Shown: piece by piece, positions 1 through 32,000 of the stretch | Layout: the number at the start of each line of letters is the position of its first letter | Position numbering within the stretch: the first letter of the stretch is position 1 | Assembly (NCBI RefSeq): GCF_000092105.1 | Contig: NC_014148.1 | Span: 1,020,001-1,052,000 of the forward strand | Direction: 5' to 3' | From: Planctopirus limnophila DSM 3776 | GTDB taxonomy: Bacteria > Planctomycetota > Planctomycetia > Planctomycetales > Planctomycetaceae | Length of the DNA stretch: 32,000 bases | Program-made: the position numbers and the translations under genes | Notes under the pieces: generated by a model | What the model was told of the DNA's origin: nothing | Database searches by the model: none | What the model saw: only the letters and a program-made list of their open reading frames with translations

Positions 1-1082
1 CACCCGCCTATCAGGACGAAACCTTGCGGGCTCAACCACTTCAACCGGGAGAAGAGCGTCGGTTGGAGATTTTCTTTCCCGAGTTCCGCTCCATGGGTGT
101 GCTCGATCTGAAGGCCCGGGAAATGGTGCCGATCCTCAATCTCGACCGGCAGGAAAAGAATCTGCTGCGGGTGACCGCGCGGATTTCGCTCATCGAAGAT
201 TCCCCCATCACCGTCTATGTCGATCAGAACGGAGAAGCCATTGTGACCCGCATGGGGATCTTCGGCACCGAAATGTTCACCTACCTCGCCACCCGCGAGC
301 AGGCACTCCTCCCCATTGAAGGAACAGGCCCGGAAATCGGCAAACTCACGCTCATCAAGGCACAACTCCCCAAAGACTGGGCCACGCGTCAGTCACTCAC
401 GTACGAATTGAAACTTCCCGGCGATGACCTCGCACGCATCCTTTCCAGCGGGCCCGGCCAGACGATTGAAGTCATCGATCCTGAAACTGTGCGGGTCACC
501 GTCCAGTTGACTCCCTGGAGTCGCCCGCTCTCGACCAGCAATTTGCCACTCCCTGCGGACGATCTCTTTTTGAAAGGAACATCACTCCTGCAGATTGATG
601 ATCCTGCCGTCAAAAAACTGGCGACTGACGCCCTGGCCAGCCTGCCCCAAGAGAAGCGAAACGACTTACGCGAGCAGGCTTTGGCAATGAGCCGGTATGT
701 TCACAAGACCATCAGCACGAAAAATCTATCGACGGCATTGGCATCGGCTGCGGAAGTGGCCAAGAGCCGCTCTGGCGATTGCACAGAGCATGCCACCTTG
801 CTGGCGGCCATGCTGCGGGCACAAAAAATCCCTTCGCGATTTGTGATGGGGCTGGTCTACGTCCCTGATGAGTCCGCTTTCGGCCTGCATGCCTGGACCG
901 AAGCAAAGCTGGGAGACGACTGGTATCCCCTCGATTCGGTCGCAGCCAGCGGCCGCACGAGTGTGGCCCACTTACGAATGACAGCCGACTCCCTCGACGA
1001 ATCGGCCGGCGACCCAGTCCTGCGCATGGACATCTACGCCCGAAAGCTCCCGGGCCGCTTACAGGTGAAGGTGGTGCCGTAA
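1..1082 (+). CDS. Transglutaminase-like (Cys-His-Asp core) domain protein; 5' end lies outside the window
   Basis: Frame 3 is open from base 3. The track's M at 24 is a TTG, so the real start is probably upstream of the window. The C-terminal part shows the transglutaminase-core pattern SGDCTEHATLLAAMLRAQKIPSRFVMGLVY ... GLHAWTEA ... YPLDS, with Cys, His and Asp in the expected order. Stop TAA at 1080-1082. Confidence 0.75.
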   Translation, partial: PAYQDETLRAQPLQPGEERRLEIFFPEFRSMGVLDLKAREMVPILNLDRQEKNLLRVTARISLIEDSPITVYVDQNGEAIVTRMGIFGTEMFTYLATREQALLPIEGTGPEIGKLTLIKAQLPKDWATRQSLTYELKLPGDDLARILSSGPGQTIEVIDPETVRVTVQLTPWSRPLSTSNLPLPADDLFLKGTSLLQIDDPAVKKLATDALASLPQEKRNDLREQALAMSRYVHKTISTKNLSTALASAAEVAKSRSGDCTEHATLLAAMLRAQKIPSRFVMGLVYVPDESAFGLHAWTEAKLGDDWYPLDSVAASGRTSVAHLRMTADSLDESAGDPVLRMDIYARKLPGRLQVKVVP

Positions 1083-1310
1083 GGGCGATCGTAATCGTGC
1101 CACCATGACTGGAGTCATAAAGGGGAGATGGCGAGCTGAGCGGCTCAGAAGTTGCGCGACGTAGAGGTGTCTTTAGGCAGCGGCCCGCGGAAGCTGTGTT
1201 CACGGCGCGTGTCCAATTCGAGACAGCGGCTGACCCGAAGGACTTGGCGATGGGTGGCCAGTCCTGAACCTTGCGTAGCATGGCCACCTTGTGCTCCGAT
1301 TGAGCTTGGG

Positions 1311-1889
1311 TCAGGACGTAGAGGGAAGCCTCGCATAGATGCAGGAGTGGCGTAGTTGGCCGTCGGGGGATTGCATGGTGTTGTGTAGGACTCCCTCCAG
1401 GTGAAAGCCGCAGCGTTCGGCCAGTCGGCGTGAGCGGACGTTGGCCTCGTCCGTCACGAGTTCCACGCGCTTGGCTTTCATGCCGACTAGCGCCCAGTTC
1501 GTCAGCGCAAGGACGGCTTCGGTCGCGTAGCCTTTGCCAGCTTCGGAAGTACGGACCCAATACCCAACCTCTGTTCTGGGCAGAGACCAATCGGTGCGAT
1601 GCATCCCCGCCGAGGCGACCAGTCGCCCGGTGCTCCTGGAAAACGCCAGGTAGGGCAGGTCCGCGCGGATCAGGAAGTTGGCTTCCGCCCGGCGGCAGCG
1701 GGCCTCGGCAGTCTGAAGTGTCGGCTCCTCGGCGACCCACGGCAAGAACCACAAGTGCTCACGCAGCTCCGCGATGGACTCGAGCAGGGCCTCGTGGAGC
1801 TCAGGCGCATCAGATGTCCGGTAGGGGCGGAGCTCAAGACGCTCGGTTTCAAACAATAGAGGAACCGGGAAAAGCAGGGGATCGGCCAT
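1311..1889 (-). CDS. GNAT family N-acetyltransferase (RimJ/RimL-like)
   Basis: ATG at 1889, 192 aa. It has the N-terminal ETERLELRPYRTSDAPELHEAL and the central VGYWVRTSEAGKGYATEAVLALTNWAL segment typical of RimJ/RimL-type GNAT acetyltransferases. The gene sits in a patch that is visibly more GC-rich than its neighbours; long shadow ORFs on both strands reflect this. Confidence 0.85.
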   Translation of the reverse strand: MADPLLFPVPLLFETERLELRPYRTSDAPELHEALLESIAELREHLWFLPWVAEEPTLQTAEARCRRAEANFLIRADLPYLAFSRSTGRLVASAGMHRTDWSLPRTEVGYWVRTSEAGKGYATEAVLALTNWALVGMKAKRVELVTDEANVRSRRLAERCGFHLEGVLHNTMQSPDGQLRHSCIYARLPSTS

Positions 1890-1904
1890 GTGTGTTCCGA
1901 GGCC

Positions 1905-2152
1905 TAGCAGGTTTGCAAGTGCTGAAGTGCGTTAGATCGCTACCGCAGATTGGCGGCGTGGCAGGGACTTGTCAACATTTCGCTAGGCGGCCTGTGACCG
2001 GGAGGCAGTGGAGGTTGTGTTTGGAGCGAGTGCGATGTTTGAGTCGAGGTTTCTTGGATGAGGCCCTGCGATGGGTGGCTGACTCGCATCAAATTTTCTG
2101 TGGCCTTGCCAGCCCGGTAGAAATCGGAACTTCAACCGGGGCCACGCTGCGG
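1905..2152 (-). repeat. Intergenic direct repeat, copy A (~250 bp), paired with 3235-3495
   Basis: It aligns end to end with 3235-3495 in the same orientation. Two strongly conserved blocks are separated by a diverged segment with a 13-nt indel. It fills the gap between the stop at 2167 and the GNAT ATG at 1889. On the minus strand it carries TTGACA (1975-1970), a 17-nt spacer, then CAATCTGCGGTA (1952-1941). Confidence 0.9.
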
Positions 2153-2166
2153 ATCTGTTTAGCCCA

Positions 2167-2400
2167 TCAGCGAACCGACACCCATTGTTCATCGCCATTT
2201 TCGTCATACCGGCGTCGTTCTAATTGATCATTTGCCGTACGAAGATAGGCGACGTTTCGCACCGTTTCATTATCTGGATGGGAAATGACCCAATAGTAAT
2301 CCCAGTTTGAATCGGGGGATTTGTCGTCGCACCAGAGTTCAACGTGAGGATGTTCAGCGCAAAGTTGTGCGTAGGTCAAAGAATCCTCAATTCTCGACAT
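2167..2400 (-). CDS. Hypothetical small acidic Trp-rich protein (orphan)
   Basis: Minus-strand ORF. I prefer the internal ATG at 2400 (MSRIEDSLTYAQL..., 77 aa) because GGAG lies 6 nt upstream. The longest-ORF ATG at 2433 has no Shine-Dalgarno. No family recognised. Confidence 0.55.
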   Translation of the reverse strand: MSRIEDSLTYAQLCAEHPHVELWCDDKSPDSNWDYYWVISHPDNETVRNVAYLRTANDQLERRRYDENGDEQWVSVR

Positions 2401-2497
2401 CCTGTTCTCCAAACAACGAGTGATCACGATCATCTAGCTGTGGGGGAAAATTCTGTTTTGTAGGTCTAGCGGATTCCGGCCTGGATAGAATTCTCTG

Positions 2498-3217
2498 TTA
2501 TAGCATGTTTACGACGATGCCATTACGGATTGAGTATCTGCGGGCATCGAGTTCGGGTGATTCGGAGTATACGAAAAAATCATTCTGCGATTCTTTTGAC
2601 ATCTCGCACCCGACACTGATCGTAGATGTGCGCGAGTTATAGCGAGCACGGTGGATGCGGGAAGCACCTGATGATTCGATGGCAACCCAACTGATAGAGG
2701 GTTCAGGCTCACCCAGCGAATAGACGATCGTGGAGTCCTGTGATCGTAGAAAATGGATCAGAGATTCCGCGTCGTCATCGGATGCACCGTTATAAATCGG
2801 GTAATCAAATCCACGATCATCATGTCGAAAAACAGTTCGTATCCGCGACTTGGAGTCGTTCGATATTCCCGATGTTCGATTGGTTCGAATTGCAGCGGGA
2901 AGCAATTGTAGGTCTTGCAAAGTCTGCCAGGCAAATTCGTGCGAATCGGAAAAAGGAATCCAGACCTGACATTCGTTGGGGCAAATGACAAAGAAGACGT
3001 CGATAAGGAAAAGCTGGTCATCAATCCGTCCGTACCAGCGTCTTACGGGAGACGGGAAAGAATCTTCGTCAGGATTCTCTTTGTATGGCGACGGAATCTC
3101 CGAGTAGATGGAGTGGTCAACATCGAAGGCATAACACTGCCATTCGCGGCAGGTTCGTGGACGAGATTCGGCAATCTCAAAGAATTGTTCACGCTCAAGC
3201 CAGGTCAGTCGCCTCAT
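2498..3217 (-). CDS. Hypothetical protein (orphan, ~239 aa)
   Basis: The track start at 3256 is a TTG that lies inside the intergenic repeat. The first ATG is 3217 (MRRLTWLEREQFF...). It lies 60 nt from the repeat's CAATCT box, close to the 58-nt spacing upstream of the GNAT ATG. No family recognised; the coding call rests on ORF length and same-strand packing. Confidence 0.55.
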   Translation of the reverse strand: MRRLTWLEREQFFEIAESRPRTCREWQCYAFDVDHSIYSEIPSPYKENPDEDSFPSPVRRWYGRIDDQLFLIDVFFVICPNECQVWIPFSDSHEFAWQTLQDLQLLPAAIRTNRTSGISNDSKSRIRTVFRHDDRGFDYPIYNGASDDDAESLIHFLRSQDSTIVYSLGEPEPSISWVAIESSGASRIHRARYNSRTSTISVGCEMSKESQNDFFVYSESPELDARRYSIRNGIVVNML

Positions 3218-3234
3218 CGATTGGAACCCAAGGG

Positions 3235-3495
3235 ATATCAGGTTTTCGATTGCCAAAGTGCGTTGAAAGTTACCGCAGATTGGCGGTGTGGTAGGAACTT
3301 GTCAACATTTCGTTGGTTGCTGCTCCTTGAGTTCCTATGGCCAGTCGGCAGTGGAGATTGAATTTGGAATGTGTGCAATGTTTCCGTCGGGGTGACTTGT
3401 ATGAGGCCCTGCGATGGTTGGCTGACTCGCATCAAATTTCCTGCGGCCTTGCCACCCCGGTAGAAATCGGAATTTCAACCGAGGTCACCCTGCGA
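3235..3495 (-). repeat. Intergenic direct repeat, copy B (~260 bp), paired with 1905-2152
   Basis: Same element as 1905-2152. It fills the gap between the stop at 3514 and the start of the 2498-3217 gene. On the minus strand it carries TTGACA (3305-3300), a 17-nt spacer, then CAATCTGCGGTA (3282-3271). Confidence 0.9.
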
Positions 3496-3513
3496 AGCTT
3501 GTGTGTTGACTCT

Positions 3514-3885
3514 TTATTGAACGCCTCCCTGAAGATCGACAAGATCACCGATGACCTGAGGGTAATATCGCATGATATCGTCGCGAAATGTGTTTCGTAC
3601 ATCGGCGACTCCATCATGCCAGTCCTCGAAAAAGCCGGGACGATCCCAATCTGCGGGACCTGAGTATCGGCAGCCATCAACGTCTGTATGAATCCAGAAC
3701 TTTGGTTCATCCGCATTGAATATTTCAAACGCATCAATATCATGCAGTGTTGGCTCGCCGAACTGATTAACGATCCGGAACGTATCACACTCAATCGCAA
3801 GCACATCGTAGCTTCTGTCTTGCCGAAGCGAAGTTCGTTCATCTCGGCCATCCGGCCGAAGTGGGCGTGTGAGATAGACCTTCAT
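3514..3885 (-). CDS. Hypothetical small acidic Trp-rich protein (orphan)
   Basis: ATG at 3885, TAA at 3514-3516, 123 aa (e.g. FWIHTDVDGCRYSGPADWDRPGFFEDWHDG). No family recognised; the call rests on ORF length and co-orientation. Confidence 0.55.
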   Translation of the reverse strand: MKVYLTRPLRPDGRDERTSLRQDRSYDVLAIECDTFRIVNQFGEPTLHDIDAFEIFNADEPKFWIHTDVDGCRYSGPADWDRPGFFEDWHDGVADVRNTFRDDIMRYYPQVIGDLVDLQGGVQ

Positions 3886-3994
3886 GGGCTGTGCTTTACA
3901 GGCGAACGTCGAACATAATTCGCATAGTTAAGACGTATGGATTGGAATGCCAGCTGAATTCCAGGCTCCCCCGTCGATTCTTCTACTTGCACCA

Positions 3995-4023
3995 ACGGGG
4001 CACTCTGTAGCAGAGTGCCCCGT
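3995..4023 (-). terminator. Perfect 13-bp stem hairpin downstream of the sulfatase gene
   Basis: ACGGGGCACTCTG-tag-CAGAGTGCCCCGT lies 21 nt past the sulfatase stop (4044) on the minus strand. There is no strong T-run, so it is either an intrinsic terminator or an RNA-stabilising hairpin. Confidence 0.5.
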
Positions 4024-4043
4024 CATGGTCTTCTGTAGTCCCG

Positions 4044-5621
4044 TTACTTCCCGCTGGCACCGGCCTCGATCATCTTCTGGATTTTTTCCAGGTTGAATGA
4101 GCCGGGTGTCTGGCTGGGTGGATACTCCTTCATCGTCATCAGAAACTTGCCCGCCATCTGCTGCATCGGCGTGATCACAAAAACGCGGTCGAGGAACCAG
4201 TCGTTATAGGTGTTCGAATTGTGCTGTGAGCGCTCGAAGGGATCGCGGCGCAGATTGAACAACAGCGGCACACGCAGCTCGGTAAAGGGTTCTCGCCACA
4301 CGCCAAATGCCTCCCCCCGGTTCTCAAGAAACACAGCCTTCCATGCATCGTATCGCAGGGCGACAATCTGGCCGTCGTCATTCACATAGATAAATTCGTT
4401 CCGGGGCGATTGATCCGTCTTGCCGCCGAAGTAATCGAGCTGATTGTAGCCATCCACATAGTTGCGGTATTTGCGGCCGTTGAGTTCGACCCCTTGTGCG
4501 AGCTTTTGCTTGATATCGCTGGCACCAGCGGCGGCAGCCAGTGTGGGGAGCCAGTCTTCGTGAGAGACGATGCCATTCAGTGTTTTGCCTGCCGGAAACC
4601 GGCCTGGCCAGCGCACGAAACAGGGGACACGGTAAGCACCTTCCCAGTTCGAGTTTTTCTCGCTGCGGAAAGGCGTCGTGCCCGCATCCGGCCAGGTGTT
4701 GTAGTGCGGGCCGTTATCCGTGGAATACATGACGATCGTGTCTTTGGCGAGCCCCAGTTCATCGAGCAGTTTGAGCAATTCGCCCACGTGACCATCGTGC
4801 TCGATCATGCCATCGGTGTATTCGTCATTTCCCGGATGACGGTTCTCTTTCTTGACATGTGTGCGGAAGTGCATTCGTGTGCCGTTCCACCAGCAGAAGA
4901 AGGGCTGGTCGGCATTTTTCTGGCGGGTGATAAAGTCCTTAGCGGCCGCCACGGTTTCTTCGTCGATGGTCTCCATGCGCTTTTTGGTCAATGGGCCAGT
5001 GTCCTCGATTGTCTGACCACCCTTGCCATCGGCTTTGCTGCGAATAATGCCGCGTGGCCCGTAGTTCTCGATGAAAGTCTTGCCATTGGCCATCCTCATG
5101 TTGGTGGGATAATCCTCATTCTCCGGTTCCTCCTGAGCGTTCAGGTGGTAGAGGTTTCCGAAGAACTCGTCGAAGCCATGCATTGTGGGAAGATGCTCGT
5201 CGCGATCGCCCTGGTGATTCTTACCAAACTGACCTGTCGCGTAGCCTTGTGACTTCAGGACGGTCGCGATGGTCACGTCGGTCTTCTGCCAGCCTTCTTT
5301 CGCTCCGGGCAGACCCACCTTGGTCATGCCAGTGCGGACAGGGACGTTGCCTCCCAGAAAAGCAGCGCGGCCCGCCGTACAACTTTGCTGACCGTAATAA
5401 TCGGTGAAGGCCAGTCCTTCTTTGCCCAGTCGATCGATATTCGGCGTCTGGTAGCCCATCATGCCGCGGCTGTTGTGGCTGATATTCCAGGTGCCGATAT
5501 CGTCGCCCCAGATGACCAGAATGTTGGGCTTCCTGGTTTGGGCCAGCGCTACTCCCGTGTGAGCCACGAGAACAAGCGCAACAGCGAGCATGGAAAGCCA
5601 CCGGCTTCCTTTGAGAAACAT
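4044..5621 (-). CDS. Secreted arylsulfatase (formylglycine-dependent sulfatase family)
   Basis: The track start 5651 is TTG. The ATG at 5621 is preceded by AAGGA and gives the signal peptide MFLKGSRWLSMLAVALVLVAHTGVALAQ. Family evidence is PNILVIWGDDIG, the sulfatase signature SCTAGRAAFLGG (a C-x-A-x-R variant of the formylglycine motif), GKNHQGD, and a typical length. Confidence 0.9.
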   Translation of the reverse strand: MFLKGSRWLSMLAVALVLVAHTGVALAQTRKPNILVIWGDDIGTWNISHNSRGMMGYQTPNIDRLGKEGLAFTDYYGQQSCTAGRAAFLGGNVPVRTGMTKVGLPGAKEGWQKTDVTIATVLKSQGYATGQFGKNHQGDRDEHLPTMHGFDEFFGNLYHLNAQEEPENEDYPTNMRMANGKTFIENYGPRGIIRSKADGKGGQTIEDTGPLTKKRMETIDEETVAAAKDFITRQKNADQPFFCWWNGTRMHFRTHVKKENRHPGNDEYTDGMIEHDGHVGELLKLLDELGLAKDTIVMYSTDNGPHYNTWPDAGTTPFRSEKNSNWEGAYRVPCFVRWPGRFPAGKTLNGIVSHEDWLPTLAAAAGASDIKQKLAQGVELNGRKYRNYVDGYNQLDYFGGKTDQSPRNEFIYVNDDGQIVALRYDAWKAVFLENRGEAFGVWREPFTELRVPLLFNLRRDPFERSQHNSNTYNDWFLDRVFVITPMQQMAGKFLMTMKEYPPSQTPGSFNLEKIQKMIEAGASGK

Positions 5622-5754
5622 CGTCGATCCTTTCGTTGGAATGGTTGGCAATTAGCCCAGCAGACCTGCATCGGACGATCGTCTCATGCAATAGGCAGGG
5701 CGGCTTATCGATTGGGCTGCAATGATTGGACTGGCACAGGACAGGAGCATTTTT

Positions 5755-5796
5755 CCGCAGATTGTTCAGTGCGGCGCGGCAATGTCAAACTATTTG
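5755..5796 (-). repeat. Partial third copy of the core of the 1905/3235 repeat (promoter-like box)
   Basis: CCGCAGATTG(ttcagt)GCGGCGCGGCAaTGTCAAaCtATTTG matches the CCGCAGATTGGCGGCGTGGCAgggacTTGTCAACATTTCG core of copies A and B. On the minus strand it reads TTGACA (5788-5783), 18 nt, then CAATCTGCGG (5764-5755). It lies 138 nt upstream of the sulfatase ATG. Confidence 0.45.
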
Positions 5797-6016
5797 TTTC
5801 TAAGACGCAGCGAGACTCTTGCCCATTTGACTTACCAGAAAACGAAAAACCCCTTCGGCAGGATGGCCCAGACGTTGCTTTGGGCGTCTGGGTTCGTCAG
5901 AACAGGAAACCATTCATTACAACAGACAGCGACTGCCGTAGCGTCGAGCCGTTGGAATTTATGTTGGTGAAGCGTCTCGACGAACATCTTTGGAAACGGC
6001 ATTCCACTGAGGCTGG

Positions 6017-6412
6017 CTATTTTTTTTCCTCGCGGCCCAGGCCGAGGCCCTTTTTTATGCCTTTGATCGCGCCACTTGCAGCACCACCAGCAACGCCTTC
6101 CGTCACTTTTTTCGCCTCTTCAGCGACGGAACTCTCCCCGTGCCGTTTGGAGCGGGTGACGACAATGTCGTCAGAGTTTTTGGGGAGGCCGTCCGGGCCG
6201 TTGGACCTCACCTCAAGTGTGTAGTTGAGGACCCCTTTCTCAATCGATGTGGACAATGGGCGACCGTAACTGTCCATGGCCGATGTGTTAAAGTCTTTAC
6301 CGCCTTCCCAGCGATCGGCCTCTGTATTGAGAACAGACAAGGTGCGTTCGTAGGCACTCGGCCCACAGCCAGAGATCATCATCACACCTAACACGGCAAA
6401 CGAACGCCACAT
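6017..6412 (-). CDS. Small lipoprotein, function unknown
   Basis: ATG at 6412. MWRSFAVLGVMMISGC is a signal peptide plus lipobox (ISG|C). The C-terminal tail is Gly/Lys-rich. 131 aa. Confidence 0.6.
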   Translation of the reverse strand: MWRSFAVLGVMMISGCGPSAYERTLSVLNTEADRWEGGKDFNTSAMDSYGRPLSTSIEKGVLNYTLEVRSNGPDGLPKNSDDIVVTRSKRHGESSVAEEAKKVTEGVAGGAASGAIKGIKKGLGLGREEKK

Positions 6413-6959
6413 TGTGATTAACTCTCCTGATGAATCCGCTAAGTTTCAATGAAACACGAAACCTTGCACAACAGCAGACCGCATATGCCATAAGCTCGGG
6501 CTATTCAAGTCTGTGTTGGTGAACGGGCACGACAAACACGAATTGTAACGCCAATCAACAGATGATGGCCAACCGTTTTTCTCGCATCAGGACTTATCGG
6601 CACAGACTCAGGGGAATCGAGCGAGTTCCAAGGTTCGATGCTTCTTGCTCGCTATGCGGCGGTCGGGTCACTTTTGCGGAAACTGGCCGGCAATGTGAGC
6701 ACGCAGCGTCTTTCTCGTTGGCTTTCCTGTACCTTACGGCACCTAGACCTCCAGAGCGGCGTCTGGGTCACTCCTGCGAGAAGGGCTTTGGCCGCGGGAC
6801 ACGCGGAGGGTGGGGCTTCTTGTGCCTGCGGCACCCGGCCACGAGTTGGCCTGGCCACCCTTTCACGAATGATTGACAGTGTTGTAGGGTGCCGCACACA
6901 GGCACGGCACATAGCCGGATTTTGGATCCGGTGTGCCAGCCAAATTGTCCTTCAAACGA

Positions 6960-7005
6960 AAAACCCCTTCGGCGAGTTGATCGCAGCGAAGGGGTTTTGT
7001 TTTTC
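6960..7005 (-). terminator. Rho-independent terminator after tRNA-Leu (bidirectional shape)
   Basis: The 12-bp stem AAAACCCCTTCG ... CGAAGGGGTTTT is flanked by T-runs on both strands. On the minus strand the stem is followed by TTTTTCGTTTG. It lies 30-75 nt downstream of the tRNA 3' end. Confidence 0.7.
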
Positions 7006-7033
7006 AAGGTCAACTGTCAGCCAGCACTGCAAT

Positions 7034-7118
7034 TGCCGGAGGTGGGAGTCGAACCCACACGAGGGGTGAACCTCGCCGGATTTTGAATCCGGTGCGTCTG
7101 CCATTCCGCCACTCCGGC
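7034..7118 (-). tRNA. tRNA-Leu (anticodon CAA)
   Basis: The reverse complement reads GCCGGAGTGGCGGAATGGCAGACGCACCGGATTCAAAATCCGGCGAGGTTCACCCCTCGTGTGGGTTCGACTCCCACCTCCGGCA.
- Acceptor stem of 7 bp: GCCGGAG/CTCCGGC.
- Anticodon stem CCGGA/TCCGG with loop TTCAAAA, giving anticodon CAA.
- Long variable arm.
- T-arm GTGGG-TTCGACT-CCCAC.
- Discriminator A; CCA is not encoded. Confidence 0.93.
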
Positions 7119-7178
7119 GACAGCCCAAAGAGCCTGCCGATACACGAATGATTAATGACCTGCCGCGAGAATGCAAGT

Positions 7179-8144
7179 CTACACCACAGTGCTTCTCAAG
7201 ACAGACATGAAATCGTCGAGAATCCCTTGCACTTCCGGATCTTTAAGAACTTCAACATTGGGTCGCCAGACGGGGGGGCTGCGGCGGTCGAAAATGGTCA
7301 TTCCCCGCGTCAGGTGGGCATCGGTTTCGACATCCACTGCTAACGTGAGGTGCTGGAAGAACTCTGGTTTCACCACCGCGGCGAGTGCGACGAGTTCGGG
7401 CAATCGCCACGATTCCATCCCCTGGAATTGATGATGACTGCGCAGTGCGAAGGGAACGATCGTCTGCAGCCACTCGCCAAAGCGCCCCATGTGTTCGATG
7501 GGCAGGCGGTCGAGGAGACCAAAAGAGATCCCCACTTTTTGCGAGGCATCAAAGGGAACCAGCGTTTTGGTACAGGCCGATTTCAGAACCGAGCGGGCGG
7601 CCAGGGGATCGTGATAAATGTTGAAATCAGCAGCGGGAGTGATGTTGCCGGGACCTTCGAGAGTACCGCCAGAAATGACCAGACCTTTGAGTCGCATCAG
7701 CAGTTCCGGGTCTTTCTCGGCAGCCAGGCTGATGTTGGTCAGCGGGCCAAGGCTGAGAATCACCAGTTCCTGAGGGTAAGCGCGGGAAAGTTCAATGATG
7801 ACCTTGGCCGCTTCTTTGGGATGAGCCGCATCGACATTCCGGCAAGGCCAGTCGGCCATGCCATTCTCTCCATTGAGCTGGCGATAATGGGCCAGATGCT
7901 GCGACGGGACACTGGCTGTCGATTCGTGAGCATCGGTCAGTTGTACGCCCAGTCGAGGCCAGCGCTGAGGATCGATGATGGTGACCAGTTCCTGCAGATT
8001 GACCGCGGCCTGTTTTGCAGAAATAAAACTGCCGACGGCGGTGAGACCGACGACATCGAGCCGGGGATCTTTCAGAGCGATGGCAATGGCGAGGGCATCG
8101 CCTAAGCCGGGATCGGCATCGATCAGCAAGCGGATTGGATTCAT
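7179..8144 (-). CDS. Nucleoside hydrolase (inosine/uridine-preferring, IUNH family)
   Basis: ATG at 8144, 321 aa. The N-terminal LLIDADPGLGDALAIAIAL is the Asp-cluster fingerprint of IUNH-family hydrolases; here it reads DADPGLGD rather than D-x-D-x-x-x-D-D. Length and overall pattern are typical. Confidence 0.85.
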   Translation of the reverse strand: MNPIRLLIDADPGLGDALAIAIALKDPRLDVVGLTAVGSFISAKQAAVNLQELVTIIDPQRWPRLGVQLTDAHESTASVPSQHLAHYRQLNGENGMADWPCRNVDAAHPKEAAKVIIELSRAYPQELVILSLGPLTNISLAAEKDPELLMRLKGLVISGGTLEGPGNITPAADFNIYHDPLAARSVLKSACTKTLVPFDASQKVGISFGLLDRLPIEHMGRFGEWLQTIVPFALRSHHQFQGMESWRLPELVALAAVVKPEFFQHLTLAVDVETDAHLTRGMTIFDRRSPPVWRPNVEVLKDPEVQGILDDFMSVLRSTVV

Positions 8145-8287
8145 GGCAAGATCTCTCAGATTCTCTGATCCATCAGCAGAAAGTCTACGTCCTCATTATA
8201 ATGCGAGAGAACGCCGAGAGAGTCGAGTCATTTTGAGAGTTCATCGCTGATCCTCGAAAGAGATCGAGTGGAGATGAATCAGAGAGG

Positions 8288-8896
8288 ATGGTTGTGTTGC
8301 TTGCCCGATTTGGCCTGATCTTTCTTGTATTGCCACTGATTGAGCTATATCTGCTGATCAAGCTTGGTCAGCAGATTGGCGCATTGGCCACAGTAGCGTG
8401 GGTGGTGCTGGCGATTGTGGCGGGGATTTCTCTGCTGCAGTTTGAACTGCGCCGGGTGTCTGTGCAATTGCAGATGGCGGCTCGAAACCGGGAGCTTCCG
8501 GCCGGGCATGTCTCAGATGCGGCGGCGATTTTTCTGGCGGGAGTGCTGTTGATCTTTCCCGGGCCACTGACCGATGTGTTCGCAGCGCTCCTGCTCTTTC
8601 CGCTGACGCGCCGACCGATGGTCAAGCTGTTCAACTACTGGGTCTGGCCGCAAGGGAGCACAGTTTTCCGTTCGGCAGGAAGTGCTTTTGGAGGATCAGG
8701 CTTTCAGGTTTACCAGAGCACGGTCTGGCAAGCGGGCCCACGGATGACAGATGCGGCAGACTTCGAAGGCCAGGGAACAGAACAGCCTCGCCTCCATCCT
8801 CATCCAGCGGCTGCCCATGAAGGCGGTTCGGCAAGACCCGGCGGGCCGGAGATCATTGAAGCCGAATGGGTGCGTAAGTCGGGTGAAGATCGCTAA
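8288..8896 (+). CDS. fxsA: FxsA family inner-membrane protein
   Basis: ATG at 8288 follows GAGAGG. LIELYLLIKLGQQIGAL and FPGPLTDVFAALLLFPLTRRP are the conserved FxsA membrane segments. A Gly/Pro-rich cytoplasmic tail follows. Confidence 0.85.
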   Translation: MVVLLARFGLIFLVLPLIELYLLIKLGQQIGALATVAWVVLAIVAGISLLQFELRRVSVQLQMAARNRELPAGHVSDAAAIFLAGVLLIFPGPLTDVFAALLLFPLTRRPMVKLFNYWVWPQGSTVFRSAGSAFGGSGFQVYQSTVWQAGPRMTDAADFEGQGTEQPRLHPHPAAAHEGGSARPGGPEIIEAEWVRKSGEDR

Positions 8897-9004
8897 TTCA
8901 AATTGCAGCTTGAGATCGCGCGTTGCGGATCGAAGGGAGCATGCTTGCCCTGAGCTGCAAGCATGGCACACAGCACCCTGTTTCAAATTGGAATGCGGAC
9001 AACA

Positions 9005-9078
9005 TTTTCAAAAGACGAAGAGCGCAGACGATCTGTCTCAATTGTCCCCCCGGACGACAGATCGACCACGCTCTTCGT
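9005..9078 (-). terminator. Long imperfect hairpin plus T-run after cpaE
   Basis: The outer 10-bp stem is ACGAAGAGCG (9015-9024) / CGCTCTTCGT (9069-9078), with an inner 9-bp stem CGATCTGTC/GACAGATCG. On the minus strand it is followed by CTTTTGAAAA. It starts 28 nt past the cpaE stop. Confidence 0.5.
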
Positions 9079-9105
9079 AAGAGCGATTGCTGTCATGTGG
9101 ACTGC

Positions 9106-10326
9106 TTAAGTCGATTTCGCAGTGCTGAGAAAGCTGAAGAGGCCTTTACGCGGCTTCTTGCTTTCATCGGGTTTTTCTTCACTCGCCTGCGGTTTTTCAA
9201 TCAGTTGCTGGGCGAGTTGAATGAAGCTCTTGGTTAAGCGCGACTTGGGAGATTGAATGATGAGTGGCACGCCATTGTTGCGGGCTTCGACCATCACTGC
9301 GTAATCGTTCGGAATCTGAGCGAAGACTTCCCGCCCCAGTGTTTCGAGAGCTTTGGTCAGGCTGATCTGGCTGTCTTCGAGACCAATGCGATTGACGACA
9401 ATGCGGGTCTTTTCGGAAAGTCCTTCGTGATTACTGAAGAATTGCAGCAGACGCACTGTATTTCGCAAGCTGGGAAGATCGAGCTGAGTGGTGAGCAGGA
9501 TCATGTCCGCGACTTCAAGAGCGGCCAGATCGGAAGGGCCGTAGCTCTTACTGATATCGACCACCAGATGCGTAAAAGTCGCCTTGAGCAGAGCAATCAC
9601 TCGCCGCAAGACTTCGGGAGAGATCGAGATACGATCATCCAACTGGACGGGCCTGGGGAGCAGGAAAGCGCCGCATTCGTGCTTGGTGAGCGATCGTTTA
9701 AGGAGTGCGTAATCGAGCCGACTGATGTTATCGGCGACATCTTGAATGGTGTAATCGGGAATGATGTCGAGCCAGACGTCGGCATCTCCCAGAGCCAGAT
9801 CGAGATCGATGATTGCTACACTGGCAGAAGGCTGACTGGCCAGTGCACAACCCAGATTGACTGCCAATGAAGTGCAGCCAATCCCGCCGGAGACCCCAGC
9901 GACGGCGATGACCTGGCTGCTGCGCACTGTGCCTTCACTGGTGCGGACACCGCCGGCCTGTTGAATTCGGTCGATGGCAGCGAGGAAATCATCCAGCTTA
10001 AGTGGAGCATTCAGGAATTCCCGGGCCCCATTTCGCATGGCCTGCAAAATCAGCGAACCTTCGGTGGAACTGCTGATGACCAGCACCTGTGTGGTGGGAA
10101 GTTCTGTCGAGATCCGGCTGACGAGATCGAGACCTTTCTGGGGATTGGAATCGAGGGCAATCAGTGCAATGTTCGGCTGGGTCTGCATGATGACGTCGGC
10201 AAAGAACTCGTACTTTGAGCACTCGGCTTCGAGCCAGACCATGTCGATGCCCAGGAGGAGCGTTTTGAGCGCATTCCTCGAACTGTCATGCGGATCGACA
10301 AGTGCGAGTCGAATAACGTTTTTCAT
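9106..10326 (-). CDS. cpaE: Flp/Tad pilus assembly protein CpaE/TadZ (receiver-like domain + ParA/MinD-type ATPase fold)
   Basis: ATG at 10326. The N-terminal receiver-like domain reads RLALVDPHD...NIALIALD. It is followed by the ParA/MinD-like P-loop AVAGVSGGIGCTSLAVNLG and IIDLDLALGD. The gene sits directly after cpaC in a tad-type operon. Confidence 0.85.
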   Translation of the reverse strand: MKNVIRLALVDPHDSSRNALKTLLLGIDMVWLEAECSKYEFFADVIMQTQPNIALIALDSNPQKGLDLVSRISTELPTTQVLVISSSTEGSLILQAMRNGAREFLNAPLKLDDFLAAIDRIQQAGGVRTSEGTVRSSQVIAVAGVSGGIGCTSLAVNLGCALASQPSASVAIIDLDLALGDADVWLDIIPDYTIQDVADNISRLDYALLKRSLTKHECGAFLLPRPVQLDDRISISPEVLRRVIALLKATFTHLVVDISKSYGPSDLAALEVADMILLTTQLDLPSLRNTVRLLQFFSNHEGLSEKTRIVVNRIGLEDSQISLTKALETLGREVFAQIPNDYAVMVEARNNGVPLIIQSPKSRLTKSFIQLAQQLIEKPQASEEKPDESKKPRKGLFSFLSTAKST

Positions 10327-10480
10327 GATACAACCATCCGGTTTCGAGCTATGCCAGCAGGAATAACCGGCCCAACGATCTTGTGAAGTGAATGCTGACC
10401 CTGGAAATTGAGTGATGCGTTCAAGGCTGAATCAGAAATCCTCCTCCAGGAAACTGATGTTGCCCTACGATGTTTTTTGT

Positions 10481-12349
10481 CTATGGACGAGTTCCTGAAA
10501 CTGGTTGAATCAAACCGCCAGAGGCTGGATTTCGGCTTCCCGCTTGTTCGACATCCGATCGACCCGTCGCTGGAGTGCGAGGCCCGCTGAACTTCGAACT
10601 TCCGGCAACGGATTGACCTGTGGAGTTGTTGCGATTGCGAGTCACCCCGGGAGGAGCCGGGATATCTCCTGGTGAGCCAGTTGGCGGACTGATCGGAGGT
10701 ACAAATTCTTGTGGTGCAGGCGTGGATCGTTCTGTTGGCCATGGTGCTGATGGCTGGCCAGCACCGGGATTGCTGATTCCGGGAGATGGTGGTGGTGGCA
10801 ATGGCCCGCCAGGAGTAATCAGACCTGGTGCGGCAGGTGGCAATGGATAATCTGCAGGAATTGGCGAGAGGCCTGAACCTGTCACACCGGATGGTGTGGA
10901 CGATCCACCACGAGGCCCACAATTGGGGCAGGGATCGCCATAGTTAGGAACTTCGATGATCCCTTGGCCGAAGAGTTCGCGATCTGTAGGAACTGCCGAT
11001 GCGGTACCGGGCAGCCTGTCGGGAACCTGAGCAGGATCCATGGCACTGACAAACTCGGGAGTGATCAGCACGAGGAGTTCGGTTTCGGCTTCATCGTAAT
11101 TCACGCGGCGGAATGCGGCCCCCACGTAGGGAAGTTCGCCCAGGAAGGGGATCTTCGATGTTTGTGCGGTTTTGCGGGAGGAAATCAGACCACCGATGGC
11201 CAGTGTTTGACCGAAGTTCATTTCGACTTGAGTTTCGACAGTTCGTTTGGTCAAGCCGGGAACTGTGGTGCTGTTGAGTGTGACAGCGTTGGTGAGGTCT
11301 CTTTCGCTCACTTCAGCAATGATGGTTTGTTTCAGACGATTGGGTGAAAGAATCATCGGGACTGATTCGAGCCTGACGCCGAATTCTCGCCATTCGATGG
11401 CAATGGTTCCTAAACCTTGAGGAACCGGGATGGGGAATTCGCCACCACTGACAATTTTGGCTGGTTCGCCACTGCGGGTGACGATGGTTGGTTCGGCCTG
11501 GATTTTGAGCAAGCCTTCTTCGCGAAGTGCTTCGAGAAGACCACCGAAAGCAAAGTCGTCACCCACAATTCCTAATGACATGGTCGCGTTACGAAAACCC
11601 GACTGAGCCAGACCAACACCTGGCGGCCCGCCAATCGGTACGGTGAATGCATCCAGGGGAGAGATCGCACCCGGGGTACTCGAAAAGGCGACATTACGGC
11701 CCAGATAAGTGAAATTGAGGCCCAGTGAACGCAGCTTGGATCGTTGAACTTCCATCACTTTACAGCGGAGTTGAACCTGTTGCGGGCCACCCATCTTCAT
11801 CTGATTCAAGACGTTAGGATAATAGAGCTTGGCGATATCTACGATCTCGGTGATTTGTTGTGGTTCGACGACCCAGCCACGCAAAAGGACGTTGTCTTTC
11901 AGCTTGGTGACGGTGACGGAGGTATTGGGGTATTCGCGGCTCAGGACCGCTTGCAGTAATCGAGCATCGCCCGCCACCATGACATCGATGGTGGTGATCG
12001 CTCCATTTTCGTCGGTGATCACCATGGTGGTGATTCCTTCGGTGATTCCTTGCACTCGAAGCTGATCGTGGGCGAGAGCAGTCACACTGAGAACTGCCGG
12101 ATCAAATCCATCAACACGCAGAATTTTGCGCGGGAATTGGACAACGCGGGCAAAGCGCTCGGCAATTTCGAGCTTTGTTCGCGATGCCGTGATCTGAACG
12201 ACTTCTCCGGCGACGGGAGCATTGCCGTTCTGTGCGAAGGCCATTCCAGAGGACGAAGTGAGCCCTGGATAGGAAAGAAAGGACTGGCAGAGGCAAAGTC
12301 CCCAAACCAGTGCTGCACGCCAGCGGTGAGTGTGAATTCTGACCTGCAT
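10481..12349 (-). CDS. cpaC: Flp/Tad pilus secretin CpaC/RcpA with a long Pro-rich C-terminal tail
   Basis: ATG at 12349 with a signal peptide. An N-terminal pilus-formation/BON-like region precedes the secretin core GGLLEALREEGLLKIQAEPTIVTRSGEPAKIVSGGEFPIP ... IPFLGELPYVGAAFRR ... ELLVLITPEFV. The last ~170 aa are low-complexity Pro/Gly/Ser. Confidence 0.9.
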   Translation of the reverse strand: MQVRIHTHRWRAALVWGLCLCQSFLSYPGLTSSSGMAFAQNGNAPVAGEVVQITASRTKLEIAERFARVVQFPRKILRVDGFDPAVLSVTALAHDQLRVQGITEGITTMVITDENGAITTIDVMVAGDARLLQAVLSREYPNTSVTVTKLKDNVLLRGWVVEPQQITEIVDIAKLYYPNVLNQMKMGGPQQVQLRCKVMEVQRSKLRSLGLNFTYLGRNVAFSSTPGAISPLDAFTVPIGGPPGVGLAQSGFRNATMSLGIVGDDFAFGGLLEALREEGLLKIQAEPTIVTRSGEPAKIVSGGEFPIPVPQGLGTIAIEWREFGVRLESVPMILSPNRLKQTIIAEVSERDLTNAVTLNSTTVPGLTKRTVETQVEMNFGQTLAIGGLISSRKTAQTSKIPFLGELPYVGAAFRRVNYDEAETELLVLITPEFVSAMDPAQVPDRLPGTASAVPTDRELFGQGIIEVPNYGDPCPNCGPRGGSSTPSGVTGSGLSPIPADYPLPPAAPGLITPGGPLPPPPSPGISNPGAGQPSAPWPTERSTPAPQEFVPPISPPTGSPGDIPAPPGVTRNRNNSTGQSVAGSSKFSGPRTPATGRSDVEQAGSRNPASGGLIQPVSGTRP

Positions 12350-12563
12350 CCCTGCACCTCTCGTTCAATCCGTCGAACGATTGAAAAACAATTGATCTCG
12401 TTTCATGGCGACCTGGTGATTCAAGATCAGGAGATGATCGTTAGAACTCAGGTACGCACTCACTGACTATTTTCGCATGGCCCGCGAAGTGAAAATCTTC
12501 TTATGTATTCAGTCGTGCTGAGCGAGATTTAAGTCTTGGTTCATCATGACTGAAGTTGTTGGT

Positions 12564-13736
12564 TTATCTTTTCATAGCGTCTGAAGATTGCATCGCCGAA
12601 GGTGAATCTTCGGGTGACTTGATGCGATCCGTACGATTTTCGGGTGTGGATACCGAATTGGTTTTCCTGGTCGTTGTTTGAGATTTCGATTTTCCCAGGC
12701 CCAGCATTCCTAACCAGCCACCTTTGGTTGGCTGGTTTTGAGCTCTGGTCGAGGGGGTGAGAGTCTCTGGGCTTTCTGGCAGTTCAAATTCAGCGACTTG
12801 TTTTTTGTCGCCATTAAAAATTTCAACTTTCCAGGTTGGTTTTGGTGGAGGCGGTGGTTCGACCACTGGTGCGGTTTCATCGGTGCTGGAATTCAGAAAA
12901 TCAGCGAACGATGGCTGAGGCATTGCTGGTGTTGGAGATGGCGATGCGGGGAGACTGCTGGCCACACTTTGTGGAGTTGTGGCAGGTTCTTGATCTTCAG
13001 GTTCATCAAACAGTTCTGCTAACTTGCGATCGAGGGCGTTTTCATCGAGATCACCAGTCTGCTCGGCAGGAGCTTTATCGTTGCGGCCTCGCAAGAGCAG
13101 GTGGAGAGTTCCCTTTTCCTGTGCGAGTTGCAGCAAGGCTCCCTGGCCTGGGTAAACCAGCAAGGAAACGTTCTTGGATTGAGAGGAATCTTCTTTAGCG
13201 GCTTCCGTTCCCATGCGAACGGAATCTGTCGCCCAGACCTCGATATATTGGAGGACTGTGCGAGTTTTGAATGTCTTGCCGTACTTGGGACGCGTGTAGG
13301 AATAGGTAACTTGCACATCGACACGGTCGCCCGGGGAGAGCAAACCGCTGTGCGTCATGGTGGCAGTGACAGGTACAGTCACCACGCGCATGCCTGGCGG
13401 AATCTCCATTGAAGCGCCGTATTCGCCCTTGTTTCCCAATTGTTTCTTGAGAACATACTGGCCCTCGTAGAGTTTCACACGAGGAGCCCGCTTATCGTAT
13501 TCTTCTTTGCTGCTGATGACGTCATCAGGAGCTTCACTTTTCGAGACCAGTTTAAAGCCCACGCAGGTTTCATCCAGAGGAGTCCCTGCCTGAACCTCTT
13601 TGCGAGCCACGAGCACCTTGATTTTCGGCCCGGAGCCTTCTCCGGAACGACTGCCTAATGTCTGTTGAACTCCCATCATGGCAATCAGCCCGCAGGCCAC
13701 AGCCACCAGCATGAGAATCATGGGTTTCATTTTCAT
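12564..13736 (-). CDS. cpaB: Flp/Tad pilus assembly protein CpaB/RcpC with low-complexity C-terminal extension
   Basis: ATG at 13736. It has the N-terminal anchor MKMKPMILMLVAVACGLIAMMG, the SAF-like segment KVLVARKEVQAGTPLDE, and VVTVPV...GLLSPGDRVDVQV typical of CpaB/RcpC. The last ~165 aa are Pro/Ser/Thr/Glu-rich. Confidence 0.85.
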   Translation of the reverse strand: MKMKPMILMLVAVACGLIAMMGVQQTLGSRSGEGSGPKIKVLVARKEVQAGTPLDETCVGFKLVSKSEAPDDVISSKEEYDKRAPRVKLYEGQYVLKKQLGNKGEYGASMEIPPGMRVVTVPVTATMTHSGLLSPGDRVDVQVTYSYTRPKYGKTFKTRTVLQYIEVWATDSVRMGTEAAKEDSSQSKNVSLLVYPGQGALLQLAQEKGTLHLLLRGRNDKAPAEQTGDLDENALDRKLAELFDEPEDQEPATTPQSVASSLPASPSPTPAMPQPSFADFLNSSTDETAPVVEPPPPPKPTWKVEIFNGDKKQVAEFELPESPETLTPSTRAQNQPTKGGWLGMLGLGKSKSQTTTRKTNSVSTPENRTDRIKSPEDSPSAMQSSDAMKR

Positions 13737-14068
13737 AGTACCACTCCGAGTGGAATCTCTGGTCGAGAGAACGAGGCTGAATTGTCACTAACATTCAGCA
13801 TAGGTCACATTCTCAGGACAGGTCGAAAGATTCCTGACTCGATACAAAGAGCCCTCCGCGGCGAGGCGGAATGGACGCTATCAGCATTGATCGGTCAAGA
13901 AATGGCAGACTCTTCACTCTTTGACGCCTGCAACCGTCAGAACGATTGAACGAGTTATGCCGCAGATGCTGCTATGGCGAACTCTGCAGAAAATCAGTGA
14001 TCTTCTGGCAAATGATTTTGTGCAATCGGCGTGATCGATCTGCGAAACTTCTCAAGATTCCAAAGCAG

Positions 14069-14098
14069 GCAGACTCTGCCGGTGAGAGCAGAGTCTGC
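14069..14098 (-). terminator. Perfect 11-bp stem hairpin after cpaA
   Basis: GCAGACTCTGC-cggtgaga-GCAGAGTCTGC lies 45 nt past the cpaA stop (14143) on the minus strand. The trailing CTGCTTTGG is only weakly T-rich. Confidence 0.5.
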
Positions 14099-14142
14099 AA
14101 TAAATTCTGACTGTGATTTTCGAATCCATCGAGAAACTGGCT

Positions 14143-14694
14143 TTAGATCAGACCGGCATAGACAAAGTAAGCAATCGATCCAATGCAGATGGGAATTCCG
14201 TAGGGCAACAGCAGCATCCGGGGCTTACGTTCGGCTGCAATTTCTGACAGCTTGCGTGGATCGCGAATGGTCGTCCATTCGGTCCAGATCAACATGGCCT
14301 GACCGACGTGCTTATGCAGATCTTTGCGATAGCAGGCCATGATGATGGCCATAATCGCACCGACAACGACAGAGACCATAAAGGCTTGCCACGTAATGGC
14401 TGCACCCAGCCAGGCTCCCATGCCCGCCATGAGCTTCACGTCACCAGCACCCATACCACCCACTGCGTAAAGTGGCAGCAGGCAGGCCAGGCCGACAACC
14501 ATACCAATCAGTGAATCACCCAGACCGGCCCAGCCGCCCATGACGAAGCCATAAATCAGGCCGCTGAGCACCATGGGGAAAGTAATCCAGTTAGGAACTC
14601 GCAATTCTTTACCGTCGATCCAGGCAGCAAGAATGAGCACCAGAGAAACAAATTTGACATCCCAATGCTGCATGAGAAAACTCTGCCAGTCCAT
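14143..14694 (-). CDS. cpaA: Prepilin peptidase CpaA/TadV (A24 family aspartic peptidase)
   Basis: ATG at 14694, a 183-aa polytopic membrane protein. It carries both catalytic Asp regions: AAWIDGKELRVPNW and GGMGAGDVKLMAGMGAWLG. Confidence 0.9.
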   Translation of the reverse strand: MDWQSFLMQHWDVKFVSLVLILAAWIDGKELRVPNWITFPMVLSGLIYGFVMGGWAGLGDSLIGMVVGLACLLPLYAVGGMGAGDVKLMAGMGAWLGAAITWQAFMVSVVVGAIMAIIMACYRKDLHKHVGQAMLIWTEWTTIRDPRKLSEIAAERKPRMLLLPYGIPICIGSIAYFVYAGLI

Positions 14695-15254
14695 GATCCA
14701 TAACCTTTCATTTGAGGGGCAATTGGGCTGGTGAGGAGGAGTTCAGCCAGCAACGAAAAGTCCGATTTCGGCCTTCCAGATAAGGCCGTTTCACTGGGAA
14801 TCTAGGTCATGTTTCGCAAAGGCGACGGAAGAAATTCTTGAGAATTCTTTTTTCCAGACCGGATTTCCGGGCCATGAGAATGCTGCATGTCTTGCGATGG
14901 CCAAAAGTTTCCTGGCCTCTGCTTCCACATGATGGAAGAAACGTTTCAGTCGAATCGATCGAAAAAACATTAAAAACAGACAGCCAGACGCCGGAATGAC
15001 AAATGGCGTCATTCTGGCGACTGGCTGAAATCGGTAACACGTCCTTCGTCGTGACACTCCAGGGAGTGGCAAGAAGGTGAATTAGCTGAATGTTTGCTAT
15101 CTGCCCAGCAGTAAGGTGACAGCCACCATCAGACCCGCAAAAGTCGCAGTGATCAGCTCGGCGACACCGTTGGCGGCAAATTCGATCCAAAAGGGAAACA
15201 TAAACCAATCCGTTTCGTAAACTGAAATTTCGTGAGTGAAGCCCGCATCAATGC

Positions 15255-15294
15255 TCCAAAAGCCGCCGCACGACTGGTTTGTCTTGCGGCGGCT
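15255..15294 (-). terminator. Rho-independent terminator or attenuator immediately after flp
   Basis: The 10-bp stem is AGCCGCCGCA (15261-15270) / TGCGGCGGCT (15285-15294). On the minus strand it is followed by TTTTGG. It starts 26 nt past the flp stop codon. Confidence 0.65.
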
Positions 15295-15319
15295 ATGGAA
15301 TTTTCAGAATCAGCCCAGA

Positions 15320-15493
15320 CTATGTCGCGAGAGTATCGGCGACGTTCTGGAACTTGGCAGCGGCGTTGGTGCCGATGGCCTGCACAGCTGTGAGGCAAAC
15401 GATCACGATCAGGGCCAGCATGACCGCGTATTCAACGGCTGTTGGACCATCTTCAGAAACCAGGAACTTCTTGACGCTGTTGATAATCTGCAT
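15320..15493 (-). CDS. flp: Flp-family type IVb pilin (57 aa; below the ORF-track size cutoff)
   Basis: Hand translation of the minus strand from ATG 15493 gives MQIINSVKKFLVSEDGPTAVEYAVMLALIVIVCLTAVQAIGTNAAAKFQNVADTLAT, with stop TAG at 15322-15320. It contains the Flp prepilin motif G/xxxxEY followed by a hydrophobic helix. GAGGG lies ~10 nt upstream of the ATG. The gene heads the flp-cpaA-cpaB-cpaC-cpaE series. Confidence 0.9.
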   Translation of the reverse strand: MQIINSVKKFLVSEDGPTAVEYAVMLALIVIVCLTAVQAIGTNAAAKFQNVADTLAT

Positions 15494-15963
15494 TTCGACA
15501 CACCCTCTGAATGATGACTGTGACCAGCATGTGTCAAGAACCCGCTGCTACCACCGGAGTTGCAGTCCCTGATTCCCGATCCACATACAGGCTCGCAAAT
15601 TTCAGTAACCCAGACGGCAATCTGTTCGTGGTTGCTGGCATTTGCATTTCGTACGACCGCTTCATCGAGGGTTGTTGTTGGCCTCGCTGAAGGGCTTCAC
15701 CAGAAAGCTAGGTCACATTTACGATGAGTCAAATTGCTGCTTGTAGAAAAATTTTGAGGATCTCGTTGCCTTGCCGGGTCGTGCCGGTGATGTGGCAAAT
15801 CAGAAACGAGCTCAGGGCCAGTTTGAATCAAGTTGCGAAAAGGTGCGCCAGGCGAATCATTTCCGCAACATCACCATCGCAATGGTTCATTTTCGATGAA
15901 TGGATCTGCAGCAGGTCACGGAGTTCTGAGGAGCATCTGCGACTGCCATTGGAGAGTCACTTT

Positions 15964-17244
15964 TCAACCCTCGCGATGTTTTTGAGAGCACCAGGTTCCG
16001 CAGGCGAGTAAAGACGCCAGGCAGCGCCCTGCCAGCGAAGCCAGAAACAACGTCTGATAAGCCGCCATGGCGTTTTCGGGTGTTGATGCTTCTAACAGCC
16101 AGCTCAACCACCAGGCTCCGGCAATGCCAGAAAGGCCAGCGGCCATACCAGCACCTAATCGAAAGACGGCAAATGAGGCACTGCGGTCACCCTCGGGGCT
16201 TAATCGTAGCGCCATGTGGGGGCCGGCTACGTTCACTGCGCCAAAGGCTCCCCACGCGACATACGCACCGCCAATCATCCACCAGAATTGCGGCGATGAA
16301 AAGTAGAAAAAGAGCATCGAACTGGCAGTGATCGCTGTTCCGAAAGTCAGCACAAATCCTTCTCGTTGTCTGGAAGAGAATTGCCCTCCCTGCCAGGAGG
16401 CTGGCAGTTGAATCAAGTACATGAGAGAGAACATGGCCTGCATGGGGAGAATCGACATTTTGAGGATCTGATACTGATACTGCGCCAGAACAGCCTGAGT
16501 TAACCCGTTCGCTGCTCCCAGACACCACGCATGAGCAATCAGCCAGCCATACCCCGGCTGTTGAAACGATTCGCGTAAAGTGGCCCACAGCCCCGTGCTT
16601 CTTCGAACCTGGGCCAATGAGACTTCAGGCAGAGCGAGCATGGGAAGAAGAGAAGCCAATTGCAGCAGGACACCTGTGAGAAAAATTCCTGCATAGACCA
16701 TAATCAGCAATTGATTGGAGCCAGTCATGCGGGCCTGTGACTGTGCAAAATCGCGAATCGCCGCTGCGATGAATGGCAGCAGCAGTTGTGTGGCAATCAT
16801 CGCCATGGAACGTATCGCGAGAGTCCTTCCCCAAAGTGGTGGCGCAGCGAGTAGACTGATCCAGTCACTCCAGGCAGCAAAGGCAATCCCCTGAAAGATA
16901 CTGGCTAAAGAGATGGCCAGAATGATCAGCCAGAGTGCCGTCTGAGGATCAGGAAAGTCGTGATGCAACAGCGCAATCCCTGGGATGCAGACGAAGAACA
17001 GCCGGGAGACAACGGTTGAAAACCACCAGAGATGACGGCGACCCCAGCCACTCTGAAGTAGCGGCCTCGCATACAGTCCGGCTAAACCGCATAAATCGGG
17101 CAGAGCGAGCAATAAACCCAGCATCCAGCCCTTCGCACCCGCTTCCTGAACGAACCAGTTAAAGAAGACACCACTGGTCAACGTGCTGCCTGCCTGCCAG
17201 AGGAAGGATGTCAGGGCGATTCTGATGGAAAGTCCTGCAGGCAT
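15964..17244 (-). CDS. MFS-type transporter (substrate unknown)
   Basis: A ~430-aa protein made almost entirely of hydrophobic segments, about 12 by eye. The track start 17262 is TTG; the first ATG is 17244 (MPAGLSIRIAL...). The family call comes from size and topology only. Confidence 0.7.
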   Translation of the reverse strand: MPAGLSIRIALTSFLWQAGSTLTSGVFFNWFVQEAGAKGWMLGLLLALPDLCGLAGLYARPLLQSGWGRRHLWWFSTVVSRLFFVCIPGIALLHHDFPDPQTALWLIILAISLASIFQGIAFAAWSDWISLLAAPPLWGRTLAIRSMAMIATQLLLPFIAAAIRDFAQSQARMTGSNQLLIMVYAGIFLTGVLLQLASLLPMLALPEVSLAQVRRSTGLWATLRESFQQPGYGWLIAHAWCLGAANGLTQAVLAQYQYQILKMSILPMQAMFSLMYLIQLPASWQGGQFSSRQREGFVLTFGTAITASSMLFFYFSSPQFWWMIGGAYVAWGAFGAVNVAGPHMALRLSPEGDRSASFAVFRLGAGMAAGLSGIAGAWWLSWLLEASTPENAMAAYQTLFLASLAGRCLASLLACGTWCSQKHREG

Positions 17245-17457
17245 GGGCAATGTGGCTTTCAAGAATCCATTCCTCGATCAGCGGGCAAACTCAAATTTGA
17301 TTTTTAGTAGGCAGGGGGCGATCCAAATTGTCTTGATCTCAGGTTGCGACTCGAATCCGATGTCAGGTGAGCTTAAACTGTGGCAGTTCCAATACGACTG
17401 GATCAACATCGATTTCCGATACCTTGCTGTCGCTGGGACTTTCGATAAGGCCTGAAT

Positions 17458-18159
17458 ATGTTTTCGATGGAGTTGCTGGAAGAGATTTCCCGGCTGACCA
17501 CTCCGGTGATTGCCGGAGCTGCCGTCGTCCATGTGCTGATCTTTCTGTATCTGTGGGTCTGGGCCAATCGCGATTTGAAGAGAATCTCTGCCGAGTTTGA
17601 ACGCTTCACACGCGGGTTGGATCATCGCAGTGTGCTGGAGCCTTACTCGAGTCTTTCTGATCAGATCGATGCCTTTCTGGCGGATGTTCGCGACGTCTTG
17701 GAAAATCCGCTGCGAAAAACAGAACGTCGGTTATTGCTGGATCGTTTAGTGACGCTGGATGAACACCGCCGCTACCTGCAGTCGCAAAGCTTCGAGACTC
17801 TTTATAACGTCGCCCGGTCGATGATTGAGGCTTATCCGATGGCGGGTGTTCTGGGCACAATCATTGCCATTGGTTGTGCACTGCAACAATCGCCGGGTGA
17901 AGATGGACGGCAAACGATTCAGGCCATTGTGCAGTTCTTTGGCAATTCGATCTGGTCCACTTTTGCCGGGCTATTGGCGGCTATTCTGCTGATGTTTATC
18001 AACAGTTTGTTCGAAACGAAATTTCGGCGGTTGGCAGAGAATCGAACTTTTGCTCGTGAAACCGTCGCGATGGCTCGCCGAGAACTGGCCATTGTTCCCG
18101 CCGGGAATGGCGGGGATCACCAGACAAGGCCCGTTGAAACGACGAGGTTGGCACCATGA
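17458..18159 (+). CDS. MotA/TolQ/ExbB-family proton-channel protein
   Basis: ATG at 17458 follows AAGG. There are three hydrophobic segments. The C-terminal signature is YPMAGVLGTIIAIGCAL ... FGNSIWSTFAGLLAAILLMFINSLFETKFRRL, typical of the MotA_ExbB channel domain. Confidence 0.8.
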   Translation: MFSMELLEEISRLTTPVIAGAAVVHVLIFLYLWVWANRDLKRISAEFERFTRGLDHRSVLEPYSSLSDQIDAFLADVRDVLENPLRKTERRLLLDRLVTLDEHRRYLQSQSFETLYNVARSMIEAYPMAGVLGTIIAIGCALQQSPGEDGRQTIQAIVQFFGNSIWSTFAGLLAAILLMFINSLFETKFRRLAENRTFARETVAMARRELAIVPAGNGGDHQTRPVETTRLAP

Positions 18160-18863
18160 AGCCGCATCGACTGGTGTTTCAACTCACATCACTGCTGGAT
18201 CTGCTGCTGATTGTGATGTTCGCACAGTATCTCGAGATGCGTGTGCAGGAAGAAGAACTTCGTTCCACGATGGCTGCTGAGAGACAATCGCTGGAGCAGG
18301 AACTCTGGAGACGCTCGACCGAAGCCTCATTATCGCGACAGGAGATCGAGCGATTGATGGGCGTTATCGAGCGAGTCTTTCAGCAAGATCCTCAAGAACT
18401 GCTGAAACTGCTCGATAAGCAGCCACCTGGAATCACTCAAAACCAAGGTGTTGCCGGTGCACAGGCTGAAGTACAGCTGCTGCGAACTCGATTGGTGCGA
18501 CATTTTCAGACACACGACGAGATGCGAAAACGGATCGACTTATGGCAGCTTCATCTGGCAGCCAATGGAATTGTGCGTGTCGATACCGGCCGGGGCTTGC
18601 CGACAGTTGAGTTTCGCGTCACGACGGCTGAACAAGTCGCACAGGATCTCTTTGCGCTTTCTAAAACCGTTGATCAGCCCAAGAGTCTCGTCGTCATGTT
18701 GTTAACGTGGGGTGATGCCAGGTTCGGTGATCGCCAGGTGATGGAACAGGGGTTGGAACTGGCGGCTGAGCGGATGCAGAAAGATGCCGGGACGAGGTCT
18801 CGAATTGAGCGGGCCACGCTGGGTTATCGCAGCGATACTGATCGTCTTCCGCAAGTGCCTTGA
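18156..18863 (+). CDS. ExbD/TolR-like protein with a coiled-coil insertion
   Basis: The start overlaps the upstream stop (ATGA at 18156-18159), and GAGG lies upstream. The N-terminal anchor LTSLLDLLLIVMFAQYL carries the membrane-embedded Asp characteristic of ExbD/TolR. A ~100-aa Glu/Arg/Leu/Gln-rich helical stretch follows. The C-terminal fold-like region reads IVRVDTGRG..VEFRV..AEQVAQDLFAL...SLVVMLLTWGDARFGDRQVMEQGLELA. Confidence 0.65.
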   Translation: MKPHRLVFQLTSLLDLLLIVMFAQYLEMRVQEEELRSTMAAERQSLEQELWRRSTEASLSRQEIERLMGVIERVFQQDPQELLKLLDKQPPGITQNQGVAGAQAEVQLLRTRLVRHFQTHDEMRKRIDLWQLHLAANGIVRVDTGRGLPTVEFRVTTAEQVAQDLFALSKTVDQPKSLVVMLLTWGDARFGDRQVMEQGLELAAERMQKDAGTRSRIERATLGYRSDTDRLPQVP

Positions 18864-18938
18864 TTCCCACGGCATGACGAGTTTGACTTATCAGCCAGCA
18901 CGAATGATGACCAGAGCCATAGACAACAGGTGAGAAGC

Positions 18939-19952
18939 ATGTCAGACGATAATCGATATGATGGCCGGATGCCTTATCGCAAATGTGGGAAATGGGGCCT
19001 CAAACTTCCGGCGATTACTTTGGGTTGCTGGCATAACTTTGGCGGGAGTGCGCCCACGGCTAATCAGCGGGCGATGATTCACACCGCCTTCGATGCGGGG
19101 ATCACGCACTTCGATCTGGCCAACAATTACGGCCCGCCGCCGGGTTCAGCCGAAGAAAATGTCGGCAAGTTACTACGCGAGCTTCCTCGCGATGAGATTA
19201 TTGTCTCTTCGAAAGCGGGCTACCTGATGTGGCCTGGGCCCTATGGCGAATATGGTTCCCGCAAATATCTGCTCGCGAGTCTGGATCAATCGTTAAAACG
19301 GCTGGGCATGGATTATGTCGACATCTTCTACAGCCATCGATTTGACAGCGAGACTCCCCTTGAAGAAACGATGGGTGCCCTGGAAACGGCTGTAAAACAA
19401 GGGAAAGCTCTGTATACCGGGATCAGCAGTTACACTTCGGATCAGTCGATTGCTGCCATTCAGACGTGTGCTGCTAAAGGCTTTCAACCGCTGATCATTC
19501 ATCAACCCAATTATTCCCTGCTCAACCGCTGGATTGAAAAGCGGTTACTGAATGTCACGGGATTACACGGCATGGGTGTGATCGCCTTTTGCCCGCTTTA
19601 TCAGGGGTTGCTGACGGATAAATATCTGAATGGCATTCCGGCAGGGTCGCGCGCGACAGTAACGGGTTCCCTCTTGCGTGAAGGAGATCTACGGCCAGAA
19701 GTGATCGAGGTTGTTCGCAAGCTGGCAGAACTGGCGAAGCAACGTGGCCAGACATTGGCTCAAATGGCACTGTCATGGGTCTTGAGAGACAACCGAGTGA
19801 CGACAGCACTGATTGGCGCCAGCTCGCCGCAGCAGATTCTGGAAAATGTCGAGTGTGTAAAAAAACTCAGCTTCACCCGTGAAGAACTTCAGCAGATTGA
19901 CGCGTGGACCAGCAGTATCGAATTGCCAGCCAGCCCCTGGGCGACTGAGTAA
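18939..19952 (+). CDS. gpr: Aldo-keto reductase, L-glyceraldehyde-3-phosphate reductase (YghZ/Gpr) type
   Basis: The track start 18930 is GTG; the first ATG is 18939 (MSDDNRYDG...). The protein is very close in pattern to E. coli YghZ: YRKCGKWGLKLPAITLGCWHNFG, GITHFDLANNYGPPPGSAEENVG, GPYGEYGSRKYLLASLDQSLKRLGMDYVDIFYSHR, GKALYTGISSY. Confidence 0.9.
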   Translation: MSDDNRYDGRMPYRKCGKWGLKLPAITLGCWHNFGGSAPTANQRAMIHTAFDAGITHFDLANNYGPPPGSAEENVGKLLRELPRDEIIVSSKAGYLMWPGPYGEYGSRKYLLASLDQSLKRLGMDYVDIFYSHRFDSETPLEETMGALETAVKQGKALYTGISSYTSDQSIAAIQTCAAKGFQPLIIHQPNYSLLNRWIEKRLLNVTGLHGMGVIAFCPLYQGLLTDKYLNGIPAGSRATVTGSLLREGDLRPEVIEVVRKLAELAKQRGQTLAQMALSWVLRDNRVTTALIGASSPQQILENVECVKKLSFTREELQQIDAWTSSIELPASPWATE

Positions 19953-20077
19953 CGGCAAACCAGAGGTTTTGTCTGAATTCGTCCTGAATTTTGGCGACTT
20001 CTGGTGAGATGAGTGTTCAATGAGAGTGTTGAACACGGGCTTTCCTTACGTCGTTGTCTGGCCATGGAGAAAACAGC

Positions 20078-20884
20078 ATGAGCTATCTTGTGAGTCGTCG
20101 GTCATTCTTAAGGGCCGCTGGCTTTGCTGCGGCAATCAACGTTTCTGGTGTTTTTGCAGAAGAGTTAATGCGAACACCGGCACTCACGGAGGGGCCGTTT
20201 TATCCGGATCATTTACCGCTGGATACCGATAACGATCTGCTCGTGGTGAATAACCAGATCACTCCTGCTGTGGGCGAGATTACTCATCTTTCGGGGAAAT
20301 TGCTGAGTTCTACGGGTGAGCCCATCCGTAATGCGTTCATTGAGATCTGGCAGGTCGATGGGAACGGGGCTTATCTGCATACCGGAGACAGCCGGCATGC
20401 CAGTTTTGACAAGAATTTTCAGGGATATGGTCGCTTTCTGACAGCGAGTGACGGGAGCTATTACTTCCGCACGGTGAGGCCAGTTCCTTATCCTGGGCGA
20501 ACTCCGCACATTCACTTTGGTGTCAGTCTGGGTGGGAAGAGGGTGCTCACGACTCAACTCCTGATAAAGGGACACCCGCAGAATGAGCGGGATGGTGTCT
20601 TTCGTGGATTGAAGTCTGAAGCAGAGCGAAACCTGTTGCTGGCAGATTTCGAGAAGATCCCCAATTCGCCGATTGGTGAACTCGCGGCGAAGTTTGACAT
20701 GGTTCTGGGCCGGACACCCGAAGACGATCATCAGGTCCACGGGATTGCTAAATCGGAAATGGCATCCGGCGGTGGCCGCGGGCCGGGTGGCCCGCGTGGC
20801 GGTCGTCCACCCGGTGGTGCCGGTGGGCCAGGTGGAAGGCCGCAACGGCCCAATGTGCCACCTTCGGGTTCCACTGAAGAGTAA
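20078..20884 (+). CDS. Tat-exported intradiol ring-cleavage dioxygenase-like protein (PcaH-like) with Gly/Pro/Arg tail
   Basis: The track start 20054 is TTG. The ATG at 20078 follows GGAGAA and gives MSYLVSRRSFLRAAGFAAA, a twin-arginine signal. The core FIEIWQVDGNGAYLH ... GYGRFLTASDGSYYFRTVRPVPYPGRTPHIHF matches the protocatechuate-dioxygenase beta-type fold pattern. Confidence 0.8.
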   Translation: MSYLVSRRSFLRAAGFAAAINVSGVFAEELMRTPALTEGPFYPDHLPLDTDNDLLVVNNQITPAVGEITHLSGKLLSSTGEPIRNAFIEIWQVDGNGAYLHTGDSRHASFDKNFQGYGRFLTASDGSYYFRTVRPVPYPGRTPHIHFGVSLGGKRVLTTQLLIKGHPQNERDGVFRGLKSEAERNLLLADFEKIPNSPIGELAAKFDMVLGRTPEDDHQVHGIAKSEMASGGGRGPGGPRGGRPPGGAGGPGGRPQRPNVPPSGSTEE

Positions 20885-20898
20885 CAGGCATCACGCGC

Positions 20899-20957
20899 GT
20901 TGCGGCACTTCGAGAATGATGATCTCTTGAAGTGCTGCAACGTGTTTTCGTTTGTTG
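20899..20957 (+). terminator. Rho-independent terminator between convergent genes
   Basis: The 13-bp stem GTTGCGGCACTTC (20899-20911) / GAAGTGCTGCAAC (20929-20941) has one G-T pair. It is followed by GTGTTTTCGTTTGTTG. It starts 15 nt after the dioxygenase stop. Confidence 0.65.
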
Positions 20958-20971
20958 AGGTCATCAAGAAG

Positions 20972-22246
20972 TTAACGGTCGCGTGGCCAGCCGGAAGAGT
21001 TCGACATCGGTGGCTGGGTGGCAGCCCCGGCTGGTGCAGAGGTTGTCGGTTGGGCATGACCTGTCTGCAGGATCGTATTCATCCCCAGGGATGGGCTGCT
21101 CGACATTGGATTCGCCAACTGAGATTGAGCCTGCAGAGAGGACTGATCCGGGAATGACTGAATGCTGGTGATGGTTTCCTTGACCTGCTGCATTTCCCGG
21201 CCATCGGCAGTCTGGACGAGCATATCCAGCACACTTGTCAGCCGGGAACTTGTGGGCAGGCCCGTCGCACGATCCACCCGGCAATCGCCCGCCTGTCGTC
21301 CACCTCGCACAGAAACCTTGATCCCTTGAGGGCCATATTGAGCCGATGATGGGGCATAGGCGCCGACAACATCGATCACGACTTCGCGAGGGCCCAGGTC
21401 TTTGACCAGGCAGCGAGTTTCCAATGTCAGTGGAATCGGGCCGTCGGTTCGTTTGGGTGGTAACACCCAGGTGGAACCGACAATCACTTCCTGGGCTCCG
21501 CGAGCGGGCAGGAGTCCAATTGAGTTATCAATAAAGTTTGCAACACCTTCATCGTGAGGCAGCACCGCCAATTGACCAATCACATGCGCCTTGCGTTCCG
21601 CAGGAACATGTGCCACACAGCGTTGTACAAATTCTTCGAAGCCCAGAACTTCCGCTACCCGGCGGTCAGGCCCCAGCCAGAAGCCAAATCCATTGCCAGG
21701 GAGACCGGCATAAGCCACCGCTTCCTGGGGGATCGCCGCTGCGTTCTCAGCGGAGTTGTAACTGATCGACTTGCCACCGAGATTCTGCTGAAATTGAACG
21801 CGGTGATACTGCACTGAGAAACGCGTTCGATCAGCCTGAATCTCATCCACTTGCAGGACGAGTTGAAGTTCCAGTCGGCTCGTCCCCACCACCTGCGAAG
21901 GTGTTCCCTGTGAGACACGTTGATCGACCGTCTTTAGTAGTGGAAAACGATCGCCCACTTTGACGCGTAATTCGAGTTTTTCGGATGCCAGTGCCGGTGC
22001 TGCGGGTGCTTGCGCAATTCCATTCGATAAGTCTGTAGCATTCGTCTGGCTGCCAGTAGACATTCCCATGTCTTTGGCGACTTCGGAAGAATCGCCAAAA
22101 TCCAGCTCCAGATCGGAAGTCTCGTCGCTTCCCGATGAGTCACAGCCAGCCATGAAAATGACGATTGTGAGAAAACAGCCAAACCAACCCCAATTCTGGA
22201 AAAGTCTGGCGCTGAGAATACGGAATTCAGGAGATGTCATTCCCAT
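20972..22246 (-). CDS. Hypothetical lipoprotein (~424 aa)
   Basis: The track start 22330 is TTG. ATGs at 22246 and 22240 give MGMTSPEFRILSARLFQNWGWFGCFLTIVIFMAGC, a signal peptide plus lipobox (MAG|C). An acidic/Ser-rich linker is followed by a large domain of unknown family. Confidence 0.6.
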   Translation of the reverse strand: MGMTSPEFRILSARLFQNWGWFGCFLTIVIFMAGCDSSGSDETSDLELDFGDSSEVAKDMGMSTGSQTNATDLSNGIAQAPAAPALASEKLELRVKVGDRFPLLKTVDQRVSQGTPSQVVGTSRLELQLVLQVDEIQADRTRFSVQYHRVQFQQNLGGKSISYNSAENAAAIPQEAVAYAGLPGNGFGFWLGPDRRVAEVLGFEEFVQRCVAHVPAERKAHVIGQLAVLPHDEGVANFIDNSIGLLPARGAQEVIVGSTWVLPPKRTDGPIPLTLETRCLVKDLGPREVVIDVVGAYAPSSAQYGPQGIKVSVRGGRQAGDCRVDRATGLPTSSRLTSVLDMLVQTADGREMQQVKETITSIQSFPDQSSLQAQSQLANPMSSSPSLGMNTILQTGHAQPTTSAPAGAATQPPMSNSSGWPRDR

Positions 22247-22518
22247 GTTCTGCCGACATCCTGTCTGAGATGGAATAGACTTAAATTGTTCTGTGGAAAC
22301 GCTTTGTTGCAATATAGCGTAGTGCGACAATTCCTTGAGATCCTCTGGCAGTGATTACCGCATCCAGAGATTATCAGCGAAATGGCGATTTAAGGAAGAG
22401 TAGCTTGAACAACCGGGAGTTGGAGAAGGCAGATTCTCGTGGAAATCCGGTCAGTGACAAGGCAGGATGTTAGTGTCGGCCCAATTCGATCTGGCAAGCA
22501 AGTTGCCGGGAGACTGCC

Positions 22519-23511
22519 ATGGTCAAACGCCTCATGTCATCCGCTTCCTTTCGAGGAATGATCGTTTCGGCGTCTTTGCATGCGGCTCTGCTGGTTTTGC
22601 TCAGCTTCATCGTCTTTCATTCAAAAGAGCTGCCCGATCATCCGCTTTTGACCACCGTGTGGGCTGATCAGGAATCACGACAGGAGCCGCTGTCTGCCAT
22701 CGTTTCTGTCCTGGAAGAGGTTGAAGTTGATCCTCTGACAAAAGCCCAGACCCGCATGGACCAGGGAGGATCTGCGGAAGTCCTCTTGGCCGAAGATCGC
22801 TTGAGTATGGTCGATGAACTCTTCCTTGAAACCAACCCTGCGATGCTGCTGGAATTGCAACCCGCTGTGCCTGGCGCCGTGGCAAAACCTGCGAGGAATA
22901 TCAAAGCCAGTGGCAAAAATCGGACAGGGGGAAGTGGAAATGGAAAGGGCGTCGGGAAAGGCTCTGGCCGCGGTGCAGCCGGGCAGGGGATTTTTACGCG
23001 GAGTTCATCTGCTCGAAAGGTTGTTTATGTGGTGGATTGCTCGTTGAGCATGAATGCACCTCACCCACCAACATATTATCGCACGGGGGTCCCTGCCACT
23101 CGATTTCAGCGTGTGCAGTTGGAACTGGTGCAGGCTGTTGAGGCATTGCCTGAAGAGACCGAGTTTTCAATTGTCTTCTTCAGTGATCGAGCCTTTGCCA
23201 TGCCGGGAGAGGCCATGGTGGTAGCCTCTCAGGAAAACAAAGTGAAAGTGCTGAAGTGGGTCGCGTCATCCATGACGATGTCCGGCGGTACCGATCCACG
23301 TGAAGCTCTTGGAGTGGCTTTGAAGATGCAACCCGAAATGATCTATCTGCTCAGTGACGGTTCTTTCCATCCTGTCATTCAACAGGATTTGTTCAAGCTG
23401 CAGCAGGATCGGATTCAAATTCACACGATCGCTCTCGGTGAACCTGCTGCAGAGGCCGTGTTGAAGCAGATTTCGGACCGCAATCGAGGCGAGTTTTCAT
23501 TTGTTCCTTAG
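22519..23511 (+). CDS. Membrane-anchored von Willebrand factor A (vWA) domain protein
   Basis: ATG at 22519. The N-terminal anchor reads GMIVSASLHAALLVLLSFIVF, followed by a Gly-rich linker. The vWA domain carries the MIDAS pattern VVYVVDCSLSM ... SGGTDPREAL ... IYLLSDGSF. Confidence 0.8.
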   Translation: MVKRLMSSASFRGMIVSASLHAALLVLLSFIVFHSKELPDHPLLTTVWADQESRQEPLSAIVSVLEEVEVDPLTKAQTRMDQGGSAEVLLAEDRLSMVDELFLETNPAMLLELQPAVPGAVAKPARNIKASGKNRTGGSGNGKGVGKGSGRGAAGQGIFTRSSSARKVVYVVDCSLSMNAPHPPTYYRTGVPATRFQRVQLELVQAVEALPEETEFSIVFFSDRAFAMPGEAMVVASQENKVKVLKWVASSMTMSGGTDPREALGVALKMQPEMIYLLSDGSFHPVIQQDLFKLQQDRIQIHTIALGEPAAEAVLKQISDRNRGEFSFVP

Positions 23512-23568
23512 CGGCATTCTTTGGAGTGGTGTAATTTGTCTGTTTTCCGTTGGCTTCGATGACGCCAA

Positions 23569-24210
23569 TCAGAGTGCTTTCGCAAACTGGCAACCAGCGT
23601 AAACGGTGGCAGCACATTGAATCGCTTCGAGAATGGCTTCGTCGGCCAGACCCAGTTGACGGGCTTTGGCCACATGTCCTTCCGTGCAAGGTTTGCAGCC
23701 ATTGACATCACTGACGGTGATGTTGATCAACTCGACTTCAGTATCTGTCAGGCTGGTGCCGGCAAACGTATGGGCTCTGAGTCCCACGGGCATGCCACTG
23801 AAAAGATCACTGCCACTTAAATCGCGAAATTTGAAGAAGACGTTGTACATCGCACAGGTGGCTTGAACGGCAAGAGCATCGGCGACGAACTGAGATTGGG
23901 CCGATTCACTCCCTTCGACCAGGTTTCGCAGACGCTGGGCAAAAAATTCCGTCATCGACTTCACACCGGCTGTATGGCTGACTGCCAGTCCAATCAAGGC
24001 TTTGTCTTTGAGGCTGAGTTTGCCCTGGGTATAGCAGAACTTCTTGAAGTTCATGTAGTAGTCATTGACGAATGACGGCACGATGGCCATGTGATGAAAG
24101 AACTCCGGGATGGAATCTGTCCCGAAGACTTCGGCCAGCCTGGATAACGTCTGCTGGGCTTTCTCATCAATTTCTGCTGGTGTGCGTGCAGGCCAGTAAG
24201 GATGCATCAT
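23569..24210 (-). CDS. AhpD-like alkylhydroperoxidase / carboxymuconolactone decarboxylase family protein
   Basis: The long ORF begins at 24381, but its N-terminal 57 aa look non-native. ATGs at 24210 and 24207 give MMHPYWPARTP.... The C-terminal CMD-type motif reads LINITVSDVNGCKPCTEGHVAKARQLGL (CxxC). It lies directly downstream of the peroxiredoxin gene. Confidence 0.78.
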   Translation of the reverse strand: MMHPYWPARTPAEIDEKAQQTLSRLAEVFGTDSIPEFFHHMAIVPSFVNDYYMNFKKFCYTQGKLSLKDKALIGLAVSHTAGVKSMTEFFAQRLRNLVEGSESAQSQFVADALAVQATCAMYNVFFKFRDLSGSDLFSGMPVGLRAHTFAGTSLTDTEVELINITVSDVNGCKPCTEGHVAKARQLGLADEAILEAIQCAATVYAGCQFAKAL

Positions 24211-24392
24211 GATTCCTGTCAAAAAGATGTGGGAATAAACGCTCGATATGAGATGGTTGGAGCGCTGTCGAGTAAAGAAAACAGCCACTGGGAACGCTCG
24301 AAGTCCGAACGTTCCAGGGCTGTATTCGTACGATGTGAGAATCTTCCTGCCGGAAGATCGAGACTGATGTACCGACACCAACTGATAAGGAA

Positions 24393-24935
24393 CTAGTTGA
24401 GTGTTGACTCACCTTTTTTCCAGTTGCAGGGGCAAAGCTTGTCTGTCTGGAGCGCATCGAGGACTCGCAGAACTTCTTCCACACTGCGGCCCACGGAGAG
24501 ATCGTGAACGGCGAGCCAGCGGACGGTACCAGTGGGGTCGATCAGGAAAATGCCGCGATAGGCAATGCCCTGCTCTTCGTCGAGGACGCCATAAGCCGTT
24601 GAGAGCGTGTGAGCCGTGTCGGCGAGCATCAGATGCTTGAGGGTTGCCAGGTCTTTATGGCTATCGCACCAGCCTTTGTGAGAGAACACGCTGTCTGTGC
24701 TGGCTGTGAGGAGTACGCAATCGCGATCAGTAAAGTCGCCGACCGCATTGTCGAAAGCGACAATTTCCGTCGGGCAGACAAATGTGAAATCGAGTGGATA
24801 GAAGTAGAGGCAAACCCACTTCCCACGAAGATCAGCCAGACTCACCTTGGTGAACTGGGCATCGGTATTGTCTTTGGTACGGTCATAGGCTTGAACCGAG
24901 AAGTCTGGAGCAGGCTTACCAACGCGAGCAGTCAT
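24393..24935 (-). CDS. ahpC: Typical 2-Cys peroxiredoxin (AhpC/Prx1 type)
   Basis: The ATG at 24935 is preceded by AGGTGGA. The protein starts MTARVGKPAPDF, has the peroxidatic-Cys motif FYPLDFTFVCPTEI, and has a resolving Cys in KLCPCNW. Confidence 0.9.
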   Translation of the reverse strand: MTARVGKPAPDFSVQAYDRTKDNTDAQFTKVSLADLRGKWVCLYFYPLDFTFVCPTEIVAFDNAVGDFTDRDCVLLTASTDSVFSHKGWCDSHKDLATLKHLMLADTAHTLSTAYGVLDEEQGIAYRGIFLIDPTGTVRWLAVHDLSVGRSVEEVLRVLDALQTDKLCPCNWKKGESTLN

Positions 24936-25159
24936 TATCAATTCCACCTTGTAAGAACACGAAATCATTCAAAACCGATTGAGTGCAGACTCAAATTGGC
25001 TGAATGGTTGATCATTTGGCCAATCAGTCACTGGATACTGCCTGTGCTGACTGAACTAAGTATAGCCTGCCAAGGATGGCAGACAAACCCTGCGGAGACA
25101 ATGCCTTCGATAGGTTTTCCCTATGAGTGTCGCCCGCCGGAATCTGATCATGGAGGCGA

Positions 25160-25201
25160 TTCGTCAACAAATTAACCCTGGAAAACGGAGAGTTTCCAGG
25201 G
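25160..25201 (-). terminator. Rho-independent terminator after the beta-propeller gene
   Basis: The 9-bp stem is CCCTGGAAA (25176-25184) / TTTCCAGGG (25193-25201). On the minus strand it is followed by TTAATTTGTTG. It lies 73 nt past the stop at 25274. Confidence 0.6.
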
Positions 25202-25273
25202 TTAAGCGTGTGAATTTCCAGCCAGTTCAGATGCTTTGCGGAATCAACTGGCTGCTATCAATTCGCTGTTCAG

Positions 25274-26509
25274 TTAGAAACCTGCCGGGATCTTGAGCAG
25301 GCCACCTTTGGGCTTATCGCCAGTCTCTTTACCGAGACCGAAGACAGTCACATAGGCGTTGCCATCTTTATCGAAAGCCAGGGCTGTCGGTCGATCGAGT
25401 GAAAGCACCTTTTTGGGCTTGATCTCTTCGCCTTCGATCACGAGTTCAAAAAGCCCGCCCTGTGTGGGATCTGGCCAGGCAAAATCGACAGCGTAAAGTT
25501 TGCCATTGGGGGCGTAAGCCAAACCGGTAATATCGTGCAAACCTGTCTTGTAGTTCTTGAGCAGTTTGCCGTCTTCTGGATTGTAGAACGTCACGAGTGA
25601 ATCGCCGGCGACGTTGACTTCGCCACCTTGACTGATGACGAGTTCTTTTCCATCAGGTGTGACAGTGGCTGCGATCGGGGCATCAACATTGACTGCTTCT
25701 TTAGTCGCGAGCCATGGTTCGAGGTTGCCTGGCTTGCCGTCGGTGATGACAGAACGGGCGACCCAGCCTTTGGCATCGTTGCCATTGGCCGTGACGTAAA
25801 AGCTGTTTCCAATGACTGCAACGCCGTAAAAATTGCCTTCACCTTTGGGGCTGGCATCTCCAGGGGCGATGGGGCCCACGGTGAATTCCGCATCGGTTTC
25901 TTTGCGGGGAGGGCCGGGAGTTTTGTCTTCGATCTTGTAGATTCGAACAAGCTCTTCACCATCAGGGCGGCTGCCATCTGCCACAATCAGCTTGTCAGTC
26001 CCCAGCAAGGCGACACCCAATGGCCCGATATCGTACTTGGGGCCTTTGCCGTAGACATCTGTCGGGAAGCCTTCGACTTCGAGGAAGATCTTGTGAGGTT
26101 TCCCTTGAACCAGTCGAAAGACACCCTGCTTGGAGACGATGAAAACGTGGCCATTTCCACCATGAATGGCGACGCCCGTGGGGTTATCCAGGTGCTCGAC
26201 CAGTTCTACGGTCTTGGGTGCTGCAGGAGCTTCCGCTGGTTTGGTTTCAGCTGGTTTGGTTTCTTCAGGCTTGCCTGATTCAGGCTTGGCCTGTTCGGGC
26301 TTAACGTCGACCTTTGGGGTATCAGCCTTGGCTTCTTCGACCTTGGGAGCCTCGACCTGTGGTGCTTCGGCTTTGGGAGCTTCAGCCTTCGGGGCTTCTG
26401 CGGGTGCAGGAGTTTCCTGAGCACTGATTGAGGTCATTGTGATTGCTGAAACCAGCAATGCTGAAGCCAAACTTCGTGCCGATGGGAGTTCATTCATCCA
26501 GAAACGCAT
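25274..26509 (-). CDS. Secreted beta-propeller (NHL/SGL-like repeat) protein with a PKAEA-type repetitive linker
   Basis: ATG at 26509 follows GAGGAACGAGGG. A signal peptide is followed by a ~70-aa Ala/Pro/Lys/Glu tandem-repeat linker (APKAEAPKAEAPQVEAPKVEEAK...KPAETKPAE). After that come repeated blade-like units such as PTGVAIHG..., PLGVALLG..., FYGVAV..., ITGLAYAPNGKLYAVD and PTALAFDKDGNAYVT. Confidence 0.7.
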   Translation of the reverse strand: MRFWMNELPSARSLASALLVSAITMTSISAQETPAPAEAPKAEAPKAEAPQVEAPKVEEAKADTPKVDVKPEQAKPESGKPEETKPAETKPAEAPAAPKTVELVEHLDNPTGVAIHGGNGHVFIVSKQGVFRLVQGKPHKIFLEVEGFPTDVYGKGPKYDIGPLGVALLGTDKLIVADGSRPDGEELVRIYKIEDKTPGPPRKETDAEFTVGPIAPGDASPKGEGNFYGVAVIGNSFYVTANGNDAKGWVARSVITDGKPGNLEPWLATKEAVNVDAPIAATVTPDGKELVISQGGEVNVAGDSLVTFYNPEDGKLLKNYKTGLHDITGLAYAPNGKLYAVDFAWPDPTQGGLFELVIEGEEIKPKKVLSLDRPTALAFDKDGNAYVTVFGLGKETGDKPKGGLLKIPAGF

Positions 26510-26793
26510 CCCTCGTTCCTCTCATCTAAATAAGGTCTGGTTCGTCCTGTTGTGGCATTCCATTTCGAAGATATTCAACTTGCGGTCATGATTCGAAGGG
26601 ATTCTTCCGAGTGAGCCGCCTGCTGCTTCGTTCCAACAACTCGAATCGAGCCAGATTGTGTCTGGCAACTGATCGAATTGTCTCCTTCAGACTTACGATG
26701 CTAACTCGATATGGTGGCGAAAGCAAAGCGGTTAGGTGCGTAAGAAGTTACTGCGGTATCGAGCCTGTTGAGGTTGTCTGGCTTGTCGGGCGG

Positions 26794-27804
26794 TTATTGG
26801 GGGAGTTCGGGCTTGGTGATAATAGGAAGATCCGGGCTGGATAACCCTTCCCGCATGAAGATGACCAGAGCCGCTTTTTCTGCGTCCGTCAACTTGAGCG
26901 GGAAGATTTCTTCATCGAGGTAATCGTTGGGAGTGCCCCCTTTGTTGTAATGCTCGACCACTTCTTCGAGTGTCTTGAGACTGCCATCATGCATGTAGGG
27001 AGCAGTACGAGCAACTTCTCTTACTGTCGGAGTTTTGAAGGCCCCCTGATCGGCTTCCAGCTTGGAGATCGCAGCACGACCCGCATCCTGGCTGCCAATA
27101 CCGATGTTATGGAAGGCGTTATCAGTCAGGTTGGCTCCGCTGTGGCAGGCACTGCAATTGGCTTTTCCGAAGAAGAGAGCCCGCCCCAGTTCGAGCGTCG
27201 GGTTCCAGTTTGTCGTATCGCCGGCAACAAAACGGTCATAAGGCGAGTTGTTGGAAACAATAGTTCTTTCAAAAGCGGCAATCGCCTTAGCCATGTTTTC
27301 CGCAGTGACATCCGTCCCAAAAACTTTCTGGAACTGAGCACGATACCCCGGCACTTCATTCAGACGTTTAACGAGTTCATCGAGTGTCATCCCCATTTCA
27401 ATCGGGTTCTGCATGGGTCCCAGGGCTTGCTCTTCGAGAGTCTTGGAGCGTCCATCCCAGAACTGAAACTTGTGGTACGCGCTGTTAATGATCGAAGGGG
27501 AATTCCGATTTCCACGCTGGCCGCCAATCCCTTGAGAGTTGGACTCACCGTCGCTGTACCCTTTTTCCGGATTATGGCAACTGGCGCAAGAGACTTCCTG
27601 AGTTTTCGAAAGCCGGGGGTCGAAGAAGAGTTGCCGACCCAGTTCGACTTTTTCTGGCGTCGAAGGATTGTTGGCTGGTGAAGTCACTTGAGGGAGTGGC
27701 CAGGGGCCATTGTTCGCGACTGCCAGATGAGTCGATGGACCATGAATGGAAAGCCCGCAGGCCAGAATCAATGTCAAAACCCCTAAACTACGTTGCTGCA
27801 TCAT
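26794..27804 (-). CDS. Di-haem cytochrome c peroxidase (CCP/MauG family)
   Basis: ATG at 27804 follows AAGGAG, with a signal peptide. There are two CxxCH haem motifs (CASCHNP and CSACHSG), plus FKTPTVREVARTAPYMHDGSLKTLEEVVEHY, which is typical of bacterial CCPs. Confidence 0.9.
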   Translation of the reverse strand: MMQQRSLGVLTLILACGLSIHGPSTHLAVANNGPWPLPQVTSPANNPSTPEKVELGRQLFFDPRLSKTQEVSCASCHNPEKGYSDGESNSQGIGGQRGNRNSPSIINSAYHKFQFWDGRSKTLEEQALGPMQNPIEMGMTLDELVKRLNEVPGYRAQFQKVFGTDVTAENMAKAIAAFERTIVSNNSPYDRFVAGDTTNWNPTLELGRALFFGKANCSACHSGANLTDNAFHNIGIGSQDAGRAAISKLEADQGAFKTPTVREVARTAPYMHDGSLKTLEEVVEHYNKGGTPNDYLDEEIFPLKLTDAEKAALVIFMREGLSSPDLPIITKPELPQ

Positions 27805-28165
27805 GGCTCAATCTCCTTTAAGCATAGTATTTATACTATACCGTCTTGACGCATTCCCCATCAATCGAGTGCATTCATCGCGATGAGCACTTTATTAGTT
27901 CTGGAAGGCAATTGAATAGCTCGCCATTGATTTTACTGAAATTCGACGTAGGTGAAACACCTGAAAATCCCACGAAGCGTGGGTGCCGTCGGAACCAGCG
28001 ACCGCCTGATGGAATTGAGCGTGTAGGTTTTGAACAGGCTGGTGAAGATCTGAACTTCGACTGAGTGGCAGTCCTGTGGACTCATGCCAGCAGTGTGTCC
28101 AAATCAATACCCGCTGCATGTGGGACGATCTCGTCTGTCAACCTGGCAAATCCTGGGGAATTCGC

Positions 28166-28669
28166 GTGGACGTTCGCTTTGTTAATCCCATCATACGCGC
28201 TGCCACATCTCTGTTTGCTCAGATGCTCAGATCACCTCTGGATCTGGGGAAACCAGGATTGGCTCCTCGCAGACCCTATAGTGGGGTGACCGGTGTCATC
28301 GAGATTCGTGGCGGTATCGTCGGGACGATCGCTTTGAATCTCAGCAATCACCTTGCGATTGCTGCTGCCAGCACGATGCGCGAAGAAAAAATTCGCGAAG
28401 TCAACACAGAGGTCTTCGATGCCATTGGCGAAATGGTCAACATTATCGCCGGACAGGCGAAGTCAGAACTGGCCGCTCATCAACTGTCACTGGGGCTGCC
28501 GACAGTGCTCAAAGATCGACTGCACATGGTGCGATTCAGCGGCACACCCGTTGTACGAGTGCCGCTCTATTCCAAATGGGGACCTTTAACGATCGATTTT
28601 TCCATGATTGCGCAGCCCAATCGCGGCCAAACAGTACCCGCGAGGATGACTGTGCCTGTCATCCGCTGA
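28166..28669 (+). CDS. cheX: CheX-like chemotaxis phosphatase domain protein
   Basis: The ORF is open from 28076. I prefer the GTG at 28166 (after GGGGA) because (M)DVRFVNPIIRAATSLF aligns with the usual CheX N-terminus. Other matches are GVTGVIEIRGGIVGTIALNLS and AIGEMVNIIAGQAKSEL. Alternative starts are 28076 and 28118. Confidence 0.72.
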   Translation: MDVRFVNPIIRAATSLFAQMLRSPLDLGKPGLAPRRPYSGVTGVIEIRGGIVGTIALNLSNHLAIAAASTMREEKIREVNTEVFDAIGEMVNIIAGQAKSELAAHQLSLGLPTVLKDRLHMVRFSGTPVVRVPLYSKWGPLTIDFSMIAQPNRGQTVPARMTVPVIR

Positions 28670-28684
28670 GGCGAACATCAACTG

Positions 28685-29953
28685 CTACAAGCAGAGTTCA
28701 ATCATGGAAAAGTCGTCCACAAAATCTGCCGATCCCTGGAAGGCTTGCAGCGATTCTCGAATGGCTGATACTCGCTGGCTGGATCGGTGGGCATTTTTCT
28801 CGATGGTTTGGATTAAGCCTTGAATCCCCAGACTTTCACCTGCTGGTGAATCCAGTTCAAAGGCACCATCGCTGTAAACATAGAGCCTGGCCCCTTGCTG
28901 AACTCGCACGCGTTCTGCCTGATAAGGAAAGTCGGCTGCCGCTCCGATCATGATCTGATTGGAAACGAGCTTTGTGCAGGGCCCGCCGGGACGTTGCCAC
29001 AACAGGGCGGGTGGATGACCTGCTGCGCCATACTCCAGTTCTCGTCGTCCTGTGTGAAACACTCCGTACCACAAGGTGAGAAACTTTCCATTGTGCTCTT
29101 CCATCGGGAATGCTGAATTCATGGCGCACAGCACCGATTCGACATCGGTAAAGCAGATCCCGGGCAAGGCCTGTCTGCGGAGTGCATTCAGGGCAGAAAC
29201 GGAAAGCAGTGATGCTCCGACTCCATGCCCACTCACATCGAGCAGGTAAATCGCCAGTTCTTCTTCACTGATCCAGTGATAGCCGAAGAGATCTCCACCC
29301 AGTTCCGAGCAGGCCACCAGCTCGTGACTGGTGGAGATTGATTCCGTCAGCGGGGTCGGAAGCAGCGAGTGAATGTATTCTGCCGCATCTCGCAACTCAT
29401 TCTGCAGTAAAGCCTGAGTCTGTAGGAGTTGGGCACGGACTTCGAGGAGCTTTTTCTGAGCCGAAATCAGATCGAGCATTTGAAACTGCTGCTCGACGAG
29501 ATGGGCCAGTTCTTTGAGTGGTGCATCATCAAATGGCTTCTCAAAGGGGACCGTATCCGCCATGCAAAGTGTCCCCACGGGCTGCCCGGTCGGACCTGAG
29601 AGGCGAAGACCGGCATAGAACCTCAAATGAGGGGCTTCCAGCACCATCGGGTTATCGGCAAAGCGGCTATCTTGCGTCAGATCAGGAACAACCAGTGGTT
29701 CCTGCTGAGCAATTGCATGGCCACAAAATGAGATACTGCGAGGTGTTTCGAGAATTTCGAGGCCGACCCGAGCCTTGAACCATTGTCGATCACGATCGAC
29801 CAGCGAAATGTAAGCGATCGGAACCTTGTAGACGGCTCTTAAGGCACGAATGATTGAGTCGTAGCGGTCTTCGGGCGGGGTGTCCAGCAGTTCCAGGGCA
29901 TACAACTCCTGGATTCGCTGCTCTTCGTTGGGCAGATGGGGGGCCGAAAGCAT
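28685..29953 (-). CDS. GAF domain-containing PP2C/SpoIIE-family protein phosphatase (RsbU-like)
   Basis: ATG at 29953. The N-terminal GAF pattern reads EEQRIQELYALELLDTPPEDRYDSI...VPIAYISLVDRDRQWFKA...FCGHAI...RFYAG. A coiled linker follows. The SpoIIE/PP2C motifs are ELGGDLFGY and IYLLDVSGHGVGASLLS. Confidence 0.88.
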   Translation of the reverse strand: MLSAPHLPNEEQRIQELYALELLDTPPEDRYDSIIRALRAVYKVPIAYISLVDRDRQWFKARVGLEILETPRSISFCGHAIAQQEPLVVPDLTQDSRFADNPMVLEAPHLRFYAGLRLSGPTGQPVGTLCMADTVPFEKPFDDAPLKELAHLVEQQFQMLDLISAQKKLLEVRAQLLQTQALLQNELRDAAEYIHSLLPTPLTESISTSHELVACSELGGDLFGYHWISEEELAIYLLDVSGHGVGASLLSVSALNALRRQALPGICFTDVESVLCAMNSAFPMEEHNGKFLTLWYGVFHTGRRELEYGAAGHPPALLWQRPGGPCTKLVSNQIMIGAAADFPYQAERVRVQQGARLYVYSDGAFELDSPAGESLGIQGLIQTIEKNAHRSSQRVSAIRESLQAFQGSADFVDDFSMIELCL

Positions 29954-30191
29954 ACTGAGAACCTTAACGACAGCGTGGTCGAACAGGTTCTCAGCATGGT
30001 TATTCAGCCATCGGTCAACAAGTCAGGCGTGATGAATTTGAGGGGGATCTGAACGTGTGGCGCAACGTCGGGGCGAACATCCGTGCTCGACCCGCGCTGC
30101 ATCTTTAGCACCTGATCTGAATGGAAGTCCGTCCCCATTGCAGACCAGGCGATCTCCTCAAAGAAAGTTCAGCTTGAATGACAAGGCCTTT

Positions 30192-30986
30192 TCAGGCAGC
30201 CACCTTCTGGCGACCTGTCATTGGAATGACAGCTGGCATGTTGCCCATACGGCAAGCACCCACGAATTCCTGGAACAACTGCATGTCGAGAGCACTGGCG
30301 GTGTCATCTTCCGGATGCCATTGCACACCAATGCAGAACCAGTCCGGGTCAGTTGATTCATAAGCTTCAATCACACCGTCTGGTGAGCAGGCTGAGGCAC
30401 GGAAGCCTTGAGCTAACTGATTGACAGCCATGTGATGATCGCTGTTGACGCGGATTTCACCAGGGCCGTAAACATCCCAGACACGGGTTCCTTCGGTAAT
30501 CTCAATAATATGGCGATTACATTTTTCGACCGAATCGCGGTGGTGCAGAGCACGGGGAACTTCTTCCGGAACGTGCTGGAAGATCGAGCCACCCAGCACA
30601 ATATTCAGCGTCTGCATGCCCGAGCCGATCGCCAGGATTGGCAGCTTCATTTCGACAGCCATCTTGCAGAGCAAGCGATCAAAATCTTCCCGGCGTTGTG
30701 GCATGGGGCGAGTGTGTGGGTGCGGTTCCAAACCCAGGCGAACGGGGTCAAGATCGTGACCACAACCGGCCAGAACCACGCCATCCACCGAGTCGAGAAT
30801 CTGCTTCAAATCGTCCGTATCTTCCAGTGGAGGGGTCAGAATCGGTAAAGCACCAGCGGCGGTGACTGAGTCGTAATAGCCGGTGTTAAACCAGCTCAGT
30901 GCCGGGCCGTCTTTCTTCTTGGGGCGAAAATCCCCATTGAGCAGAACAACGGGCTTGGAAATAGGTTCAGCAACTTTGCGACTCAT
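30192..30986 (-). CDS. Class-I glutamine amidotransferase-like / peptidase C26 (PuuD-like gamma-glutamyl hydrolase) family protein, nucleophile Cys absent
   Basis: ATG at 30986 follows AAGGAAG. The family pattern is GVVLAGCGHDLDP, PILAIGSGMQTLNIVLGGSI and the His-Glu motif IGVQWHPE. The usual G-x-C-x-G-x-Q nucleophile elbow reads A-I-G-S-G-M-Q. Confidence 0.82.
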   Translation of the reverse strand: MSRKVAEPISKPVVLLNGDFRPKKKDGPALSWFNTGYYDSVTAAGALPILTPPLEDTDDLKQILDSVDGVVLAGCGHDLDPVRLGLEPHPHTRPMPQRREDFDRLLCKMAVEMKLPILAIGSGMQTLNIVLGGSIFQHVPEEVPRALHHRDSVEKCNRHIIEITEGTRVWDVYGPGEIRVNSDHHMAVNQLAQGFRASACSPDGVIEAYESTDPDWFCIGVQWHPEDDTASALDMQLFQEFVGACRMGNMPAVIPMTGRQKVAA

Positions 30987-31423
30987 GGCACTTCCTTGTG
31001 CTAAGGTTGAACTTCAACCTGAAAAATGCTGGCACTCCCCCCTTAGGAATACCCAGCACGGGGTACGAATCCATTCGATGCAATCAACAGACCACCAATC
31101 AGCAGATCAAACCCTGTTGCCATTCATGGCGAAGACAAACTTGCATGCAGTACACGGATGTCGATTTGATAATGAAGACCGGCTCGAACACTTTGGCCAA
31201 GATTTGAACATTGGCCGAGTGGCAAGAATTGCCGTTGACTGCAATACAAATAATTACAGTTTCGGAAGACTGCAACGATTTCAACGATTTTGCGGCCTTT
31301 GCTGGATAGGCATACTACATCTTGTGTCTTGCAATCTGGTTCGATGGGTTGCAGAAAGTTCTTTTTGAGTCGAATGATGCACGACTTCCGTTTTTTGAGG
31401 CTTCTCTTCCAGGTGATCAATTG

Positions 31424-31909
31424 ATGTTTGAAGAAGAACTTAAAGTGTTTCTTGAAAATGAGTTAGAAACCTTGAAGGCCGGTCGGTTTCTTGGAATGAG
31501 CTGTCAGCAGCCCCTGATCGTATTGCTCTCGGGGCAGCTCGGGGCGGGAAAAACGACACTCACGCGCGGGATCGTGGAGGGATTGGGCGGAGTGATTGAC
31601 GATGTTTCCAGCCCCACTTTCACGCTGATCCATGAATATCAGGCTCGTCTCAGTGTCTATCACCTGGATACTTACCGGCTGAAAACCTCAGCCGAGTTCT
31701 TTGAACTGGGGGTCGATGAACTGCTGGAATCTGAGGCCGTCGTGCTGATTGAATGGCCTGAGCTTGTCAGTGAGTACCTGCCAGCGGATCGACTGGAAAT
31801 CGAGATTGTTCATCAACCCGAAAACACCCGGGAGTTAACGGCCAAAGCGACGGGGCCCACCTCTTGCCCAGTGCTCGAAAGATGGCAGGAACTCTTGGGA
31901 GCCCCGTAG
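31424..31909 (+). CDS. tsaE: tRNA threonylcarbamoyladenosine (t6A) biosynthesis ATPase TsaE
   Basis: The ORF is open from 31322, but the first 34 aa look non-native. The ATG at 31424 gives a 161-aa protein with the P-loop LSGQLGAGKTTLTRGI, then SPTFTLIHEY and HLDTYRL, as in TsaE/YjeE. Confidence 0.88.
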   Translation: MFEEELKVFLENELETLKAGRFLGMSCQQPLIVLLSGQLGAGKTTLTRGIVEGLGGVIDDVSSPTFTLIHEYQARLSVYHLDTYRLKTSAEFFELGVDELLESEAVVLIEWPELVSEYLPADRLEIEIVHQPENTRELTAKATGPTSCPVLERWQELLGAP

Positions 31910-32000
31910 ATCCTGAGTGGTCTTCAGGTCCCATTAACCCGCGTTAATGATGACGAATTCCGAGGGGGCGTCTTGCTGGAGTTGGTCAGCTATTCGGTCA

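What the first reader, a model, noticed from the sequence alone, without database searches (positions are those of the whole stretch)
1905..3495. Two ~250-bp direct repeats fill whole intergenic gaps and bracket a two-gene unit
1905-2152 and 3235-3495 align over their full length in the same orientation.

There are two well-conserved blocks. On the + strand they read TACCGCAGATTGGCGG.GTGG.AGG.ACTTGTCAACATTTCG and ATGAGGCCCTGCGATGG.TGGCTGACTCGCATCAAATTT.CTG.GGCCTTGCCA.CCCGGTAGAAATCGGAA.TTCAACCG. A diverged middle segment with a 13-nt indel separates them.

Each copy begins 15-20 nt after the stop of one minus-strand gene (2167, 3514). Each ends 15-20 nt before the ATG of the next, unrelated gene: the GNAT at 1889 and the orphan at 3217.

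No transposase, integrase or terminal inverted repeats accompany them, so they do not look like an IS or MITE.

Possible roles:
- a portable promoter/leader module;
- a structured RNA;
- recombination sites that would let the 2167-3217 gene pair loop out.
Basis: seen in the sequence. Interest (0 to 1): 0.7.

Follow-up and report, generated by a model that had tools for sequence, protein, structure and literature searches.

The report
Duplicated promoter-and-hairpin spacer between genes
Two diverged copies of one ~270-bp intergenic spacer, carrying an RNA hairpin and a promoter-like box pair, separate small orphan genes in a strain-variable islet of the Planctopirus limnophila chromosome; it is a local, fairly ordinary duplication, not a mobile element or a known RNA.

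Summary
Window 1897-2156 and 3228-3499 are direct repeats (77-86% identical, BLAST E 1e-59) that each fill a whole gap between minus-strand genes.

The window is Planctopirus limnophila DSM 3776. I call the repeat R1.

R1 was found only at this locus, in this strain and three close relatives. One exact 21-mer found nothing else in 185,579 species genomes or the metagenome collection. Other patterns found nothing in viral contigs, BLAST found nothing in plasmids, and two searches of translated R1 found no other copy.

It is not an IS or MITE, not an integron attC site, not a conserved small ORF, and not an Rfam family.

Comparing the two copy types shows short conserved boxes in diverged sequence:
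- a 15-bp hairpin just after the upstream gene, kept through G-U pairs on the gene strand;
- TTGACA-N17-CAATCTGCGG about 50 nt before the next start codon.

A third copy of that box pair lies upstream of the neighbouring sulfatase gene (5756-5788).

Relatives differ in which small genes sit in this islet. Several gene-content differences begin exactly at R1's upstream edge, and other breakpoints fall inside R1.

Best reading: a duplicated 3' hairpin plus promoter and leader spacer that also supplies homology for gene gain and loss. Promoter activity and recombination are inferred, not shown. Interest is low to moderate.

The parts
1890..2166 (-). R1 copy A: the whole gap between orf88 (stop at 2167) and GNAT (ATG at 1889). 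Homology to copy B runs about 1897-2156.
3218..3513 (-). R1 copy B: the whole gap between orf123 (stop at 3514) and orf239 (ATG at 3217). Homology to copy A runs about 3228-3499.
2108..2145 (-). Hairpin of copy A (GUGGCCCCGGUUGAAGU-UCCG-AUUUCUACCGGGCUGGC). It lies directly after the sharp upstream edge CGCAG (2147-2151).
   Evidence: (I6)
3451..3488 (-). Hairpin of copy B (GUGACCUCGGUUGAAAU-UCCG-AUUUCUACCGGGGUGGC). It lies directly after the edge CGCAG (3490-3494).
1944..1975 (-). Promoter-like box pair of copy A: TTGACA (1975-1970), 17-nt spacer, CAATCTGCG (1952-1944). It lies about 50 nt upstream of the GNAT ATG.
3274..3305 (-). Promoter-like box pair of copy B: TTGACA, 17-nt spacer, CAATCTGCG. 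It lies about 55 nt upstream of the orf239 ATG.
5756..5788 (-). Third, diverged copy of the box pair (TTGACA-N18-CAATCTGCG), about 100 nt upstream of the sulfatase gene. It is conserved in L001 at 5400-5432.
2167..3217 (-). The bracketed two-gene unit: orf239 (2498-3217, Plim_0787) and orf88 (2167-2433; NCBI annotates a 77-aa form). Neither has a Pfam, NCBIfam or PADLOC match.
3514..3885 (-). orf123: an orphan gene upstream of copy B. It is absent from the same locus in L001 and L007. The predicted fold is a small beta-barrel plus helices, with no PDB match.
1311..1889 (-). GNAT acetyltransferase gene downstream of copy A. It is absent in L007-L009.
1890..3950 (.). Strain-variable islet with lower GC (about 0.49 against 0.56-0.62 in the flanks), lying between the sulfatase terminator region and GNAT/transglutaminase.

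Best explanation
R1 is a duplicated complete intergenic regulatory spacer.

Read on the gene (minus) strand it has four parts:
1. a sharp upstream edge, CGCAG;
2. a 15-bp stem-loop that would form in the 3' end of the upstream gene's transcript, possibly a terminator, stabiliser or processing site;
3. about 130 nt of weakly constrained sequence;
4. a sigma-70-like promoter (TTGACA-N17-CAATCT, followed by GCGG) and a leader of about 50 nt for the downstream gene.

The two copies serve GNAT and orf239. A third copy of the promoter boxes serves the neighbouring sulfatase gene.

The duplication is old: the two copy types are about 77% identical, while orthologous copies in relatives are 91-96% identical.

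R1 acts as the linker between gene units of a small hypervariable islet. The shared linker sequence gives homology at which units are added, swapped or lost between strains.

Shown: the anatomy, the conservation pattern, the restriction to this locus, and the variable gene content with junctions at or inside R1.

Inferred: promoter activity, the hairpin's function, and recombination as the mechanism.
For: Repeat and anatomy.

Conservation between the two copy types:
- hairpin 92-96%;
- -35 box 93%;
- -10 box 97%;
- promoter spacer 74%;
- middle 60-72%;
- leader 65-69%.
Short conserved boxes 17 nt apart with a variable spacer are what selection on a promoter leaves.

Box pair:
- TTGACA-N15-20-AATCTGCG occurs 3 times in the window, all on the minus strand in three intergenic gaps within 4 kb, against 0.00 expected.
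- The sulfatase copy is conserved in L001.

Hairpin:
- It is predicted in every full copy.
- 96.7% of cells pair. Six pairs vary on one side only, each staying paired in most sequences through G-U on the gene strand.
- The sense strand folds more stably than the antisense strand in 5 of 7 copies.

Constraint: truncated or decayed copies after orf88 in L001 and L007 are only 70-81% identical to each other and to copy A. The DNA aligned across orf88 and orf239 is 90-96% identical.

Linker role:
- The same upstream edge, CGCAG(G)GTG, abuts five different upstream sequences: orf88, orf123, orf155 in L007, the orf102 side in L001, and an unknown sequence in L006.
- L001 carries an extra gene (orf102) with R1-derived sequence on both sides.
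- L007 has orf131'-orf89-orf155 in place of orf123, and lacks GNAT.
- L018's homology to the window ends at 3501, at the R1 edge.
Against: - No transcript data exist, so no start site or 3' end is known.
- The -10 hexamer CAATCT matches TATAAT at only 2 of 6 positions, and the generic promoter scan did not report it.
- The hairpin has no U-tract, so it is not a canonical intrinsic terminator. It shows no double compensatory change, and the shuffle control is uninformative. Its fold z-scores are modest, from +1.2 to -2.5.
- Some conservation could come from gene conversion between copies rather than selection.
- Only 5 full copies from 4 genomes are available.
- Breakpoints in relatives are few and scattered.
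- Copy number in the complete genome could not be counted directly.
Confidence: 0.55

Rival explanations
1. Neutral scar. R1 copy B is just the leftover of a one-off duplicative insertion, for example a single-crossover integration of a circle carrying R1 plus orf239-orf88, or replication template switching. It has no function beyond what the original GNAT upstream region had.
For: - Only two full copies exist, both at one locus.
- Nothing else turned up in the exact-pattern scans of genomes, metagenomes and viral contigs, the plasmid BLAST, or the translated searches.
- No whole-element structure signal and no Rfam match.
- Truncated copies in relatives decay.
Against: - Copy B has kept its -35 and -10 boxes and hairpin at 92-97% while the sequence around them fell to 60-74%.
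- Copy B is 95.6% conserved in L007.
- A third box pair upstream of the sulfatase gene is conserved across strains.
- An old neutral scar should have decayed evenly along its length.
Confidence: 0.2
2. Dedicated cassette-recombination site. R1, or its hairpin and CGCAG edge, is recognised by a site-specific recombinase encoded elsewhere, and gene units are inserted and excised at it as in an integron.
For: - The upstream edge is sharp and identical next to five different upstream sequences.
- Units of gene plus linker appear to have been added at least twice: orf239-orf88, and orf102 in L001.
- The genes are co-oriented small orphans with lower GC.
- A homolog-bearing metagenome contig (L015) is a 13-gene array of Pfam-less genes, 12 of them co-oriented, with internal repeats.
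Against: - No integrase or recombinase among the ORFs scanned against Pfam in the 32-kb window.
- The hairpin arms are in the wrong order for attC: GTTGAA comes first and TTCTAC second.
- The unit is 260-280 bp rather than 55-141 bp, and no end-to-end inverted repeat is conserved in both copies.
- Other breakpoints are scattered: inside the hairpin, in the decayed middle region, and at the -35 box.
- Homologs of orf239 and orf123 elsewhere carry no R1.
- No loop-out product was seen.
Confidence: 0.1
3. Structured non-coding RNA or small-protein gene. R1 encodes an sRNA, a cis-regulatory leader, or a 50-65 aa peptide.
For: - Conserved blocks are present.
- A minus-strand ORF starting TTG-ATG-CGA-GTC is open in the window copies and, read by eye, in L001.
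- A local hairpin is present.
Against: - Rfam has nothing, even at E <= 5.
- Whole-element fold z-scores are -0.5 to -1.5 on either strand.
- RNAalifold gives a covariation term of +1 and only one compensatory pair among 59.
- The leader is only 65-69% conserved between the copy types.
- The small ORF is frame-shifted by the 13-nt indel. In L007 it loses its ATG and gains an in-frame stop.
- The plus-strand ORF is broken by TAG in L001.
Confidence: 0.05
4. Non-autonomous mobile repeat (MITE-like or REP-like) that inserted upstream of GNAT and of orf239.
For: - It is intergenic, has a sharp upstream edge, and contains a hairpin.
- There is a weak inverted match between the edge (CGCAG..GGTG) and the D block (CACC..CTGCG); in copy A this is 17 nt at 82% (I2).
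- The same genomes carry another palindromic intergenic repeat family, R2.
Against: - Homology between the copies continues about 60 nt past the putative right end, up to the start codons.
- No target-site duplication could be seen by reading the junctions.
- The inverted match is not recovered in copy B.
- No further copies were found in the window, in 19 loci, or in the public-collection scans with three exact patterns and a plasmid BLAST.
Confidence: 0.05

Closest known systems
Integron gene-cassette arrays and integrase-less attC clusters (CALIN)
   Same: Small co-oriented orphan genes are separated by a repeated, hairpin-containing element. Gene content differs between close strains, and junctions fall at the repeat edge.
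   Different: - No IntI integrase in the window.
- The repeat is 260-280 bp, not 55-141 bp.
- It lacks the R''/L''...L'/R' inverted-repeat layout, and the GTT/AAC motifs are in the wrong order.
- It carries its own promoter-like boxes, whereas cassettes are normally promoterless.
- Only 2-3 copies exist.
Regulatory intergenic repeat families (REP/BIME, ERIC, Neisseria Correia elements, pneumococcal BOX/RUP)
   Same: Intergenic repeats with stem-loops that can supply promoters, terminators or RNA-processing sites.
   Different: Those families are dispersed in tens to hundreds of copies. The MITE-like ones have terminal inverted repeats and target duplications. R1 was found at one locus only and has neither. 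This comparison rests on general knowledge of those families, not on a test run here.
Direct repeats left by single-crossover (Campbell-type) integration or segmental duplication in flexible genomic islets
   Same: Two same-orientation copies of a resident sequence bracket inserted, compositionally different genes. The insert could in principle be lost by recombination between the copies.
   Different: The copies are old (about 77% identical) and share at most 21 identical bases in a row. Both have kept the same short boxes, which suggests each copy is in use rather than decaying.
Orphan cassette arrays at polymorphic toxin/immunity loci (CDI, Rhs)
   Same: Arrays of small, fast-evolving, family-less genes in which conserved border sequence promotes cassette exchange by homologous recombination.
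   Different: In those loci the conserved border is coding sequence of the toxin gene. Here it is non-coding, and no toxin, Rhs or CdiA gene is in the window. The orphan proteins have no match in the PADLOC defence-protein library.

Membership tests
Integron attC site / cassette array | Imperfect inverted repeats, with R'' (RYYYAAC) at the 5' end pairing with R' (GTTRRRY) at the 3' end, spanning the whole site | tested here: not met
   The only conserved hairpin is 38 nt, with GTTGAA in the 5' arm and TTCTAC in the 3' arm, which is the reverse order. No end-to-end inverted repeat is conserved in both copies.
Integron attC site / cassette array | Site length of about 55-141 bp | tested here: not met
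   The repeat unit is about 260-280 bp.
Integron attC site / cassette array | IntI tyrosine recombinase and attI adjacent to the array (not required for CALIN) | tested here: not met
   No integrase domain in any of the 26 window ORFs scanned against Pfam. The rest of the genome could not be searched.
IS element / MITE | Terminal inverted repeats at both ends of the repeated unit | tested here: not met
   Copy A has a 17-nt, 82% inverted match, but its inner arm lies about 60 nt inside the repeated unit. It is not recovered in copy B (alignment).
IS element / MITE | Target-site duplication flanking each copy | tested here: not met
   Reading the junction sequences of five contexts shows no shared or duplicated flanking bases.
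IS element / MITE | Multiple dispersed copies in the genome; transposase present for an IS | tested here: inconclusive
   No further copy in the window or 19 loci. One 21-mer hit in 185,579 species genomes and one in the metagenomes, both at the same locus. No transposase. The complete source genome could not be scanned directly.
Known structured RNA family (Rfam 15) | Covariance-model match at or near the gathering score | tested here: not met
   The whole window at gathering threshold gives only tRNA-Leu. Region 1800-4100 at E <= 5 gives nothing.
Sigma-70-type promoter | -35 TTGACA and -10 TATAAT-like hexamers 16-18 bp apart, upstream of a gene | tested here: inconclusive
   The -35 box is 6/6. 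The -10 box CAATCT is 2/6, though it has the key A2 and T6. The spacer is 17 nt (18 at the sulfatase gene). Both boxes are 93-97% conserved while the spacer is 74%. The generic scan did not report it. No transcription start data.
Intrinsic (Rho-independent) terminator | GC-rich stem-loop directly followed by a U-tract | tested here: not met
   The stem-loop is present and conserved, but GGCAAGGCC follows it rather than a T-run. The terminator scan reports nothing in R1.
Protein-coding small ORF | An open frame with start codon conserved in all copies | tested here: not met
   The frame is shifted by the 13-nt indel. In L007 the ATG is lost and an in-frame TAA appears. The plus-strand frame has TAG in L001.

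The most novel reading that the evidence does not exclude
R1 is the linker of an integrase-independent cassette system in Planctopirus. Each unit would be 'promoter/leader - gene(s) - 3' hairpin trailer'. The near-identical core between trailer and promoter (alignment A3 columns 93-126, 97% identical between copies A and B of this strain) would be the preferred crossover point. Small orphan genes could then be added, swapped and deleted between strains while always arriving with a ready 3' hairpin and promoter.

The GNAT-proximal copies in L006, and less clearly L001, are B-like before this core and A-like after it. L001's extra orf102 is flanked by R1-derived sequence. Both would be products of such exchange.
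Probability: 0.15. Interest if true: 0.5.

Novelty: new member of a known kind. Interest (0 to 1): 0.28.

Why it matters
If the reading is right, this locus is a compact natural example of a regulatory spacer (3' hairpin plus promoter) being copied along with newly acquired genes. New genes then arrive already insulated and expressed, and the copied spacers become the seams along which a small flexible islet is rearranged between strains.

It would also give Planctopirus limnophila, a planctomycete for which genetic tools have been reported (from my own knowledge, not checked here), a candidate compact promoter (TTGACA-N17/18-CAATCTGCGG) shared by three neighbouring genes and easy to test.

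It does not reveal a new class of element. The practical message for the scan is that this is a real but local and largely ordinary feature.

Tried and rejected
**Small ORF in R1**
- The minus-strand ORF (MMRVS...) and the plus-strand ORF (MASRQW...) are both rejected.
- They are frame-shifted by the indel, lose the start and gain a stop in L007, and carry TAG in L001.

**Known RNA**
- Rfam at gathering threshold and at E <= 5 found none.
- Whole-element folds on both strands are no better than shuffles.
- RNAalifold supports only the 5' hairpin.

**MITE or IS**
- No convincing terminal inverted repeats and no target duplication.
- No transposase.

**attC**
- The motif order, length and architecture are wrong.

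**DGR template/variable repeat pair**
- No reverse transcriptase among the scanned ORFs.
- Substitutions are not adenine-specific: 30 transitions and 22 transversions of all types.

**Tandem gene duplication**
- orf88 vs orf123 and orf239 vs GNAT show no similarity.

**Dispersal searches that found only this locus or nothing**
- 21-mer in genome contigs and in metagenome contigs: L001 and L006 only, both the same locus.
- Two patterns in viral contigs.
- Plasmids by blastn.
- nhmmer profile against the window and 19 loci.
- Chimeric multi-frame translation against 5.8 billion proteins: only the window's own spurious ORF, P0015.
- phmmer of the R1A translation against 1.84 billion representatives: P0015 plus two weak multi-stretch hits at E > 1e-4.

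**Does R1 travel with its neighbouring genes?**
- No. orf239 homologs in Blastopirellula and in metagenome contigs (L010-L014) and orf123 homologs (L015-L019) have no R1.

**Function of the orphan genes**
- Pfam, NCBIfam and PADLOC gave nothing.
- AlphaFold models (pLDDT 69.5 and 84.9) have no PDB fold match at E < 0.001.

**Literature**
- Searches for Planctopirus promoters, Planctomycetes intergenic repeats and gene cassettes, and Planctopirus genomic islands found nothing relevant.

**Contig breaks**
- Logan assembly contigs break inside R1, but breaks also occur at non-repeat positions, so this says nothing about copy number.
Full report
**1. The observation**

The repeat is real.
- The repeat finder reports 1991-2156 / 3334-3499 (166 nt, 83%) and 1941-1982 / 3271-3312 (42 nt, 93%).
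- BLASTN of the window against itself gives 1897-2151 vs 3228-3494 with E 1.2e-59.
- MAFFT of the two whole gaps gives 86% mean column identity, with one 13-nt indel.

All flanking genes lie on the minus strand. In transcription order they are:
- sulfatase (5651-4044);
- orf123 (3885-3514);
- repeat B;
- orf239 (3217-2498);
- orf88 (2433-2167);
- repeat A;
- GNAT (1889-1311).

A transglutaminase-like gene converges on GNAT from the other side.

The genes next to the repeats are unrelated to each other. The segment 2100-3900 has GC of about 0.49, against 0.56-0.62 in the flanks. I call the repeat R1.

**2. Source and distribution**

Exact protein look-up identifies the window as the Planctopirus limnophila DSM 3776 chromosome. 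GNAT is ADG66630 and orf239 is Plim_0787.

Inside the 32-kb window there are only the two copies.

Searches for further copies gave the following.
- The longest shared 21-mer was scanned against one genome for each of 185,579 species. It hit one contig, a Planctomyces sp. MAG (L001).
- The same 21-mer in the metagenome collection hit one contig (L006).
- Both hits are the same locus in relatives 93-94% identical to the window.
- Viral contigs and plasmids gave nothing.
- Two searches with translations of R1 against billions of predicted proteins returned only the window's own spurious ORF, plus two weak hits.

There are two caveats.
- The 21-mer is not universal. It is diverged in L007.
- The complete source genome could not be scanned directly.

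Within those limits, R1 is specific to this locus.

**3. What it is not**

- Not a known RNA. Rfam has no match, even at E <= 5.
- Not a globally structured RNA. The whole element folds no better than shuffled sequence on either strand (z from -0.5 to -1.5).
- Not coding. The small ORFs in R1 are not conserved: the 13-nt indel shifts the frame, L007 lacks the ATG and has an in-frame TAA, and L001 has TAG in the plus-strand frame.
- Not linked to a mobility gene. The 26 window ORFs scanned against Pfam include no transposase, integrase or reverse transcriptase. The surroundings are housekeeping genes such as Tad pilus components, an aldo-keto reductase and a peroxiredoxin.
- Not a MITE. A weak inverted match in copy A does not sit at the ends of the repeated unit and is not found in copy B. 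No target duplication is visible.
- Not attC. The attC architecture is not met.

**4. Anatomy from comparing copies**

Five full copies were aligned on the gene strand (alignment A3).
- Three are GNAT-proximal: the window, L001 and L006.
- Two are orf239-proximal: the window and L007.

The two types are 77% identical overall, while orthologous copies are 91-96% identical. The duplication therefore predates the split of these strains.

Conservation between the two types is uneven:

| Segment | Identity between types |
|---|---|
| Hairpin just after the upstream edge | 92-96% |
| CCATCGCAGGGC | 90% |
| CGAAATGTTGAC (contains TTGACA) | 93% |
| 17-nt spacer between the boxes | 74% |
| CGCCAATCTGCGGTA | 97% |
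| Middle | 60-72% |
| Leader, about 50 nt | 65-69% |

Two conserved boxes 17 nt apart with a variable spacer, about 50 nt before a start codon, is the footprint of a promoter.

The same pair, TTGACA-N18-CAATCTGCGG, occurs upstream of the sulfatase gene (5756-5788) and is conserved in L001. In the window the bipartite motif occurs only at these three gaps, against 0.00 expected by chance. It is therefore not the organism's general promoter. It is a local module shared by three neighbouring transcription units.

The hairpin has these properties.
- It has 15 bp and is predicted in every full copy.
- 96.7% of cells pair.
- All six variable pairs change on one side only; almost all variant cells still pair, through G-U on the gene strand.
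- The sense strand is more stable than the antisense strand in 5 of 7 copies.

This favours an RNA-level role in the upstream gene's transcript. However, there is no U-tract and no compensatory double change, so its function remains an inference.

**5. The islet is variable, and the seams are at R1**

| Genome | Gene order |
|---|---|
| Window | sulfatase - orf123 - R1B - orf239 - orf88 - R1A - GNAT |
| L001 | sulfatase - other repeat (R2) - R1 promoter remnant - orf239 - orf88 - decayed R1 (about 146 nt) - orf102 - R2 - full R1 - GNAT |
| L007-L009 | sulfatase - R2 - orf131' - orf89 - orf155 - R1B - orf239 - orf88 - short R1 remnant - about 140 nt - transglutaminase; no GNAT |
| L006 | unknown sequence - R1 - GNAT |

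- The upstream edge CGCAG(G)GTG is the same next to five different upstream sequences.
- A metagenome contig carrying an 87%-identical orf123 (L018) loses homology to the window at 3501, which is the R1 edge.
- Other breakpoints lie inside the hairpin (L007) and at the -35 box (L001).
- The junctions are therefore not at a single site.
- The truncated copies after orf88 have decayed to 70-81%, although the DNA aligned across orf88 and orf239 is 90-96% identical. This suggests that only intact R1 copies are constrained.
- In the first 56 nt, the GNAT-proximal copy of L006 is closer to the B type (91-93%) than to window copy A (84%). Further along it is clearly A type. This hints at exchange within the near-identical core (A3 columns 93-126, 97% between A and B in the window), but it rests on few sites.
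- A and B share at most 21 identical bases in a row, so homologous recombination between them should be rare. That last point is an inference from the general length requirements of RecA-type recombination.

**6. The genes**

- orf239 has 14 homologs, all in Planctomycetes-like contigs. One is in Blastopirellula marina. Some neighbours are NADAR or Macro domain genes.
- orf123 has 6 homologs. One contig, L015, is a 13-gene array of Pfam-less genes with its own internal repeats.
- None of these homolog loci carries R1.
- No family assignment or fold match was obtained for any of the orphan proteins.

**7. Verdict**

R1 is best read as a duplicated intergenic regulatory spacer, consisting of a 3' hairpin, a promoter and a leader. 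It links gene units in a small strain-variable islet and provides the homology at which units are gained and lost.

As far as can be seen, it is a local duplication rather than a new element class.

Rival readings and my confidence in each:
- neutral scar, 0.2;
- dedicated recombination site, 0.1;
- ncRNA or peptide, 0.05;
- MITE-like element, 0.05.

The decisive data are a whole-genome copy count, transcript-end mapping, and a Planctopirus pangenome view of this locus.

Noticed in passing
L001 3301-3324 and 7560-7583; L007 1709-1732; L008 44-67; diverged relatives in window 5843-5937, 6453-6622, 6722-6776: A second intergenic repeat family (R2) built around a near-perfect palindrome, CCCAGACGTC-N6-GACGTCTGGG. 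In L001 it sits directly against the truncated R1 promoter block upstream of orf239. In L007 it follows the sulfatase gene. It may be a REP-like element involved in the rearrangements.
   Followed up: partly
window 6909-6942 vs 7070-7103: An 82% copy of the anticodon-arm region of tRNA-Leu(CAA) (7034-7118, minus strand) lies about 160 nt downstream of the tRNA, just past its terminator-like hairpin. It could be a tRNA fragment or a remnant of an old integration site.
   Followed up: no
window 5840-5859 and 6954-6973; hairpin 6945-7013: The exact 20-mer AAACGAAAAACCCCTTCGGC occurs twice. One copy is part of a terminator-like inverted repeat after tRNA-Leu. The other lies in the gap upstream of the sulfatase promoter-like boxes.
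   Followed up: no
L007 3395-3425 (orthologous to window 3431-3457): Within an R1B copy that is otherwise 95.6% identical, a patch of about 27 nt has 10 substitutions. It covers the 21-mer that is invariant in the other four copies. This may be a local conversion or mutation cluster. It also shows that exact-pattern scans can miss copies.
   Followed up: partly
L007 1699-2469 vs window 6009-6777: The lipoprotein-like orf131 (window 6017-6412) and its upstream region have an 80%-identical copy in L007, placed directly after the sulfatase gene where the window has orf123. L007 begins inside the sulfatase gene, so whether this copy is additional or relocated cannot be told. Either way, segments move within this neighbourhood.
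   Followed up: no
L015 (JGI 3300048585 contig Ga0498913_0007832, 8594 bp): An array of 13 small genes with no Pfam hit, 12 of them on one strand. It includes two orf123 homologs and internal direct repeats of 270-530 bp at 88-97% identity. This is a larger example of a repeat-rich orphan-gene array.
   Followed up: no
window 3647-3656 (+), inside orf123: A fourth exact CAATCTGCGG lies on the opposite strand inside the orf123 coding sequence, with no TTGACA visible upstream of it in the sequence. It is probably chance, although only about 0.06 exact 10-mer matches are expected in the window.
   Followed up: no
window 1430-2227 (+): A 265-aa ORF antisense to GNAT that runs through R1A is present in a public protein collection (MetaClust, P0015). 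It is almost certainly a spurious gene call.
   Followed up: partly
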